Source: Promethearchaeia archaeon (lineage in GTDB: Archaea; Asgardarchaeota; Lokiarchaeia; Sigyniarchaeales; SOKP01). From it: DNA of 64,000 nucleotides. Positions 1 through 64,000 of the stretch are shown one piece after another. Location of the stretch: contig JAHQWG010000012.1 of assembly GCA_029856045.1 (NCBI GenBank), positions 32,001-96,000 of the forward strand. Reading direction: 5' to 3'. Below the pieces are notes generated by a model. The model worked only from the letters and a program-made list of their open reading frames with translations, made no database searches and was not told the DNA's origin. The position numbers and the translations under genes are program-made. How positions within the stretch are numbered: position 1 is the first letter of the stretch; every line of letters begins with the position of its first letter.

Positions 1-213
1 AAATAATTTAATAAAGTATTGGTTATTAGATGGCTGAATCATTAATACTTTAAAGTTTATTTACCTTGTATAGGAATATGCAATATTTTATAATTATTTT
101 TAATTTGTAGAAATTAATGTTTTTTATTCAGCGCTAAAAACGGTTTAATATTTAAGGTATTTTTTATTAATCATAAAATTAATAATTATCTCCTTATTAT
201 ATTTAATAATACT

Positions 214-705
214 ATGGCACAAGAAACTATAATAAAGCAAAATACTTTCAAAGAGATTATTAGAATACTACGTACTAATATAGATGGTACATTGCTGGTC
301 CAACATGGGTTAGCGAGAATTAAAGGTGTTGGACAAAGACTTTCTCAAGCAATCTTAAGAATTGCAAATATTGATCCAACAATAAGAATAGGATTGATTT
401 CTGAAAAAGATATTAAAAGAATCGAAGAAATAATTGAGGATCCCATAAAAAATGGGATTCCAAATTGGATGGTTAATAGACAGAAAGATTTAAGAACTGG
501 TGAGTACCTACATATAACCGGTCCTCGTTTAGAATTAACTGTTAAAAGAGATATTGAAAGAATGCGAAGACTTAGATCTTGGAAAGGCTATAGGCATGGG
601 TTCGGTCTGAAGGTTAGAGGACAAAAAACTCGCTCAACTGGTCGTAAAGGATTAGTTGTGGGTGTAATCAGGAAGAAGATTCTAAGACAAATGGAAAAGA
701 AATAA
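214..705 (+). CDS. rps13: 30S ribosomal protein uS13 (archaeal type)
   Basis: IKGVG motif, WMVNRQKD, SWKGYRHGFGLKVRGQKTRSTGR. Confidence 0.97.
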   Translation: MAQETIIKQNTFKEIIRILRTNIDGTLLVQHGLARIKGVGQRLSQAILRIANIDPTIRIGLISEKDIKRIEEIIEDPIKNGIPNWMVNRQKDLRTGEYLHITGPRLELTVKRDIERMRRLRSWKGYRHGFGLKVRGQKTRSTGRKGLVVGVIRKKILRQMEKK

Positions 706-725
706 TAATACTAAAGTGAAGATGA

Positions 726-1238
726 ATGGGAGATCCAAGAAGATTAAAGAAGAAATATAAAAAACCAAGTCACCCCTTCCAGAAACAGAGAATTGAAGAA
801 GAATTAAGATATTTGGGAGAATATGGACTCCGAAATAAAAGAGAATTTTGGAAACATCGAACACAATTAGGGAATTATAGAAGAACTGCCAGAAAAATAA
901 GAACTTTACCACCAGAAAGACAAAAAAAAGAATTAAGGGTTTTAATGGATAAACTGATTCGTTTAGGGATTATCGAGAAAAATGCTGAATTTGAAGATGT
1001 ATTATTTGTAACTGTTGATGATATTTTAAACAGAAGACTTCAAACTTTAGTATTTAAAAAGGGTTTTGCTAATTCTATTTATCAAAGTAGGCAGTTTATT
1101 ATACATCGGCATATTGAAGTCAATGGCAAAAGAATTGATTCACCTTCATATCTTGTTAAAAAAGATGAAGAAGATACACTCAAATTTGTAAGTTCTAGTC
1201 CATTTTATGGAAGAGAAGAACAACCTGTAAGTGATTAG
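726..1238 (+). CDS. rps4: 30S ribosomal protein uS4 (archaeal type)
   Basis: MGDPR..KKY..PSHP, YGLRNKREFW, RRLQTLV, RQFIIHRHI..G. Confidence 0.97.
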   Translation: MGDPRRLKKKYKKPSHPFQKQRIEEELRYLGEYGLRNKREFWKHRTQLGNYRRTARKIRTLPPERQKKELRVLMDKLIRLGIIEKNAEFEDVLFVTVDDILNRRLQTLVFKKGFANSIYQSRQFIIHRHIEVNGKRIDSPSYLVKKDEEDTLKFVSSSPFYGREEQPVSD

Positions 1239-1432
1239 TAAAAATTTTATAATACTTCTAATTTTAAACATTGTACCTATATTTAAATAAATTTAAACTA
1301 CCAAAAAAAAAATAGATTGATTATTAATCTAATTAATCAAAATAACAAAAAATTTAATATTACCATGTTCTTCAAATAATTAATTGTTTTAATTTAGAAC
1401 AATGTTAGTATATTTAATACTTGGTTTTAAGA

Positions 1433-1699
1433 ATGGTAAACGGAACTGTAAAATGGTTTAATAGTCGAAAAGGCTATGGTTTTATTACTTTTGAAGATGA
1501 TGGCGAGGAAAAAGATGTATTTGTACATTATTCCGCGATTTCAGCCGAAGATGATAGATTTAAAACATTAAATGAAGGAGATAAAGTAGAGTTCACTATT
1601 GAAGAGGGACAAAAGGGTCCACAAGCCAGTGATGTAGTTATAACTGAAAAAGCACCTGTGCAACATAGATCGAGAGGAGGATATTCTCGTTCTTTTTAA
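1433..1699 (+). CDS. cspA: Cold-shock domain protein (CspA family) with Arg/Gly-rich tail
   Basis: GTVKWFN, KGYGFI (RNP1), DVFVHYS (RNP2), KGPQA; ATG at 1433 preferred over TTG 1421. Confidence 0.95.
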
Positions 1700-1909
1700 A
1701 TAAGAAAGTAATAAAAAGAAAATTAAAAAAAAAATATTAAGTAGAAATTGGGAATTTAATTATTTCTCTAATCTTCTTCTTATTTTTTTATTTTTTCTAT
1801 GTAAAAATGCAAATTATTTTAAATTAAATTAGGATATTAAAAATTATTTAATTTTCAAAAAATTTTCCCTAAATTAATGTAATAAGAAGAAAAAACGATA
1901 TTTTAATTT

Positions 1910-3169
1910 CTATTCCTTTGTAAATAATTCTGCCAAATGAATTACGACTTCAGCAGCTTTTTGTAAAGATAAAGTCGGAATATATTCTTTTTTAGAATGA
2001 AATAATAGGCCCCCAGTAAAGATATTGGGAGTTGGAATACCCATAGCACTTAAATGAGAGCCATCAGTCCCACCTCTAATTAGATGAATATTTACTTCTA
2101 TTCCTGCTAACTCTATTGCCTTCTCAGCTAAATCTATTATTTTATGTTCTTTTTTTAAATAATCATACATATTCTCGTATTGATGTTGAAAGTCTAATCC
2201 AATTTTCAAGCTTGGATAACGAATTTGATATGCATTTTTCAAACTTGTGATATAATCCATCCGCCTTTTGTTGTTCTTTAATTCAAAATCTCTTATAATC
2301 AAAGTTGCGGTTGCTTCTTCTTCTCTTCCTTGTAGATTTGATAAATGATAAAATCCTTCCCTCTCCTCAGTATGTTCGGGGGATTCTGATTCAGGTATTT
2401 CGCTTAAGAATCGGCAAGCTATATGAATTGCGTTAAACATTAAATTTTTAGCATATCCTGGATGAACACTCAATCCTTTAAATTTTATTAAAGCTTTCCA
2501 TGCATCAAAGCATTCACTTTCTAATTCTCCCATCTCAGAACCATCTAATGTATAGCAGATTTTCGGTAATTTTTCAATATTTACTTTTTTTGTTCCTCTT
2601 CCAATTTCCTCATCTGGAAAAAAACAAACTACAATAGGTCCATGTTTTAATTCAGGAAATTTTTTCCAAGCAGCGCATGCTGTCATGATTTCAGCAATAC
2701 CAGCTTTATCATCAGCACCTAATAATGTATCTCCTTGGGATGTAATTATATCAAGTCCAATGTATTTTTCTAATTGCAGAGAATCATTGATGTTTAATTC
2801 CAAATCATTGTCTTGAGAAAATTTTATTGCTGTTCCATTGTAATTTTTATGAATTACAGGTTTTACATCTTTACCACTTACAGCAGGAGAAGTATCTAAA
2901 TGGGCAATAAAACCAACTTTTTTTACATTTTCAAATCCTTGGCTTGGAGGTAAGTTTGCATAAATATATCCAAACTCATCTTGAATAATATTTTCGTAAT
3001 TAAGACTTTTCAATTCTTCTACTAATAATTTACCAAATTCTATTTGCCCTTGAGTAGATGGTATATTTTCTGTATTCTCATCTGATGTAGTCCAATTTTT
3101 TACGTATCTTAGAAATCGCTCCACCGCATTATCTAATAAAAAATTTTGGATTTCTTTAGAAAGAATCAT
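1910..3169 (-). CDS. pepT: Peptidase T (M20B tripeptide aminopeptidase)
   Basis: AHLDT, LLGADDKAG, PDEEIGRG, HPGYAK, IRGGTDG, PNIFTGG..FH. Confidence 0.95.
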   Translation of the reverse strand: MILSKEIQNFLLDNAVERFLRYVKNWTTSDENTENIPSTQGQIEFGKLLVEELKSLNYENIIQDEFGYIYANLPPSQGFENVKKVGFIAHLDTSPAVSGKDVKPVIHKNYNGTAIKFSQDNDLELNINDSLQLEKYIGLDIITSQGDTLLGADDKAGIAEIMTACAAWKKFPELKHGPIVVCFFPDEEIGRGTKKVNIEKLPKICYTLDGSEMGELESECFDAWKALIKFKGLSVHPGYAKNLMFNAIHIACRFLSEIPESESPEHTEEREGFYHLSNLQGREEEATATLIIRDFELKNNKRRMDYITSLKNAYQIRYPSLKIGLDFQHQYENMYDYLKKEHKIIDLAEKAIELAGIEVNIHLIRGGTDGSHLSAMGIPTPNIFTGGLLFHSKKEYIPTLSLQKAAEVVIHLAELFTKE

Positions 3170-3294
3170 AATAACAATAACCCACTTTAATTTTTAAATT
3201 GGTATTTAATATAATAAATTTGAAAAATATGATATTTCCTCATTTAACGAATAAAATTAGAACTTAATTTTTAATTAAAGCGTAGAGAGAATGG

Positions 3295-3696
3295 CTATAC
3301 ACGCCTACCTCTATGCCCTCCTTTTCTTCTACTTCCATCATGGGACTTTGGTGTGACTTCTTCTATTCTGCCTATTCTTAAACCAGACCGTGCCAATGCA
3401 CGAATAGCAGCTTGAGCCCCGGGTCCAGGTGTTTGAGCTTTATGTCCTCCAGGACCACGAACTTTAATATGAACTCCATAAATACCTTTATCCTTTAACC
3501 CTTGGGAAACTCTAAAACCCGATTGCATAGCACTGTAAGGAGAACTCTCCTCCCTTGAAGTTCTAACTACCATCCCTCCTGAACATTTTGCAAATGTCTC
3601 AGCACCTGATAAATCGGTAACTGTAATAATAGTATTGTTATAGGAACTTAATATGTGAGCGATAGCCCATTTTTCTTCTTTCGACTTTTTACTCAT
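3295..3696 (-). CDS. rps11: 30S ribosomal protein uS11
   Basis: [39 protein letters not shown]. Confidence 0.97.
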
Positions 3697-3785
3697 TTAG
3701 AATATCCTTTTTAAATTAATAATAATAGAAATAAAAAAGCAATTTTTTTTAATTTTACGATTTTTAGGATAAAGAATGTTGCAAT

Positions 3786-4502
3786 CTATATTTTTTCTTT
3801 TAATGCTTTTTTTTCAAACATTCTTTTTTTTAATTTAACAATACCTTTATCTTCATCATATTCTAGTAGATGAACATTTGCTAATTCATGTATAGCTCTC
3901 AAAACCATAGCTCCTGATATTCCAGTAGTTGTTTTTATTTCTTCCCTGGACATCTCTTCTTTATCACCGTGAAGTGTCAATAGAATTCGAAAATGGGGTT
4001 GACCCTGCCATATTTCTTCTAATAACACCATATAGATAGACAATAAGGCTTTAATTCTATCAAAATTAAACTCAGATTCTTCTTGTTCTTCAGCTATTTT
4101 TGCAAATTTTTTTAATTCAACTTTTAATTTTTCATATTCATCCAATAATTTCATTTGTTCTTCTGTGAGGGTACCGATTTTTTGATCTCTTTCTTGTTTT
4201 TCTTTTTCTAATTGTTTTGTCTCTTCTTCTAATTTCTTTTTATCTTGTTTTAATTGGATTTTGTCTTGCTCTAATTTTTTTTTTACATATTCTAATTTGG
4301 TTTTTTCTTCTTCTAATTGATCCTTTTCTCCTTCTAATTTTTGTTTATCATTGCTTAATAGAGATTTGTCCTTTTCAAGAGTTATTAATTCATTTTTCGC
4401 TGTTTTCAATACATCTGAAAATTGGGTAAAAATGTTTTTAACGGCTTCAAGAGTTCCATCTATAATATCTATTGTATTTTTTTCTTCTGACATTGAAATC
4501 AA
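3786..4502 (-). CDS. Hypothetical protein: heptad-repeat coiled coil plus probable C-terminal winged helix
   Basis: Regular LExEKxx heptads; C-terminal MSREEIKTTTGISGAMVLRAIHELANVHLLEYDE HTH+wing pattern. Confidence 0.7.
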   Translation of the reverse strand: MISMSEEKNTIDIIDGTLEAVKNIFTQFSDVLKTAKNELITLEKDKSLLSNDKQKLEGEKDQLEEEKTKLEYVKKKLEQDKIQLKQDKKKLEEETKQLEKEKQERDQKIGTLTEEQMKLLDEYEKLKVELKKFAKIAEEQEESEFNFDRIKALLSIYMVLLEEIWQGQPHFRILLTLHGDKEEMSREEIKTTTGISGAMVLRAIHELANVHLLEYDEDKGIVKLKKRMFEKKALKEKI

Positions 4503-4757
4503 ATTATAATTTTCAATTAATTAATATAAAGTTATTTATGGATTTATAAACAGAAAATATTTAGAAAAAATATTAATTTAAATTAATGAGAATAAAATCA
4601 ATAATATTAAAAAACTAAAGACTAATAATAAAAAAAATCCGCTCTAAAGGTAAAAAATAAATATTTATAATATAATTAGATTATTGAGAAAAAAAGTAAT
4701 TTAAATTAGAAATTTTGAAGAATCTATTTATTTTAGTAAGTCCCCCAAGGTGATTCC

Positions 4758-6176
4758 GTGGCTCAAGAAAAATATTATGAAGCACTTAAACAAATAAAAG
4801 ATACATTTATTAAATTATATGAAAAGGAACCAACTCCAGATGATGAAATTGAAGCTAAGGGAGAGCTTTTAAAACTTCTAAGGCAACTTTTAAATAATAT
4901 TTCTGGTTTTGAAGATAAAGAAGTATTAATACAAGATACCTTGAAAATAATTGAAAATTGGGACACACTTGATTTGTGGTTTAAAGAAGTAAATGGACTT
5001 TCTGAAAATATTAAAAAACTCATCGAATATAGGGAAAAATCAGAGATTCAAGAGAAAATAGAAGAATTAATTCAAGAATCTGATGAAGAAACCGAACCCA
5101 CACCAGAATTTGATATTAAAGAAACAATTTCTCAAGTATCTGATGATTTTAAGGGAGAAATTTCAAATTTAAAAAATTATATATCAGATTTAGAAAAAAA
5201 ATTAAGAGAAAAAGATACAGCATTAAAAGGTGGTAAAATAAAACCAAGTACCACATCACAATCTGAATTTCCAGTAACCAAAAAAGGAAAACCAAGATTA
5301 CAACCTCCAAAAGTTATTATCCCTAAAATTGGGGCTCCAATTATACAACGTAAAAAAGAATTAGCTCCTAAGAAGAAAGAAAAGGAAGAAATTATAGAAT
5401 TACAAAAAATAAAAGCTCCAAAAATGGAAATAGCCCCGGTTCCAAATGAGAAACCGAAGATAGGAATTGTATCGCCCAAAAAATCACATTTTACTCCTCT
5501 TCCAAAAAAAGAAATTAAAATTAGTGAAGAATCAGTTATTCAACCCACTGAAAAACCAATTTCAACAAAAAAACCTAAAATTAAACATGTTTCTGCCGAG
5601 GAAATTGAAGTAGTACCGAAAGAAGAAGAGAAATTAAAAGTATTACCGTTTTCAGATACAATATCTAGAACCGAAATAGGTTCAGCTAAAAAAATGAAAG
5701 TGTCTAATGTACCAGAGGGAGAAACAACACCTATTCCAAAAAAACCAAAAATCACTCCAGTTAAATTAGAAGTGACACCTGAAGATCAAATAGAAAAACA
5801 AAAGAGAATAAGTTCTAAAAAATTATATAATGTTTTTTCAAGTGCAGGTAGTGGAGAAACGAAATCTATCCAAAAAGAACAACAGAAAGTTATAGAATCT
5901 ACTCAAGAAACATTGACTTCTAGTAATATTATTGACACACAACAATTACAAGAAGGATCTTTCACGTATAATAAGGATAAATTATATCAAGATTTAATTG
6001 TTCTTGAGGGAAAGAGATTTTCAATCGAAAAAACTCAAAAAGAGTCAGAGTCAAAGTATAAAAAAGGGGAATTAGATGATCTTGCATATAAACGGGAGAT
6101 GGATAAAATAAGAGCTCATATGGGGGAAATTACTTCAAAGATTAATGAGATTAGAAAAGTAATACAAGGATTATAA
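4758..6176 (+). CDS. Hypothetical protein with long Pro/Lys/Glu-rich disordered linker between helical domains
   Basis: 472-aa ORF; GGTGAT SD before GTG; repeated KPKI-like motifs. Confidence 0.75.
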   Translation: MAQEKYYEALKQIKDTFIKLYEKEPTPDDEIEAKGELLKLLRQLLNNISGFEDKEVLIQDTLKIIENWDTLDLWFKEVNGLSENIKKLIEYREKSEIQEKIEELIQESDEETEPTPEFDIKETISQVSDDFKGEISNLKNYISDLEKKLREKDTALKGGKIKPSTTSQSEFPVTKKGKPRLQPPKVIIPKIGAPIIQRKKELAPKKKEKEEIIELQKIKAPKMEIAPVPNEKPKIGIVSPKKSHFTPLPKKEIKISEESVIQPTEKPISTKKPKIKHVSAEEIEVVPKEEEKLKVLPFSDTISRTEIGSAKKMKVSNVPEGETTPIPKKPKITPVKLEVTPEDQIEKQKRISSKKLYNVFSSAGSGETKSIQKEQQKVIESTQETLTSSNIIDTQQLQEGSFTYNKDKLYQDLIVLEGKRFSIEKTQKESESKYKKGELDDLAYKREMDKIRAHMGEITSKINEIRKVIQGL

Positions 6177-6177
6177 A

Positions 6178-6939
6178 TTATTCTTTAATTATTAATTTTG
6201 GAATTTCTTTTATTTTATGTTCAGAAGACTTCATCATTTTTTGAACTTTTACTAATTTATCTTGGTTTATATCGGTTAAATCTTTATTGTGATCTATTCT
6301 ATAGATTATTTCATCCAAATCATCATATGTAAGACCTATTTCTCCTTCATCGGTCTGTCCCTTCCATAAACCAGCTGATGGAGGTTTATTAATGATTGTT
6401 TCAGGGATTTTTAATTTTTTTGCTAATTTTCTTACTTCACATTTATATAAATCACCAATTGGAAGAAAATCAACACCTCCATCCCCATATTTTGTAAAAT
6501 ATCCTATAGCATCTTCAGTTCTATTCCCTGTTCCAACAACTAAATGATTTTCTAATGATTGTCCGATAAAATAGGCAGTTATCATTCTTAATCTTGGTTT
6601 GATATTGGCATTAGAAAGCATATTTCCCTTAATTTCCTTCTCTGTAACTTTAAGGAATTCTAAATAAATGGGAGTTAAATCAAAACGATAATGTTTAACT
6701 TCAAACATATCCAAAACTAGCTTTGCATCTATCTCATCTTGAGGTTGACTTTGACATGGTAAAATTAAAGCTGTTATTTTTTCTTTACCTAGAGCTTTAA
6801 CACATAATGTTAAGATAACGGCACTATCAACTCCTCCACTGACACAAACAATAACACCATCAGCGTTTGCGTTTTTTACATAATCTCGTATCCAATTTTG
6901 AATTTCTTGTATCGTTTTATCGATATTTATTTTTCTCAT
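6178..6939 (-). CDS. nadE: NH3-dependent NAD+ synthetase
   Basis: SGGVDS PP-loop, NIKPRLRM, GYFTKYGDGG, KPPSAGLW.GQTDE; no glutaminase domain. Confidence 0.95.
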   Translation of the reverse strand: MRKINIDKTIQEIQNWIRDYVKNANADGVIVCVSGGVDSAVILTLCVKALGKEKITALILPCQSQPQDEIDAKLVLDMFEVKHYRFDLTPIYLEFLKVTEKEIKGNMLSNANIKPRLRMITAYFIGQSLENHLVVGTGNRTEDAIGYFTKYGDGGVDFLPIGDLYKCEVRKLAKKLKIPETIINKPPSAGLWKGQTDEGEIGLTYDDLDEIIYRIDHNKDLTDINQDKLVKVQKMMKSSEHKIKEIPKLIIKE

Positions 6940-7228
6940 AAACTAATCACTATTTAATTGAAATATAATTAATCCAATGAATGAATTACTATTTAATGAT
7001 TTTTCTAATAAGTCATTCAATTTATTCACAGTTTTTATTCTATATCAATTAAAATTTAATTTTAATTAAAAAATATTTTTTCGATTATATCGATTTTATT
7101 TAGTTAATATTATATTAGTAATTTTTAACAAATATCATAAGAGATTATAAATCAAAACAAATTTAAAATAAAATTTAGATTAAATATTTAAATTAATAAT
7201 TAAAAAATAATTTAATAGCATAAAATTA

Positions 7229-7657
7229 TTGGTGTTAAAAATGGATAACGAGATATTGAAAATTATAGATACTGCATTTGATATCAGAACTCCCTTTATT
7301 GTTTACACAAGTGATTATATTTATGGACTCGTTCCTTTAGATACTGAGGGAAAAAGATGGAAAGAAATTTCTTATATGTTCGAGGGGGAGAAAAACAATT
7401 TGGAAACACGAGAAATGGCAGCGGAACTTTCATTTCAATTCCTCTGCGAAGAGATTGAGAAAGGATTAAGCCACTATGTTGAAGATTTGAATGTTATTAA
7501 AATAAAAGAGTATATTGAATCCATAAAGGATAAATCTGGAGAGGAAAAAATACAAATAATTATTGATGAATTAATTGCTAAATCAACAAACTATTCAGCT
7601 TCAATGCCAATAATTAAATCAAAAGAAGAACTTCAAGTTTTAAAAGATAAAATCTAA
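7229..7657 (+). CDS. Hypothetical protein
   Basis: 142-aa ORF with protein-like composition; likely start ATG 7241. Confidence 0.65.
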   Translation: MVLKMDNEILKIIDTAFDIRTPFIVYTSDYIYGLVPLDTEGKRWKEISYMFEGEKNNLETREMAAELSFQFLCEEIEKGLSHYVEDLNVIKIKEYIESIKDKSGEEKIQIIIDELIAKSTNYSASMPIIKSKEELQVLKDKI

Positions 7658-8124
7658 ATATAAAGATTTTTTCGCTGGGGGTATCTTTTTGAAAATTCTC
7701 CATCTACTTTTCTAGCTAATGATTGGGCTAGATTCTTTTTTTTCTCAGTAATTTTATCTTTTAAAAATTTTCCTTTTTGCTGAGAGAATCTTTCTATTCC
7801 AGAAGTGATTATCGCATTATTTGAAGATACAGGTACAATAAATCCAAATAATCTCAACATTTCATCAGGTGTCAATTTTTTACCTATTTCCTTATTGATC
7901 TCATCATCAAGATGTCGGACTACAGATCCATAAGAAATTGCTGAAAAAGGATTAATTGTTTTTGATTTTAACCAAAAAGTATTTGGAGGTTGTGTTATAA
8001 AGGTTTCTTGATTTCCATATTTATCTCTACAACCAGTAACTTTCCAATCTTCAGGATCTTTATCATATTTTCTCTTAATTTTTTTGATAATCTCCTTAAC
8101 TGGTTTTATTTCATCGTCATCCAT
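7654..8124 (-). CDS. Hypothetical protein
   Basis: 156-aa ORF with ATG start, convergent with the preceding gene. Confidence 0.65.
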   Translation of the reverse strand: MDDDEIKPVKEIIKKIKRKYDKDPEDWKVTGCRDKYGNQETFITQPPNTFWLKSKTINPFSAISYGSVVRHLDDEINKEIGKKLTPDEMLRLFGFIVPVSSNNAIITSGIERFSQQKGKFLKDKITEKKKNLAQSLARKVDGEFSKRYPQRKNLYI

Positions 8125-8226
8125 TACTTATTCCCATAAAATAAAAGTAAAATAAAATATAAAAAGATATATATATTATTTGTAGAATTTGGGTTTATTC
8201 TGCATTAAACGGTTTTCCTTCCACGA

Positions 8227-9501
8227 CTACACGGTTTCCAATTCAATTCCCTTAGTTTCTTTGATATACCGATATATTAATGGGATATTGATTAAAAGTA
8301 GAAGGCTTATAATTAAAAACGATATTCCTAAACCAAAAATCAAATTTAAGACCGAATTTAATAGCAATCCACAAGTAATGCCTATAGCTGAAATTATTGA
8401 TCTCCATCCTGTTCCTGTTCCTCTGATGTCGGTTGGAAGTATTTCAATTGAAACCAAACGATTTACGATTCCTAATCCATAAAATGTTATTGTTGCTAAT
8501 CCTGCACCTATACACGCTGCAATTAATGCTAAATCTGATGATTGAACTCCAATAATGACAATAAAAATTGCTATTGGCGTTAATATAGTATAGATATAAA
8601 ATAATGGCTTTCTTCCTACTTTATCCGCAAAAACACCTGTTATTAAATAACCGCATATCGCAGATACACTCATTATGGTTACAACTATATTTACATCACT
8701 TTCGTCCAAATTTACATTATTGGCTAAAAAACTCTCTCCCATTTGAATAAAGATATAATTTAATCCAGAAATAAATGCCATTATTAAAATTGGAATATAT
8801 TGCCTTCTATATTGTTTATCAAATGGTTTCTTTAAGTTAATAAATGGAGATTGCTTTACAAAATCATCTGATTTTCTCATCTCTTTTAATTCTTTGAACT
8901 TTGATGTTTCTTTAATTCCGATCATTAAAAAGGAAATTGGTATGGCTAGAAATGCAAAAATTGTCATATTTCTCCAAGCAGATACGGGTGATGTTTCAGT
9001 TATGAAAATGGAACGGAATGTAGGAACTAAGATTGCACCTATGCAGCCAACAACGAGGATTAAATTTAAGTATAATCCACGGTGTTCTTTTGGACTTTCT
9101 TCTGAAATGTATATGGTCCATATATCACTTGAAAAAAATACATATAGAAAGAATAAAGAAGATGTATATTGGATTAAATCTGCTGTAAAAAAAATGAATA
9201 AGGACGCAAGTCCCATACCAAGCACCGTAATAAAAAGCATTATTCTCCGTCCTATAAGATCCGCAAGAAATTGATTAATTACAACAAAATACATACCAAT
9301 ACTTGCTACAGCAATAGCTAATGACATAATAGAATCAGCGATTACTTGAGTCTCATGAGCCAAAAATTCATCTTGTACTTTAGAAACAATCACATTTGGG
9401 AAAAGTGTGGTGTATGTATCAAATATCTCAACGAAACTTAAAAAAATAACAAGAAAAATAAGATATCCAAATAATTTTCTTCCAGATTTTTCTTCACTCA
9501 T
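8227..9501 (-). CDS. MFS transporter
   Basis: About 12 hydrophobic segments; ADLIGRR and ADKVGRK motif A, EESPKEHRG, EILPTDIRG, ETKG. Confidence 0.92.
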   Translation of the reverse strand: MSEEKSGRKLFGYLIFLVIFLSFVEIFDTYTTLFPNVIVSKVQDEFLAHETQVIADSIMSLAIAVASIGMYFVVINQFLADLIGRRIMLFITVLGMGLASLFIFFTADLIQYTSSLFFLYVFFSSDIWTIYISEESPKEHRGLYLNLILVVGCIGAILVPTFRSIFITETSPVSAWRNMTIFAFLAIPISFLMIGIKETSKFKELKEMRKSDDFVKQSPFINLKKPFDKQYRRQYIPILIMAFISGLNYIFIQMGESFLANNVNLDESDVNIVVTIMSVSAICGYLITGVFADKVGRKPLFYIYTILTPIAIFIVIIGVQSSDLALIAACIGAGLATITFYGLGIVNRLVSIEILPTDIRGTGTGWRSIISAIGITCGLLLNSVLNLIFGLGISFLIISLLLLINIPLIYRYIKETKGIELETV

Positions 9502-9573
9502 AATATTAAACCTATAAATTATATATTGTATTAAATCAAAAGATATAAATAATTTTCTTATGAAAAAAATTAA

Positions 9574-10341
9574 TTATTCTAATCCTTGACAAAAAGATAC
9601 TACATTTATACCTAAATGTTCATAATAATAACCGCCTTCAAGTATAGCAAATCGCCTTCCCTCACATAATTTCAAAGCATATTCCTTCATCAATTGTCCA
9701 AGTGTATTATAATCGTCTGTGGTTAATTTCCCACCCCAATCTAACTCATACTCATCAAAACCGGCACTGGCGGCAATGATATCAATATTACTTAATGATT
9801 CAAAAGTTTCTTCTACTTCCTTAATATAATTTGCTCGTCCGCTAGATCTTGGATTTAAGATTTGAACCTTTGAATTTTGCCCAATAATGTTAATATTTCC
9901 ATCTCCTGTGTGTAAATCAAAATCCAAGATGAAAGCACTTTCTATTTTTTTCTCTGCAATCAATTTTAATAATGCGATACTCATATTATTAAAAAAACAG
10001 AAACCCCAACATGAATCTGCAGATGCATGATGACCCGGGGGTCTAATCACACCAAATGCAGCTTCTTTATTATTATAAGCAATTTCTGCGGTTTTAATCG
10101 CACCACCAGCTGCAAGACTGGCGATATAATGTAAGTTTTTGTCGCTCTTGATATGTTTTACATGTCTTTCAGTGTGAGCTCTTAGAATATCTTCTTCACT
10201 TGCTGGTTCAGGCTTTATTATCTCATAGTCTGTTTTTTCTTTTATTTCTTTAATAATTGGTATAAACCTGCCCGAAGATGCAGCTGGATCAGATGAGTAT
10301 CCCGCATAATTTACATAATCTTCATGATAAATTATTTTCAT
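9574..10341 (-). CDS. Histone deacetylase family (acetylpolyamine/lysine deacetylase-like) protein, compact form
   Basis: RPPGHHA, GFCFFNN, DFDLHTGDG, SAGFD, LEGGY. Confidence 0.92.
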   Translation of the reverse strand: MKIIYHEDYVNYAGYSSDPAASSGRFIPIIKEIKEKTDYEIIKPEPASEEDILRAHTERHVKHIKSDKNLHYIASLAAGGAIKTAEIAYNNKEAAFGVIRPPGHHASADSCWGFCFFNNMSIALLKLIAEKKIESAFILDFDLHTGDGNINIIGQNSKVQILNPRSSGRANYIKEVEETFESLSNIDIIAASAGFDEYELDWGGKLTTDDYNTLGQLMKEYALKLCEGRRFAILEGGYYYEHLGINVVSFCQGLE

Positions 10342-10599
10342 TTTTTTTTTCAACGATTTGATTTTTTTTTTTATCTTTTAAATTTTTTAAGAATTTTAAA
10401 TAATTACTTATTCGAATATAGGTTATCAATTTTATTAAAATCTATTAATATTATTTAATATTTTTAATAAAATAGAGTATTATATTGGTTCTAAGGTTTT
10501 AAAAAATATTTTTAACTATGATAAATTCTCTAAAAAATGTAAGGCAACTTATTTCCAATATAAAAATTAGCTAAAGTATGATAATTTAAAAAAAATATA

Positions 10600-13500
10600 T
10601 TAAATCTTAACTTGATAAATTTCTTTAAAAAATTCAATTTGAGAAACTACTTCTGATATTATTAAATCTCTTTCTTCGTCTGTTATATTAAACAAATCAA
10701 ATATTTGGGTATCAATCTCCTTAAATAATGGATAAATTTCATTATTTATTTTATTATCATTATTTTTTAAATATTGATTAATTTCATCCACATTTAAGAT
10801 AATTTTATTTAAAACGTCCTCATTTGGTTTAAGAATAGGAAGATGTCTAATCATATATTGATTTAAATTGATTGTTGTATCGCTCTGATTATTAATCGCT
10901 TTGATACAATAAAATTGAATCAATGCTGAATTAATAATTGCAGATAAGTATTTTAATTCATTCTCGTCCTCATGAAGTAAAGAATAAATCGAAGATGTAA
11001 AACATACATTATCTTCTGTATATAAAGATTCAGGAATTATACTATTATGTTTAATTAATAGTTTTGGATTTTTATAGTATTCATAATTATCTCCTTTTAA
11101 AATGCTTGATGATATTTCTTCAATGTTAAAAGATTTATTTTTTTTAAAATAATAATATCTCATATCTTCTTTAGCATTGATAAAAATACAGTTACCATCT
11201 GAATTATCACCAAGTTTCTTTTTTACTTCAATTAACCCTATTTCTTCTTCACCTCGAACCATTTTTGGAAAATCTTTAGTGTTTAGATAATTCAGATTTC
11301 CTGTTTTTTCAATTTTATTTATTAAACTGAATATTTCAATTGATGGTTTTATTCTAATTCTATTTAAGGGTGATGTATCTCCAGTACATATTGGACATTT
11401 TTCATTAAATGTATAATAATAAAAACTAGCATTTCCATCATAATAACTACAATTTTGATTATTACATATTTTTATTCGATCTATTTTATTAGATGCATCT
11501 ATATCTTCCTTCAAACCATATTCAATTCTTAATTTGTTTTCAAACAAATCCTTTACCTTTAATATTTCAGAATATTTTGGATCTGTATGAAAAAAAGTAA
11601 TTTGTACTTCATTTGTAGCCCCCTGAAATTGTCCAGAGCCTATATCAGTTATTTCATAGATTCCTACGTTTTTTAATAGAGTATTTCGAATATCTAAATA
11701 TTTTTGCCTTAATAAATAAGATTTTGGTGTAAGAATTCCAGCATATTGAAAAGAAATTTCCTTTCGTGCAAGTTTATATAAAAAATTTATATATATATCT
11801 TCAGTTATTTTATCTTTTGTTTTTAAAATTTTTTTAGCTAATGGGTTTAAAATATTTCCATAAGGAGGATTTGCTATAATAATATTAAATCCTTTTGTAT
11901 TAATAAAATCCGAGAATTCCATTGACCAATGAAAACATTTCAGATTTTTTAATTCTGATTCATTTATAAAAAATTTTATGCGAATTTCCTTAATTAAATT
12001 TTCATTAATACAACTTATAATTTTTTTATAAATGTTTAGTGGATCTTGAGGTTTAAATTTATGATTATGTTCGGGTTGAAATACAATATTAGAGAGAGAA
12101 ATGGAATTTTTTCTAAATGTAATTCCTTTAATTTCTTTCCCAAAATCATCAAATTTAATCTGATTTTTAAGTTCATCGGTAAAAACCAAATTATCATTTA
12201 ATTTTATTAGAATTGATTCCACATAATTTAAATTTAAATCATAAAATTCTTTAGGTTTTACAATAAGTTCCTTACAAATTATTTTTTGCCTTTGATATTC
12301 TTTAAGTAATAATTTATCAAAATTTTTATTATAATTATTAGTTAATTCTATTATTTCAGATCGTAATTGATTTCTTTTTATTGTATCTCTTTCTTTATAA
12401 TATTCTTTTATTTTTTTATTTCTTTCTAATAACATTTGGGATAATGACTCTTTCTTCTTTCCAGCCCATTCACTAATTGGGGTAAACTCAATTTTATACC
12501 CCGTTTTTTTATCTACAGTATCAATTTTTGTAACACCTTTTGTATAGCCAAATAGACTATTACCCGCTCTTATATTATAATCAATATTGGGTAATGGCTC
12601 TATTTCAATATTCAATGTATCTAAATTTGAGGGGGGTTGAACGATCCATAACCATAATCTTAATTCACATATTTCAACTGCGGATGAATTAATATCAACT
12701 CCATATAAATTATTTTGAACGACATAACTCTTTAAATCATATAAGTCTTTAAATGGTCGTTTATCTTTATCAATTGATTCTGTGGATTTATAGGGTAATT
12801 CATTCAATCCAATATTTTTAATAAAAAAGTTATAAATTTTTACAATTAATTCCGCCATACTAACTAAAAACGCTCCTGAACCTACTGCTGGGTCACATAC
12901 TTTAAGATCTTTGAGAATTTTAATTGCATATTCAAAAATTTTGGTTTTTGTTTCAAGCGGATACATTTTTATTTGTTGAATCGTTTCTAGTTGCCATGGT
13001 AAAAGCTCTTTTAATCCCTGATTAATATTATCGAGAAGATATCTTTCCAGAGTATTTTTTGAGATATAATTAGTAATTATTGATCGAGTGTAATAAGTTC
13101 CAGTTTTTTTTCGATAATCTCCTATAGATTTTTCAAATATGTATCCTAGAATATTCGGGTTAATTGAATTATTATTTTCAGTGTCCTCATCATTCAGGTT
13201 TAAAGTAAAATTATATTTTTTTAAAAATTTCCAAATGTCAATAATTGCTTCAGAATTTAATGAGATATTGGGATTATTTTCTTCAATTTCAGAAATTCTA
13301 AATAGACCACCATTTAAATATGGTAAATCTTTAAATCTTTCCAATATGTCTATTCTCTTGCCATCATTATTAAAAACATTAAAAAATAAACTTCTTAAGC
13401 TATTAAAATAATTTCTTTTATGCTCTAAATTAAAAATTTCTTGTATAGGATCAAATTTTAATAATTTCCAATCTAACAAAATTTTTATAAACATTATTCT

Positions 13501-14277
13501 AAAGAATATAGTTCTAAAAAATGTGATTTTCATCTGATTGAACTCTTGATCAGATGTATTAGTAGGTCTATTTAACCCTTGAATTAAAATTGTCTTATTT
13601 TTTAAATCTAATAATTTTCTTAATTTATTACTAAATTCAGCATAGAAAGCTCTTGTTATTTTTTCTCCTTTTTCATCTTCTAAATAGATCCTTTCTTGCC
13701 TAATTGCTACATCGCGAATAATTTCCAATATTTCAGCAGGAGTTTTTTTGACTGGTATCATATTATTTGATTTTTTATCATAGATTAATAGATACCATTC
13801 ATTAAAATTTGTAACAACTGCATTATAGTCTTGTTCCAGTCCAACACAAAAATGAAACCACTCTATCGCTTGTTCAATGCCTTCTTTATTCCCTAATTTA
13901 GTTAGATCTTTATTTAAACTTTCAATTTCAAAAAGTAATGATTTTCCTTCTCCTTTATTAATGATTCCAAAATCAGGGTAACGATTAAATGAACGACCTC
14001 CAAATGAAGTTGCCATTATTCTAATCTGGGGTACGATTAAATCATCCATTACTCCCATTTTATAAAATAATTTTTTAATATAACTTTCAGTTATAGCTTC
14101 AGGTTTAGCACCTTGAGTTGAAGGTAGCGGTTTTATATGATAAGAACTAAGAACCAATCGAGTTTCTGTTTTATAATGTGAAAAAAATAATTTTTCCTTT
14201 AATTGTTCATCGTCAACAATGATATTTATAAAATCATTCTTTATTTGCTCATATATATCTTGAAAATTCATCTTCAC
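10600..14277 (-). CDS. Type IIG (Eco57I-like) fused restriction endonuclease / N6-adenine methyltransferase
   Basis: N-terminal PD..EIE nuclease-like motif, YLNGGLF, LGYIFE, G.YYT, DPAVGSGAF (motif I), YGVDIN, ANPPY (motif IV), TaqI-C-like TRD. Confidence 0.88.
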   Translation of the reverse strand: MKMNFQDIYEQIKNDFINIIVDDEQLKEKLFFSHYKTETRLVLSSYHIKPLPSTQGAKPEAITESYIKKLFYKMGVMDDLIVPQIRIMATSFGGRSFNRYPDFGIINKGEGKSLLFEIESLNKDLTKLGNKEGIEQAIEWFHFCVGLEQDYNAVVTNFNEWYLLIYDKKSNNMIPVKKTPAEILEIIRDVAIRQERIYLEDEKGEKITRAFYAEFSNKLRKLLDLKNKTILIQGLNRPTNTSDQEFNQMKITFFRTIFFRIMFIKILLDWKLLKFDPIQEIFNLEHKRNYFNSLRSLFFNVFNNDGKRIDILERFKDLPYLNGGLFRISEIEENNPNISLNSEAIIDIWKFLKKYNFTLNLNDEDTENNNSINPNILGYIFEKSIGDYRKKTGTYYTRSIITNYISKNTLERYLLDNINQGLKELLPWQLETIQQIKMYPLETKTKIFEYAIKILKDLKVCDPAVGSGAFLVSMAELIVKIYNFFIKNIGLNELPYKSTESIDKDKRPFKDLYDLKSYVVQNNLYGVDINSSAVEICELRLWLWIVQPPSNLDTLNIEIEPLPNIDYNIRAGNSLFGYTKGVTKIDTVDKKTGYKIEFTPISEWAGKKKESLSQMLLERNKKIKEYYKERDTIKRNQLRSEIIELTNNYNKNFDKLLLKEYQRQKIICKELIVKPKEFYDLNLNYVESILIKLNDNLVFTDELKNQIKFDDFGKEIKGITFRKNSISLSNIVFQPEHNHKFKPQDPLNIYKKIISCINENLIKEIRIKFFINESELKNLKCFHWSMEFSDFINTKGFNIIIANPPYGNILNPLAKKILKTKDKITEDIYINFLYKLARKEISFQYAGILTPKSYLLRQKYLDIRNTLLKNVGIYEITDIGSGQFQGATNEVQITFFHTDPKYSEILKVKDLFENKLRIEYGLKEDIDASNKIDRIKICNNQNCSYYDGNASFYYYTFNEKCPICTGDTSPLNRIRIKPSIEIFSLINKIEKTGNLNYLNTKDFPKMVRGEEEIGLIEVKKKLGDNSDGNCIFINAKEDMRYYYFKKNKSFNIEEISSSILKGDNYEYYKNPKLLIKHNSIIPESLYTEDNVCFTSSIYSLLHEDENELKYLSAIINSALIQFYCIKAINNQSDTTINLNQYMIRHLPILKPNEDVLNKIILNVDEINQYLKNNDNKINNEIYPLFKEIDTQIFDLFNITDEERDLIISEVVSQIEFFKEIYQVKI

Positions 14278-14411
14278 TATTTGTAATTAAATATTATTCA
14301 TCTATAGAGAGGATTTTTAAATTTATAACATTAACTGAAAACTATGACATTTAAATTATTTGCCGACTTGAATAGTGATTATCCCTTATAGAATAATGTC
14401 GGTATAAATGA

Positions 14412-14762
14412 TTACTCTAGTAATAGCAATTGATAATATGCTTGTTGTGCGAGTTGAGGAAAAATGGAACAAAAATTAATGTGATTTGTTATAGTAAAAA
14501 TACGGGATTTTCCAATCTCATCGGGGCGAGCGATTCTATAAGATATATTTATTTTTAGAAGAATAAATATTAAGATCATGAATCTACGTTTTGAGACAAT
14601 CTCAATACCTCGTACATTTGCACGCCTTGCATAATAGACAACTATATTATGAGAAAATTATCATTCAATTTCGGTTCTAATTTTCATGAACATAAGTATT
14701 TACTCGTCTGTCCAATTTTTCGGAATATAATCTATCTTAAAATTTAATCTATCAAAAAACTT
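14412..14762 (-). pseudogene. Degraded C-terminal fragment of a DDE transposase (IS4/IS5-superfamily-like)
   Basis: Manual translation: KFFDRLNFKIDYIPKNWTDE*ILMFMKIRTEIE**FSHNIVVYYARRANVRGIEIVSKRRFMILIFILLKINISYRIARPDEIGKSRIFT; RxxIExxF and VRG motifs, three in-frame stops. Confidence 0.65.
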
Positions 14763-15044
14763 AATAGCAAAAATTTATAAATTTAAGGGAAATTATATAA
14801 TAACCCTGACAATATCCAAAATGAGATAATTAAAGTTTATATCAGAATAAGATTATAAAATTTCAAAAATGAATTTAATTTCTTGTTTTAAAAAGATCCT
14901 CTATAAAAACTTTAAATAAAAATTTAAAATATTTTATTAAAGTTAAAAATTTGAATTTTCAAATTATATTAAAAATAGGAGAGAAATTTACCCCAAAAAA
15001 ATAGTAAATTAACAATAAAAAATCTTACTTTTATCTAATTCTAC

Positions 15045-15242
15045 TTAATAATTTAACTTAAAATTCTTATTCAATGGGACATTAAATCTTTTTGCATTCA
15101 TTAATGTTTTTCTAATTTCTTTACCACCGCATTCTGAAGAATCTTTAAATTTACAAGTTTCGCAATATTTTAATCCTTTCACTTGGATCCAAAAACATTC
15201 TTTATTACTTAGATTTATTTTTTTGATTATTATTTCTTTCAT
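15045..15242 (-). CDS. Small Cys-rich putative metal-binding protein
   Basis: C-x10-CxxC-x6-CGG pattern; ATG 15242 preferred over 15305 because it avoids overlap with the + strand ORF. Confidence 0.55.
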   Translation of the reverse strand: MKEIIIKKINLSNKECFWIQVKGLKYCETCKFKDSSECGGKEIRKTLMNAKRFNVPLNKNFKLNY

Positions 15243-15298
15243 TTTTTTATTGTGTTTTTTAATAAAAAATTCTAGGAGTTCTCTAATAAAAAAATAAA

Positions 15299-15595
15299 AT
15301 CTCATTTAATTTAGTAAATTTTTCAGAAGTAGTATGTAAATTTGATAATTTCCACGCTAAATTCTTTATTGAGTTAACTGATCTGATTACTTATCAAACT
15401 TATTTTAAGAACTTAAAAGAGTTACCTAGTTTATTAGATATTTTTAATGAGTATATAAAAAATTACACATTAAAGATAGAAAATTTAAAGAATCTCTCAA
15501 GGCTTAAAGAATTCATTGAGAATAGTAATATTTTCAAGTCTGTAAAAACCAAAATATATTTAAATCCTTGGATTCAAGAGATAAATAAGGTTTAA
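15299..15595 (+). CDS. Hypothetical protein missed by ORF track (no ATG/GTG/TTG)
   Basis: Stop-free frame 15290-15595 (ISFNLVNFSEVVCKFDNFHAKFF...YLNPWIQEINKV); upstream AGGAG at 15274. Confidence 0.5.
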   Translation: MSFNLVNFSEVVCKFDNFHAKFFIELTDLITYQTYFKNLKELPSLLDIFNEYIKNYTLKIENLKNLSRLKEFIENSNIFKSVKTKIYLNPWIQEINKV

Positions 15596-15631
15596 AGAAA
15601 AAAAGTAATTTGAATTTATAATTTAAAAAAG

Positions 15632-15850
15632 GTGATAATAATAAATATCTCAAAATTTATTTCCGAGCATTTAATCAATAAAGAAGTCGATGTATATTGC
15701 ACACATGACAGTTCATTTCAGGGAAAAGCTATAGGTTGTGCCGATAATGTATTAACTTTATTGGATAAAACTGCAACTATGACTTTTATAAACATTCCAC
15801 ACATTATTGCGATCTGGGAAAAAAAAAGAGAGAAAAGCGATAAATCTTAA
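15632..15850 (+). CDS. Small Sm/LSm-like fold protein
   Basis: L.NKEVDVY....FQGK....DNVLTL......FINIPHIIAI pattern. Confidence 0.6.
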   Translation: MIIINISKFISEHLINKEVDVYCTHDSSFQGKAIGCADNVLTLLDKTATMTFINIPHIIAIWEKKREKSDKS

Positions 15851-15868
15851 ATAGAAAGTACAAATATT

Positions 15869-16714
15869 CTAATCTATTTTAAGATTAAACAGTTTTTTAG
15901 CATTTTTATAAAAGATATCTCTATAAAAGTTTCTTGATAAATCGAGATCTAGCAATCCTAACATTGAGTTTTCATAGGAGTATGGAATATTTGGGAAATC
16001 AGAACCAAAAAGAATACGATCTTGATATGATAAGAGTACATCTGGTTTTGGGCGTTTAATCTTTCTTTCAGGAAAAATATTATTACGGATATAAATCATT
16101 GTGGTGTCCAAGTACAAATTTTCATGTTTATCAAGTAATTTAATGAATTTATCATATTCGAATGCACCCATATGTGCAATAATGAGCTTCATATCTGGGA
16201 AATTATCCAGAAATTTTTGAAAATTTTTTATTCCTACATATTCATTTCTATATGGTGCTGTTCCTGCATGCCATGTGATAATTTTGTTATATTTTTCAAC
16301 AATTTTGTAGATTTTCTTCATTCTCGGGTCGTTTGGATAAAATTCTTGAACTAAAGGTTGGATTTTTAACCCTTGAAAATTGTAAAGACTAAATAATTTT
16401 TCCGTATATTCTTCACGATTTTCATCTTCAGGCCAAACAGTTCCAAAGGGTATTGCATTAGGATTTTCTTTTACAAATTCATTTGTCCATTCATTCATTT
16501 CTTCTGCGATGTTTTTTTTATGGGCGTAATTATATGTTGTAAATGCCTTCACATGGTTTTTTTCTAAAGTTTGAATTAATTCATTATTTGGTAATTTATA
16601 AAATATCGGCCACTTGTGCTTTTCAAAAAAATTCCAAATAGATTTAAACATTTTTGGTGAAAAGAAATGAGTGTGTGAATCGATATATTTAAAATCTGTT
16701 GAAGTGTATACCAT
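15869..16714 (-). CDS. Amidohydrolase_2 family metal-dependent hydrolase
   Basis: IDSHTH, WHAG, IAHMG, LFGSDFP, NAKKLF. Confidence 0.9.
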   Translation of the reverse strand: MVYTSTDFKYIDSHTHFFSPKMFKSIWNFFEKHKWPIFYKLPNNELIQTLEKNHVKAFTTYNYAHKKNIAEEMNEWTNEFVKENPNAIPFGTVWPEDENREEYTEKLFSLYNFQGLKIQPLVQEFYPNDPRMKKIYKIVEKYNKIITWHAGTAPYRNEYVGIKNFQKFLDNFPDMKLIIAHMGAFEYDKFIKLLDKHENLYLDTTMIYIRNNIFPERKIKRPKPDVLLSYQDRILFGSDFPNIPYSYENSMLGLLDLDLSRNFYRDIFYKNAKKLFNLKID

Positions 16715-16781
16715 TATTCAATTTAATAAAGAGTTAATATTATTAAAATATTTAGTAATATTTAGTTATATATTACTAGAG

Positions 16782-18290
16782 ATGAGTGATTTAAACCAAA
16801 AAAAAGAATTTTATGATTATATTGGCAATAGTATAAAGTTTTTTAACGAGAAAATTGATGAGTTTAATTTTCCAATTAGAATTTTTACTCATTATGACGC
16901 CGACGGATTATGTTCTGGTGCGATCCTTTCCGTTATGTTATTTCGAGAAAAAATTCCATATCACCTTACAATAAAAAAGCAATTAGATAGACAAAATATC
17001 CAAGAAATAGCAAAATTTACTGAGAAATCTAATAATTTTGTGATTTTTTCTGATTTTGGAAGCGGACAATGTCAAGAAATCGAAAATAACATTAAAAAAG
17101 GTCAATATATAATTTTAGATCATCATTTACCCCAAAAAATTGCCAATAAAGAAATGAAAAAAGAATTGAAAATTTTAAGAGAGAAACACTTTCCATATCA
17201 TGTTAATCCATATTTTTTTGAAATAGATGGAAGTATAGATGTTTCAGCGGCAGGTATATGTTTTCTTTTCTCTAGAACTATGAATCCTGCTAACATTGAT
17301 TTATCTCCCTTGGCAATAGTCGCAGCAACAGGTGATATACAAAATCAAGGGCCAAGTAGGACTTTTATAGGTTTAAATTCTGATATTTTAAACGATGCAT
17401 TAAAAGAAAATAAAATTGAAGTAAAAACAGATTTAAATTTCTCAAGTTTCAAGCCATTAAATCAAGCCATTGCATATTCTAATGAGATTCAACTTCCTGG
17501 ATTATCTCAACGCGAAGATGTCTCTTTAAAATTTCTCCAAAAAACAGGAGTTTTTGTTGAAAATGTTGATGGAGAGATAAAAACTCTGAATGAGTTTAGT
17601 TGGGACGAGAAAAGAATTATTTCTTCAGCAATAGTCAAATATGCTGTGGATTCCTGTGGATTGGATCCAGCAGAAATAACTGAAAAATTAATTATCAATA
17701 AATATCTTCTTTTAGATGAAATTAACTATCCAGAACTTTCAGAAACAAGTGAATTCTCCCGTCTTCTCAACTCTTGTGGAAGGACAGGGAATTCTTCCTT
17801 GGGTATTGCCATCGCTATGGGAGATAGAATTAAGAGTATAGAAGAAGTTAGAAAGATTTTAAAAAATTACAAAACCAGCTTATCTAAAAGTGTAGAGTGG
17901 ATACTATCAAAAAAAAAGTTAAAGAGTATGGAGCATATTCATTATTTTTATGGAGAAGATGTGATACCAGAAGAAATTATTGGAACTATTTGTTCCATGT
18001 TAATAAATTCTCAATTAATAGATAGAACCAAGCCGATTTTTGGTTATGCAGACAAGATTGGTGAGGATTTCTATAAAATTTCAGCTAGAACAACAATAGA
18101 TTTAGTAAATGATGGTGTAAATCTTTCACAAGTAATAAAGGAAGCAATAAGATTAATGAAAGTTGATACTTTGGGTGGCGGTCATCCACCAGCTGCGGGC
18201 ACTAAAATTAAAAGGGAAAAAATTGATGAATTTTTATTAATATGTGATAAAATCATAAAGAAACAATTAAAACAAAAAATTTCTTTTTAA
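16782..18290 (+). CDS. DHH-family exonuclease RecJ/GAN (Cdc45 homologue)
   Basis: HYDADG, SDFGSG, LDHH, LLNSCGR, GGGHPPAAG; start reset to ATG 16782. Confidence 0.9.
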   Translation: MSDLNQKKEFYDYIGNSIKFFNEKIDEFNFPIRIFTHYDADGLCSGAILSVMLFREKIPYHLTIKKQLDRQNIQEIAKFTEKSNNFVIFSDFGSGQCQEIENNIKKGQYIILDHHLPQKIANKEMKKELKILREKHFPYHVNPYFFEIDGSIDVSAAGICFLFSRTMNPANIDLSPLAIVAATGDIQNQGPSRTFIGLNSDILNDALKENKIEVKTDLNFSSFKPLNQAIAYSNEIQLPGLSQREDVSLKFLQKTGVFVENVDGEIKTLNEFSWDEKRIISSAIVKYAVDSCGLDPAEITEKLIINKYLLLDEINYPELSETSEFSRLLNSCGRTGNSSLGIAIAMGDRIKSIEEVRKILKNYKTSLSKSVEWILSKKKLKSMEHIHYFYGEDVIPEEIIGTICSMLINSQLIDRTKPIFGYADKIGEDFYKISARTTIDLVNDGVNLSQVIKEAIRLMKVDTLGGGHPPAAGTKIKREKIDEFLLICDKIIKKQLKQKISF

Positions 18291-18367
18291 TCTTTTTTAG
18301 AATATTTTTTTTCTTTCAAATTAAAAAAAATTACTGAATTTTCGATTTTAATTATTAAGATATATAT

Positions 18368-18937
18368 TTAGAAAAATAAGAAATATCGTGGCACTTTATT
18401 CTTATATTCTTTATATGATTCACCATATTGTTCTAATAACCTTCTTTCCTCACCCAAAATTCTAAAATGTGAAAATATTGCGTAAAAAACAAACGATATT
18501 ATCGCAATTCCTGAACCTATAAGTATAGAGCTTCCAAGAGTAGAAAGATATAACATAAGTTGCTGAGGATTTCGTGAAATCTTATATATTCCCAAGGTAA
18601 TTGGTTTGTCAAGTGGAGTATTTTTAAAATTAAAAATTGCTACAATAAATCCAACAGTTCCCAGTAATAATATTACTAAACCAATTATGAAATCAATTGA
18701 TAAAAAATTTATTGGGGTAAAGATCATTAAAAATAAATTCAAAAGGGCAAAAATTTTCGAAATCTTAGCTAAGATTTTTTGTGACTTTGTCCAACCTTTC
18801 TCATCATAAAGCCTTTCTCTTACTTCTTTAGAGCAAGTTAAAATTAACAAAAAAAAAATTGAGTAGGATATTACTATAAATATCCATCCGTTAAACCAGT
18901 CTAATCTAAGTTCTGGAAATAGTTCCATTTTATTCAC
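18368..18937 (-). CDS. Isoprenylcysteine carboxyl methyltransferase / PEMT-like membrane protein
   Basis: GIYKISRNPQ, EERRLLEQYGESYKEY..KVPRY. Confidence 0.85.
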   Translation of the reverse strand: MNKMELFPELRLDWFNGWIFIVISYSIFFLLILTCSKEVRERLYDEKGWTKSQKILAKISKIFALLNLFLMIFTPINFLSIDFIIGLVILLLGTVGFIVAIFNFKNTPLDKPITLGIYKISRNPQQLMLYLSTLGSSILIGSGIAIISFVFYAIFSHFRILGEERRLLEQYGESYKEYKNKVPRYFLFF

Positions 18938-19197
18938 TAATAAAGATATTTTATATTTTTTAGAAAGCTTTTAGCTGTATCTAATAAAATAAAAAGATTA
19001 TATGATATTTAAATTTTTATTTATCAAATTTACCTTATTACTTAAATCTATAATGAAATACTAATAAAATAAAATAGAATATAATAAAACAAGAAGAATT
19101 TATCCTCATATAAAATTAAATAAAGCTAAAAAAAACATATTAAAAATAATTAATAGATTTTCTTCTAACTATTTTGGGTTGTTATATCTCTTAAATC

Positions 19198-19620
19198 TTA
19201 ATTTGACTTTTTCATCCTTTTTGCTAATAATATTGTAGGCATTGAGATTAGTAAGAAACAACTAAGATATAATATAGAAAGAAATGAAATTTTACCCGTG
19301 TATCTATTAACATTTATATCAACGACTATAAGGGAAGTTATAGCTATTAACATTGCGCAAATAAAAATTATTAAAGAATCTAATTTTAGAGGGAACCCCT
19401 TTTTTAATTTCAATACACGGTATTCATCTTTAGTTATAATTAGAATTGTTAATGCGATACAAAAAAGTATCCAACCTATAATTTGGATAATAAATATAAG
19501 AATAGAAAACGGAGTAAGTAAAGTAAAAATTAACGAAAGGATAATCATAATTGTTCCAATTATAAGGTTTAATAATCCCATGTCTGAGAATTTTGACATA
19601 CCAAAGAAAGAATATTTCAT
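19198..19620 (-). CDS. Hypothetical membrane protein (about 4 TM)
   Basis: Four hydrophobic segments. Confidence 0.6.
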   Translation of the reverse strand: MKYSFFGMSKFSDMGLLNLIIGTIMIILSLIFTLLTPFSILIFIIQIIGWILFCIALTILIITKDEYRVLKLKKGFPLKLDSLIIFICAMLIAITSLIVVDINVNRYTGKISFLSILYLSCFLLISMPTILLAKRMKKSN

Positions 19621-19805
19621 TTAATATTTAAACCTTTTGAAGTTTATTTAAAGATTAATTTAATATTTTTATCACTGAATTTTGTACCAAACCACTATTT
19701 TACCTTTATTTATTCCTAAAAAAAATTAAATGCTCAGAAAATTTCTCTTATTAAAAGAAATTATTCTCTTTATATATCTTTTAGATATGGAGGAATGAAC
19801 GGAAT

Positions 19806-20531
19806 ATGAAAGTCTTGGCAATAAATAGTAGCCCAAATATGGGTAAGGGTAGTACTGCTATGATTCTTACTCCCTTTCTTGAGGGAATGAAAGAAGCGGG
19901 AGCACAGATTGAATTATTTTACACAAAGAAGTTAGATATTAAACCGTGTCAGGGGGAATTTAACTGTTGGCTCAAAACACCAGGTAAATGTTTCCAACGG
20001 GATGATATGCAAATGCTTCTACCCAAGCTAGGTAATTCAGATATCTGGGTATTTGCAACTCCTGTCCATTGTGATGGAATCTCTGGATCGCTACTGAGTT
20101 TGTGGGAAAGAATGATATCAGTAGCGAAGCCATTCGTAGAGCTACGGAATGGACACTGTCGCCATCCTCTGCATGAGGGATTCAAACAAGGTAAGGTTGT
20201 GCTGGTTTCAACCTGTGGACATTTCGAATTAGATAATTTCGACCCAATGCTTTTACATATTAAAGCATTTACTGCGAATTCCAATAGAGAATTTGCTGGG
20301 GCATTATTACGTCCCCATGGAGCTGGATTGAGGATTATGAGGAAGATGGGCGTGCAGATGGATGATATCTTTAAAGCGGCAAAAGAAGCAGGTCATCAAC
20401 TCATTGTTGATGGTAAGATGTCTCCTAAAACCCTAAATACTATCAGTCGCGAACTTATATCACTAGATATGTATTTAAAAGGAGTCAATAAGGCATATCA
20501 GCGTATTTTTGACAGTTTGAGAGAAAAATAA
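19806..20531 (+). CDS. Flavodoxin-like iron-sulfur flavoprotein / NADPH-dependent FMN reductase family
   Basis: AINSSPN, PCQGEFNCW..TPGKC..RDDM, FATPV; GGAGG SD. Confidence 0.88.
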   Translation: MKVLAINSSPNMGKGSTAMILTPFLEGMKEAGAQIELFYTKKLDIKPCQGEFNCWLKTPGKCFQRDDMQMLLPKLGNSDIWVFATPVHCDGISGSLLSLWERMISVAKPFVELRNGHCRHPLHEGFKQGKVVLVSTCGHFELDNFDPMLLHIKAFTANSNREFAGALLRPHGAGLRIMRKMGVQMDDIFKAAKEAGHQLIVDGKMSPKTLNTISRELISLDMYLKGVNKAYQRIFDSLREK

Positions 20532-20591
20532 AATAATAGATTTTGAAAACTATTATGTTAAGTTAAAATTTTTGAATATAAAGAAAAATAT

Positions 20592-21893
20592 TTAAATTGT
20601 AAAAACATCACCGATTTCCGGAGAAACGGCTGAATAACCTTTTTTATTAAGATCTTTTGCAAAATTAGTGCAAGATTCAGCACTTCCATGCATGCAAAAT
20701 ATATTTTTTTCTGAATCCTCATTAAATTTTAAATCATCAACGAATTTACGTAAATCTGAGGCTCCTGTGTGACTTGAAAAGTCAAAATTCTTTACATCAC
20801 AAACTGCATTAATTCCGTTTGAGTCATTTTTAGACTTAAAAAATAAATTTTCATCAAGTAAAATTCTTCCTGGAGTATTTTCGACTTGATAACCAACTGA
20901 ATAAATAGCGGAATTAGGCTCGTTGACAATTGATCTTGCATAATTTCTAGCTGGACCACCCTGTAACATTCCTGAAGGACTAATTATTATACCAGGTGTA
21001 GTTTTAGCGATCTTTCTGTCTCGTTTTAATCGGGAATTTAAAATAAAAGTGGCATTACTTACAGCTCTTCGAAATTCTCTTGGATCTCTTAAAAATTCAG
21101 CGTAATCAAAATAGATCTCAGAGATTTTTCTTGCCATTCCATCTAAAAAAAGATTGCCACGATATCCATAATGATAAAGAACACTTAGAATCTCTTGAGA
21201 TCTAGCTACACCAAAAGCGGGAACTAGCACACGTCCCTTATCCTCTACAATTATATTTACATTTTCAATAAATTCCTTTTCGATTTCATCTCTTGGTCGA
21301 TGATCTCTTAAAGCATATGTTGATTCTATGATTAGTGTATCTAATTCTGGAAAATCATGAACATCGATACTATTTACAAGTCTAGTTTTTTGCGTGTTAA
21401 TATCCCCCGTGTATAAGATCTTTTTTCCATCAACTTCCACTAAAATAGAACATGAACCAGGTACATGACCTGCATCTTTTAAAGTTATATAAAAATTGTT
21501 TGCAATCCTCTGCCTTGTTCCATATTCAAGAAAATAACTCGAAATTCCCATTTTATTAAGTTCTTGATTTGAGTATTTTATTTTAAATTTAGAAATTTTA
21601 AGTGCATCGCGAATTAATATCTCAATTATCCTATAAGTTAATTCATTTGTAAATAATGGAATCTGACGATTTTTATATAAGCTTGGAAGGCTTCCTGAGT
21701 GGTCAATATGACAATGTGTTAATGCAACTGCTGATATTTTATTCCCATCAATACTTAAAGGTAAAATGTTGTTATTTCCTTGTAATCTTATTCCATAATC
21801 AAGGAGTAAGGAGACTCCTGTTTTCTCAGATTGAATTAGTACGCCAGATGCTCCAATTTCTCTACATCCGCCAAGAAATTTAATTTTAACCAT
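20592..21893 (-). CDS. Beta-CASP metallo-beta-lactamase ribonuclease (aCPSF2-like)
   Basis: LGGCREIG, THCHIDH, AGHVPG, YTGD, ESTY, SGML.GG, FSSH, MHG. Confidence 0.9.
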   Translation of the reverse strand: MVKIKFLGGCREIGASGVLIQSEKTGVSLLLDYGIRLQGNNNILPLSIDGNKISAVALTHCHIDHSGSLPSLYKNRQIPLFTNELTYRIIEILIRDALKISKFKIKYSNQELNKMGISSYFLEYGTRQRIANNFYITLKDAGHVPGSCSILVEVDGKKILYTGDINTQKTRLVNSIDVHDFPELDTLIIESTYALRDHRPRDEIEKEFIENVNIIVEDKGRVLVPAFGVARSQEILSVLYHYGYRGNLFLDGMARKISEIYFDYAEFLRDPREFRRAVSNATFILNSRLKRDRKIAKTTPGIIISPSGMLQGGPARNYARSIVNEPNSAIYSVGYQVENTPGRILLDENLFFKSKNDSNGINAVCDVKNFDFSSHTGASDLRKFVDDLKFNEDSEKNIFCMHGSAESCTNFAKDLNKKGYSAVSPEIGDVFTI

Positions 21894-22062
21894 TATAGTA
21901 ATATTCTCTTCTTATCCCATAATAATGTAATATAAATGAAAAAAATTTTTAGTGTGTAGTTATTAATCAAATAACAAAAATCAAAAAGTTTTATCTTTAT
22001 AAAATAAACAATAAAATAAGAATTTAAATTAAAATAAAAAAAAGCGTTAAATTGATTTTAAA

Positions 22063-22932
22063 ATGAAATATTCGGAAGAAAATGTAGAGATAGGAATAAT
22101 TGGGGGGACTGGTTCCGATTTAATACTAGAAGACGCTGAAGAAGTAAAAGTTTATACTCCATATGGAATGTCATCTGATCTTATTTCAGTTGGCTTTTAT
22201 AAAGGTAGAAAATTAGCATTTATACCAAGACATGGTCGTGGTCATGTAATAACTCCACATAATCTTAACGCTAGAGCAAATATATGGGCATTAGCTAAAG
22301 AATTAGGTGTAAAGCGAATTATATCTCCAAGCGCAGTAGGTTCTTTAGTGAAGGAATATGACAAAGGAGATTTTGTAATAGTTGATCAGTACATAGACCG
22401 AACAAAAAAGAGATTAGATACTTTTTATGAAGGCGGTCAGATCTGCCATATGAGCCAAGCTGAACCATTCTGTCCCGAAATGAATGAAATTTTTTATAAT
22501 GCGGGCAAAGAAATTCCGGGTTTAAATATCACATTGGGGGGTACTTATGTTTGTATCGAAGGGCCGAGATTTTCCACTATTGCAGAATCACGTATGTTTC
22601 GAATTTGGGGTGGTGACGTGATTGGAATGACATGCTACCCAGAAGTGGTTTTGGCCGCAGAAGTCGAAGTCTGCTACAGTACAATTGCAATGGTTACTGA
22701 TTTAGATGTATGGGCAGCTGAATGTGATCGGTGTGGAGTTGTTGAAATCGGTCCAAAATGTCCAAGTTGTGGTGGTCCAATCAAAAAATATTCAGTTAGC
22801 ATCGAGGAAATCTTAGCAACAATGGAAAAAAATGCAATTAATTTAACTAAAATTCTCGATATAGCAATTCCTAAAATATCTAAAGATAGAGCTTGTAGAT
22901 GTAAAGATTCTATGAAAGGTGCAATTATCTAA
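22063..22932 (+). CDS. mtnP: S-methyl-5'-thioadenosine phosphorylase with Zn-ribbon-like insertion
   Basis: GIIGGTG, PRHG.GH, SAVGSL, EGPRFST.AES, GMT..PE, VTDLD. Confidence 0.93.
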   Translation: MKYSEENVEIGIIGGTGSDLILEDAEEVKVYTPYGMSSDLISVGFYKGRKLAFIPRHGRGHVITPHNLNARANIWALAKELGVKRIISPSAVGSLVKEYDKGDFVIVDQYIDRTKKRLDTFYEGGQICHMSQAEPFCPEMNEIFYNAGKEIPGLNITLGGTYVCIEGPRFSTIAESRMFRIWGGDVIGMTCYPEVVLAAEVEVCYSTIAMVTDLDVWAAECDRCGVVEIGPKCPSCGGPIKKYSVSIEEILATMEKNAINLTKILDIAIPKISKDRACRCKDSMKGAII

Positions 22933-22968
22933 AATGTAAAAAATAAAGAAATTTATATTACTTTTTTT

Positions 22969-23523
22969 TTATTCTTCCACTGGGATTTTTACTAAAGCAA
23001 AAACATCGTAGCCAGCTAATTTATCTCTACCATGAAGGCTCCCAGTTAATTCAATAACAAATCCAACACCAGTCACTTCACCACCTGCTTTTTCTACTAA
23101 ATTGCATGCAGCTTTTGCGGTCCCCCCAGTTGCCAGTAAGTCATCAAATATTAAAACTTTATCTCCCTTTTCAATTCCATCAACATGCATCTCTATAGAG
23201 TCAGTTCCATATTCCAGTTTATAAGTTTCAGATATCGTTTTAGAAGGCAATTTTCCCGGCTTTCTCATCATTACAAATCCAGCGCTTAATTTTATAGCAA
23301 GAGCACCACCAAAAATATAACCTCTTGCTTCTATTGCAGCAACTTTTGTAATTCCTTTATTTTTATATTTTTCATATAAAAAATTAACTGAGTCTTTTAG
23401 ACCATCTACATCCTTTACTAAGGTTGAAATATCTTTAAATTGAATTCCTTCTTTAGGAAAATTCGGAACATTACGAATCTTTTTTAGTATTTTATCTTCT
23501 AACTCTTTTTCTGAAAAACTCAT
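22969..23523 (-). CDS. apt: Adenine phosphoribosyltransferase
   Basis: FPKEGI.FKD, EARG, RKPGKLP, Y.LEYG, DDLLATGGT. Confidence 0.95.
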   Translation of the reverse strand: MSFSEKELEDKILKKIRNVPNFPKEGIQFKDISTLVKDVDGLKDSVNFLYEKYKNKGITKVAAIEARGYIFGGALAIKLSAGFVMMRKPGKLPSKTISETYKLEYGTDSIEMHVDGIEKGDKVLIFDDLLATGGTAKAACNLVEKAGGEVTGVGFVIELTGSLHGRDKLAGYDVFALVKIPVEE

Positions 23524-23715
23524 TAAATTACCTTTAATTGATTTAAATTATTTTAATTTATATTCAAGCTAATAAAAAACTTAAATTTATAGAATTACAA
23601 AAATATTATATAATCAATATTTTAATCAAATTATCATTATTATATAAAATTATTACAAAAAAATTACAAATCCTAAAAATCATCGAATGAATAGAAAAAC
23701 TGAGTGAGGAAATTA

Positions 23716-24672
23716 ATGAAAACAATTATATTCGGTCCTGCAAACGCAGGAAAGACAAGTTTGATGAGAACGACGTGCTTGGGTTATAATTTCATGAAAG
23801 TTATAAATCTCAAACCAACACGTGGTATAAGTCGCGAAAATTTTATATTTCGAGGGTTATTGGAAATTTCCGTATGGGATTTTGGAGGACAAAAAAAATA
23901 TCTAGAGCGTTATTTTTCAGAAAAACAGAGACCTGTTATTTTTGGTGATGTGGACGTTGCGATTTTTATGGTAGACGCAACCCGAAATGAACAGTTTGTA
24001 AGAGATACATTTGATAAATTTCTTGAAGCATTAATACAAAATACACCAAAAATAGATAAGATTTATGTTCTTCTAAACAAAATTGATTTAGAGGAATCTA
24101 TGGAGGATGCTGTTTTTGAACTATTGACTAAAAATCTCGACTCAGATTATAGACAAAGATGCGCTTTCACACCAGTTTCTGTAAAAGAGGGGAGTGCACA
24201 GCACAGATTGATCGAGATATTAGATTTCGAAATTCAAATATCTACTTTATCAATTCAAAGATTAACAGGTATAAGAGCAATTTTAGATAATTTAAAATCA
24301 AATACGAAGGCAAATTATTTAGTTTTTAATAGACCAGATGGATTATTAATATCATCTACATTTGGAAAATTTAGTTTAGAACCATTAGAATATATTAAAT
24401 TTGAGATAGGAACATTAGATTCTAATTTATACCAGATATACCAAAAAGTTTACCGGATTGAGAATAGAATGTCCATATCTCCATTAGAATTATCATTAAT
24501 TATCTATGAATCTGAAGAAAATTATGTTTTAATAAAAGAGATCTCTGATAAAGCAGTTTTGATGATAATAACAAATAATAAGGAGAATAATGAATTGAAT
24601 TCGATTTTTGATTTATTTAAAAGTTCCAAGTTTAAAGAATTGGAAAATGCCTTAAGCATTTCCTCTATTTAA
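23716..24672 (+). CDS. Rag/Gtr1-like small GTPase fused to C-terminal roadblock-like domain
   Basis: G1 GPANAGKTS, G2 KPT, G3 WDFGGQ, G4 NKID; C-terminal VFNRPDGLLISS roadblock pattern. Confidence 0.85.
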   Translation: MKTIIFGPANAGKTSLMRTTCLGYNFMKVINLKPTRGISRENFIFRGLLEISVWDFGGQKKYLERYFSEKQRPVIFGDVDVAIFMVDATRNEQFVRDTFDKFLEALIQNTPKIDKIYVLLNKIDLEESMEDAVFELLTKNLDSDYRQRCAFTPVSVKEGSAQHRLIEILDFEIQISTLSIQRLTGIRAILDNLKSNTKANYLVFNRPDGLLISSTFGKFSLEPLEYIKFEIGTLDSNLYQIYQKVYRIENRMSISPLELSLIIYESEENYVLIKEISDKAVLMIITNNKENNELNSIFDLFKSSKFKELENALSISSI

Positions 24673-24717
24673 ACATCAATATATCATCAATTAATTCATT
24701 ATTTTTTTATTTTTAAA

Positions 24718-25599
24718 TTAACTCTTCGATTTTTCAACCGAAAAAATGGATGATGCCATATAAAGGGCTCCATTTAATTCATTCTTTGGTGCTATTCTAG
24801 ATGTGTCAATTAAAATATATTTTATATCTAAATAAACAGCTCCATATGATTTTCCATTACCCAAATGGATTAATGTTCTATAAATTAAGTTTCCACTAAT
24901 TCCATTTGGTGCCAAAATTAAATTTGCTCCATTTTTGATACTATTTTCAATTAAAATCTGGTCGTGAAAAATTTCAATGTTTGGTTTCTGATTACGGAAA
25001 TATTTAACTAAATTTTCAGCATCATCTATTGTTTCATCAACACTCTTATCGCGACCAACATCAGTAAGCCTTCCACCGCTCAAGATTGAAATCTTTGGTT
25101 TAATCTTTAATTTTTCAAATAATTCTAAGGATTTCTCGATGAATTTCTTTTTTTCGTTGAAATTTTTACACTCATCAATACCAACAGGTCCAAAAAAAAA
25201 CTGCACTCCCTTTACGGTTTCGAGAAGTGCAAGCCTATAAATGTTTTTAATTTTTAATGAATCTTTGAGTAATTTCAAGAACTCAGAAGATTTAAAACTC
25301 CCTCTTACTATTGCATTTATCTTATTGTTAATTAAATATGTTATCATTTCTTTTTCTGGTTCAATACTACTAATTAATTTAATTTTTGATTGACGTGGGC
25401 TATTATTTAGCTGATATGATTTAATTTCATGTATGGCTTTTTTTTCTCCAAATAAATAAATCCAAACTTGATTTTTAATAGAAAAATCTAATGCAGTTGT
25501 AAAAATCTTAATGTTTTGATTTTTCTTTTCTCCCACACCTATTCCTATTATCAAGTCGTCAAATGAAATTTTTTGTTTTAAAATTTCAATTATTCTCAT
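24718..25599 (-). CDS. mtxX: Methanogenesis marker 4 / MtxX family protein
   Basis: AIVRGS, RLALLE, PVGIDE, SGGRL.DVGR, APNGISGNLIYRTL.HLG, DTSR. Confidence 0.85.
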   Translation of the reverse strand: MRIIEILKQKISFDDLIIGIGVGEKKNQNIKIFTTALDFSIKNQVWIYLFGEKKAIHEIKSYQLNNSPRQSKIKLISSIEPEKEMITYLINNKINAIVRGSFKSSEFLKLLKDSLKIKNIYRLALLETVKGVQFFFGPVGIDECKNFNEKKKFIEKSLELFEKLKIKPKISILSGGRLTDVGRDKSVDETIDDAENLVKYFRNQKPNIEIFHDQILIENSIKNGANLILAPNGISGNLIYRTLIHLGNGKSYGAVYLDIKYILIDTSRIAPKNELNGALYMASSIFSVEKSKS

Positions 25600-25640
25600 T
25601 CTTCAATAATGGTTTGTGATATGATGTTATATATTAATAT

Positions 25641-26717
25641 TTAAAAAAATAAAAAAGCAATTGATATAGTTACAGCGTTATAGACGCCATGCCCAACAAT
25701 ACATGCTGTTAAATTTTCCTTTCTCCAGATATATAATGCACCTAACATTAGGGAAATAATAAAATAAGGTGGGAAAAGCAAAAGAAACAATTCAGTTGGC
25801 ATAAGTATTGGAATTACATGGAAAAAAGTAAATAAAATAGCTGTAAAAATTAAAGCCCATTTTTGTCCAATATGTCTATCCCATCCTTTTTGAGTAAACC
25901 CTCGGAAAATTATTTCCTCCGATGGACCTACAATTAAAATCATCATTACTATCATTAAAATCAATTCTAATATGTTTGATGCTAGCATATCTGTAGTAAA
26001 ACCAGTTTCTTCTGCACTACCATATGCTCTTTCAAGAAATTCTGGACCAAATATTGACCCAAAAGTTAAGTCTGTTAAAAATGATACGAGATTAACTATG
26101 AAATATGCACTAACGGCAAATAATAGACCAATTAAAACTTCTTTTAAAATATAATTATCCTTATTTTCATTATTAAAAATACCTAGGAGTTTAATTCGAT
26201 TATTAAATGTAGGATGTTGAATATATCTACCAACATACCATATTGGAATAAAGAAAAAAATCAGTTCTGCAATTGTTGTTAGAGAAATAAATAAAGGACT
26301 AGTTAAAAATTCAAGAACCTCATAAGGATTTTCCATTGTAAAAATCAATGGAATAATAATAATTAACGATATAACTAGAATTAACACTTCAATTAGAATA
26401 AAAGAGAGAATAGGCAAGCCTAATGAACTAAAAATTCCCCATAATTTTTTCTTCTTGGTCTTGATTAACTCATCATCATTTAATTTTATTCTTTCATCGA
26501 TACGGGTTAATGGGATTGTAGATGGTAATGATTTATAATGCTTGAAGTACTGAATATCAAAACCACATTGCATACAGAACCTAATATTTTCAACTGAAGG
26601 CAACCTGTTACCACAACGGGGACAAAATTCCCATAAAGTATCTGTTGGTTTTTTGGGTAATTCCAATTCGATTTCGTCCTCTTTAAAATTCTTTTCATTC
26701 ATATTCTTCAAATCCAA
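25641..26717 (-). CDS. CPBP (CAAX/Abi) intramembrane metalloprotease with N-terminal zinc ribbon
   Basis: CPRCG...CMQCG; EEIIFRG, F...H, HGVYN. Confidence 0.9.
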   Translation of the reverse strand: MDLKNMNEKNFKEDEIELELPKKPTDTLWEFCPRCGNRLPSVENIRFCMQCGFDIQYFKHYKSLPSTIPLTRIDERIKLNDDELIKTKKKKLWGIFSSLGLPILSFILIEVLILVISLIIIIPLIFTMENPYEVLEFLTSPLFISLTTIAELIFFFIPIWYVGRYIQHPTFNNRIKLLGIFNNENKDNYILKEVLIGLLFAVSAYFIVNLVSFLTDLTFGSIFGPEFLERAYGSAEETGFTTDMLASNILELILMIVMMILIVGPSEEIIFRGFTQKGWDRHIGQKWALIFTAILFTFFHVIPILMPTELFLLLFPPYFIISLMLGALYIWRKENLTACIVGHGVYNAVTISIAFLFF

Positions 26718-26786
26718 ACTATTATTAATATATCAATTTTTTTATTTTTAGTTTTGTAAAATATCAATATTATTCAAAAACAATTT

Positions 26787-28553
26787 TTATTGAGTAAAAT
26801 AACAAAACAATTCATTTTCTTTCAGTTTTATGGGGTTCACAAAACCATATCTTTCGAATTGAATGGTTTTATTCATGGGAATATCTAATAAATTCAATTC
26901 TCCATAACCTACTTCCATTAAACCATCAATTTTTAAAATTTTAACTCTAATATTTTCTTCTTGAAGAACCCAATGAATGATTTTAAAAGTTCGATTTAAT
27001 TCTTTGCTAGCAAATTCAGCATTAATACGATTAGTTGGCTTTAAAATTTCAGTTATTTTAATATTAAATAAGTTTTTTAAACGTATTTGATTGTTCTGAG
27101 TTAATTTCCCAGCATCACTTTTAGAGATATATACCTTCAATTTATCATCTATTATTCTACTCCTTATCAATCTTTTACCTTTTTTTGGATTAGTTGGTAA
27201 TAAAAGTGGTTCTGCCTTAATCTCCTCAAACGGAATACCCTTTATTATCAAAGATACGGGATTATTAACAAAAAAGTATCTATTCGAGATAGAATCAATC
27301 AATTCAGAATTTTTGGCATATAACCATTGATCAGAGAATGTAATTCCTGAAAGAGATAATCCTAAATTAAATAATGTTTGCCTTAAAGCTTCAGTTTTAA
27401 TACCCCGCTTTTTAAGAGATTGCAAACTCCAAGTTCTTGGATCATTCCATCCAATATAAGTTCCTTGTAAAATCGCATTTCTTGACAGTGTTTTACTGAG
27501 TTTTTTTTCAGGAAAATTTAATCTACCATAGTGTAGAAATTCACAGTATTCCCAATTAAATATATCCCAGATGAATTTCTCGATAATATCTTCTTTAACA
27601 AGATCAGATCCCCTTAAAATATGGGTAACTCCAATTAAATAATCATCAATTCCCCAAGAAAATTCAAGCATGGGCCAGACTCGATATTTAGTACCAACTC
27701 GTGGATGTTCTGCATCAGATATTCTCATAATAATTTGATCTCTTAAAGCAGGATCTTTCTGATCCATACCAGTTTTCAATCGAACAACAGCTGCCATCTC
27801 TTGATAATCACCATTTAACATTTTTTCCCAGCCTTCTAAATTTTTCTCGGGAGTATTATTACGATGAGGACATTCCTTTCCAGTTTTTTTATAGTTCTCC
27901 CTAAAATCATTACCTTCACATAAACAAACATATGCATTATTTTCAGTGAGAAGTTGTTTGCAATATTTATAGTATATTTCCAATCTATCACTCTTATAAT
28001 ATTCCTTATTATATTTTACTCCTAACCATTCCAATCCTTCCTTAATTAAGTCATACGCCTCAGGAAGAATATATTTAGCTTTTGGATCATTTCTCTTGGC
28101 TTTAGAACTACCGATTGTATCATCGTAAAACAAAATTAATTCTCCATTGTATCTTTTTACATATTCATTATTCAAAATAATCATTCGAGCATTTCCGATG
28201 TGTAAAGCTCCACTTGGATATGGTGCAAGTCGCATTACAACTTTTTTATAATTCTCTACATTTGGCAGATCTGGTAATGTTTTAAATTCTTCTACTTTTT
28301 CTTTCATTTTCTCTAAAGCAGATGGTTCTAAAGAGAACAATTTTTCTTTTTGCACATTTAATGATAAATTATTGATTTCCTCAATTATTGAATCTATTAA
28401 TGGCATTATATCTTTTAATTTTGAACGAATTTCACTATTTAAAGCTATTAACTTTCCAATAATTGCTTTTCTTTGGGCGATGCCTTCAAATTTTATAGCA
28501 TTTTTAAGCCCTACAATCCAAATAGATTTTTCTATATCTTCGCGGTTTAACAT
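26787..28553 (-). CDS. gltX: Glutamate--tRNA ligase (archaeal)
   Basis: RLAPYPSG.LHIGN, THILRG.D, KLSK, GWNDPR, QFERYGF. Confidence 0.96.
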   Translation of the reverse strand: MLNREDIEKSIWIVGLKNAIKFEGIAQRKAIIGKLIALNSEIRSKLKDIMPLIDSIIEEINNLSLNVQKEKLFSLEPSALEKMKEKVEEFKTLPDLPNVENYKKVVMRLAPYPSGALHIGNARMIILNNEYVKRYNGELILFYDDTIGSSKAKRNDPKAKYILPEAYDLIKEGLEWLGVKYNKEYYKSDRLEIYYKYCKQLLTENNAYVCLCEGNDFRENYKKTGKECPHRNNTPEKNLEGWEKMLNGDYQEMAAVVRLKTGMDQKDPALRDQIIMRISDAEHPRVGTKYRVWPMLEFSWGIDDYLIGVTHILRGSDLVKEDIIEKFIWDIFNWEYCEFLHYGRLNFPEKKLSKTLSRNAILQGTYIGWNDPRTWSLQSLKKRGIKTEALRQTLFNLGLSLSGITFSDQWLYAKNSELIDSISNRYFFVNNPVSLIIKGIPFEEIKAEPLLLPTNPKKGKRLIRSRIIDDKLKVYISKSDAGKLTQNNQIRLKNLFNIKITEILKPTNRINAEFASKELNRTFKIIHWVLQEENIRVKILKIDGLMEVGYGELNLLDIPMNKTIQFERYGFVNPIKLKENELFCYFTQ

Positions 28554-28654
28554 ATTTATCTAAATTACTTCTAATTAATAATATTATTAGCTAAATTTTA
28601 TAATTTAACTAACTATAATAAATAGTAATAAACGCAAAAAAATTATTTCCTAAC

Positions 28655-29254
28655 ATGCCAAAATATTACAAAGGATACATTCTTATCAGATTACGGGAGA
28701 TAGGCTCAGAATGGAAAGTAGTAGAGAAAGTTAGAAATTTAAAATCAAGAGAAGATGATGAAGATGAAGATTGGTATGCTTTTTATTGTACTCCCATATA
28801 TGGATCGTGGGATATTTTATTGGAAATATGTCTTTCGAAGCATGAAGAATTAGATAAGTTGAAAACTTTTCTTAAAATCGACGAGGAATTATCTAAGATG
28901 ATTGAAGAATCCATAACATTAATTTCTATGAAGAATAATTTTGATGCTTCAAAAATAAAATCTCAAAATCTTTATTATCGTGCTTATGTTCTTATTAGAT
29001 TAAAAAAAATTGGGTTGGAAGAAGAAATTGTAAATAAAATAAAAGATTTAAGATCTACCGAGTATGGAGAAGATTGGTTAATAACATATGCTTCTCCGGT
29101 TTATGGAGGCTGGGATTTATTAGTTTCTATATCATTTTCTAAACTTTATGAATTAGATAAAATAATTACTAATTTACGTAGTGAAAAGGAGTTATCAACA
29201 ATTATCGAAGAAACTACCACGCTAATTGGAGCAAAGCAGAATTTTATGGGGTAA
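28655..29254 (+). CDS. Tandem Lrp/AsnC ligand-binding (RAM)-like domain protein without HTH
   Basis: Two internal repeats YY..Y(I/V)LIRL...P(I/V)YG.WD(I/L)L...IEE..TLI. Confidence 0.7.
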   Translation: MPKYYKGYILIRLREIGSEWKVVEKVRNLKSREDDEDEDWYAFYCTPIYGSWDILLEICLSKHEELDKLKTFLKIDEELSKMIEESITLISMKNNFDASKIKSQNLYYRAYVLIRLKKIGLEEEIVNKIKDLRSTEYGEDWLITYASPVYGGWDLLVSISFSKLYELDKIITNLRSEKELSTIIEETTTLIGAKQNFMG

Positions 29255-29280
29255 TACAAAAGAAAATAAAAAATAGAAAT

Positions 29281-30282
29281 TTAAGATAAACCATAAGATA
29301 ATTTAAGAAGGTCGTTATTTATAGCTCCAGCTGATATTGTCTTCCCGGTTTTTAAATTATTTACAGTATATAATGCTGGAGCGAAAAGTCCTGGGTCAAT
29401 ATCATAGAATTTATAGTCGACTTCTTTAAAGGTTTCAATGAAAGGTTTTCCATAGCTGGAAGATGTGTTTGATGGTGCTTTTTTAACAAGTTCCCACAAT
29501 TCTTCTTGTTTTTCTTTGTCAGTTTCAATTGTATAATATACACTTCCAGTTGCAATTAATGAGTCGTTAGTAACTCCCATCGCTTTTAAATCATCTTTTG
29601 CAATTGGGGCAATTGTGGTCGTTCCAAAACCATATTTAATCACATCTAACGGAAAATGTAACTCATGCAGTTTATGAATACCCGTTTCTACAATTCTTGA
29701 TGCTACTTGAATTGAGCCACATAAACATGCTGTGGGTGCGCAACATGCATAAGTATTACTAGGGCTTACTCCGCATTTTTTAGCCACTAATTCCATTACT
29801 TCCTCATTGGGTAATATTGCTGTTTCAAATACTAAAATTGCACAATCGGCATCATCTTTATACCCCAATTCTTCATATAAATCCTTTTCAACTAGCGACA
29901 GCGCTCTAGCAGGTCCAGAACCTAAAGATTCAAAAATTTTTTTCTTTTTGATTTCTCCATCAATTTCCACTTCTCTTTTTAGTTTTACATTCCACCCTGC
30001 GAATTGAGATGCCATACAAGCAATTATTGGCTCAGAAGTATTAACAGTAATAGCGGGAATATAATGTTTATCCAGCATATAATTTGTAAATTTTACAATT
30101 CCAAGACCTCCTAGACAAATTTCAGATAAAAATTTTCCAGCTCCATAAGATCCTTTACTAAAATCTAATACTGTGGCGCGATTTGACAGAGTATTAACTG
30201 AAACGTTTAATATTTCCTTATTTGCGATAACCCTCTTTACAATCTCTAAAGCTAATTTATTTACACTTAAAGGTGCTTCCAA
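29281..30282 (-). CDS. mch: Methenyltetrahydromethanopterin cyclohydrolase
   Basis: EICLGGLG, CMASQFAGW, GSGPARAL, GSIQVASRIVETG, MG.TND, FYDIDPGLFAP. Confidence 0.95.
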   Translation of the reverse strand: MEAPLSVNKLALEIVKRVIANKEILNVSVNTLSNRATVLDFSKGSYGAGKFLSEICLGGLGIVKFTNYMLDKHYIPAITVNTSEPIIACMASQFAGWNVKLKREVEIDGEIKKKKIFESLGSGPARALSLVEKDLYEELGYKDDADCAILVFETAILPNEEVMELVAKKCGVSPSNTYACCAPTACLCGSIQVASRIVETGIHKLHELHFPLDVIKYGFGTTTIAPIAKDDLKAMGVTNDSLIATGSVYYTIETDKEKQEELWELVKKAPSNTSSSYGKPFIETFKEVDYKFYDIDPGLFAPALYTVNNLKTGKTISAGAINNDLLKLSYGLS

Positions 30283-30456
30283 ATAATTTCACCATTAGAA
30301 TATTTTCTTGATTTTTTAAGTATTTATTAATTTACTCTGAAAATAAATAATTATTTATTTATAAATAAATACAAAATTAAAAAATAATTATATACTTAAA
30401 GTTATCAATTAAATTAACAAAATTTTGTATTCAAGTCTAATTTATGGTGTATCCAC

Positions 30457-31284
30457 ATACCCACTAAAATACAAATAATAAAATATTTAGATTTCTTTAA
30501 AAATCCTCCAATTCTTCTTGATGTCAATACAAATCGATTCATTGCCGAAATTGCAGGAAAAGACAGTATTGCTGCAGTGATTCTAGCACTTAAGGAGTAT
30601 GAAGTAAAGTCATTACTAGGAATTAGTTTGTATCATCGGGTTTTATATGGTAATAAAAATGAACCTTGGGAAAATTTCAACCTTCTAGTAGAGTTGTTTT
30701 TATCAAAAGAATTAGATTTCGTACCCTTTATTTATCTCGATGTCGGAAATTTATTTGAGCAATTAATTTTACATAATATTGCTATAGTTCAAAAATATTT
30801 TGGATATTTTACCCCATGTCCAGCATGTCATTTATTTTTTCATATGATGCGAATTCCTATAGCAAATTTCTATAATATTCAAAAAATCATAACAGGTGAA
30901 AGGGAATCTCATAATTCCGTTGAAAAGTTGAATCAAATTTCTGAAATTTTAGATTTATACAAATCTTTACTAGAAAAACATCAGATTGAATTGGTACAAC
31001 CCATACGGAAGATTAAACAAGATGTCAATATTTATCGAATTTTAGGTGATCAATGGAGAAATAATATTAACACATTAAAATGTAGTTTTTCAAATAATTA
31101 TTATGATGAAAACGGAAAAATCCCTTTTGAATTTGATAGAATTATGGATTCCATAACAAATTTTTACTTTCCTTTGTTTTCTTCCGTTATACATTTTATT
31201 AATACTCAACACGAGGAACCAGACGAACAATGGGTCCGAGAAAAAATCTTAAAGGTTATTGATACTTTAAAAGATAAAAGATAA
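30457..31284 (+). CDS. Adenine-nucleotide alpha-hydrolase (PP-loop-like) protein with PCxxCH motif
   Basis: Frame open from 30418; IAEIAGKDSIAA lies upstream of track start 30577; YFTPCPACH, ITGERESH; ATA start at 30457 inferred. Confidence 0.65.
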   Translation: MPTKIQIIKYLDFFKNPPILLDVNTNRFIAEIAGKDSIAAVILALKEYEVKSLLGISLYHRVLYGNKNEPWENFNLLVELFLSKELDFVPFIYLDVGNLFEQLILHNIAIVQKYFGYFTPCPACHLFFHMMRIPIANFYNIQKIITGERESHNSVEKLNQISEILDLYKSLLEKHQIELVQPIRKIKQDVNIYRILGDQWRNNINTLKCSFSNNYYDENGKIPFEFDRIMDSITNFYFPLFSSVIHFINTQHEEPDEQWVREKILKVIDTLKDKR

Positions 31285-31306
31285 CAAGGGAGAAGTAATT
31301 AAAAAT

Positions 31307-31888
31307 CTACTCTGATTTATGAGATAAATTCTTATAAGCAAAAATAAATCGTTGAATTGCAGTTAAGTGAGTTCCAATTGCTAATATTACCATTGTCCAC
31401 CAAATAGCAAAAGGGATCCAGATTTGGATTATTGTGCCAATAATAAGTATTGGAATCCGGTCTGTCCGTTCCAGTAGCCCCACTCCACTTAAACTTACAA
31501 TACCCAGAGATTCTATTTTCGCTCTAGTATAAGAGGTTAAAAATGCACCGAAAATAACAATAAATCCAATTATTATCTCAGTAAATTCTCCAATAATAAT
31601 TCCAACAAAGATCAATATATCTGAATATCGATCTAATGTTGAATCTAAAAATCCTCCGAATTTTGTAACTCCTTGGAGTCGAGCGATTACACCGTCAAGT
31701 TGATCAAGCAAAAAGATAAAACAGAGGAATACAATATCTAATAAAATCCATTTAAAAGAGAATCCTAAAAATACTAAAATTGCAGAAATAAAACCACAAA
31801 TACTAATATAATTTGCTGGAATCTTTTTTAACTTCTTACCTAAAGGAAGTAGAAGCTTGTCTGAAAATTTTTTCACTCTAAATAACAT
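31307..31888 (-). CDS. CDP-alcohol phosphatidyltransferase (archaetidylinositol-phosphate synthase-like)
   Basis: DQLDGVIAR....TKFGGFLDSTLDRYSD, SYTRAK.E, ERTDR. Confidence 0.92.
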   Translation of the reverse strand: MLFRVKKFSDKLLLPLGKKLKKIPANYISICGFISAILVFLGFSFKWILLDIVFLCFIFLLDQLDGVIARLQGVTKFGGFLDSTLDRYSDILIFVGIIIGEFTEIIIGFIVIFGAFLTSYTRAKIESLGIVSLSGVGLLERTDRIPILIIGTIIQIWIPFAIWWTMVILAIGTHLTAIQRFIFAYKNLSHKSE

Positions 31889-31993
31889 TTATAACAAGAT
31901 AAAGATATATTTTATATTTGAAAATCTATTTGTATATTTTCTTTATTAAGTTAAATTCATTTAGTAACGCTTAAACAAAAAAAAAATAAGAGA

Positions 31994-32155
31994 TTATTGA
32001 GAGGTAATAGTAACTAGGGATCCTAATTCACTTTTCAGTAAATCTCTAATTGCTACACGGATAACTTCTGATCTATTTGGATAAACGTTAGAGTTTACCA
32101 ATTCTTCAATTCCACGTATATAAATTTCTGGAACATGAACAGTTATTAGCTTCAC
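31994..32155 (-). CDS. Ribbon-helix-helix regulator (CdrS/CopG-like)
   Basis: KLITVHVP...IEELV....YPNRSEVIRVAIRDLL; GTG 32155 after GGTG SD. Confidence 0.88.
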   Translation of the reverse strand: MKLITVHVPEIYIRGIEELVNSNVYPNRSEVIRVAIRDLLKSELGSLVTITSQ

Positions 32156-32282
32156 TTTTTTAACTACACCTACATATTTTTTTAATATATACTCCAATAA
32201 TATCAAATTAAAAATAGGATATTATACAGATATTATCGAATTGAGTTTATTAAAAATCAAAAAAATCTTAAAAGAAAAAGAT

Positions 32283-32489
32283 TTATTGTTCTTCTAATAG
32301 TTTTTTTCCGACATTCTCATAATAATCTTTTACTTCCGAAATTGAGAGCGATACAATTGCATGTCTTGCATGGTTTAATTCAAATTTCTTAATTATTTGT
32401 TGATTAGATGGATTAGATGGGTTAATGACTACATATTCTTTACATCTATGACATGCTCTTACCATTATGAAACTCATAACCAGTCTCAA
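32283..32489 (-). CDS. Small putative Zn-binding protein (CxxC...HxxH)
   Basis: ACHRCKEY...FELNHARH. Confidence 0.7.
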   Translation of the reverse strand: MRLVMSFIMVRACHRCKEYVVINPSNPSNQQIIKKFELNHARHAIVSLSISEVKDYYENVGKKLLEEQ

Positions 32490-32571
32490 CCCAGACTTAA
32501 TTTTTATTTGTCCTAATTATTAAATAGATAGATAATTTATATTTTTTTCTAATTAGTATAATAATTAATCT

Positions 32572-34146
32572 TTATAGGCGATCATGCGTTTTCACAAAAT
32601 ATTTCTCTAAATTTTGCAATTCTGAGGCACTCTTAATTACATATTCTTCATTTAAACATGCTAAACAAAGTTGATCCTTCCTTAATCCAATTGCTTTAAC
32701 TAGCCCATTAATACTCTGATAAGCAAGTGAGTCAGCTCCAATTTTTTGTCGAACAAGTTCTATATAATTATCTTTATCTATATATTCCATCCGTCCAGCC
32801 AATAATTCAGAAGAAGAGGGAAAATCAATCCCCATATAACATGGTGCTTTTATTGGTGGTGCGGAGATTCGCACATGAACTGATTTTGCTCCGCCCTTTC
32901 TAAGAAGTGATACTATTTGAGCCATTGTTGTTCCTCTTACAATGGAATCATCAACTAAGACTACATTTTTTCCATCTATAATAGATCTAATAGGGTTTAA
33001 TTTTTCAGAAACTGCGTTCTCACGATTCGTTTGACCGGGCATAATAAAAGTTCGCCAAACATATCTATTCTTCATTAAACCTTCTTCATAAGGAAGTCCA
33101 GATTCTTTTGCATATCCCAATGCAGCACTTCTACCAGAATCTGGGACAGGAACAACTATAGTATTATTTAAACCGCAAGGGTGTTCTTTTGCTAAATTTA
33201 TGCCTAAATTTTCTCTTGCTTTATTTACAGGAATTCCATCAATTATAGAATCAGGTCGTGCAAAATAAACAAATTCAAATTGACATAATGCTGTTCTTTT
33301 TGAATTCGCAAAAGTTTCCCTATTTATACTACCTGTAGGTTCAAAATGAACAATTTGTCCTGGTTTTACATCATCAATTAATTTGCCATTAACAGCATCT
33401 ATTGCACAACTCTCTGAAGCTACAACATTTTTAATTCGATTATTATCATCAACTGTTCCATAACATAGAGGTTTAAATCCAAATGGATCTCTAACAGCAT
33501 AAATATCTCCATCTGGTGTTAATAAAGTAAGAGAATAAGATCCATCAAGGAATTCTGCAGCAATTTTAAAGATTTCAATCCAATCTTTAGTTCCAATGCT
33601 TAAAGAAGCAAATAGAGTGGCTATTACTTCAGTATCGCTATTACTATTGATAATTATTCCTTTTTCGCCTAAATGCTTCTTTAATTTCATAAAATTTGCA
33701 ATAGTTCCATTAAAACCAAAAGAATATTCAATTTGATTAGAACAAAAGTGATATGGTTGAGCAAAAAGAAGTTTTGAGGATTCCGTTGTTCCATATCTCA
33801 CATGACCGATTCCAATATTACCCCAATATTGTCTTAAAAGTTCTTTATTTAAAGATTGTGCAGCTAATCCACTATTTTTATAAGAATAAATTTTTTGATT
33901 TCCATTTACAATAGATATTCCTACAGCTTCTTGACCTCTATGTTGGACACCCATTAATCCTAAATATAAATCATGGGCAATATTGTATCCCAAATCCGGT
34001 GTTGAAATACCAAAGACTCCACAGTGATCTCTAGGTTTATCATTTATCGAGGGAGAGGAATAAAGGAGTTTCATTTTTAAATCTTTCTTAAAGAAATTGT
34101 TTTTTGAACAAAAATTGCAATTTAAACAATTTTTTAACCCACTCAT
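32572..34146 (-). CDS. purF: Amidophosphoribosyltransferase (canonical, Fe-S type with propeptide)
   Basis: PRDHCGVFG (Ntn Cys), QHRGQE, GHVRY, CQFEFVYFARPDS, VDDSIVRGTT, CLAC. Confidence 0.95.
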   Translation of the reverse strand: MSGLKNCLNCNFCSKNNFFKKDLKMKLLYSSPSINDKPRDHCGVFGISTPDLGYNIAHDLYLGLMGVQHRGQEAVGISIVNGNQKIYSYKNSGLAAQSLNKELLRQYWGNIGIGHVRYGTTESSKLLFAQPYHFCSNQIEYSFGFNGTIANFMKLKKHLGEKGIIINSNSDTEVIATLFASLSIGTKDWIEIFKIAAEFLDGSYSLTLLTPDGDIYAVRDPFGFKPLCYGTVDDNNRIKNVVASESCAIDAVNGKLIDDVKPGQIVHFEPTGSINRETFANSKRTALCQFEFVYFARPDSIIDGIPVNKARENLGINLAKEHPCGLNNTIVVPVPDSGRSAALGYAKESGLPYEEGLMKNRYVWRTFIMPGQTNRENAVSEKLNPIRSIIDGKNVVLVDDSIVRGTTMAQIVSLLRKGGAKSVHVRISAPPIKAPCYMGIDFPSSSELLAGRMEYIDKDNYIELVRQKIGADSLAYQSINGLVKAIGLRKDQLCLACLNEEYVIKSASELQNLEKYFVKTHDRL

Positions 34147-34259
34147 ATTTTCGAATTTGCTCCTTCCATTATTTAAATAAATGTAGAATGGTATAAAATT
34201 TTTTGCATTTATAAGATCTAAATTAAAAATTTAAGATAATGCTTGGATATCTTTAACAA

Positions 34260-35657
34260 CTATTCTACACCATCCCAGCAATATGTGCACAATTTTTCCT
34301 TGGGCAGACCAATAGCTTTAACTAGGTCTTCAAGTCTCTGGTATTGTAACGTCGTCAGCTGCAACCTTTTACGTATAACATCAACCATGGCTTTATAATT
34401 ATCAGACTCAGGGTCGATATATTCGGCAGGATCGTCGATATCCTTTCCAATTAGTTCTTTTATGCCCCAGCGACCTGCTAAATCTAACTCAGAACGAGAC
34501 CGGGAGAAATTAAGGAATTTGCAGCTATAAATAAGCGGAGGGCATGCTGGTCGCATGTGAACTTCCTTAGCCCCAGAACTGTAGAGTCTTTGAATTGTAT
34601 CTCTAAGTTGCGTTCCTCTCACGATTGAGTCTTCACAGAAAAGTAGACGCTTACCATCAATGAGTTCTTTAATCGGAATGAGTTTCATCTTCGCAACGAG
34701 TTCTCTAATGGATTGATCTTGTGGCATAAAACTCCGTGGCCAGGTTGGGGTGTATTTTACAAATGGTCGTGAGAAAGGAATTTTTGCTTCACTAGCATAA
34801 CCCAAGCCATGCGGTGTTCCAGAATCTGGGATGCCTGCCACGAGATCAATTTCCACATTATCTTTCTTTGCCAAGTAAGAACCGCATTTGTAACGAACAA
34901 CCTCAACATTAATACCCTCATAATTAGATGCTGGATATCCATAATATACCCATAAAAAAGCACAAATTTGCAGCCGGTCACCAGGTGCAATTTTCTGTTC
35001 AAGACCTTTCTCACTTATGAAAATTACTTCACCTGGTCCAAGGTATTTTGTTATTTTATAATTGATATTTGGGAATGCACAAGTTTCCATTGCAACGGCA
35101 TAAGATCCTAATTTTTCCCCTATAATGAGAGGCGTTCTACCAAGTTTATCTCGTACCGCATAAATACCTTCATCTGTTAATATAAGCATAGTACAAGAAC
35201 CTTCAATCATATCGAGGACTTTCTTAATTCCTTCTTCATAGGTAGAACCTTGGCTAATTATAGTTGCGACCATTTCTGTGGGGTTGATTTCCCCTCCATG
35301 CATTTCTGAGAAATGTGATCCATTCTTTAATACTTCTTCTGCTAGCTTTTCCAAATTGTTAATTCTACCAACTGTAGCAATGGCGAATACGCCTAAACGT
35401 GAGCCGATTATCAAGGGTTGATCTTCATAATCACTGATCACTCCGATGCCTTTATTTCCGTGCATTTTCTTGATATCATCCTCGAATTTCGACCTGAATT
35501 GAGTTGTTGTGATATCCTTAATATATCTTTGAAATCCACCAGAGTTTTTTACGGTCAATCCGCCTCTTCTGGTTCCTAAATGGGAATGATAATCAGTCCC
35601 GTAAAAAAGATCTTCTATACAATCGCTATTTGAAAAGACTCCGAAAAGACCACCCAT
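34260..35657 (-). CDS. purF: Amidophosphoribosyltransferase paralogue lacking N-terminal catalytic Cys
   Basis: MGGLFG start, DYHSHLGTRRGG, CAFLWVYYGYP, EDSIVRGTQ, LCTYCW; TGATG overlap with purL. Confidence 0.88.
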   Translation of the reverse strand: MGGLFGVFSNSDCIEDLFYGTDYHSHLGTRRGGLTVKNSGGFQRYIKDITTTQFRSKFEDDIKKMHGNKGIGVISDYEDQPLIIGSRLGVFAIATVGRINNLEKLAEEVLKNGSHFSEMHGGEINPTEMVATIISQGSTYEEGIKKVLDMIEGSCTMLILTDEGIYAVRDKLGRTPLIIGEKLGSYAVAMETCAFPNINYKITKYLGPGEVIFISEKGLEQKIAPGDRLQICAFLWVYYGYPASNYEGINVEVVRYKCGSYLAKKDNVEIDLVAGIPDSGTPHGLGYASEAKIPFSRPFVKYTPTWPRSFMPQDQSIRELVAKMKLIPIKELIDGKRLLFCEDSIVRGTQLRDTIQRLYSSGAKEVHMRPACPPLIYSCKFLNFSRSRSELDLAGRWGIKELIGKDIDDPAEYIDPESDNYKAMVDVIRKRLQLTTLQYQRLEDLVKAIGLPKEKLCTYCWDGVE

Positions 35658-37900
35658 CACATATCTCCTTCCATGATTCTAGGTAATGTTGAATTGAATA
35701 AATTTTTTGCTTTCATAATATCTAAATTAAAATTTTCTTCAAGTCCTTTAATCATAATTTGCTTTTCTTCAGTAATGACTCCAATTTCTTTAAAATAGAG
35801 TTTATACTTTTTAATTAATACTATAAATTCTTTTATTTTATCAGCGTCTACTTCTATTATGAATCTTCCAACCGACTCACTAAATACAATTTGTTCGGAA
35901 GTTAAATCTTTATCAAAACAATCATAAAGATTTAGATCAGCTCCTAATTCATTTGGAAAACTCATTTCTAGAATAGTAATTAAAAATCCACCCTTATTAA
36001 CATCATGAATAGATTTAATATAGCCTTTTTTATTGACATCCAATAGAAAATCCCAAGTTCTTTTAGCGAAATCGAGATTGACTTTGGGTGGAGTGCCTCC
36101 TTCAATATTGTAAATAACTGAATGATATTCCGAACCCCCTAATTCATTTTTTGTTTCTCCAATTAAAAAGATTGGATTTCCTGATTTCTTAAAAGGTAAT
36201 GTGATTATATTTTCTTGACCTTCAATATACCCTAATAACATGATAATGGGTGTTGGTTTGATTACTTTTTGAAGAACTTCATCCTCATTATAAAAAGAAA
36301 CATTTCCTCCAACACAAGGGATATTTAGAAATTTTATACTATCTGCCATACCTTTAACACATTCAGAGAAATACCAAAAAGATGTTGGCTTCTCAGGATT
36401 GCCAAAATTACAGCAATTAACCATTGCAATAGGTTTTAAGCCGTTAGAAATAATATTACATCCTATTTCAACTACTGCACCTTTTGCTCCTTCATACGGA
36501 TCGAGAAAACAATGTTTAGAATTACACCCAGCGCTAGCAGATATATATTTATTTGTTCCAATTATTCTTAATACGCCCGAATCTCCATCTCCACATTTTA
36601 CTACTGATCGTACGCCTACTTCATGATCGTATTGCCTATAAATCCATTCTTTACTACAAATATTTTCGGATGCAATTAGCCGATATATTATCTCATCAAA
36701 TTTTAATGATCTTTCAGGAGTTTTCTGATTAATTAAATCATCTAGAAAGTCTGGGCGTTTCTCTTCTCTAATAATAGCCGGAAAATCTGATAATAGAGTG
36801 GGATCTAGCTCAACTACCATATTATCCGCATCTGTTATTCTTAATAATTTTGAATCATTAATTTTTCCTAATACAGCATAAGGGGTTTCATATTTTTTAA
36901 ATATTTCAAGAATAGTCTCTAACCCTTCAGCTTTTACAATAAACATCATTCTTTCTTGTGATTCTGAAAGCATTATCTCAAATGGAGTCATGTTTGGTTC
37001 ACGAGTAAAAATTTTATTGACATCAAATTCTATCCCAGTACCTCCATCTCCTGTTAATTCACTTGAAGCACAAGAAAGTCCGCCGCCTCCCAAATCTTTT
37101 AATCCTCTTACATATCCAGTTTTAACCGCCTCAATTGTTGCCTCAATAATTAATTTTTTACTAAAAGGATCTCCAATTTGAACCGCTGGTCGATCTGATT
37201 CAGATTGCTCAGTTAAAGTTCTGGAAGCAAAAGTAACTCCATGAATACCATCTCTCCCAGTTGAATTTCCCATTAATACAGCATAATCTCCAGGTTTCGA
37301 TGCTCTACTTGGAGTAAAATCTTCAACTTTACCAACACCTATACACGCTACATTTACTAAGCAATTATTTTCAAAACTATGGTCAAATTCAACTTCTCCA
37401 CCAATTGTAGGAATTCCAGTACAATTTCCATAATCTGCAATTCCCTTTACAACATATTTTAGTAGCCACTGAGAATGAGAATTATTTTTTAATCTTCCAA
37501 ATCGAAGTGGATCCAACAATGCTATTGGAAACATACCCATACATAAAATATCTCTAATTATACCTCCAATACCCGTAGCTGCGCCATGATATGGCTCTAT
37601 TGCAGAGGGATGATTATGAGATTCAATTCGAAATGCTATGCAATAATCATCACCAATATCAACAACACCTGCATCTTGTCCAGGACCCGCTAAAACATAA
37701 TCATAATTTTCTTCTGCAGGTTCAAATAATTTTAATTTAGGGCGAGAAGATTTATAAGAACAATGCTCACTTCCCATTACATCAAACATACCCCATTCCG
37801 TAATATATGGGTCTCTTCCAAGAATTGATTTAATCCTTTCTATTTCCCTTTCTGTTAGAGCAACCTCGACTGTATCTCTTTCATTTCCAACTATAGGCAT
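35657..37900 (-). CDS. purL: FGAM synthase subunit PurL
   Basis: SEHCSYKSS, ESHNHPS, GATGIGGIIRD, DLGGGG, SESQERM, QYDHEV, GGNVSFYN. Confidence 0.97.
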   Translation of the reverse strand: MPIVGNERDTVEVALTEREIERIKSILGRDPYITEWGMFDVMGSEHCSYKSSRPKLKLFEPAEENYDYVLAGPGQDAGVVDIGDDYCIAFRIESHNHPSAIEPYHGAATGIGGIIRDILCMGMFPIALLDPLRFGRLKNNSHSQWLLKYVVKGIADYGNCTGIPTIGGEVEFDHSFENNCLVNVACIGVGKVEDFTPSRASKPGDYAVLMGNSTGRDGIHGVTFASRTLTEQSESDRPAVQIGDPFSKKLIIEATIEAVKTGYVRGLKDLGGGGLSCASSELTGDGGTGIEFDVNKIFTREPNMTPFEIMLSESQERMMFIVKAEGLETILEIFKKYETPYAVLGKINDSKLLRITDADNMVVELDPTLLSDFPAIIREEKRPDFLDDLINQKTPERSLKFDEIIYRLIASENICSKEWIYRQYDHEVGVRSVVKCGDGDSGVLRIIGTNKYISASAGCNSKHCFLDPYEGAKGAVVEIGCNIISNGLKPIAMVNCCNFGNPEKPTSFWYFSECVKGMADSIKFLNIPCVGGNVSFYNEDEVLQKVIKPTPIIMLLGYIEGQENIITLPFKKSGNPIFLIGETKNELGGSEYHSVIYNIEGGTPPKVNLDFAKRTWDFLLDVNKKGYIKSIHDVNKGGFLITILEMSFPNELGADLNLYDCFDKDLTSEQIVFSESVGRFIIEVDADKIKEFIVLIKKYKLYFKEIGVITEEKQIMIKGLEENFNLDIMKAKNLFNSTLPRIMEGDM

Positions 37901-38608
37901 TTATATCCTGGATTTTATAAAATTAACCATTGATTTAAATAATTTTATCCCATGAGCATTCTTAAATGGGTTTAAGATTTCTTCTGAGGCTCTTTCAGGA
38001 TGAGGCATTAAGCCAACACAGTTTCGTTCTAAATTGCAAACTCCAGCAATGTTATCGAATGAGCCATTTGGATTTGATTCTTCATTAAGAAGCCCCTTCT
38101 TTGAAACATATTTAAAAACGATTTGATCATTATCATATAATTCTTTTAAATTATCATGAAAATATCTTCCTTCACTATGAGCAATGGGAATATCTATTAT
38201 TTCGTTTTTTTTCATTTGATTTGAAAATGCCGTTTCATTATTTTCAACCCTTAAATGCACCCACCTACATTCAAATTTTAAAGTATCATTTCTTAAAAGC
38301 GCACCAGGTAAAAATTCAGCTTCAGTAAGAATTTGAAAACCATTGCAAATCCCTAATACAGGACGCCCATCTTTAATCATTATCTCAGCTTCCTTTACAG
38401 CAGGACTATGAGCTGCTATAATTCCGCCACGTAAATAATCCCCGAAAGAAAAACCACCTGGAAGAATACAACCGTCATATTTTCTTTCTTTAAAATTAGT
38501 GTGCCAAATCAAATCCGCCTGGATGCCAATAACATTGTTTAATATATGAGTTGCATCACGATCGCAATTTGACCCTGGGAATTGGATAACAGCAATTCTT
38601 ATACTCAT
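37901..38608 (-). CDS. purQ: FGAM synthase glutaminase subunit PurQ
   Basis: FPGSNCD, PGGFSFGDYLR, GICNGFQ, MPHPER. Confidence 0.97.
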   Translation of the reverse strand: MSIRIAVIQFPGSNCDRDATHILNNVIGIQADLIWHTNFKERKYDGCILPGGFSFGDYLRGGIIAAHSPAVKEAEIMIKDGRPVLGICNGFQILTEAEFLPGALLRNDTLKFECRWVHLRVENNETAFSNQMKKNEIIDIPIAHSEGRYFHDNLKELYDNDQIVFKYVSKKGLLNEESNPNGSFDNIAGVCNLERNCVGLMPHPERASEEILNPFKNAHGIKLFKSMVNFIKSRI

Positions 38609-38625
38609 TTTTTTAAAAATATATT

Positions 38626-38889
38626 TTAATTTTTCTTTTTAACACTTAGAACTGTTAGATTTTGGGTCACTGGATTAAAAATCCTGAGATCATTACACAT
38701 TTTTTCAACGAATCTTTCTGCCAATTGCTCATTTTCGGCTTTTACATAAATCCTTAAATATTGTCCTGTTCTAACATTTAAAACCATGTCATATCCTTGC
38801 TTAGCAATCAGGTCTTTCTGAATAGTGGAACCCACTGGATCTCGAGCAGCTGGCTTATTTTCTAATACTACTTCTACAATATATTCCAT
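38626..38889 (-). CDS. purS: FGAM synthase subunit PurS
   Basis: DPVGSTI, VRTG, NPV; position upstream of purQ. Confidence 0.93.
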   Translation of the reverse strand: MEYIVEVVLENKPAARDPVGSTIQKDLIAKQGYDMVLNVRTGQYLRIYVKAENEQLAERFVEKMCNDLRIFNPVTQNLTVLSVKKKN

Positions 38890-39119
38890 GATATTCTATT
38901 TTTTTATGAAAATTTTCAAGATTCTGATAATTAAAAATATACTCAATACTTTTTATTAATTTTTATTAGTTTTTATTAAAGGAAAAATAAAATGATTTTA
39001 AAGAGCATCTTATAACGACAAAAATCTTTAATCATTTAAAAGATTTAATATAGAAAAAGAAACTCCAGTATGATCCCAATCAAGATTCTTATCAATTCAT
39101 TGGTTTTTTCATCTAAAAA

Positions 39120-40097
39120 TTATAAATAACCAGCATGTTTTAAATTATTTTTAATTCGTTCAATAGGATCCTTTTTAGTATCAGGATTAAATTGCACCCC
39201 AATTATTCTTTCGAAATTGTTAATATACCGTTTTGCTAACTTTACTTTTATATTATTTGGAATTTCGGGGATTTTTTCATTTGGTTTAATATTAGGAAAC
39301 GTTTCTGGAAAAGTTTCCATAAGCCAACCTCTAAAAAATTCTTTATCAAGAATTTCAGGTTCCTCAGATTTACCAAATAATTCTTCATATGTATCAGCAA
39401 TCCAAAATCTTGATGAATCAGGTGTATGAATCTCATCAATAACAAAAAGTTCATCATCCTTTAATCCAAATTCATACTTTGTGTCGACTAATATTAGATT
39501 ATTTTTTTTACTGAAATTTTGCCCAAATTCAAATAATTTAATGGTATCTTCTTCCATCTGTTCATAAATAGATTTTGAGACCAAATTTCTATCTAAAATT
39601 TCCTTTTTAGAGAGATATATATCATGACCATGGGTGGCTTTAGTTGATGGTGTAATTATTGGTTCATTAAATTTTTGATTCTTTCTTAATCCTTTTGGAA
39701 ATTCAATCCCAGAAAATTTTTCTCCTTTTTGATAAGCACGCCACAAGCTTCCAGTAATATAACTACGAATCACCATTTCTATTGGAACTGTCTTGCATTC
39801 ACGAACAACTGAAACATTAGGATCCGGAACAGAAATCAAATGATTTTTTACTACGTTTTTTGATTTTTCAAACCAAAATGATGAGAGCTGATTTAAAATT
39901 TGTCCCTTGAAAGGAATTGTTGTTATTACCCTATCAAATGAAGATATGCGGTCAGTTGAAATAATAATTCTAACACCTTCTTTAGAATAATTATCTCTCA
40001 CCTTTCCTTGATACTTTTTTCCTAATTTTGGAAAATTAGTTACTTTGAGGGTATATCTAAGCTGTTCATTTAATATCTCATCAATCATTTCATTCAT
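39120..40097 (-). CDS. purC: SAICAR synthetase
   Basis: GKVRD, TDRISSFD, TPSTK, DTKYEFG, DEIHTPDSSRFW, DKEF.R. Confidence 0.96.
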   Translation of the reverse strand: MNEMIDEILNEQLRYTLKVTNFPKLGKKYQGKVRDNYSKEGVRIIISTDRISSFDRVITTIPFKGQILNQLSSFWFEKSKNVVKNHLISVPDPNVSVVRECKTVPIEMVIRSYITGSLWRAYQKGEKFSGIEFPKGLRKNQKFNEPIITPSTKATHGHDIYLSKKEILDRNLVSKSIYEQMEEDTIKLFEFGQNFSKKNNLILVDTKYEFGLKDDELFVIDEIHTPDSSRFWIADTYEELFGKSEEPEILDKEFFRGWLMETFPETFPNIKPNEKIPEIPNNIKVKLAKRYINNFERIIGVQFNPDTKKDPIERIKNNLKHAGYL

Positions 40098-40158
40098 ATT
40101 TTATTTGTTATGCCTTATAAGGTAGATTATTAATCAAGTGGTAAATAATTAAAAAATC

Positions 40159-40551
40159 TCATTTCTTTTTGTATGTGCCATTAGAAAACTCACTTAGCGG
40201 ATATTTTTTACGATTTTTTTCCATTTTTTTTTGAAAAGCATAAGAGAGATCTAAATTAATTGCATTTGCAAAGCTAAGAAGATAAATAAAAATATCAGCA
40301 AATTCTTCGGATATATTTGAAAAAATATTGGGATTATTCAAAATTTCCTCTAGAGAGGGGCTTTTGAAAAGAAAGAGTTCTAATAATTCTGCACTTTCAA
40401 TGGATATTGCTTGTGCTAATTCTTTTGGAGTATGATATTTATTCCATTTTCTATCTTTTACAAATTTTTCGACTTCTTTTTTTAAAAAAGAGATTGTTTG
40501 ATTACTATCATTAAAAATAGAATTACTTTTTTCGAAATTCATAATAATCAC
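40159..40551 (-). CDS. MazG-like nucleotide pyrophosphohydrolase (dCTP pyrophosphatase-like)
   Basis: RKWNKYHTPKEL, ESAELLELF, EEFADI, KNRKKYP. Confidence 0.9.
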   Translation of the reverse strand: MIIMNFEKSNSIFNDSNQTISFLKKEVEKFVKDRKWNKYHTPKELAQAISIESAELLELFLFKSPSLEEILNNPNIFSNISEEFADIFIYLLSFANAINLDLSYAFQKKMEKNRKKYPLSEFSNGTYKKK

Positions 40552-40577
40552 AAAAAATAGTTATTAAACAACTAAAG

Positions 40578-41408
40578 TTAGCCCATTTCTTTAAGAAATT
40601 TATCTATATAATTATTTATCTCCTTATAGATTTGTGATGGTGCTAAATGACCAGCAAACTCTATTGCAATCAATTCAGAATTGGGAATTTTTTCAGCTAA
40701 TCTTTCCGAAAAAGTGAGAGGGCTGTAATTATCCAGCATTCCACCCACGATCAACGTGGGACATTTAATATCAGAAGGATCAAAACATTTCGCTTCATCA
40801 ACCATATTGAATATTTCCTCTTCGATGATTTCCTCTAATTCAGGATCACTATATTCTTGGTTTTCGGATGCCTCTTTAAGGGCTAACTTTATAAATGGAA
40901 TTGTACGGTCTAGAACGTCATCAAGAGAATTCTCTGCAATTTTTAGAAAGTTCATACGAATATTATACGGCAAAATGTTCCAAAATGACCCTCGGATATC
41001 ATTATCAATCATTAAGTCCCCAGAATTCAGGAGAATTAAGAATTTAACTTTATCGGGATGTTTTTTAGTTAGGAGTTGTGCAATCATACCTCCAAGAAGA
41101 CTATGAGATAGAATTCCAAATTTTTCATTAATTTTTAGATGTTTCAATAGATCTTCTATATCCCTTAGATATGTCTCTCTTAAATGATCCTTTAATTTTA
41201 TACTAATAGGCTTAAAACTCCTTCCAAGACCAATTGCATCAATTGGAACTAATCTATATTTTTTTTTCTTTAGAAATGAGATTTGATGTTTGAAGAAAAT
41301 AACAGAAGAAGCTTGCCCGTGTAAAAGGATAATGGGGAAATTCTTAGGATCTTCATTGATATCCTCATAATATATGCTTAGAGAATCCTTATTTCGAAAG
41401 AATGGCAT
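40578..41408 (-). CDS. Alpha/beta hydrolase
   Basis: ILLHG, D..G.GRS, SHSLLGG nucleophile elbow variant, G.LD, AGH. Confidence 0.88.
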   Translation of the reverse strand: MPFFRNKDSLSIYYEDINEDPKNFPIILLHGQASSVIFFKHQISFLKKKKYRLVPIDAIGLGRSFKPISIKLKDHLRETYLRDIEDLLKHLKINEKFGILSHSLLGGMIAQLLTKKHPDKVKFLILLNSGDLMIDNDIRGSFWNILPYNIRMNFLKIAENSLDDVLDRTIPFIKLALKEASENQEYSDPELEEIIEEEIFNMVDEAKCFDPSDIKCPTLIVGGMLDNYSPLTFSERLAEKIPNSELIAIEFAGHLAPSQIYKEINNYIDKFLKEMG

Positions 41409-41653
41409 AACTTCTTCTTTTCTTTTTTCAATTCTATTATTAAAAGTATTTGATAATAAAAATATTTTATTGAAATCATGGATTAAAATTGTAAATAGTT
41501 TTAAAATGTGAGTAAAAAGATAAATTTAAAAATAATTAATTTGATCTTGAAATTTTTTAGGAGAAAATATATAAAAATGAAGTTTAAGTTTGTTTAGAAT
41601 TTACTCATTTCTTAGTAATTATTCTACATTATTAAAAGAGAGAAAAAAAAAAT

Positions 41654-43204
41654 TTAGAAATTTTCATAGCGCAAAGAGCGAGATATTATATCCTTCCAAC
41701 AGGAATATTTCTTTTTACGTTCTTCTTCCGTCATCTGAGGTTTATAGGTTTTTTCTACTTTTCTAATCTGTAAGAGCTCATCTTCAGACTTCCAAAACCC
41801 CACTGCTAGCCCAGCCATAAAAACAGCACCTAATGCAGTAGTTTCAGGGTTACCTGTATGTTCAACATCTATTCCCAAGATATCACTTAAAAATTGAAGG
41901 AGAAATTTATTTTGAGATACTCCACCATCAGCTTTTATTTTTTCTATTTGAATTTTTGTGTCTATAATAATGCCTTCAACTATATCTTTTATCCTAAGGC
42001 AAATTCCTTCTAAAATTGCTCTTATTATATGTTCTTTTTTAGTATCTAAGTCTACGCCAAAAAGATTTCCTCGTGTGCTAGAATCCCAATATGGAAATGA
42101 AAGGCCAGTTGTAAATGTTGGTAAAAAATAAACGCCATCTGTTGAATCCACACTTAATGCCATTTTTTCCGTTTCGGAGGGATCATTATATAGTCCCAGT
42201 TCATTCTGCAACCAATCTATGATGTTACCGGCATTATGAGACATTCCTTCCGTCATATAAGTGGTTTGCTCATTGATATGCCAAGCAATTAATGGGTATA
42301 ATTTTCTTTTTGAAGCATAACATTTTTGTCCTGTATTAAGGTCTACAAATGAGCCCGTACCATTTGTAACTTTCATTGATCCTTCGTTAAAACAACATTG
42401 TCCGAATAAACTTGCCATTTGATCTCCAATTAAACATGTAATGGGTATTTCGCCGCCAAAAATTTTTGCTTTTCCGAAATCTCCTCTAGTATCTCTAATT
42501 TCTGGTAATATGTATTCTGGAATTCCCATTGCTTTTAAATATATCGAATTGTATTCTAATTTAAATGGATCAAACAAACCGGTATGAGCATTTGAATAAT
42601 CAGTAGCAAAAACCCTTCCTTCAGTTAAATTCCATAATATCCAAGTATCGATTGTCCCCCATACTACGCTAGTATTGGGGTCGCTGATTAATTCTTTAAC
42701 CTCCGGATGAGTTTCAAGAAAATATCCTGTTCTCATGGATGTATGATCAGTAGTGAATTTAATGGTTGAAAATGTTAATAATTTTATATTACGCGTAAAT
42801 AAGTAGATAAATTTTGTTATACCTCTTAAAAATCTAAAATAGAAACTTTTATTTTTTTTCTCAGTATATAAGGCACATCGTTTATCTTGCCAAGTGATAA
42901 TATTAGAATAAATTTTTCCAGTATTTTTATCCCAGAAAAGAAAGGATGCTCTTTGAGTAGTAATACCAATTGCTGCTATATTCTCGGGACTTAAATTATT
43001 TGATTTTATAACTTCTTCCATAACTTGTCTGCTTAATTCCCAGATTTCTTTTGGATCTTGCTCTACTTGACCCTTTTCTTCCATAATATATTTAGGTTTT
43101 CTTTTGGCTTGGGCGAAAATTTCACCATTTTTATCATAAATGAAAGCTTTAATGTTAGTTGTCCCAATATCAAGGCATAAAATATATGTATCCATTTTTA
43201 TCAC
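41654..43204 (-). CDS. FGGY-family glycerol kinase-like protein, GK5-like subtype
   Basis: LDIGTT, VEQDP, TQR, ITWQDKR, GTIDTW, ATDYSNA, GDQ..LFGQ, GTGSF, ADGG; extra amphipathic segment after WQD. Confidence 0.9.
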   Translation of the reverse strand: MIKMDTYILCLDIGTTNIKAFIYDKNGEIFAQAKRKPKYIMEEKGQVEQDPKEIWELSRQVMEEVIKSNNLSPENIAAIGITTQRASFLFWDKNTGKIYSNIITWQDKRCALYTEKKNKSFYFRFLRGITKFIYLFTRNIKLLTFSTIKFTTDHTSMRTGYFLETHPEVKELISDPNTSVVWGTIDTWILWNLTEGRVFATDYSNAHTGLFDPFKLEYNSIYLKAMGIPEYILPEIRDTRGDFGKAKIFGGEIPITCLIGDQMASLFGQCCFNEGSMKVTNGTGSFVDLNTGQKCYASKRKLYPLIAWHINEQTTYMTEGMSHNAGNIIDWLQNELGLYNDPSETEKMALSVDSTDGVYFLPTFTTGLSFPYWDSSTRGNLFGVDLDTKKEHIIRAILEGICLRIKDIVEGIIIDTKIQIEKIKADGGVSQNKFLLQFLSDILGIDVEHTGNPETTALGAVFMAGLAVGFWKSEDELLQIRKVEKTYKPQMTEEERKKKYSCWKDIISRSLRYENF

Positions 43205-43227
43205 ATTTTTATATTTTCTTTTGAAAT

Positions 43228-44514
43228 TTATATAACTTTAGCAATTAATTCAGTTAAGTCTATTATTTTAATTTTCTTTTTATTATTATCTTCAATTCCT
43301 TTTTCTAATCCTAATTCACAAAGCGGGCAAGCCGTAACGATTATATTTGCACCTGTTTCAATTAATTCATTAACTCTATTTTGCGAGATTTTTTCCGCTA
43401 AATCATTATTTGCCCAATGGAGCGTACCGCTATACCCACAGCAATGGGTATATTTTTCATTACAAATTGGCTCTAATAGATTTAATCCCGGAATTTTCTT
43501 CAAAACTTCTCTTGGCTCGGAAATAACATTTAAATTTCTTGACATTAAGCATGGATCATGATAGACAACGTTTTTGAATTCTTCAGGTATTTGGGTTTTA
43601 AGAATGAGTTTATTTTCCTCAATCAATTGTTTAAATAATTGTAAGATATGAATCACTTTTACTTTTAATTTAACACCAATCTTTTCATATCGATTAAGTA
43701 AAGTATCAGCACAACCTGGACAATCAGTCACAACTAGTTTTGCTCCAGAACTCGTGATTAAATCTATATTTTGCTTGGCATATTCTTTAGCTAAATCCAA
43801 ATGTCGAGTATTAAATAATGGGGCACCACAACACCATCTTTTATCTAAGTTAGTTGAGAATTTAATACCAGCCTTCTTCAATATTTCAATATTAGCTTTA
43901 ACAACTTCTGGAAATTTCATCATTTCGCATCCAATATAATAAAAAACATCATCATTTCCATCAGATTCGATATTTTCAATGCCCTTCTCTTCATAAGTCT
44001 TGAATATATTTGTGTCTTCTATAGTATGAGTTTTATTTAATTTTTCTATTTGTTCTTTTATATAACTTGGAGTCAAACCTTTATCATTAATATCATCTCG
44101 AACCGTTTCAAGCAATGAAACTACTGAAAAATCGAATGGGCACCAAATTTTACAGTTTTCGCAATTACAGCATTCATACATTAAATTAATAAAGTCTTTA
44201 TTTTCTTCTTTAGAAGGATCTATTTTGCCGACTGAAAGATAATAGCCAATTAGAGATTTATAAGCGGGTGCCATACTTTCAGTTTTTGCTCCTTGGAGGG
44301 AATTGCAATCAAATCTGCACATTTTAAGACATAACATGCAATTAATCAAATTTTTTACATCAGCTTTATATTCTCCTTGAGGATAAAAATTTTTCTTTTT
44401 CAACCTAAAATTCTTTAAAACTATTCTTTTAACATCACGGTCAGCATTTGCTATTATAGGAATCATCCATTTATACTTTTTTAATTGTTCCAAGATACTC
44501 ATTTTATTTAGCAC
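43228..44514 (-). CDS. GlpC/GlcF/HdrD-like Fe-S oxidoreductase (2x[4Fe-4S] plus two CCG domains)
   Basis: CMLC..MCRFDC, CCNCENCKIWCP, YIGC, WCCG, CPGC, YHDPC, HCCG, ACPLC. Confidence 0.9.
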   Translation of the reverse strand: MLNKMSILEQLKKYKWMIPIIANADRDVKRIVLKNFRLKKKNFYPQGEYKADVKNLINCMLCLKMCRFDCNSLQGAKTESMAPAYKSLIGYYLSVGKIDPSKEENKDFINLMYECCNCENCKIWCPFDFSVVSLLETVRDDINDKGLTPSYIKEQIEKLNKTHTIEDTNIFKTYEEKGIENIESDGNDDVFYYIGCEMMKFPEVVKANIEILKKAGIKFSTNLDKRWCCGAPLFNTRHLDLAKEYAKQNIDLITSSGAKLVVTDCPGCADTLLNRYEKIGVKLKVKVIHILQLFKQLIEENKLILKTQIPEEFKNVVYHDPCLMSRNLNVISEPREVLKKIPGLNLLEPICNEKYTHCCGYSGTLHWANNDLAEKISQNRVNELIETGANIIVTACPLCELGLEKGIEDNNKKKIKIIDLTELIAKVI

Positions 44515-45982
44515 CTCCCTTTTCAGGGGGAAAATAAGTTTTTCCCGGATTTAAAATATTATTTGGATCAAGTAAGTTTTTTATATCTATTAGTGATCTT
44601 AAAGCTTTCCCCCATTCTTTTTCCATCCAACGTGCTCTATTGATACCAATCCCATGATGATGAGCAATAGATCCTCCAGCTTTAACACATGCATCTATTA
44701 CAGCATCCCAACATTCTTGATAAAACTCAAAATCAGATTTTCCTCCAGTTGCAACCCCACTAAATGTAAAATAAAAACCAACCCCATTAGGATAAAAATG
44801 TGAGGCATGAGCAGTTATATGAAGATTACCTTTAACTTTCTTAACTGAATCAAGAACTAAATGATACAATTCTGCAGCATGTTCCCACATAACAGATACT
44901 TCAATAGTATCAAATACAATTTTATATGGCGGACCAAATGATGTTTCTGTTACCCTAAATCTGGTTTCAAACCAGTGTTCTACTGGTTCTTCTCCACAAT
45001 TAGCACCCTTATTATCTTCACATTTTTCTCTTGTAATAATTCCTTCTAAATTTACAAGTCTTTCATTTCCTTCACAAACAAAAACAGCCATAACTTTATC
45101 TTTCGCTTCTTTTATTTGAGGGAAATGTCTACTTGTTTCTGAGGTATCGTAGATGCGTATAACAGCTGGATATATTTGATTCCTTAAAATATTTCTGATA
45201 GCTTCTAATGAATCTTCGATAGTTGGAAAAGCGTAAGAGATTAATTCTCTTTTTTCTGGATATGGCCATATTTTTAAAGTTGCTTTAGTAACTATCCCTA
45301 ATGTGCCTTCTCCTCCAATAAATAATTTATCAAATTGTGGTCCAGTTGCTGCTCTTATTATTGTTTTTAGTTTAATGATTTCACCTTGTGGTAATATGAT
45401 TTCTAAACCTAAGACTATATCTTCTATTTTTCCATATTTTGTGGAAAATTGACCAGCTGCTCTATGGGCAATCCATCCACCAACAGAAGACATATAAATG
45501 GATTGGGGAATATGTCCACAGGTATAGCCTTTAGCATTAAGATATCTCTCTAAATTCATCCCATTCATACCTGCTTGAACTGTAACAGTCAAATCTTTAT
45601 CATTAATCTCCAATATTTTATTGAACTTTTTCATGTCAATAATGATTCCACCATATATTGGTATCGCACCTCCTACAACTCCTGAACCCTCGCCGTAAGG
45701 GATTATTGGAATTTTTTCCTCATTCGCTAATTTTAAAATCTTAGATATTTGATCATTATTTTCAGGCCATGTTATTAAGTCGGGTAACGCCGCTAATTGT
45801 CCTTGGATTCTCCAATTTAAAGTAATTAGCGTAGAATCTTTAGAATAAGCAATTAAATCTATTTCTCTGGTTGAAACATTTTTTTCCCCCAAAATAACCT
45901 TTAATTTAGAAAGAATCTTTTCTTTATCTTTAATCTCACATCTATTATCTTTAAAAATTAAACCAAATTTTTCAAGAGCCAT
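44504..45982 (-). CDS. FAD-linked oxidoreductase, alkyldihydroxyacetonephosphate synthase-like
   Basis: PYGEGSGV.GG, GHIPQS..MSSVGGWIAHRAAGQFSTKYGKIED, GGEGTLG, SIAHHHGIG, DPNNILNPG. Confidence 0.9.
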   Translation of the reverse strand: MALEKFGLIFKDNRCEIKDKEKILSKLKVILGEKNVSTREIDLIAYSKDSTLITLNWRIQGQLAALPDLITWPENNDQISKILKLANEEKIPIIPYGEGSGVVGGAIPIYGGIIIDMKKFNKILEINDKDLTVTVQAGMNGMNLERYLNAKGYTCGHIPQSIYMSSVGGWIAHRAAGQFSTKYGKIEDIVLGLEIILPQGEIIKLKTIIRAATGPQFDKLFIGGEGTLGIVTKATLKIWPYPEKRELISYAFPTIEDSLEAIRNILRNQIYPAVIRIYDTSETSRHFPQIKEAKDKVMAVFVCEGNERLVNLEGIITREKCEDNKGANCGEEPVEHWFETRFRVTETSFGPPYKIVFDTIEVSVMWEHAAELYHLVLDSVKKVKGNLHITAHASHFYPNGVGFYFTFSGVATGGKSDFEFYQECWDAVIDACVKAGGSIAHHHGIGINRARWMEKEWGKALRSLIDIKNLLDPNNILNPGKTYFPPEKGGAK

Positions 45983-46239
45983 AATTTTCTCATTTATTTC
46001 TAAACTTATTTTATAAATTAAATTAGCTTTTATGATTTTTATTAAGTTTTTGTTAAATAAAATCTTAACTTATTATAAATATCTGAAAACGCATTAATAA
46101 GAAGAATCAAATAGGAGTTTTAAATTTACAAGAATTTAAATGTTAATACATAGTAAAAACATTAATATCAAAAATTGATTATGAGAATATTTGAATAATT
46201 AGCTATAAATATAAAAATTAGAAACTTAATTATTATATC

Positions 46240-46824
46240 ATGAGTGAAAATAAAGAACAACTAAGAAAACTCATAATGATTATTTCTGATCTTAGAGCAA
46301 AAGATTCCGAGCGATATGAAAGTCATGTTGCTTTCATGAATGAAACGGTTAAAATGATAAAGGCAATTGCAAATCAAATGAATGAACATTGGAAACAAGT
46401 TCAAAACTCTTTATTGGATTTAAATAAAACTATTGAAACAAGCCTAGATGCTTTATTAACAGGTATTAATCCAAAAGGATTACGTGAAACCTCACATAGA
46501 TTAAAAGAAATAATGGACACTATGAATAAAAGTGTTCAATCAATGAATCTAGAGAATGTTATGAGAGAATTAAAAGCGATTACAACAGAAGGTCCAAAAG
46601 TATCAATAGATTTTTCTCAACCAGTTGCTGAACAAATTTCAGCTGGAATGAGTTATCCACAGAGTGGAACAAAATTAAAGCCTCCTCCTGGAACAGAGCA
46701 AACAGGACAAGCAGAAGAGGAGGAGATATATGGGTATATCCCAGATAGTATGAAAAAGAAAAAGAAGAAGAAAGACGAAGAAGAACCGCATTTAATGAAG
46801 CCAAGCGATTTATTTAAGAAATAA
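46240..46824 (+). CDS. Hypothetical coiled-coil protein with low-complexity charged tail
   Basis: Helical N-terminal half; PPP, EEEE, K8 run and C-terminal KPSDLF. Confidence 0.7.
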   Translation: MSENKEQLRKLIMIISDLRAKDSERYESHVAFMNETVKMIKAIANQMNEHWKQVQNSLLDLNKTIETSLDALLTGINPKGLRETSHRLKEIMDTMNKSVQSMNLENVMRELKAITTEGPKVSIDFSQPVAEQISAGMSYPQSGTKLKPPPGTEQTGQAEEEEIYGYIPDSMKKKKKKKDEEEPHLMKPSDLFKK

Positions 46825-46839
46825 AAAACATTTATTGTT

Positions 46840-47631
46840 TTAAACTTTTTCCTGAGCAATTAAAGCTGCTCCTAATGCCCCAGTTATTTGAGGTGCATCC
46901 AAATTATTATTAAACTGTGGTATTTCAATCTTAAATTCAAGTTCTTTTTCTAAGAAGACCTTCACTGCCGGGTTTTTTGCAACTCCACCACAAAAAATTA
47001 ATTGTGGCTTAACACTAATTCTTTTTGCCATAGAAGCTACTCGCCTAGCGATAGATTTGTGTATGCCGGCTGCAATATCTTCTTTCTTAGCGCCTTGTGC
47101 AAATAATGATATTACTTCTGACTCCGCAAATACTGTACAAGTTGATGAGATAGATTCCGGTTTTTTTGATCTTAATGCTAAATCACCTAATTTTTCTATA
47201 GGTACCTCTAAAGCATTTGCCATAACCTCTAAGAAACGTCCTGTGCCAGCCGCACACTTATCATTCATTTGAAAGTCTATAGGGCTCTTAGTTTTTGAAG
47301 ATATTAAAATTGCTTTGGAATCTTGGCCCCCAATATCAATAACAGAGGTTGCATCTGGAAAAAAGTATAACACACCCTTCGCATGAGCCGTGATTTCGGT
47401 TACCTTTTGATCAGCAATGTCAATAGTATGCCGTCCATAACCAGTGCTCATTATAAAAACATCTTTCTTCTTTAAATTTTCTTCAGACATTATTTGATTA
47501 AATAATTGATGACCAATTTTTTGAAAATTATGAGTAGAGCGTGCAATTTTATAATTTTTGATTTTATTATTATCATCTAATAGAACAATTTTAGTTGAGA
47601 GTGAGCCGATATCTATTCCTACAGTTTTCAT
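46840..47631 (-). CDS. 2-hydroxyacyl-CoA dehydratase activase (HgdC/BadF family)
   Basis: GIDIGS, TGYGR, DIGGQDSK, MNDKCAAGTGRF, STCTVFAESE. Confidence 0.95.
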   Translation of the reverse strand: MKTVGIDIGSLSTKIVLLDDNNKIKNYKIARSTHNFQKIGHQLFNQIMSEENLKKKDVFIMSTGYGRHTIDIADQKVTEITAHAKGVLYFFPDATSVIDIGGQDSKAILISSKTKSPIDFQMNDKCAAGTGRFLEVMANALEVPIEKLGDLALRSKKPESISSTCTVFAESEVISLFAQGAKKEDIAAGIHKSIARRVASMAKRISVKPQLIFCGGVAKNPAVKVFLEKELEFKIEIPQFNNNLDAPQITGALGAALIAQEKV

Positions 47632-47713
47632 ACAATCAATATTATGAGTTATTTATTCAATAATCGTAAAAATTAATTAGAATTAATTGAAAAGAAAATA
47701 AAAACTTTCTTAT

Positions 47714-48493
47714 TTAAGTAAATTGACCGATCGTTAATGTAAGAATAATTGTTAATATTATGGCTAATAAGAAATGAATAAAATATTTAATTATTGATCC
47801 CTTAGACAGTCTGGCTAAATATTGAGCTAAAAGGAATACAGTGATAATTATTATTATAAAAGAAATTATGAATTGTATATATATTAGATTGGGATTAACA
47901 AAAAATGGTGTCAACATTAGTAATGCTCCTAAGAATGAAGAAAGTCCATTAATAATAGCCAAAATACGTGAAGCAAAATCTTCTGCTTTCTCATTAATAT
48001 CCTTTTCTTTCTTATTGGATTTCTCGTCTGAATTAACATTAACTTGTTTTTTTATATAGGTTTCTTTCGCTTTTCGGCTTAACCCAATCATATGCTTCAA
48101 TATTTCCTCTTTTATTTGATTTTGATTATCAAGAGCACTTTCTTCATTCTCTGAATCATCATCTTCATTATATATTGCCATCGCTTTTTTCAATTCGTAA
48201 TTGATTTTTGCTCTTTCAGCTTCTTCAGAAAGGAGAGATCCAGAGATACCAGAAACACCCATAGCAATTGCTGTAGCAATACCAGGTAAAATAAGGATAT
48301 CAGTTGTTGAATATAGAGATTGATCTCTTATATATAAAGTAAAGATTCCGATTATAATTCCCAGCGTTGTTAAAAGACCATCTGTAAAGTTCATAATAAA
48401 ATATCGACGAGCAATCGCACCGACTTCTGAAATTTCCCAGTATAGTTTCCAGCGCCCAATAATACTTTTATTACTTTTTTCTCTTACATCCAT
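47714..48493 (-). CDS. VIT1/CCC1 family transporter
   Basis: RRYFIMNFTDG, AMGVSG.SG...SEEAE. Confidence 0.85.
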   Translation of the reverse strand: MDVREKSNKSIIGRWKLYWEISEVGAIARRYFIMNFTDGLLTTLGIIIGIFTLYIRDQSLYSTTDILILPGIATAIAMGVSGISGSLLSEEAERAKINYELKKAMAIYNEDDDSENEESALDNQNQIKEEILKHMIGLSRKAKETYIKKQVNVNSDEKSNKKEKDINEKAEDFASRILAIINGLSSFLGALLMLTPFFVNPNLIYIQFIISFIIIIITVFLLAQYLARLSKGSIIKYFIHFLLAIILTIILTLTIGQFT

Positions 48494-48625
48494 CCTATAT
48501 TACTAATTGTATTTTCCTTAAGAAAATTTAAAATCTATTTTTGGGAGGTAATTTTTCTCTATTAGATAATATTCTTGAGATTTATTAAAATATATAATTT
48601 TATTGTTATAAATTTATCTTCACTT

Positions 48626-49531
48626 TTATGAGTTAGAATTCTCACCTTTTATGTTTGCTTTTCTCCCCAAATATATTGAGAATAAGTAATAAATACCAAA
48701 AAGTATTACTAAGACACCCAATATTATTATGAGAATAAAATTGAAATTAGCTGAATAGACTTCTAACAGTTCAAGAGGTATATCTTCTAAATTAATTGGA
48801 AAACTCATTCCTGGAGGAAATAAAATGCTACCGAGCCAAGAAAAGAAAAAAGCCCTTGGAATAGAGCCAATAAATGTTCCTATGGAATATTTTTTCACAT
48901 CTAAATCGACTAATCCTGCTACATAACTGATAGGATCAAAAGCTACAAAAGGTAGAAATCTCGCCACTATGATTGTTCCCATCCCATATTTCCTAATAAA
49001 ATTGTCAGCTAGGAATAAAGCCTTTTCTCCAATAAACTTTTCAACTAATGGTCTTCCACCTTTTCTGCTTATATAGTAACATACGAGTGCCGCTACCATT
49101 GATCCAATAATCCCCATTATTCCTCCTCCGACCAAACCCCAAATTATTCCAGTAGCTAAAAGCACAATTTCAGATGGAATCGGAACTAAAAGACCTTGAA
49201 TAGCCATAATGGCAATAAAAAGTAATATACCCCAAAATGCTAGTATATAAATTGGATTAACAAACCATTCAATAACCAAGCGATATAGAAAGGTTTGGTC
49301 GACAAAGATAATATAATATAATAAATACAATGAGATGCCAATCAAGAAGATAAAGATTATTATGTATATTATTGTTTTAGCATCATAATTAGAAAAATCA
49401 AATAGCTTTTTAAAATATTTCTTTACTCTTAGGGAAATGGTTATTTTTTCTATAGGTTCTTTCTCTTCAATTATTTTCTCCTTTTCCGAATTTTCTCCCA
49501 TTTTACTAACTTGTTTTTTATTATTTTCCAT
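48626..49531 (-). CDS. TVP38/TMEM64 (DedA/VTT domain) membrane protein
   Basis: PIPSE, RKGGRP, RFLPFVAFDPISY.AG. Confidence 0.9.
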   Translation of the reverse strand: MENNKKQVSKMGENSEKEKIIEEKEPIEKITISLRVKKYFKKLFDFSNYDAKTIIYIIIFIFLIGISLYLLYYIIFVDQTFLYRLVIEWFVNPIYILAFWGILLFIAIMAIQGLLVPIPSEIVLLATGIIWGLVGGGIMGIIGSMVAALVCYYISRKGGRPLVEKFIGEKALFLADNFIRKYGMGTIIVARFLPFVAFDPISYVAGLVDLDVKKYSIGTFIGSIPRAFFFSWLGSILFPPGMSFPINLEDIPLELLEVYSANFNFILIIILGVLVILFGIYYLFSIYLGRKANIKGENSNS

Positions 49532-49605
49532 GATAATTTAAATCTAAATTTATATAAAAATTATATTTTTTTATATTTTTATGTAAAAATCGTTAAGAAT
49601 TATAT

Positions 49606-49674
49606 ATGGATATAAGGAAGCTAATTGTACTTAGTCACAGAGGGATAACGGGTCGATTTATGGAATATTTATAA
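49606..49674 (+). pseudogene. Possible N-terminal remnant of a glycerophosphodiester phosphodiesterase
   Basis: MDIRKLIVLSHRGITGRFMEYL* resembles the GDPD start (iiaHRG.sg..pEN); locally GC-richer island. Confidence 0.35.
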
Positions 49675-49824
49675 TTTATTTTAGATTATAAAAAGAAATA
49701 ATAATATAAAATAAAAACTTTTAATTAAAAATTTTATAAATAACAAATAAAGATTTTTTTGTGTCTTTAATATTGTTGGAAAAAAAATAAAAAATAATCT
49801 AATTTTAGTTTAGAGGAAATAAAA

Positions 49825-50742
49825 ATGACTGAAAACGTTGAAGATTTGATTTCAAACAATAATAAAGATGAAATAGAAAAACAAGAAATTAAACTTCAAT
49901 TTCATTTTTATCTCACATTTTTTGCTTTTATATATTTAGGATCATATTTCTTACCTGGTATAATTTTAATGTTATTTATATTGCTATATTTTGTACCATA
50001 CTTTTTACAGACCACAAATTTTGTTTCTCTTTTTATAGAATTAAACCCCTTACTTGCTTTAACATTAATGCCTTTAATTATTATCAGTTGTTATTTAATT
50101 CATTTATTTTTTATAGGTTTATTAACTCGATGGTGCTGGAGTTTTACTGAAAAGAAGTCTCCAACAAAGAATGGGATTATTCCACGAAATGTTCCTAGCG
50201 ATACTTTAAACTATTACCATATTCGTTCATTTGTAATTAAATATGGGAAATTTGTATTCACTAAAGGTCTTTTTCCTTGGTTACTGAATTGGTATTATAA
50301 TTTCGTTGGATCAAATAAAATTGGAAAAGGTACAACAATTGAAGAGGAAATTGTTGGTGATAAATTTATTGATGTAGGTGAAGATTGTTATATTGGAGTT
50401 AATTCAGCAGTATGTTCACACACTGTCGAGGGAACTTTTGGTCGGATACCTTATTTTGAAATAAAACTTGGAGATAATGTTACTTGTACGGCATTTAACA
50501 TAGTCGGTCCTGGATGTGATATCCATGAGAACTCTTATTTATTGCCGTTAGGCTCTACCGGTAAAAACCAAACTACCAAGGGGAATAGTTATTATTTTGG
50601 AATACCTATGCGCAAGATTTTCACGAAAAAGATAATAGAATATTTAAAGATCTCTCAAGAAGATTTAGAAAAAGATAAAGAGTTAAGAAATAGACAAAAA
50701 AAACTTAAGGAAAAAATAGAGAGTGATGTATTATTAAAATAA
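49825..50742 (+). CDS. Membrane-anchored left-handed beta-helix (hexapeptide) acyltransferase-like protein 1
   Basis: Two TM segments, then KIGKGT, DVGEDCYIG, SHTVEG, KLGDNVT, YYFGIP. Confidence 0.8.
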   Translation: MTENVEDLISNNNKDEIEKQEIKLQFHFYLTFFAFIYLGSYFLPGIILMLFILLYFVPYFLQTTNFVSLFIELNPLLALTLMPLIIISCYLIHLFFIGLLTRWCWSFTEKKSPTKNGIIPRNVPSDTLNYYHIRSFVIKYGKFVFTKGLFPWLLNWYYNFVGSNKIGKGTTIEEEIVGDKFIDVGEDCYIGVNSAVCSHTVEGTFGRIPYFEIKLGDNVTCTAFNIVGPGCDIHENSYLLPLGSTGKNQTTKGNSYYFGIPMRKIFTKKIIEYLKISQEDLEKDKELRNRQKKLKEKIESDVLLK

Positions 50743-51662
50743 TTGAAGTTAATAATAATACAAGTGAAGGAGAAAATAATGAATTAAGTATATCGGAAAA
50801 TAATGAAAAGCATGATTTAATTATTGATTTTACTACAAGTAATGCTATTAGCAGAGTTGATATTAAGTTTTTAGTAATATATATTCCGATTTTTTGGTTT
50901 AGCGGTATATTAGTTGCGATATACTGGTATCAATACACTAAAAATCTCCCTTCAATTCAAGAGAACTGGATTTTCTGGCTTTTTCCGATTTTATATCTGC
51001 CTATTGCCATATTGTCCATGCTTTTCATTTTTATTTTTGGTTGTGTTTTTTTTAGTAAATTATTTTTAATAATTATTAATTTAATTCACAAACCAAGAGA
51101 GGGAGTATTTAGAACGGATTTAGGAGATAAGAATTTTGAGTTTTGGTGTCTTCGAACTAAATTAAAAAAATTAGTTATATGGTTACTGAGAACATGTCCT
51201 CTTCCTTGGATCGATATTATAGCTTTTAGATGGTTTGGAGTAAAAATGGATTTTTCAAGTCATCTTCTAGATTCTTGGTTTGATATTGAATTTATTAAAT
51301 TAGGACGTAAAGTAATGGTTGGACAGGGCTCAGTTGTTATGAGTTCAATGATAGTTGGTAAATATTTAATTATTAAACGAATTATTCTTGATGATTACAC
51401 AATAATAGGAGGAATGGCTTGTGTTTCACCAGGAACAATTACAGGTAAAGATTCACTTTTGGCTGCTATTTCTTCTACGATTTACAATCAAGTGCTTGAA
51501 TCAGAATGGGTTTATTTTGGAATTCCATGCATTAAATTTAAACCAAATAAGTTTACATTTAAAAAAAAAATGACTAAAAGGAGTGTGGATGAGGAGGAAG
51601 CGATTAATGTTGAACAAGAAATTAATATTGAAGATGATAAGAAAGAAAAATATAACTTGTAA
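50733..51662 (+). CDS. Membrane-anchored left-handed beta-helix acyltransferase-like protein 2
   Basis: Frame open from 50727 with a TM helix upstream of track start 51012; KPREG, FGVKM, KLGRKVMVGQG, VYFGIP; ATT start inferred. Confidence 0.78.
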   Translation: MKIIEVNNNTSEGENNELSISENNEKHDLIIDFTTSNAISRVDIKFLVIYIPIFWFSGILVAIYWYQYTKNLPSIQENWIFWLFPILYLPIAILSMLFIFIFGCVFFSKLFLIIINLIHKPREGVFRTDLGDKNFEFWCLRTKLKKLVIWLLRTCPLPWIDIIAFRWFGVKMDFSSHLLDSWFDIEFIKLGRKVMVGQGSVVMSSMIVGKYLIIKRIILDDYTIIGGMACVSPGTITGKDSLLAAISSTIYNQVLESEWVYFGIPCIKFKPNKFTFKKKMTKRSVDEEEAINVEQEINIEDDKKEKYNL

Positions 51663-51678
51663 TTTGAGGGGTTAAAAA

Positions 51679-52593
51679 ATGTCAGTACCTACAAGCATGC
51701 GGGTTGGACCATTTACCCCAACTATTTTAGTTAAAAAGAAATATATAATCTTTTATATATTTCTCATCTGGATTTCAATGATCCCTATTTTATTAGAATT
51801 TTGGTTATATTGGCAATGTTTTTGGGATGCAATAAAACCATTATACTTCTATTTTTTTCTCCCGCTTCTCTGTTTTGTTATGTATATAACTGCAGTATTA
51901 ACATCTGTTCTTTTTGCAAAATTAATATTAGTTATTATAAAGGCAATTCTTAAACCAAAAGAAGGTATTTTTCTTAGAGACGCATCAGATAAAGATTATC
52001 GCTATTGGAGTTTAAGAAATACAGTTAAAAAATGGCCAATTTGGCTTTCACACAAATTTCCGTTTCCATTCCTTGATAATATTTGTTTTAAAGTTTTTGG
52101 AGTTAAAACTAAATTTTCAAATTCGTTGTTCGAGGGATGGGTAGATTGTGAATTCATTGAATTTGGAAAAAATGTAATTATAGGACAAGGAAGCATCATT
52201 CAATCCGCTTGTATTGTTGGAAAGTTGTTAATTATAAAAAAAACAATTATTGAAGATAATGTAAGAATTGGAGCACACGCTATATGTATGCCTGGCACTC
52301 ATATTAGAAAAAATAGTGTGTTAGCAGCAAATTCTGTTGCAACAGTTGGACAAGAACTTGAAGAAGGATGGATTTATGTTGGAGTTCCTGCAACAAAATA
52401 TAAAAAGAATAGATTCTTCGAAGATGGTTTAGAAAATGTACTTGGAGATGTAAAAGATGTTGAAAATTTAAGAAAAACGTATGAGAATTTATATATTAAA
52501 CGTTATGATAAACATCTTACTTATAAAGAGAGAAAAGAACTTAAAGAAGAAAGGAGAGTAGAAGAAAAAATAAGATTGGAGCAGGGTGTATAA
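51679..52593 (+). CDS. Membrane-anchored left-handed beta-helix acyltransferase-like protein 3
   Basis: Two TM, KPKEG, FGVKT, FGKNVIIGQG, IEDNVRIGA, IYVGVPA. Confidence 0.82.
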   Translation: MSVPTSMRVGPFTPTILVKKKYIIFYIFLIWISMIPILLEFWLYWQCFWDAIKPLYFYFFLPLLCFVMYITAVLTSVLFAKLILVIIKAILKPKEGIFLRDASDKDYRYWSLRNTVKKWPIWLSHKFPFPFLDNICFKVFGVKTKFSNSLFEGWVDCEFIEFGKNVIIGQGSIIQSACIVGKLLIIKKTIIEDNVRIGAHAICMPGTHIRKNSVLAANSVATVGQELEEGWIYVGVPATKYKKNRFFEDGLENVLGDVKDVENLRKTYENLYIKRYDKHLTYKERKELKEERRVEEKIRLEQGV

Positions 52594-52833
52594 AAATATT
52601 AGCAGACTTAAAAAAATGATAATAATATCTTATAAAATGTTATCCAATTCTGATATGGAAGTAACTTCACCTTATTAGTCTCTTTAACTTTAAGAGAAAA
52701 AAGAGTTAAAAGATGTTAAAGTCTTAAAAATTTAATTTTTTAAAATTAATAACTTTTTTAAGAGCAAATTATATGATTTATATAGATTTAAATTTATCAG
52801 TTAAATGACAGGATTTTTGAGGAAATAGAGCAC

Positions 52834-53460
52834 TTGAATCAATTAAAATACCAAGTAATTGAAATTCTAATAGAACATGTAAGAATAGTTACAAATAGTA
52901 TGAAAGAGATGCATTTATTTTATAAATTATGGACTGAACCTAGAGATAAAAAAGAAATAAATGAAAAAAAAGAAGAAATAAACCATTTAGAAGAACAGGC
53001 GGATGAATTAAAAGCAAGGATCATAAAAAAATTCGCTGAAGCAGAATCACAAGGATTAAGTACATTATTCGATTTAGTCCTAAAAACTGATGGGATTTTA
53101 AATTATATTAATGAATTTACAGATAGAATATTGTATATTGATAAAAGACTTTCTAAGAACATTAATAAAAGAATTAATTCTATCATAAAAATATCTATAG
53201 ATATGGGAGAAGCATTAACAATTGCAGTTAAAAGCTTATTGGGGCTAAGAGAGAAAGCATTTGATACATCAAAAAAACTACATTTGCTAGAACATGAAAT
53301 AGATTCACAATATAGAGATTTTGAGAATTATTTATACAATTCAACTGATTTAGATGTAATTACTATTTTAAAGGTAAAAGGAGCTGTCCAGAAAATTGAG
53401 GAAATGGCCGATTTAATTGAAAACATTGCAGATTTGATTCGAATCATAGCATATAGTTAA
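52834..53460 (+). CDS. DUF47 / PhoU-like protein
   Basis: LEEQADELK, D.I.N, LEHEIDSQYR, IEEMADLIENIAD. Confidence 0.85.
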   Translation: MNQLKYQVIEILIEHVRIVTNSMKEMHLFYKLWTEPRDKKEINEKKEEINHLEEQADELKARIIKKFAEAESQGLSTLFDLVLKTDGILNYINEFTDRILYIDKRLSKNINKRINSIIKISIDMGEALTIAVKSLLGLREKAFDTSKKLHLLEHEIDSQYRDFENYLYNSTDLDVITILKVKGAVQKIEEMADLIENIADLIRIIAYS

Positions 53461-53504
53461 TAAAAATTAAAACAAAACATTAAATTAAAGAGAATGCAGA
53501 ATAT

Positions 53505-54098
53505 CTAAGGTTTAAACCATTTTAAAATATAATATGTTTTAGTCTGCGGATTTGCTATAATAAAACGTTTCCTCACAGAAGTCGCTAATCTTCCTGCTCT
53601 AACCATCTCAATTGCTGAAATATTGGAATCACTTCGCAATACTTGAATAATAAATGGGGAATGCTCAAGACCAGGTCCTTTCTTGTAAACTGCAAAATCG
53701 GCTCCAAATTTTAATGCGGGTCGAACAACATATCCCTTGTCTCTTAAATCCTTATAGATATTGTACTTATCTTCAAACAGATTATGTTTATTTTTAGCAA
53801 ACTCAAAAAATTCTTCTGAAGTGAGGTTTTTATCAGATTCTACATCAAATATGCTGATCCTTCCAGATTCCAGCAAATATTGTGCTTCAATTAATGATAA
53901 TTCAGTAGGTTTTGAATAATATTCCAATCTAGGTTTATTTATACCCAATGGGCTTCCATAAAAATTATTCACATATAGATAAGAACCGTATAGCGGATTA
54001 AAGATAATTACCCTTGAATTGATTAATTTCGCAGGGATAACCTCTGGAATATCTTCTTCTTTGATTTCATCAAGTGAAATTGCGTTTTCTTTTACCAT
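53505..54098 (-). CDS. endA: tRNA-intron endonuclease (catalytic subunit)
   Basis: LSLIEA.YL, YKDLRDKGY, LKFGADFAVY, EHS, SVRK (Tyr/His/Lys triad present). Confidence 0.93.
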   Translation of the reverse strand: MVKENAISLDEIKEEDIPEVIPAKLINSRVIIFNPLYGSYLYVNNFYGSPLGINKPRLEYYSKPTELSLIEAQYLLESGRISIFDVESDKNLTSEEFFEFAKNKHNLFEDKYNIYKDLRDKGYVVRPALKFGADFAVYKKGPGLEHSPFIIQVLRSDSNISAIEMVRAGRLATSVRKRFIIANPQTKTYYILKWFKP

Positions 54099-54311
54099 AT
54101 CTAAACATAAATCTGATTATTTGATTTATTTTAAGAGTTTATTTATACTAATATTTTTCGATCTTATTGAGTAAAGTTAGCAAATTTTTTTCTGAAGAAG
54201 TAAAATTAGATAGAATATAAATGATATCCTATTTAAATAAAATAAATAATGTTTAAAATGTAGATTTACGTTTTTATAATCATTATAAAACACAAAATTC
54301 TAAATTTAATA

Positions 54312-55223
54312 GTGAAAAATATGGTATTAAAACGGAAGAGTTGTGTTGCAGGCTCTTTTTATCCTCGCTATAAGCCAGATTTGATATCAATTATTGAAGA
54401 ATCTTTTTTAGATAAAAACTTTGGTGTAGGAAAACCTTTTAAATGTGAAAATCTAGAGAATAGAACAATTTATGGGGGAATATCTCCGCATGCTGGATAT
54501 GTTTATTCAGCTGCTTGTGCATCTTTTACATTTTTTAATTTGTTTAAGGAGAAAATTCCTGATACTGTTATTGTTTTAGGCACAACCCATACAGGCTATA
54601 GTGAGATTGCTTTATTGGAAGAAGGTTTTTGGGAAACTCCCTTGGGTGATATTGAGATCGATTCGGAATTAGGGAAAAAGATTGCAGAGAATAGCAATAC
54701 GATAAAAATCGACCAATCGGCATATCTTGGGTTCCCACATAGTCGTGAGCATAACATTGAAGTCCAATTACCATTTATTGTTTACTGTTCGGCTAATAAA
54801 TCAAAATTAGTTCCCATTACAATAGGCTCTATGAATTTTAAAGTATTAAACGAGATTGCAATTGATATTGCAACAGTTATTAAGTCAGAAAACAAAGATA
54901 TCGTTGTAATTGCTTCTTCTGACATGACTCATAAGCAACCCAGGAATATAATGAACCCAAAAGAAGATTTAGAGGAAATGAGAATCGTTGATCAAAAAGT
55001 TATAGATAGTTTTAATGAAAACAACCCTGAAAAGGTCTTTAATAACGCTAGAGCAACAACAGTGTGCGGACCTCAAACAATAACTACTTTAATGCTAATC
55101 TGTAATAATTTAGATGTAAAAACTCCTGAAGTATTAAAATATTACACAAGTTATGCCAAGGGAGGTGGAACTGGACCATGCGAGTATTGTGTAGGGTATT
55201 TTTCAGGGATTATGAAAATATAA
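54312..55223 (+). CDS. MEMO1 family protein (AmmeMemoRadiSam protein B)
   Basis: VAGSFYP, PHAGYVYS, WETPLG, EH.IEVQLPF, ASSDMTH, CG, VGY. Confidence 0.93.
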   Translation: MKNMVLKRKSCVAGSFYPRYKPDLISIIEESFLDKNFGVGKPFKCENLENRTIYGGISPHAGYVYSAACASFTFFNLFKEKIPDTVIVLGTTHTGYSEIALLEEGFWETPLGDIEIDSELGKKIAENSNTIKIDQSAYLGFPHSREHNIEVQLPFIVYCSANKSKLVPITIGSMNFKVLNEIAIDIATVIKSENKDIVVIASSDMTHKQPRNIMNPKEDLEEMRIVDQKVIDSFNENNPEKVFNNARATTVCGPQTITTLMLICNNLDVKTPEVLKYYTSYAKGGGTGPCEYCVGYFSGIMKI

Positions 55224-55244
55224 TTGAATCTAAACATAATTACA

Positions 55245-55820
55245 ATGCTAGTTATAGACGAAGAATCAATAAAAAAAGCTAGAATTACTCTCGTTCTAAT
55301 TACAATCAATTTAATGGCTTATTTTATAATAAATGTTGGACTTGGAGAAGATTATGTGATATTACTCTCTCAAATCAATGTTAATATTTATAATGGGGAA
55401 GTTTATCGACTTTTTACAGCAATGTTTTTACATGCTGATTTATTGCATCTATTTAATAATATGGTTTTTCTATTTCTTTTTGGTATTGGAATAGAATCAA
55501 ATTATCGAAGAATTGAATATATTGTGATTTACTTCATGTCCGGTTTTATTGGAAACCTATTTAGTTTATTTCTCTTACCTTTAAATGTCATTAGTTTAGG
55601 TGCATCTGGTTGTGTTTTTGGTCTAATTGGTGCTGCAATAATGAGTTATATAAGATATGATAGAAGTGCAATACTGTTTGGAGCAATCTATTTAATATTT
55701 TTTTTATTTCAATCAATAGGACCTGAGATTAATATTTGGGCACATTTATTTGGAGGTTTAGTAGGACTTTTTCTAGGATATCTGATTAATAGAAATAAAA
55801 ATGTTGAAAATATATACTAA
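55245..55820 (+). CDS. Rhomboid intramembrane serine protease
   Basis: YRLFTAMFLH...HL..NM, GASG, AHLFGG. Confidence 0.93.
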   Translation: MLVIDEESIKKARITLVLITINLMAYFIINVGLGEDYVILLSQINVNIYNGEVYRLFTAMFLHADLLHLFNNMVFLFLFGIGIESNYRRIEYIVIYFMSGFIGNLFSLFLLPLNVISLGASGCVFGLIGAAIMSYIRYDRSAILFGAIYLIFFLFQSIGPEINIWAHLFGGLVGLFLGYLINRNKNVENIY

Positions 55821-55863
55821 AAATTAAACTTTTTTTAAAATAAAAAACTATTTTATAATTATT

Positions 55864-56790
55864 ATGGCAGAAAAAGATATACGTGTTGCCGGGATTATTG
55901 ACAAATTAACTGAAATAACCACTGAATATAACCAACTTACTAAAGAAAACGAAGAATTAAAACAAAAAATAATGAAGAATGTTGAACTTCTATCTGAGGC
56001 AGAGATTGTAATTAAAAATTTAAAAGAACAAGTAGCAATTTTTAAAAATCAAAAGAAAAGTGATATCCCTCAATTGCCACCACAAGTAAATGAGTTAAGA
56101 AGAGAATTGGTAGAAAAAGAAAATGCATTAAAAAATGCACACAATATTATAAAGGAAAAAGAAAATGAAATTTCTATTATGAAACTAAAGGTCAGTACTT
56201 CAGTCTTAAGCGATCAATCACAATTAAATAATTTTAGACAAGAATTACTCGAAAAGAATAGCCAAATATCAGAGCTTTCTAATCTTAATAATGAATTAAA
56301 GAGTCAAATTAAAAGATTGGAGACTGCCAAGATTATTACGGAAGCACCAACCCCTGCAGCTGAAACATCTGCTTCTTTAAATGTTTTAGTCGAAGATTTA
56401 CAAGATAAATTGAATAAAAGTAAACGGCATGCAGAGAAACTTGAAGTAGAGTTTAGAAATTTAAAGTCCATTCAAGGACAAGGAGCAGCCTTAGAACGAA
56501 TTACAGAACTTGAAAATAAAAATGAGAGATTATTACAAAAATTAAAGGAATTAGAGTCTATTCAATTAACTTCAGAAGATCCAAATAAAATTATACAACT
56601 TGAAGAACAATTAAAAGAAAAGGCAACAATTATTATGGAACTTGAGTCAAAACAAACCGAAGCTTCCACTACTGTTAGTTCAGGAGTTGGAGCTCCTGCC
56701 GGATTAATCGAGGATTTACAAATAAAGATTAATAAATTAAAATCTGAAGTTAAAAAGAAAGATGAAATGATTTCTAAATTAAGATCATAA
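55864..56790 (+). CDS. Hypothetical long coiled-coil protein
   Basis: Heptad pattern throughout; repeated L(V/I)EDLQ.K(L/I)NK motif. Confidence 0.75.
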   Translation: MAEKDIRVAGIIDKLTEITTEYNQLTKENEELKQKIMKNVELLSEAEIVIKNLKEQVAIFKNQKKSDIPQLPPQVNELRRELVEKENALKNAHNIIKEKENEISIMKLKVSTSVLSDQSQLNNFRQELLEKNSQISELSNLNNELKSQIKRLETAKIITEAPTPAAETSASLNVLVEDLQDKLNKSKRHAEKLEVEFRNLKSIQGQGAALERITELENKNERLLQKLKELESIQLTSEDPNKIIQLEEQLKEKATIIMELESKQTEASTTVSSGVGAPAGLIEDLQIKINKLKSEVKKKDEMISKLRS

Positions 56791-56838
56791 AAGATATTAA
56801 TTATTTTTAAAAAATTTCTTAATTATTTTGATGAGTTA

Positions 56839-57822
56839 ATGAATAATTCAAAAAAAATTGCCTTAAAGGAAAAACTCACATTCATTTTTTGCGGGCATTT
56901 TGCATTAGATAAAATTTTTAGATTCAATCAGGATAGCATGGAAACCGTTGGAGGTGGGGTAACATATGGATCACTCGCTTTAGATACATATACTAGTGAT
57001 GTTTGGATTGGAATAGTTTCAAATTTAGGAAGTTTAAATTTCAAAAAGGAATTTCTGGGAGAATTTCTCGAAAGAAATATTAATTTAGATGGCATAACGT
57101 GGAGCCATTCCAAAAATACAAGTTTTGTTTTAAATTATTTTAATCATAGCAGAAAATTAACCTTAGTTTCTAAAAGTCCTAACCTCAATTTTAGAAATTT
57201 TCCATTAAATTATATTTCGAAAAATCCAGATGCTATTCTTTTATGCACATTATGTAATGAAATAGATATTGAATATATAGAAGATTTGGTAAAAAATTTA
57301 AAAAATAGTTATATTGCCATCGATCTCCAAGGATTTATCAGAAAAATTGATAATTCTGGGCAAATATCATTAAGATATGATAAAAATTTCAACAAAAAGA
57401 TCTCATATATAAGTGATTTAATTAATGAAAATCTTATTTTAAAAGGTTCCCAGGAAGAGATGAGCACACTTTCTGGAATAAAAAACCCCATTAAATCAAT
57501 CAAAAAATTAACAATGAATGATTCGTTAATAATTACAACTCTTGGGGAAAAAGGTTCATTAATTGCAAGGAAAGGAGAGAAAATAATTAAAATCCCTGCA
57601 TTTAGTCCTAATGTTGTTGTAGATGAAACGGGTGCTGGAGATGTCTATATGTCTGTTTTTATGTATGAATTTTTAAAATCCTCAAAAGATTGGGAATCAA
57701 TAAAAAATGCTGGTTATTTTGCTTCTGCTGCCTCTTCTTTTTTAGTTGAAATGAAAGGCCCAAAAGGTTTTAAACTTAAAGAAAAGGTGATCAAACGAAT
57801 AAAAAATAAAAATTATATATAA
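56839..57822 (+). CDS. PfkB family carbohydrate/nucleoside kinase
   Basis: VGGG, DLQG, TTLGEKG, DETGAGD. Confidence 0.9.
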   Translation: MNNSKKIALKEKLTFIFCGHFALDKIFRFNQDSMETVGGGVTYGSLALDTYTSDVWIGIVSNLGSLNFKKEFLGEFLERNINLDGITWSHSKNTSFVLNYFNHSRKLTLVSKSPNLNFRNFPLNYISKNPDAILLCTLCNEIDIEYIEDLVKNLKNSYIAIDLQGFIRKIDNSGQISLRYDKNFNKKISYISDLINENLILKGSQEEMSTLSGIKNPIKSIKKLTMNDSLIITTLGEKGSLIARKGEKIIKIPAFSPNVVVDETGAGDVYMSVFMYEFLKSSKDWESIKNAGYFASAASSFLVEMKGPKGFKLKEKVIKRIKNKNYI

Positions 57823-57881
57823 TTGAAAACTAAAATCAATTTAATAAAAAACATAAAACGATTTTTTTTAATGGAAAAGTT

Positions 57882-58469
57882 ATGCATATAAATGTACATT
57901 ATGCCATTGGAGTAATAGTCGCCTCGATTAGCCAATTCTTTCTTAAGATTAATTTATTTGAATTTTTTATGATTATTTTTTGTTCATTTATTATAGATTT
58001 CGATGTTTTTTTTTCCAAATATGCAAAAGATCATAACCATAGGAATCTTATTACACATTCTATTTGGCCCGGGAGTGTTTTACTAATATTTGGAATCATT
58101 TTTTTAAATCTTTTATTAATATTATGCGGAATTACTCTCTTAATTCATGTTTTCTCTGATACATTTGATTGGGGTACAAATTTATTCTATACTGGAAAAA
58201 CAATTGGGTTAAAATTATTAATTACTTCAGAAGAAATGAAAAATATGGATGAAATTCTTTCAAAATATAAAGTGGCGCATTCCTTCTTTGTTTTTAGATA
58301 TTATAATAATAAATTCTGTAAAATTTTAGAAATTCTTGTTTTTATTTTAATGATTTTATTAAATATTTTTCTTGCAAGTGAATTTTGGTATTTCTTTATT
58401 ATCTATTTCTTCTTTTTAAGCATGCAAATGTATGAATATAAGAAATTGAAAAAAATTGAGAATTCTTAA
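57882..58469 (+). CDS. Membrane-bound metal-dependent hydrolase (YdjM-like)
   Basis: N-terminal H, DFD, HRNLITHS, HVFSD, TM segments. Confidence 0.75.
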   Translation: MHINVHYAIGVIVASISQFFLKINLFEFFMIIFCSFIIDFDVFFSKYAKDHNHRNLITHSIWPGSVLLIFGIIFLNLLLILCGITLLIHVFSDTFDWGTNLFYTGKTIGLKLLITSEEMKNMDEILSKYKVAHSFFVFRYYNNKFCKILEILVFILMILLNIFLASEFWYFFIIYFFFLSMQMYEYKKLKKIENS

Positions 58470-58571
58470 AGTATTTTATAATGAAAAAAAAGCTTTTAAT
58501 TAAAAAAGAAAAAATATAAAATAAAGAAATCACATTAGTAATTAATTTAGAACAACAATGGATGAAAAAAT

Positions 58572-58907
58572 ATGATTAAAACAATTGAAGACTGTCAAAA
58601 GTTTGTTGATGTTTACAATACTATTTTTAATGAGGGAAAAAATGAATTTCTATATAAGATTCAATTAGGGGATAGTCGAACCATTGTAAGAACGTTTAAA
58701 ATGAGAAAGTTTAAGATAACTTTGAACGAAGAGAAAAAAATCAATGTATTATTGAAGGGGGAAAATAAATTTATTGCAGAAGAAGGAGCTCCATATTGTC
58801 CGTGTAAACTCCAACATATTGATCAAAATATATGCCCATGTGAAGAATGTTTAGATGAAGCTGAAGAACTTGGGCATTGCCATTGTCTAATGTATGTTAA
58901 AGTATAA
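58572..58907 (+). CDS. Ferredoxin:thioredoxin reductase catalytic-chain-like protein
   Basis: YCPC...ICPC...GHCHC motifs. Confidence 0.88.
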   Translation: MIKTIEDCQKFVDVYNTIFNEGKNEFLYKIQLGDSRTIVRTFKMRKFKITLNEEKKINVLLKGENKFIAEEGAPYCPCKLQHIDQNICPCEECLDEAEELGHCHCLMYVKV

Positions 58908-58914
58908 ACTCGTT

Positions 58915-59640
58915 TCAAGAAAACTTATATTTTTTTCCAACGATACCAACAAAGCATTTATCTCCAAACTGTCTTTTAAAATTTAGAGCATTCATTGTGC
59001 AATGGCATAAAATAACTGATTTTAACATAGGATTTAACTGTTTTGCTTCCTCATTACTAAATTTGAACCCATGCATACCACCAATTATATGTAAAGGTGT
59101 GTTGAGGCGTATGCCTAAATTGGTTCTTTCTTTTAAAATTGCACTCAATCCTGGATGACAACAACCACACAGTAGGATATAACTCTCATTAATTTTTATA
59201 AATAATGCCTGTTCGTGTATTCCTCCATAATCTGAAGACCATAAAGAATTCGTTAAAAAGAGACCTGGAGATATTTCGCTTATTTCTCTTCCCTTTTCGA
59301 TAATTACTTGATTTTTTTTTGGAACGGTAATACCTTTATAGCTTTCTTGAGCGTCCCAATCTCTGTGAACATAAACAAAAATATTTTCATTTTTTTTTAA
59401 GATTCCTGGCAAGCCATCCGTGTGATCATAATGATTATGACTTAAGATTACAGCATCCAAGGAGGAGGGAGAGACCTCCAAAGTTTTGAAATTAAGTAAA
59501 AGTGGTTCGATCTTTGTGCCTGTGTCAAATAATATTTTTTTATTATTAATTTCAATTAAAGCAGAAAAGCCATAGGATTTTATGAAACCATGTTCCACTC
59601 CATTAAAATCATCTATTAATATCGTAATATTAACAAACAT
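58915..59640 (-). CDS. MBL-fold metallohydrolase (methanopterin dihydropteroate-synthase-analogue family)
   Basis: GFS.LIE, LFDTG, LSHNHYDH.DG, GCCHPG, IGGMH, HCT. Confidence 0.85.
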   Translation of the reverse strand: MFVNITILIDDFNGVEHGFIKSYGFSALIEINNKKILFDTGTKIEPLLLNFKTLEVSPSSLDAVILSHNHYDHTDGLPGILKKNENIFVYVHRDWDAQESYKGITVPKKNQVIIEKGREISEISPGLFLTNSLWSSDYGGIHEQALFIKINESYILLCGCCHPGLSAILKERTNLGIRLNTPLHIIGGMHGFKFSNEEAKQLNPMLKSVILCHCTMNALNFKRQFGDKCFVGIVGKKYKFS

Positions 59641-59837
59641 AGCCTTATTATTTCTAATTATTATCCCTTTATATTCTCTTCTAATTTAAATTAGATATTC
59701 CTCTTGTACAAATTGTAATATTAAAAAAAGTTTATAAAAATCTCAAGAAAGTAAAAATTTATTATCCTTAGATTCTTTTAAAAAATAATTCTCTTAGAAT
59801 TAAAGTATTTAATATAATTAAAAATTTGGTTTTAAAA

Positions 59838-60104
59838 TTGGTAAAAGGAACAGTTAAATGGTTTAATAGCCGAAAAGGCTTTGGATTTATAAACTCTGAA
59901 GAGGGGAACGATGTATTTGTTCATTACTCAGCATTATCTGGGGAAGGGGATGAATATAAAACGCTAAACGAAAATGACAAAGTTGAGTTCGATGTTGTTC
60001 AAGGTGAAAAAGGACCACAAGCTTCAAACGTTGTTGTTACAGAAAAAGCTCCTCGACAATTCAATTCATACAATAAAGGCGGCAAACGAAATTATCGCTA
60101 TTAA
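59838..60104 (+). CDS. cspA: Cold-shock domain protein (second copy)
   Basis: GTVKWFN, KGFGFI, DVFVHYS, KGPQA; TTG 59838 aligns with ATG of copy 1. Confidence 0.95.
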
Positions 60105-60281
60105 TTTTATGAATTAAAATAAATCTCTAAAAAGTAATAATAAAAAATTAAGTAGTAAATAATAATAAGTAAAAATCTCTTTTTACGATTGTTATCGAAC
60201 CTTATCTTTTTTTTTAATTAATTTTGGTATTTAATCGGATTAAATAGAACTGATTATGAAAAAGATTAGTTTTATTTATTT

Positions 60282-61529
60282 TTAGTCCCTAATTCCATCT
60301 TCGGAGATTGTGAAAACTGCTTCAGCTTCCGGTAAGTGAGGAGCATCAACAATTTTAGCAACTCGTTGATTTTCTTTACCCTTTCTTAGATAAACTCTTA
60401 CTGTCGAACCATGAGCAACAATATTACCTCCAGTTGCTCTAAGTGGATTTCCGTAGAATACATCTGGTTTTGATTGGACTTGGTTCGAAACAACTATGGC
60501 TAAATCATCATAAATCTCAGTTAATCGAAGAAGATCATGCAAGTGAGAATTCAACGTTTGCTGACGGTCTGCAAGAGTCCCTCTTCCAATGTACTCACTT
60601 CGAAAATGGCCAATTAACGAATCCACAATAATTAATTTTATATTTTCCTTATCAATTATATTAGATGCGTCCTTGGCGAGCATGACTTGATGGTCTGAAT
60701 TAAATGCCCGTGCGAAAATTATATTCTTTAAAACTTTATTATAATCTAAATCCAAAGCATCTGCCATTTGAATTATCCTTTCAGGTCTAAATGTCCCCTC
60801 AGTATCAATGTATAAAGCTTTTCCATTAAGCCCTCCTTTTTCTTCAGGCAATTGCACATTAACACATAATTGATGCATAATTTGAGTCTTTCCTGTTCTA
60901 TATTCTCCAAAGAACTCGGTTAAAGCTCTTGTTTCTATTCCACCCGCTAAAACTTCATCTAAATTAGGACTACCCGTAGAGATCCGTTTTAATAATCTTC
61001 GTTCTTCCCATACCTCACTTGCTGATTTAAAATTAATATTTAACAACTCTTGAGATGACTTAATAATTTTTTCAACAGTTTTATCTCCCAATCCCGAATC
61101 ATCCATTATTACTTGTTTTGGAGTCACCGCAATTGCTCTTATGGATAATAACCCAGCTTCTTTTAATTTCTTTAAAGTTGCAGGTCCGACACCAGGTAAA
61201 TCAGAGAAACCGTAATCAATTTTTCCTTTAGACTTTTCTTTTTGAATATCTGGTTTTTCAGACTCTTCAATAACAAATTCCATATTTTCTTCTATTTCTT
61301 CATTAGTCTCACTTGAAATCTCCATATCTTGACTTGAAATTAATTCTTTTGCATTTGAAATCCAATCCAAAACTTTTTTCTCGGAACTTTTGACTATCTT
61401 TGCTATTATTTTTGGGTCTGCGTTAATAAAATCTTCATAACTATTTATTCCCTCAGCCATCAACTTTTTTGCAGTTACATTACCTATTCCGGGAATTTGG
61501 GTTAAATCTGAATTATTATTATTGCTCAT
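60282..61529 (-). CDS. radA: DNA repair recombinase RadA with extra N-terminal HhH domain
   Basis: LPGVGP, FKSA oligomerisation motif, [36 protein letters not shown]. Confidence 0.95.
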
Positions 61530-61658
61530 AATAAAAGAAGCCTTCCTTTCTTTTTTCAAAATAAAATAAATCTTGATTCTTTAAATAAATTACATATTTA
61601 GATTTTAATAAAAATATAGGAGTTTAAAAAATAATTGATTTTTTAAAAAAAAATAAAA

Positions 61659-62390
61659 TTATTGTGAAGGAGTTCTTTGTCCGCTTTTAGTAACTAGTAA
61701 AAGTGCCACGAAAAGTATAACACAAAATAGAAAGGTTAGCACTGCCGTAGATTCTGGAGCCCATATATAACTTATTATCCAAAATGGTATAATGAATATT
61801 GCAGTAATAACTACAACTGCAACTAAATTTGCCTCTTCACCACGAATATCATTTAACAATGGAATGCAAATCAAAACAACGAGAGCTGTGATACTGATGC
61901 GAAAAGATAATACAACGTTTGGATCGATAACTGGGTTTAAATCTCCTGTTATGGTAAATAACTCAGGCAACCAAAAGAAAGCTAAATATGAAGAACACCC
62001 AGTTTGCATATCAGGAATTAAGTTATCTGATGGCAAAATCGCAGTGAGAACAAACTGAACTATTAAAGCAACCAGTAAAAATAAAAGAACATCATCTATC
62101 TCTTTCTTCTTTTTAATTACATGATATGTATCTCTTAACATAACAACAATCCAAAGCAAGACCAAGATAAGATACATACCTAATACTCCAAATGATTGGT
62201 ATTCTGCATAGGCTGAACTACCACCTTCAGTAATTTTGAACCATAGGTAATTGATTAATGGTAAAGCCATAATATATGCAAGCAGTGAGTAGCGCTCTCC
62301 ACGCTTAAAAATATCAAATATCAAAAAGATTACAAAGATGATACTTAACGTTATCATAATTATTATTGAATTTAGATCAAATAGCGCCAT
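61659..62390 (-). CDS. Hypothetical polytopic membrane protein
   Basis: About 7 hydrophobic segments. Confidence 0.75.
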   Translation of the reverse strand: MALFDLNSIIIMITLSIIFVIFLIFDIFKRGERYSLLAYIMALPLINYLWFKITEGGSSAYAEYQSFGVLGMYLILVLLWIVVMLRDTYHVIKKKKEIDDVLLFLLVALIVQFVLTAILPSDNLIPDMQTGCSSYLAFFWLPELFTITGDLNPVIDPNVVLSFRISITALVVLICIPLLNDIRGEEANLVAVVVITAIFIIPFWIISYIWAPESTAVLTFLFCVILFVALLLVTKSGQRTPSQ

Positions 62391-62547
62391 AATTAAATCA
62401 CTTTATTTTATAATTTTTTTACATAATTTATTAAATCTTTATGTTTTTAATTATTTTTTATTTTAAATTTAATTTAATGTATTAAATTTTTATTAATCTC
62501 AAACATAAATTATTATTAATATATTTTCATAAGACCAGTTTTTGAAT

Positions 62548-64000
62548 ATGCTCCAGAAAAAAAGATCTAAATTTAAAGGTGAAAATATTGCCAAGATAAT
62601 CGTGGCAATAATTGCAATTGGTGGAACAAGTTTTTATGGCTTTATTTCTGTGTTTCTGTTGAATAATAATTTAAATGTTGAGTATTTTGTGAATGGATTT
62701 GATGTTCAATTAGCCCCTGAGTCCGTTATCGATTATGACTACATATATAATATTATTAACAAATCTGAAGAACTAGTTGGAATTTATCATATTCCTAAAA
62801 ATCTCACAGGAAATAATTGGACTCTACCACCTTTAGGTGTTACATTTAATTATGCACTAATAAATGAGAATCTAACATTCTTTAACAGTTCATTTTATAA
62901 TAATTCTCAGATTTTAGCAACTTTTGATCCATTAAACACAAGTAGCCCTTATAACGATTTTAACATCATGAATTATGGGAGTGATACGGCTCATGTTTCA
63001 CTCTATTCAGGATTATATGTTGCCGGAGAAGCTTTTCGATATGCAGTAGCAAAACGGGAGAATAATAACGCTGAGGTTGAAGCAACTTTGGAAAGGTTGC
63101 GTGATTTGGTATTGGCATATGAGATATTAAGTGAGGTAGCTGGAAATTTCACATGGCCTCGTTATGCAGTTCCAGATACACCCCTTGCAAGAGAAAAGTT
63201 TCCGGGTTATGGTTTTGAAGCATCTAAAGATCGATATATCCGAGAATATAAAGGCTATAATTGGTCATTGATAATGCATAAAAGTCGAGATGTTACATGC
63301 GGGCAGTTATTCGCCATGAGTATGATTTATAATTTAGTAGATGACCCTGATTTAAAAGAGAGAACGGGTAGAATTATAGATAGAACGGTTTCATATTTTT
63401 ATGATTCAAATTGGCGAATCCTTGATGTAAATGGTAAAATTCACACGGTTGCAGCAGAATTGATGAGTGGACGACCTGTTCCAAGTTCTTTATTTGTTCT
63501 AAGCTTTCTAAAGATGGCTGCGATAGTTAATCCTGAAAAATGGCAATCAATTTATCTTCACTACGCATATGATAGAGGATTCGCTAAAGCTTTAGGAAAA
63601 AGTGATCGAGCAGGTATCGGATTTCCAAGTTCTAATGTAGCTGGTCCTTATTATCCATTAAATTTTATATATAATGATATTCCAATATTAATTTGGCTTG
63701 AAGAAGACCCAGTTTTAAAGCAAATGTATTTAGATAATTTATTGGATCCTGCTCAAAATTTTGTCAAGTTTCATCGTAATGGGGAGTTTGATGCTGTTTA
63801 TTTATTATGTCATAGTACTCCTAATTTCGACAATTTACGTGATGTTCCCACTCTATTAGAGAGTGATATTAATAATGATGATCAAATTTGGGGTAGGGTT
63901 CGAGATCGAATTCAAAATCCTTTTGAATTTATTAAATCTGATATAAAAGATTGCTTATGGCGTTCTATGAATAGAAAGTATCCTTATAGAACTTATTATA
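62548..64000 (+). CDS. Secreted/membrane-anchored protein, incomplete at window end (not in ORF track)
   Basis: Manual translation stop-free to 64000: basic N-terminus + TM (IAKIIVAIIAIGG), YSGLYVAGEAFRYAV, KSRD; many N-x-S/T sequons. Confidence 0.8.
   Translation, partial: MLQKKRSKFKGENIAKIIVAIIAIGGTSFYGFISVFLLNNNLNVEYFVNGFDVQLAPESVIDYDYIYNIINKSEELVGIYHIPKNLTGNNWTLPPLGVTFNYALINENLTFFNSSFYNNSQILATFDPLNTSSPYNDFNIMNYGSDTAHVSLYSGLYVAGEAFRYAVAKRENNNAEVEATLERLRDLVLAYEILSEVAGNFTWPRYAVPDTPLAREKFPGYGFEASKDRYIREYKGYNWSLIMHKSRDVTCGQLFAMSMIYNLVDDPDLKERTGRIIDRTVSYFYDSNWRILDVNGKIHTVAAELMSGRPVPSSLFVLSFLKMAAIVNPEKWQSIYLHYAYDRGFAKALGKSDRAGIGFPSSNVAGPYYPLNFIYNDIPILIWLEEDPVLKQMYLDNLLDPAQNFVKFHRNGEFDAVYLLCHSTPNFDNLRDVPTLLESDINNDDQIWGRVRDRIQNPFEFIKSDIKDCLWRSMNRKYPYRTYY

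Follow-up and report, generated by a model that had tools for sequence, protein, structure and literature searches.

Alkyl-DHAP synthase (AGPS or ADPS, EC 2.5.1.26) is a non-redox flavoenzyme of the VAO/PCMH fold which forms an ether bond without a net redox change and has FAR and GNPAT as its partners. Mutagenesis has shown that a catalytic Arg, a Tyr and an HHH loop are needed in AGPS, and the N-terminal domain and gate-keeping helix that control the lipid channel are found in ADPS only (PMC3509576). The pairing of a FAD-linked oxidase with a subunit in which two [4Fe-4S] clusters are combined with a pair of CCG domains is described for GlcDEF and for Dld-II/LDHD with GlcF-type CCG. In the GlpK/GlpABC and GlpK/FngABC modules, FngABC being a bifurcating G3P oxidoreductase (PMC13689815), a kinase precedes a flavin/Fe-S dehydrogenase, and GlpC is likewise a CCG protein. 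Finally, the E. coli ygc cluster combines the flavoprotein YgcU and the FGGY kinase YgcE with a relay of ETF (YgcQR) and FixCX-like (YgcNO) proteins.

In our window, i.e. the whole stretch of 64,000 nucleotides analysed from an Asgard archaeon, three genes follow each other on the minus strand. They encode an FAD-linked oxidase of the AGPS (HHH-loop) branch as the putative catalytic subunit (P0001, 44504..45982, 492 aa), an HdrD/GlpC/GlcF-like Fe-S protein as the putative electron-transfer subunit (P0002, 43228..44514, 428 aa, GTG start) and a GK5-type FGGY kinase (P0003, 41654..43204, 516 aa, GTG start). According to the ORF list the first two genes overlap by 11 nt (44504-44514), although codon 5 of the Fe-S gene is an alternative ATG and a start there would lie 1 nt past the flavoprotein stop; the kinase gene follows after 23 nt. 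The linkage of three co-oriented genes described in the initial annotation was thus found exactly as claimed. As the unit recurs beside glycerol-phosphate genes in archaea and bacteria, its most likely role is the oxidation of a phosphorylated compound of the glycerol type and not the synthesis of ether lipids.

The flavoprotein matches FAD_binding_4 (PF01565, 1.5e-41) and FAD-oxidase_C (PF02913, 4.4e-33) and contains GHIPQS, SSVGGW, YGKIED and AHHHGIG, so that all four motifs quoted for it beforehand (GHxPxS, SxVGGW, YGxIED, HHHG) are present, together with HFYPNG and R276. Among PDB entries searched with phmmer, AGPS scored best (218.7 bits for 2uuu from Dictyostelium and 197.9 bits for 4bby from guinea pig, as compared to 146.7 for D-lactate dehydrogenase), and Foldseek with the AF2 model (pLDDT 94.4) returned AGPS throughout the top 30 (TMq 0.86-0.89), at an identity of 28%. 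In the HMMER alignment to 2uuu and 4bby the catalytic Arg (Dd R352/Cp R419), Tyr (Y508/Y578) and HHH of AGPS correspond to R276, Y397 and H441-443, which are invariant or nearly so among 60 homologues; Dd R447, the second catalytic Arg, lies opposite a Thr in a weakly aligned loop with R341 and R343 close by. The catalytic core of AGPS is part of a very large family of prokaryotic proteins; among the 150 nearest cluster representatives almost every one keeps the HHH and Tyr (HHHG in all but about 15 of them). YgcU, with 30% identity along its entire length (212 bits), has GHxPQS, SHxYxNG and HHHG in common with the flavoprotein.

The fold and the catalytic Arg (R276), Tyr and HHH loop are shared with AGPS, whereas the gating domain is found in AGPS only and the pairing or fusion with an Fe-S subunit in the flavoprotein only. 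The VIA alignment covers AGPS 149/155-658 only and leaves its N-terminal gating domain without a counterpart; residues 1-3 of the flavoprotein model already lie opposite AGPS 149/155 (guinea pig) or 81 (Dictyostelium), and therefore no residues remain for such a domain. The ether-lipid route considered in the initial annotation is weakened by this absence of the lipid gate, and no direct support for it was found.

The Fe-S protein (CCG twice at 1.2e-34, 4Fe-4S dicluster, Fer4_17/Fer4_8) carries two ferredoxin-type [4Fe-4S] Cys motifs and two CCG domains, its Cys residues being invariant in 31 orthologues, and passes none of the NCBIfam cut-offs (TfrB 184.5/385, GlpC 103/278). The modelled complex with the flavoprotein scores 0.93 and the best control 0.00; of 80 solved complexes 58 reach the mark for this score, and of 110 mismatched pairs 2 do. 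These counts hold only roughly since own alignments were used, and a pair may also pass for resembling complexes already solved. Between runs at least 85% of the contacts are shared, with a partner pLDDT of at least 90, and the first Cys motif (residues 57-69) is placed at the interface, all of which supports binding of the Fe-S protein to the flavoprotein. Both genes are adjacent in 61 of 61 evaluable Asgard loci and are fused in Bacillota (P0283). Because the CCG partner is adjacent or fused, and in view of the complex model, the flavoprotein is probably a redox enzyme and not a classical ether-lipid synthase, and the obligate-looking partner bears out the earlier suggestion of redox chemistry; the counterpoint is that AGPS itself is non-redox. 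Members of this family appear tied to electron-transfer partners in general, namely CCG Fe-S proteins or, in E. coli, ETF.

The kinase matches FGGY_N (1.2e-45) and FGGY_C (2.3e-34), scores 370 bits against GlpK in the PDB and narrowly misses the GlpK cut-offs (NF000756 466.6/498, TIGR01311 452/590). We take R83, E84, W103, Y135, D245 and F270 of E. coli GlpK to be its glycerol-binding residues, with Glu84 and Tyr135 presumably binding the glycerol hydroxyls. R83, W103, D245 and F270 are retained as R84, W104, D246 and F271, whereas the position of Glu84 (E85) is an Ala and the motif around Tyr135 (Y136, DPYFSG) is replaced by an insertion, the hydrophobic and basic segment beside the pocket comprising 38 residues as compared to 22 in E. 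coli GlpK. A GlpK-like core with an insertion would suit animal GK5, and the nearest ESM Atlas clusters (0.98-0.99), from bacteria and from Chordata/Arthropoda, are automatically named 'Glycerol kinase 5', a similarity that is a lead and not an orthology test. Judged by its sequence, the kinase appears to be a GlpK relative of the GK5 type with an altered substrate pocket. The designation as GK5-like is plausible for this locus but does not apply to most Asgard loci, in which an XylB/LsrK-like FGGY kinase occupies the slot; YgcE belongs to yet another FGGY subtype than P0003. Glu84 and Tyr135 are absent from all linked kinases compared, which, together with the prevalence of XylB/LsrK-like kinases in Asgard, suggests that the alcohol may not be free glycerol.

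An FGGY kinase lies downstream in 60 of the 61 Asgard loci and a kinase is kept in 46 of 65 non-Asgard loci, a conservation so massive that the arrangement is not due to chance, and the identity of about 70% across Asgard phyla indicates that the unit is part of core metabolism. Synteny therefore extends well beyond Asgard, and the special Asgard pairing of eukaryote-like enzymes that had been proposed does not hold, the module being found widely among Bacteria and among Archaea outside Asgard and related to YgcU/YgcE of E. coli. In the tree the Asgard clade (support 100) is nested in an archaeal clade (99), in whose other lineages FngABC and a kinase resembling GK5 or GlpK mostly accompany the CCG gene. 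The pair is found inside FngABC operons with a GlpK-like kinase in Thermoplasmata, Thermococci, Chloroflexota and Bacillota, and the order is GlpD-flavoprotein-kinase in Actinomycetota and Binatia; sugar ABC transporters and a DeoC aldolase are further partner genes. Across the family a kinase is almost always a neighbour of the flavoprotein and G3P dehydrogenases often are, as opposed to the FAR and GNPAT of AGPS. There are also fusions of the flavoprotein to a HAD phosphatase and to a PfkB kinase, the latter adjoining a DeoC-type aldolase, which fits a sequence from polyol-1-P to ketose-1-P to aldolase.

The reading that we favour, with a probability of about 0.45, is that the kinase and the FAD/Fe-S dehydrogenase turn an alcohol of the glycerol type into a ketone of the DHAP type; substrate, direction and electron acceptor are what we infer here. 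The GK5-type kinase would phosphorylate a glycerol-like alcohol, for which glycerol is the simplest candidate. The flavoprotein, with an active site that in AGPS seems built to hold a DHAP-type 1-phospho-2-ketone moiety, would then bind the glycerol-phosphate-type product and oxidise the carbinol beside the CH2-O-phosphate to the ketone, giving DHAP or a DHAP-like 1-phospho-2-ketone. Electrons would leave FAD by way of the two [4Fe-4S] clusters in the CCG subunit, reach its CCG site and go on to an acceptor. The logic would be that of GlpK with GlpABC or FngABC, although the catalytic GlpA/FngA subunit has a DAO fold and the flavoprotein a VAO fold. In relatives, however, the pair shares operons with those modules and does not replace them, and an FngABC-like G3P oxidoreductase set is encoded elsewhere in this genome. 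With FngABC or GlpD in the same operon, plain oxidation of G3P to DHAP would duplicate an existing activity, except with a different acceptor or stereoisomer. The unit is thus probably linked to glycerol phosphate without simply being a substitute G3P dehydrogenase, and the proposal that it stands in for GlpA/GlpD is probably too narrow. Knowing the substrate would close a gap in how glycerol and lipid backbones are metabolised anaerobically, explain the E. coli y-gene cluster ygcU/ygcE and reveal the ancestral enzyme type of AGPS.

It is possible, though on balance unlikely, that the lipid backbone itself is handled. The kinase would then phosphorylate 1-O-radyl-glycerol (monoalkyl- or monoacyl-glycerol) and the pair would yield alkyl- or acyl-DHAP by oxidation of 1-radyl-G3P, after which C1 might undergo cleavage or exchange in the manner of AGPS; the outcome would be an anaerobic salvage or degradation of ether or ester lipids to which the neighbouring hydrolase could contribute. 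Such a role would make use of the retained AGPS residues and of a kinase pocket flanked by a hydrophobic and basic insertion in place of Glu84 and Tyr135. It also agrees with the DAGK_cat/YegS_C lipid-kinase-type gene which follows the CCG gene in the usual FGGY slot of two Bacillota loci (L091/L092), with the hydrolase conserved in Asgard and with the PlsC-type acyltransferases present in the genome. The flavoprotein, however, has no counterpart of the domain gating the AGPS lipid channel (PMC3509576), and FngABC, GlpD, the DeoC aldolase and the sugar ABC transporters suggest soluble phosphorylated substrates; in addition, the plasmalogen pathway is reported to be absent from Archaea (preprint 10.1101/2025.10.10.681575).

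We give little credence to the idea that the module is a handle on the glycerol-phosphate stereochemistry or the ether-lipid turnover of Asgard archaea, either by making or oxidising sn-glycerol-1-phosphate through the kinase and the FAD/Fe-S enzyme or by oxidising and cleaving 1-alkyl-glycerol-phosphate anaerobically. A G1P dehydrogenase above the cut-off was found neither in this genome nor in about half of its 30 relatives. A substrate of this kind, G1P or an alkyl-glycerol phosphate, would bear directly on the lipid divide, and the eukaryotic and myxobacterial AGPS would be a non-redox offshoot of the redox family which lost the Fe-S partner and gained the lipid gate.

The steps might also run in the reverse order, which we regard as improbable: the pair would oxidise a free polyol (e.g. 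glycerol to dihydroxyacetone or glyceraldehyde) and the kinase would phosphorylate the resulting triose, in a flavin analogue of GldA/DhaK. Alditol oxidases are VAO-family enzymes which oxidise free polyols, the kinase pocket is unlike that of bona fide GlpK, and the redundancy with co-encoded G3P dehydrogenases would vanish. What defines the AGPS branch, however, is that it binds a DHAP moiety carrying a phosphate; the fusions to a kinase and to a phosphatase favour neither sequence of steps, and gene order alone lends no support.

Very improbable is a 2-hydroxyacid dehydrogenase of the D-lactate/glycolate type (GlcD/GlcF-like) that clears D-lactate formed from DHAP via methylglyoxal. The two-subunit layout is that of GlcDF-type enzymes, methylglyoxal could arise in a glycerol context, and the fold is as close to LDHD as to AGPS (VIA Z 42.2 and 41.5). 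In sequence, however, the score to AGPS is well above that to LDHD, and the flavoprotein falls far short of the GlcD models (236.8 against a cut-off of 567.9 for TIGR00387, 144.9 against 897 for NF008408), as of all equivalog cut-offs of this group. GEHG, which we take to be the metal/carboxylate site of GlcD and D-lactate dehydrogenases, is absent from the flavoprotein and replaced by AHHHGIG, and HxYxxG stands in place of HxGDGNxH. The initial placement of the flavoprotein in the AGPS branch, and not with GlcD or D-lactate dehydrogenase, is supported. Nine further FAD_binding_4 paralogues are available for hydroxyacids in this genome, several near CCG-like genes and one (C54) carrying GEHGVG.

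A genuine, non-redox alkyl-DHAP synthase like the eukaryotic and myxobacterial enzymes is hardly to be expected, despite the conserved catalytic Arg, Tyr and HHH and relatives annotated by JGI as alkyldihydroxyacetonephosphate synthase, given the AGPS identity of only 28%, the missing gate, the obligate-looking Fe-S partner, linked kinases and G3P dehydrogenases instead of FAR and GNPAT, and the presence in the genome of GGGPS, which makes the ether bonds of Archaea. Matches to PF07993 in this genome are weak, and PF01553 occurs away from the unit.

Downstream of the kinase gene, after 245 nt, lies a gene for an alpha/beta-fold hydrolase on the same strand (P0004, 40578..41408, 276 aa; Abhydrolase_1, 8.5e-18), whose membership of the unit is uncertain and which matches no specific NCBIfam family. 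It was rightly noted as a neighbour, being present downstream in most Asgard loci at about 50% identity, but this neighbourhood is confined to Asgard, the gene being missing from the non-Asgard loci examined, and in Asgard it belongs to a larger syntenic block which includes MazG-like and PurC genes.

The flavoprotein (P0001), CCG Fe-S protein (P0002) and FGGY kinase (P0003) constitute a core module, uncharacterised and present across domains, that plausibly matters for glycerol-phosphate and ether-lipid biology as well as for how alkyl-DHAP synthase (AGPS, also ADPS) arose. The literature searched contains no description of this module, and no paper that was found assigns it a function. The unit is a variant of the 'kinase + flavin/Fe-S dehydrogenase' logic known from GlpK/GlpABC and GlcDF, with a flavoprotein of the AGPS branch of the VAO family as its basis.

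All genes of the unit are located on the minus strand of the AT-rich window (GC ~29%). The flavoprotein ORF (44504-45982, 492 aa; Pfam FAD_binding_4 and FAD-oxidase_C) is followed by those of the Fe-S protein (43228-44514, 428 aa; two CCG domains and a 4Fe-4S dicluster), the kinase (41654-43204, 516 aa; FGGY_N/C) and an alpha/beta hydrolase (40578-41408, 276 aa; Abhydrolase_1). With a GTG start the Fe-S gene overlaps the flavoprotein gene by 11 nt; an alternative ATG, four codons later, lies 1 nt past the flavoprotein stop codon. The Fe-S gene ends 23 nt before the kinase gene, which in turn is separated from the hydrolase by 245 nt. The closest relatives are named Promethearchaeota (Asgard archaea) at NCBI.

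The four motifs by which the initial annotation had placed the flavoprotein in the AGPS branch (GHIPQS, SSVGGW, YGKIED and AHHHG) are indeed all present in the translation. None of the curated models was passed; for GlcD (TIGR00387) 567.9 bits are required and 236.8 were obtained. The best sequence matches among solved structures are AGPS of Dictyostelium (218.7 bits) and guinea pig (197.9 bits), with mitochondrial D-lactate dehydrogenase (146.7), LctD (137.7) and D-2-hydroxyglutarate dehydrogenase (98.5 bits) well behind. Mutagenesis of AGPS has shown that R352 and Y508 of the Dictyostelium enzyme matter (reviewed in PMC3509576). These residues and the HHH loop align to R276, Y397 and H441-443 of the flavoprotein, all invariant or nearly so in 60 homologues; a docking study of AGPS gives no phosphate-site residues. 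Among the remaining FAD_binding_4 paralogues of the genome, a scan for motifs yielded a single GEHG match, which makes for a thin comparison.

A confident AlphaFold model made from the homologue alignment (pLDDT 94.4, pTM 0.92) retrieved AGPS chains as the first 30 Foldseek matches (TMq 0.86-0.89, 28% identity) and LDHD next; in VIA-align LDHD (Z 42.2, 443 residues) is tied with AGPS (Z 41.5, 465 residues, rmsd 2.1). The first residues of the model align at residue 149/155 of guinea-pig AGPS and at residue 81 of the Dictyostelium enzyme. ADPS alone has an additional N-terminal domain, in which a gate-keeping helix controls the lipid channel (PMC3509576); nothing in the VIA-align superposition of the model corresponds to it, and the flavoprotein is therefore the AGPS catalytic core minus its lipid gate. 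Two defining features of AGPS proper were looked for in the unit and neither was found; the module lies outside AGPS proper, and membership tests likewise place it outside GlcD and bona fide GlpK.

An exhaustive profile-free search with the flavoprotein returned 1,996 cluster representatives at E <= 1e-30. Since all but about 15 of the best 150 carry HHHG, and most of them HxYxxG and GHxP[QS]S, these signatures define a prokaryotic family of very large size, in which bona fide AGPS would be a small offshoot. By themselves such signatures are no evidence of ether-lipid function. The clusters of distant relatives are named only 'FAD-binding oxidoreductase' or 'alkyldihydroxyacetonephosphate synthase', and one homologue considered as a true AGPS (P0268, 643 aa) was ruled out at 190 bits to 2uuu. 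The family includes tandem FAD-domain forms of 800-1000 aa and fusions of the flavoprotein to a CCG Fe-S domain (P0129/P0283, Bacillota), a PfkB kinase (P0187) or a HAD phosphatase (P0250).

The Fe-S subunit contains two ferredoxin-type Cys motifs besides its two CCG domains, and in 31 orthologues its Cys residues do not vary. It resembles TfrB, LdhH, GlpC and GlcF without passing a cut-off of these curated models. A CCG gene adjoins the flavoprotein gene at every one of the 61 Asgard loci that could be evaluated; outside Asgard archaea this holds for 18 of 65 evaluable loci. Prediction of the flavoprotein-P0002 complex scored 0.93 (best control 0.00) and supports binding of the two proteins. 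Among 80 solved complexes 58 attained that mark, as did 2 among 110 mismatched pairs; these counts are only rough here, own alignments having been used, and a pass may be due to resemblance to complexes already solved. At least 85% of contacts are shared between runs, the partner pLDDT is at least 90, and the predicted interface sets the first Cys motif of P0002 (residues 57-69) against residues 55-61 and 342-355 of the flavoprotein. E. coli YgcU, which is 30% identical to the flavoprotein (212 bits) and has the same motifs, is encoded in a cluster with ETF (YgcQR) and FixCX-like (YgcNO) genes in place of the CCG gene. From the adjacency and fusion of CCG genes, the complex model and the YgcU cluster we take the flavoprotein to be a redox enzyme passing electrons to a dedicated relay.

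The kinase scores just below the GlpK cut-offs (466.6 vs 498 and 452 vs 590). When aligned to E. coli GlpK from MG1655, it retains R84, W104, D246 and F271; Glu85 (Glu84 in literature numbering) is replaced by Ala, and the DPYFSG segment with Tyr135 by a longer hydrophobic/basic one (38 residues vs 22 in E. coli). Its nearest ESM Atlas clusters, from bacteria and Chordata/Arthropoda, are auto-named Glycerol kinase 5 (0.98-0.99), which makes the earlier label 'GK5-like' reasonable as a lead. Of 20 kinases extracted, 15 are GlpK-like neighbours of an AGPS-like flavoprotein in other lineages, with QR[A/S/L] for QRE and without the Tyr motif; the remaining linked kinases are of other FGGY subtypes that also lack both motifs. 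The only canonical GlpK found, 4 kb away in locus L166, keeps both.

Outside Asgard archaea, 46 of 65 evaluable loci have an FGGY kinase gene on the same strand no more than 6.5 kb downstream. A Thermoplasmata locus (L078) has the order flavoprotein, CCG, DAO+BFD protein, Pyr_redox_2, DUF1667 and GlpK-like kinase; in Bacillota (L086/L087) it is GntR, flavoprotein, CCG, DAO+BFD, FGGY, Pyr_redox_2 and DUF1667, and Chloroflexota have the same gene set. The DAO+BFD/Pyr_redox_2/DUF1667 trio is FngABC, in Pyrococcus an electron-bifurcating, ferredoxin- and NAD-dependent G3P oxidoreductase (PMC13689815); neither that paper nor the Sulfolobus glycerol survey mentions the AGPS-like pair. In Acidimicrobiia, other Actinomycetota and Binatia the genes are GlpD (DAO+DAO_C), flavoprotein and GlpK-like kinase without CCG, two Bacillota loci carry a DAGK_cat/YegS_C kinase after the CCG gene instead, and the PfkB fusion adjoins a DeoC-type aldolase, a ROK protein and a sugar ABC transporter. 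A Pfam tally of 101 neighbours of non-Asgard loci gave no recurrent partner beyond the Fng genes, GntR regulators and the DAGK-type kinase.

It is this recurrence across domains, and not Asgard synteny, that is the strong evidence for the unit, and the link between Asgard archaea and eukaryotes drawn in the initial annotation is weaker than proposed. A search with P0001 gave 80 loci, in which MAGs labelled Loki, Thor, Odin, Hod and Hermod keep the order flavoprotein, CCG, FGGY kinase, hydrolase, MazG-like and PurC, with flavoprotein identity at 66-93%. Unrelated genes (GlmM, an unknown 492-aa gene, PurC) are also conserved in this Asgard block, so that synteny within Asgard archaea, taken alone, would be weak evidence. 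About 14 loci have a P0003 orthologue as third gene (63-93% identity); most have a ~486-aa FGGY paralogue (type-B), ~22% identical to P0003, which scores about equally against the XylB, LsrK and GntK models and passes none. No type-B orthologue was found in the source genome (best 31%) and no GK5-type gene in five type-B genomes, one of them deposited as a single chromosome (best 30%). The two kinds are mutually exclusive, and it looks as if one kinase was displaced by another with the same job. The flavoprotein tree, built without AGPS of eukaryotes or myxobacteria, puts the Asgard clade (SH-aLRT 100) inside an archaeal clade (99) with Bathyarchaeota, Thermococci, Theionarchaea, Methanoliparia and Thermoplasmata as neighbours. 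For the most part, the loci of these neighbouring lineages combine CCG and FngABC with a GK5- or GlpK-like kinase; the Asgard loci with GK5 are basal.

The evidence fits a pathway in which the kinase and the FAD/Fe-S dehydrogenase would convert a glycerol-type alcohol to a DHAP-type phospho-ketone, a reading to which we give a probability of roughly 0.45. Such a product is suggested by the AGPS active site, which is built around that moiety, and implied by the kinase, aldolase and phosphatase associations. The chief difficulty of this reading is redundancy: relatives have FngABC or GlpD in the same operon, and the source genome has a candidate FngABC elsewhere. It may be, then, that the enzyme differs in its acceptor, acts on another stereoisomer (sn-G1P) or takes a glycerol phosphate that bears a substituent. 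That the same pathway acts on a lipid backbone would agree with the altered kinase pocket, the DAGK-type substitutions in the kinase slot and the hydrolase of Asgard loci, but the missing gating domain and the soluble-sugar gene contexts make this unlikely. Less likely still are an oxidation preceding phosphorylation, which we regard as improbable, a role as D-lactate dehydrogenase, for which the chances are very slight, and a true ether synthase, the least probable of all.

The source genome encodes six FGGY and ten FAD_binding_4 proteins. The candidate FngABC, on contig C54 (33591-36775; L081:3591-6775, minus), looks like the bifurcating enzyme: an FngA-like DAO protein (290 bits to G3P oxidase II) and an FngB-like Pyr_redox_2 protein are followed by a 132-aa ORF without NCBIfam match (candidate identity DUF1667), beside a GPH-family transporter and with no kinase adjoining. 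At least five further FAD_binding_4 genes adjoin CCG-type Fe-S genes (C15:187227/188915, C36:185761/184686, C36:256050/254392, C11:28663/27029 and C36:176947/175505), GlcD/GlcF-like pairs being recurrent. No G1P dehydrogenase over the NF002022 cut-off (413 bits) was found in this genome or 30 relatives. Its best candidate is a divergent EgsA-like ORF (C36:166931-167662, 120 bits); about half of the relatives have such an ORF (100-190 bits) and the other half nothing better than E ~1e-6, including some genomes 98-100% complete. A replacement of G1P dehydrogenase was considered and not established. GGGPS was found and GpsA was not. PlsC-type acyltransferase domains (PF01553), without match in four archaeal control genomes, occur at C51:54179-55378, C51:59730-60098 and C34:13264-13659, one 558-aa frame having two.

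Directly upstream of the flavoprotein gene and on the same strand, 53 Asgard loci encode a 492-aa helix-rich protein (L001:4403-5881, plus; 57-90% identity) without Pfam or NCBIfam match, of which the source genome has a copy on another contig (C41:14096-15568, 42% identity). The CCG gene region of one locus (L014:7474-8733, tblastn-derived coordinates; CP070831.1, deposited as a single chromosome) has an internal stop, which may stem from the coordinates used, mark a pseudogene or reflect recoding. The window also encodes, upstream of the unit (46840-47631, minus), an acyl-CoA dehydratase activase of the BcrAD/BadFG type (TIGR00241, 276.6 bits) that stands alone, no dehydratase subunit having been seen beside it; a PlsA-like link was dropped, the activase being kept at this position only in the closest relative (L066) among the fetched loci. 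At residues ~100-106 of the hydrolase the nucleophile elbow is SHSLLGG, where about 55 orthologues have GHSLVGG; it thus exceeds the usual GHSxGG by one residue.

What the first reader, a model, noticed from the sequence alone, without database searches (positions are those of the whole stretch)
41654..43204. Archaeal kinase with metazoan GK5-type insertion
Seen: after WQDKR the protein has NKSFYFRFLRGITKFIYLFTRNIKLLTFSTIKFTTDHTSMR (about 42750-42880) where GlpK has its TGL..DPYFS segment, and later has YPLIAW and SETEKMA. From memory these match human GK5 (NNSLLMKIFHSSCRVLHFFTRSKRLFTASLFTFTTQQTSLR, YPLIGW, ETEKMA), a poorly understood subfamily usually described as metazoan. The insertion is amphipathic and basic/aromatic, suggesting membrane binding and a lipid substrate (inference). 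This could be an overlooked eukaryote-like protein whose gene context hints at GK5 function.
Basis: partly seen in the sequence, partly recalled or inferred. Interest (0 to 1): 0.75.

Follow-up and report, generated by a model that had tools for sequence, protein, structure and literature searches.

The report
Asgard relative of animal GK5 kinase
This Lokiarchaeial gene encodes an intact glycerol-kinase-type enzyme of the same subfamily as animal glycerol kinase 5, with the same extra helical segment and altered substrate pocket; databases already give such archaeal proteins this name, and the real substrate is still untested.

Summary
ORF 41654-43204(-), whose true start is probably ATG 43195, encodes a 513-516 aa FGGY kinase with a GlpK fold (Z 50.6 to E. 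coli GlpK). It carries the three marks that separate GK5-like proteins from canonical GlpK:
- a 16-18 aa helical insertion before the Tyr135 loop
- Glu84 replaced by Ala
- YPLIAW in place of LTTIAW

In 182 relatives, all 73 with the insertion lack the Glu.

In trees, GK5-like proteins form one clade. Eukaryotic GK5 (Metazoa, an ichthyosporean, Amoebozoa) is monophyletic and sits among Asgard lineages. So GK5 is not metazoan-specific and probably has an archaeal origin.

The membrane-binding and lipid-substrate idea is not supported, though not excluded. The insertion is modelled as a confident helical hairpin, and a 2025 preprint assigns mammalian alkylglycerol kinase to ACAD10.

The kinase is translationally coupled to an AGPS-like flavoprotein and a GlpC-like Fe-S protein. 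This trio recurs in distant Asgard lineages and in Thermoplasmata. The most likely role is phosphorylation of glycerol or a close analogue.

NCBI already names such MAG proteins "glycerol kinase 5". This scan also reached the same reading earlier on at least four other Asgard genomes. It is a new member of a known kind, of moderate interest.

The parts
41654..43204 (-). GK5-like FGGY kinase gene (516 aa from GTG 43204; more likely 513 aa from ATG 43195; stop codon at 41654-41656)
   Evidence: ORF. Pfam FGGY_N 1.2e-45 and FGGY_C 2.3e-34. NCBIfam GlpK models score below their cut-offs: 466.5 against 498 and 452 against 590. AlphaFold2 mean pLDDT 95.4. Z 50.6 to E. coli GlpK 3ezw. Start-codon region read.
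42731..42853 (-). Remodelled segment, residues 118-158, holding the GK5-type insertion. Modelled helices are 121-137 and 140-146, then a loop at 147-154 in the place of the GlpK Tyr135 loop.
   Evidence: Aligns without gaps to metazoan GK5 and is absent from canonical GlpK. Spacing is 76-86 aa against about 60 aa. Conserved positions are N118, S120, K/R124, L126, R127, T137, R138, S146, L148, F150, R158 and W161.
42944..42958 (-). TQRAS motif. Arg85 equals E. coli Arg83 and is kept. Ala86 stands where canonical GlpK has the glycerol ligand Glu84.
   Evidence: HMMER alignment to 1bo5. The position is A/S/G/N/C in all 73 insertion-bearing relatives and E in 85 of 109 without the insertion.
42410..42427 (-). 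GDQMAS motif with Asp261 (E. coli catalytic base Asp245) and Gln262, both kept
   Evidence: Invariant in A1, A2 and A3.
42281..42298 (-). YPLIAW, the GK5-type signature in place of canonical LTTIAW
42158..42178 (-). SETEKMA motif shared with metazoan GK5 (AETEKMA)
43228..44514 (-). CCG-domain, dicluster Fe-S protein (GlpC/HdrD/TfrB-like). Its stop lies 23 nt before the kinase GTG, and its start overlaps the upstream gene by 11 nt.
   Evidence: Pfam CCG 1.2e-34. NCBIfam TfrB, LdhH and GlpC hits are all below cut-off. Coordinates.
44504..45982 (-). AGPS-like FAD-linked oxidase, first gene of the trio
   Evidence: Pfam FAD_binding_4 plus FAD-oxidase_C. Best PDB match is alkyl-DHAP synthase 2uuu at 1e-63, against D-lactate dehydrogenase at 7e-42. 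The equivalents of AGPS Arg419, Tyr578 and His615-617 are kept.
40578..41408 (-). Alpha/beta hydrolase gene, 245 nt downstream of the kinase. The adjacency is kept only in close relatives.
   Evidence: Pfam Abhydrolase_1 8.5e-18. Synteny is seen in L001 and L138 but not in L003 or L006.

Best explanation
The gene encodes a catalytically competent ATP-dependent FGGY kinase of the GK5-like subfamily, the sister branch of canonical glycerol kinase GlpK.

It keeps the GlpK fold, the ATP site, the catalytic Asp and half of the glycerol pocket (Arg83, Trp103, Asp245, Gln246 and Phe270 equivalents). The other half is rebuilt: Glu84 becomes Ala, and the Tyr135 loop is replaced by a helical hairpin of about 17 extra residues with a conserved basic face.

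It is translated together with an AGPS-like flavoprotein and a GlpC-like Fe-S protein. The most likely role (inferred, not shown) is to phosphorylate free glycerol, or a very close glycerol-like triol. The phosphorylated product would then feed the flavoprotein/Fe-S pair, which would oxidise it and pass the electrons to the Fe-S subunit. This would be an optional entry step into a glycerol-phosphate route that most relatives run without the kinase.

In evolutionary terms, it is an Asgard member of the lineage from which eukaryotic GK5 arose.

Confidence by part: GK5-like subfamily membership and an intact active site, about 0.9. Glycerol or a near analogue as substrate with the product handed to the neighbouring enzymes, about 0.5.
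For: Family and fold:
- Both FGGY domains are present.
- The closest curated models are GlpK.
- The closest solved structures are glycerol kinases, 1e-109 by sequence and Z 50.6 with 488 of 516 residues aligned.
- D12, D261, Q262, the GTG motif at 282-284 and the DGG motif at 426-428 are conserved across 60 GK5-like proteins.

Subfamily:
- Three co-varying signatures.
- The GK5-like clade has support 100/97 and 99.

Genome setting:
- This is the only GlpK-type kinase in a 100%-complete genome. The next FGGY protein is a xylulokinase over its cut-off.
- A GlpD-like G3P dehydrogenase is present elsewhere in the genome.

Operon:
- There is an 11-nt overlap and a 23-nt spacer between the three genes.
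- The flavoprotein-CCG-kinase trio recurs with kinases only 35-65% identical: Loki family f1, the P0088 lineage, Asgard family f22 and Thermoplasmata.
- In Thermoplasmata a GlpA-like (DAO plus BFD) gene lies directly before the kinase.

From memory, not readable here: UniProt and Zhang et al. 2017 credit mouse GK5 with glycerol kinase activity.
Against: - Two of the four side chains that hydrogen-bond glycerol in E. coli GlpK (Glu84, Tyr135; established structural knowledge) are not kept in any GK5-like protein.
- GK5-like genes coexist with a canonical GlpK above cut-off in Leptospira interrogans, a Spirochaetaceae MAG and an Actinomycetota MAG. They also coexist in Asgard family f24 and, from general knowledge, in animals. 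This argues for a non-redundant activity.
- The flavoprotein (173 of 301 Asgard genomes; 55 of 68 in family f1) and the GlpD-like gene (52 of 68 in f1) are far more common than the kinase (10 of 68 in f1). Their substrate therefore does not depend on this kinase.
- The neighbour keeps the AGPS catalytic residues, and AGPS is a lipid enzyme.
- No biochemical data exist for any prokaryotic member.
Confidence: 0.5

Rival explanations
1. It is a lipid kinase. The basic amphipathic insertion docks the enzyme on a membrane, and the widened pocket takes a glycerol that carries a chain on the distal oxygen (1-O-alkyl- or monoacyl-glycerol, or an archaeal ether-lipid breakdown product). This would make a lyso-phosphatidate-type product for the AGPS-like neighbour.
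For: - Glu84 and Tyr135, which close the distal end of the glycerol pocket in GlpK, are lost in every family member.
- Basic residues are conserved with helical periodicity at 124, 127, 131, 138 and 141.
- The neighbour keeps the AGPS Arg, Tyr and HHH residues.
- An alpha/beta hydrolase lies downstream, and a PlsC-like acyltransferase lies near the trio in L003.
- A mouse lipid QTL hotspot that includes Gk5 affects an ether-PE species, although other genes lie in the interval.
Against: - The insertion is modelled as an ordered helical hairpin with block-mean pLDDT 92-96, which does not look like a floppy membrane anchor. Exposure could not be measured because no coordinates are given.
- A preprint assigns the mammalian 1-O-alkylglycerol kinase to ACAD10, with worm and mouse knock-outs losing salvage.
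- The Thermoplasmata operon carries a soluble-metabolite enzyme, GlpA-like.
- A preprint traces eukaryotic AGPS to Myxococcota, not to Asgard.
Confidence: 0.17
2. It is a kinase for a different small substrate, or with different regio- or stereochemistry. Candidates are dihydroxyacetone, D- or L-glyceraldehyde, glycerate-like or C4 polyols, or glycerol phosphorylated at the other end to give sn-glycerol-1-phosphate. This would explain why the family coexists with canonical GlpK.
For: - The pocket is rebuilt on the side that orients the distal hydroxyls.
- It coexists with canonical GlpK in three bacteria and in Asgard family f24.
- Two Zn-dependent alcohol/polyol dehydrogenase genes flank the Actinomycetota homologue.
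- Scores lie below both GlpK equivalog cut-offs.
- The own genome gives only a weak G1P-dehydrogenase match, 119.9 bits against a 413-bit cut-off.
Against: - It is the only GlpK-type kinase in this genome and in families f1 and f2.
- The catalytic end of the pocket is unchanged.
- The kinase was found in only 10 of 68 f1 genomes, so it cannot be the general source of a lipid backbone.
- Glycerol kinase activity has been reported for mouse GK5 (from memory, not verified here).
Confidence: 0.2
3. It is a non-catalytic or mainly regulatory protein: a scaffold, in the way mammalian GK5 binds SREBP.
For: From memory, mammalian GK5 is reported to bind SREBPs. The conserved basic surface of the insertion could be a protein-binding face.
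Against: - All catalytic and nucleotide-binding motifs are conserved across 60 family members.
- From memory, kinase-dead mice phenocopy null mice.
- Archaea have no SREBP.
Confidence: 0.03

Closest known systems
Eukaryotic glycerol kinase 5 (GK5; for example Panthera P0240, Rousettus P0202, Xenopus P0227, Mytilus P0114, Acanthamoeba P0106)
   Same: - 37-40% identity over the full length.
- The same insertion with no gaps, the same loss of Glu84, the same YPLI(A/G)W and (S/A)ETEKMA motifs.
- The same clade in both trees.
   Different: - Archaeal host and operon context with a flavoprotein and an Fe-S protein.
- No N- or C-terminal extensions. Acanthamoeba GK5 carries an N-terminal FHA domain, and many animal forms have longer termini.
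- Identity inside the insertion itself is only 22-33%.
- The SREBP partner of the mammalian protein does not exist in archaea.
Canonical glycerol kinase GlpK (E. coli 1bo5/3ezw, Thermococcus kodakarensis 6k76)
   Same: The same fold (Z about 50, rmsd 1.7-2.1 A), the same ATP site and the same catalytic Asp245, Gln246, Arg83, Trp103 and Phe270 equivalents. Identity is 36-38%.
   Different: - Has Glu84 and Tyr135 and lacks the 16-26 aa insertion.
- Has LTTIAW instead of YPLIAW.
- The query falls below the NCBIfam GlpK cut-offs.
- Forms a separate clade.
Eubacterium limosum-type 'GlpK' (P0252, P0249)
   Same: Sister group of the GK5-like clade (100/100). Glu84 is also replaced by Ala.
   Different: No insertion (spacing 60 aa) and no YPLIAW motif.
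Anaerobic glycerol-3-phosphate dehydrogenase GlpABC with GlpK (the bacterial glp system)
   Same: A glycerol-kinase-type gene is linked to a CCG-domain Fe-S subunit (GlpC-like). In Thermoplasmata it is also linked to a GlpA-like gene.
   Different: The flavoprotein here belongs to the AGPS/GlcD (vanillyl-alcohol oxidase) fold, not GlpA/GlpB. All curated GlpC, TfrB and LdhH scores are below cut-off.

Membership tests
FGGY carbohydrate kinases (Pfam PF00370 + PF02782) | Both FGGY domains above the gathering score | tested here: met
   FGGY_N 156.4 bits (cut-off 28.8) and FGGY_C 119.4 bits (cut-off 27).
FGGY carbohydrate kinases (Pfam PF00370 + PF02782) | Catalytic Asp and nucleotide-binding motifs (DxGT, GDQ, GTG, DGG) | tested here: met
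   D12, D261-Q262, G282-G284 and D426-G428 are conserved.
Canonical glycerol kinase GlpK (NCBIfam TIGR01311 / NF000756) | Score over the curated equivalog or subfamily cut-off | tested here: not met
   452 bits against 590.35 and 466.5 bits against 498. In the same test the control genomes score over the cut-off.
Canonical glycerol kinase GlpK (NCBIfam TIGR01311 / NF000756) | Full set of glycerol ligands (Arg83, Glu84, Trp103, Tyr135, Asp245, Phe270 of E. coli) | tested here: not met
   Glu84 is Ala86. The Tyr135 position aligns with Asp153, a variable D/Q/A column. The other four ligands are kept.
GK5-like subfamily (database family 'glycerol kinase 5') | Insertion of 16 or more residues between the WQD(x)R motif and the FGTIDTW motif, alignable with animal GK5 | tested here: met
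   Spacing is 78 aa, against 76 in animals and 60 in GlpK. The alignment to 60 members has no gaps.
GK5-like subfamily (database family 'glycerol kinase 5') | Non-acidic residue at the Glu84 position and a [YF]P[LV][IV][AG]W motif | tested here: met
   Ala86 and YPLIAW. The features co-occur in 72 of 73 insertion-bearing relatives.
GK5-like subfamily (database family 'glycerol kinase 5') | Falls inside the clade that holds animal GK5, to the exclusion of canonical GlpK | tested here: met
   Clade support is 99 (quick tree, 89 rows) and 100/97 (careful tree, 48 rows).
GK5-like subfamily (database family 'glycerol kinase 5') | Biochemical activity and substrate of the subfamily | not testable with these tools
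   No solved structure of any GK5 appears in the PDB search. The only biochemical paper could not be read.

The most novel reading that the evidence does not exclude
Eukaryotic GK5 is a gene inherited or acquired from an Asgard archaeon. The whole GK5-like family, which in archaea is tied to an AGPS-like flavoprotein/Fe-S pair, acts on something other than plain glycerol-to-sn-G3P. This could be a glycerol substituted on the distal oxygen, or phosphorylation with the opposite stereochemistry. If so, the archaeal operon would reveal the still unclear biochemical role of animal GK5 in lipid homeostasis.
Probability: 0.15. Interest if true: 0.7.

Novelty: new member of a known kind. Interest (0 to 1): 0.4.

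Why it matters
Animal GK5 is a poorly characterised kinase linked to skin lipid and sterol regulation and to drug resistance in lung cancer cells.

This work shows three things. The whole-family signature (insertion plus remodelled pocket) is ancient. It is widespread in Asgard archaea. Eukaryotic GK5 branches from within that archaeal diversity. Together these give the family an evolutionary origin.

They also give simple, soluble, operon-embedded prokaryotic members on which substrate specificity can be tested directly.

The conserved link to an AGPS-like flavoprotein with an Fe-S partner is a concrete, testable clue to what the product is used for. The finding is not a new kind of system, and databases already carry the name.

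Tried and rejected
- The search for related loci with a GK5-like alignment was swamped by canonical GlpK. The canonical ones served as named outgroups.
- The neighbourhoods of the Leptospira and Actinomycetota homologues gave no glp genes. They held SufBD, an ABC ATPase and cytochrome c in Leptospira, and Zn-dependent alcohol dehydrogenases in the Actinomycetota MAG.
- I tested whether the kinase co-occurs with the GlpD-like G3P dehydrogenase in Asgard genomes. It does not: GlpD-like is in 52 of 68 f1 genomes and the kinase in 10 of 68.
- I tested the idea that the genome lacks G1P dehydrogenase. The result is inconclusive: 119.9 bits against a 413-bit cut-off, with GGGP synthase present.
- Zhang et al. 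2017 (PNAS; PMC5495269) could not be read, so glycerol kinase activity of mouse GK5 rests on memory only.
- A last homologue search with a protist GK5 (P0244) found no further named eukaryotic supergroups. The eukaryotic range outside Amorphea is therefore untested.
- Model coordinates are not given to scripts, so pocket volume and exposure of the insertion could not be measured.
- The sigma-70 promoter scan is not meaningful for an archaeon.
- Contamination, or recent transfer from a eukaryote, is rejected. The gene sits in a conserved archaeal operon, and eukaryotes form a single clade nested among prokaryotes. Forcing all prokaryotic GK5-like rows into one clade costs 53.4 log-likelihood units, p-AU 0.024. 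The group was named after the first tree was seen, so this p is only indicative.

Full report
**1. What is in the sequence**

The window is AT-rich, with about 24-35% G+C. ORF 41654..43204 on the minus strand is open for 516 codons from a GTG. An ATG three codons further in (43195) is preceded by GTGAT-AAAA. The 92%-identical homologue P0002 is 513 aa. The true start is therefore probably 43195.

| Motif | Residues | Window coordinates |
|---|---|---|
| WQDKR | 105-109 | 42878-42892 |
| NKSFYF...HTSMR | 118-158 | 42731-42853 |
| YPLIAW | 303-308 | 42281-42298 |
| SETEKMA | 343-349 | 42158-42178 |

**2. Family and fold**

- Pfam finds both FGGY domains.
- The best NCBIfam models are glycerol kinase, but both score below their curated cut-offs: 466.5 against 498 and 452 against 590.
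- The closest solved proteins are all glycerol kinases, at 1e-109 and weaker.
- An AlphaFold2 model built on 60 relatives is very confident, with mean pLDDT 95.4.
- The model superposes on E. coli GlpK with Z 50.6, rmsd 1.8 A and 488 of 516 residues aligned.
- The catalytic and nucleotide motifs are intact: D12, G14, D261-Q262, GTG 282-284 and DGG 426-428.

**3. The GK5 resemblance is real**

I fetched real GK5 proteins: Mytilus, Actinia, Xenopus, Panthera, Rousettus and Acanthamoeba. In alignment A1 the segment after WQDKR aligns without gaps to animal GK5. Four canonical GlpKs show a gap of about 24 columns there.

Over 182 scorable relatives, drawn mainly from an exhaustive search of 50%-identity representatives:

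- The spacing from W105 to G183 is 76-86 aa in 73 proteins and about 60 aa in the others.
- All 73 insertion-bearing proteins have a non-acidic residue where E. coli GlpK has Glu84. The query has Ala86.
- 72 of the 73 have the Pro of YPLIAW.
- 85 of the 109 without the insertion keep the Glu.

By the alignment to 1bo5 and MAFFT, the equivalents of Arg83, Trp103, Asp245, Gln246 and Phe270 are kept. The Tyr135 position falls in a variable D/Q/A column just after the insertion.

The model shows the extra residues as two helices (121-137 and 140-146) with block-mean pLDDT 92-96. Their hydrophobic positions are conserved and they carry a conserved basic face at residues 124, 127, 131, 138 and 141. 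Whether that face touches a membrane, a protein or a phosphate is not shown.

**4. Who has it**

- The best hits are Lokiarchaeia/Promethearchaeota MAG proteins, several already named 'glycerol kinase 5' by NCBI.
- The ESM Atlas has a 'Glycerol kinase 5' cluster that is 81% bacterial, mostly Spirochaetota.
- Named members outside animals include:
  - eukaryotes: Acanthamoeba, Arcella and the ichthyosporean Chromosphaera
  - archaea: Hermod- and Hodarchaeota, Thermoplasmata and Theionarchaea
  - bacteria: Spirochaetota including Leptospira interrogans, Actinomycetota and Planctomycetota
- Inside the window's own phylum the gene is patchy:
  - 10 of 68 sampled genomes of the own family
  - 7 of 7 in family f2
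  - a second copy beside a canonical GlpK in several genomes of f24
- The own genome (3.34 Mb, 100% complete) has no canonical GlpK. Its next FGGY protein is a xylulokinase over its cut-off.
- The three bacteria examined carry a canonical GlpK over cut-off in addition to the GK5-like gene.

**5. Trees**

A quick 89-row tree (LG+C20 PMSF) recovers a GK5-like clade with support 99. Its sister is a Eubacterium-type group that has the Glu-to-Ala change but no insertion.

A careful 48-row tree gives the following:

- The GK5-like clade has support 100/97.
- Thermoplasmata/Theionarchaea plus Actinomycetota branch first, then Asgard family f22.
- Next comes a clade (99/95) made of three lineages in an unresolved three-way split:
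  - the Asgard protein P0088
  - all eukaryotic GK5, which is monophyletic at 100/98, with the two amoebozoan lineages branching first and Chromosphaera beside animals
  - the remaining Asgard lineages, with Spirochaetes nested inside them

Forcing all prokaryotic GK5-like rows into one clade costs 53.4 log-likelihood units, p-AU 0.024. The group was named after the first tree was seen, so this p is only indicative.

The reading is that eukaryotic GK5 arose from within prokaryotic, mostly Asgard, diversity. Vertical descent from the archaeal ancestor and an early transfer into Amorphea cannot be told apart with this sampling.

**6. Gene context**

The kinase is the third gene of a tightly packed unit:

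- FAD-linked oxidase at 44504-45982
- CCG/dicluster Fe-S protein at 43228-44514, overlapping the oxidase gene by 11 nt
- the kinase, 23 nt further on

The oxidase matches alkyl-DHAP synthase structures far better than D-lactate dehydrogenase, 1e-63 against 7e-42. It keeps the equivalents of AGPS Arg419, Tyr578 and the HHH loop.

The trio recurs with kinases of 35-65% identity:

- relatives in the own family
- the P0088 genome
- Asgard family f22, whose kinases are also of the GK5 type
- Thermoplasmata, where a GlpA-like (DAO plus BFD) gene sits directly before the kinase

In f2 the genes lie 1-5 kb apart. In f24, a Hermodarchaeote and the bacteria the link is absent.

The flavoprotein is much commoner than the kinase: 173 of 301 genomes overall and 55 of 68 in the own family. 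So is a GlpD-like G3P dehydrogenase, at 52 of 68. The kinase therefore looks like an optional feeder step added to a widespread flavoprotein/Fe-S module.

**7. Function**

Shown:
- an intact kinase with a GlpK fold
- a pocket that is half conserved and half rebuilt
- conserved coupling to a flavoprotein/Fe-S pair

Inferred:
- The substrate is glycerol or a close analogue.
- The phosphorylated product goes to the neighbouring enzymes.

The lipid-substrate rival keeps some weight. The rebuilt pocket, the AGPS-like neighbour and a mouse lipid QTL interval containing Gk5 all point that way. It is weakened by three things: the ordered model of the insertion, the assignment of mammalian alkylglycerol kinase to ACAD10, and the GlpA-like gene in the Thermoplasmata operon.

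Coexistence with canonical GlpK in bacteria and in f24 keeps open a different substrate or stereochemistry.

**8. Novelty**

- No paper in the searchable library links GK5 with Asgard or archaea.
- A preprint on plasmalogen enzymes traces eukaryotic AGPS to Myxococcota and does not treat GK5.
- Database names already exist.
- This scan's earlier follow-ups on other Asgard genomes reached the same conclusion.

The verdict is a new member of a known kind, with an evolutionary point and a testable operon clue.

Noticed in passing
window 43193-43210 (-): The kinase probably starts at ATG 43195, with GTGAT four bases upstream acting as a Shine-Dalgarno-like element. The listed GTG 43204 lies inside that element.
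   Followed up: partly
window 43228-45982 (-); Asgard genomes: The AGPS-like flavoprotein with its CCG Fe-S partner is widespread in Asgard archaea (173 of 301 sampled genomes) and mostly occurs without any GlpK-type kinase. It keeps the AGPS catalytic Arg, Tyr and HHH residues but lacks the eukaryotic N-terminal region. Its substrate is unknown.
   Followed up: partly
L005 (P0061), and P0063, P0082: Proteins 52-58% identical to the query, labelled Spirochaetales MAGs, nest inside the Lokiarchaeial clade. The L005 neighbourhood looks bacterial (PilZ, SpoIIE, HisKA/response regulator). Transfer from Asgard to Spirochaetes therefore seems more likely than mis-binning.
   Followed up: partly
L031 (Leptospira interrogans ATCC 43642) and G301: Leptospira interrogans carries a GK5-like kinase (40% identical to the query) in addition to a canonical GlpK that scores over the cut-off.
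   Followed up: partly
P0285 / P0446 (795 aa, Xanthomonadales metagenome proteins): This is a canonical GlpK-type kinase of 795 aa. One member of its cluster is named alpha/beta hydrolase, which suggests a kinase-hydrolase fusion. That would parallel the kinase-hydrolase adjacency in this window.
   Followed up: no
P0106 (Acanthamoeba castellanii, 803 aa): The amoebozoan GK5 carries an N-terminal FHA (phosphopeptide-binding) domain. This hints at regulation by phosphorylation or by protein partners.
   Followed up: no
L131 = G000:C9:22212-25496: The own genome encodes a phosphonopyruvate decarboxylase (TIGR03297, 431 bits, over its cut-off). It is directly followed by an iron-type alcohol dehydrogenase. 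This suggests phosphonate (aminoethylphosphonate-type) biosynthesis in this Asgard archaeon.
   Followed up: no
G000:C36:166931-167662 and C32:37709-38365: The best match to the sn-glycerol-1-phosphate dehydrogenase model scores only 119.9 bits against a 413-bit cut-off in a 100%-complete genome. GGGP synthase is clearly present at 189.8 bits. The source of the G1P backbone may be unusual.
   Followed up: partly
window 46240-46824 (+): A 194-aa ORF divergent from the trio has no Pfam match and ends in a lysine- and glutamate-rich tail.
   Followed up: no
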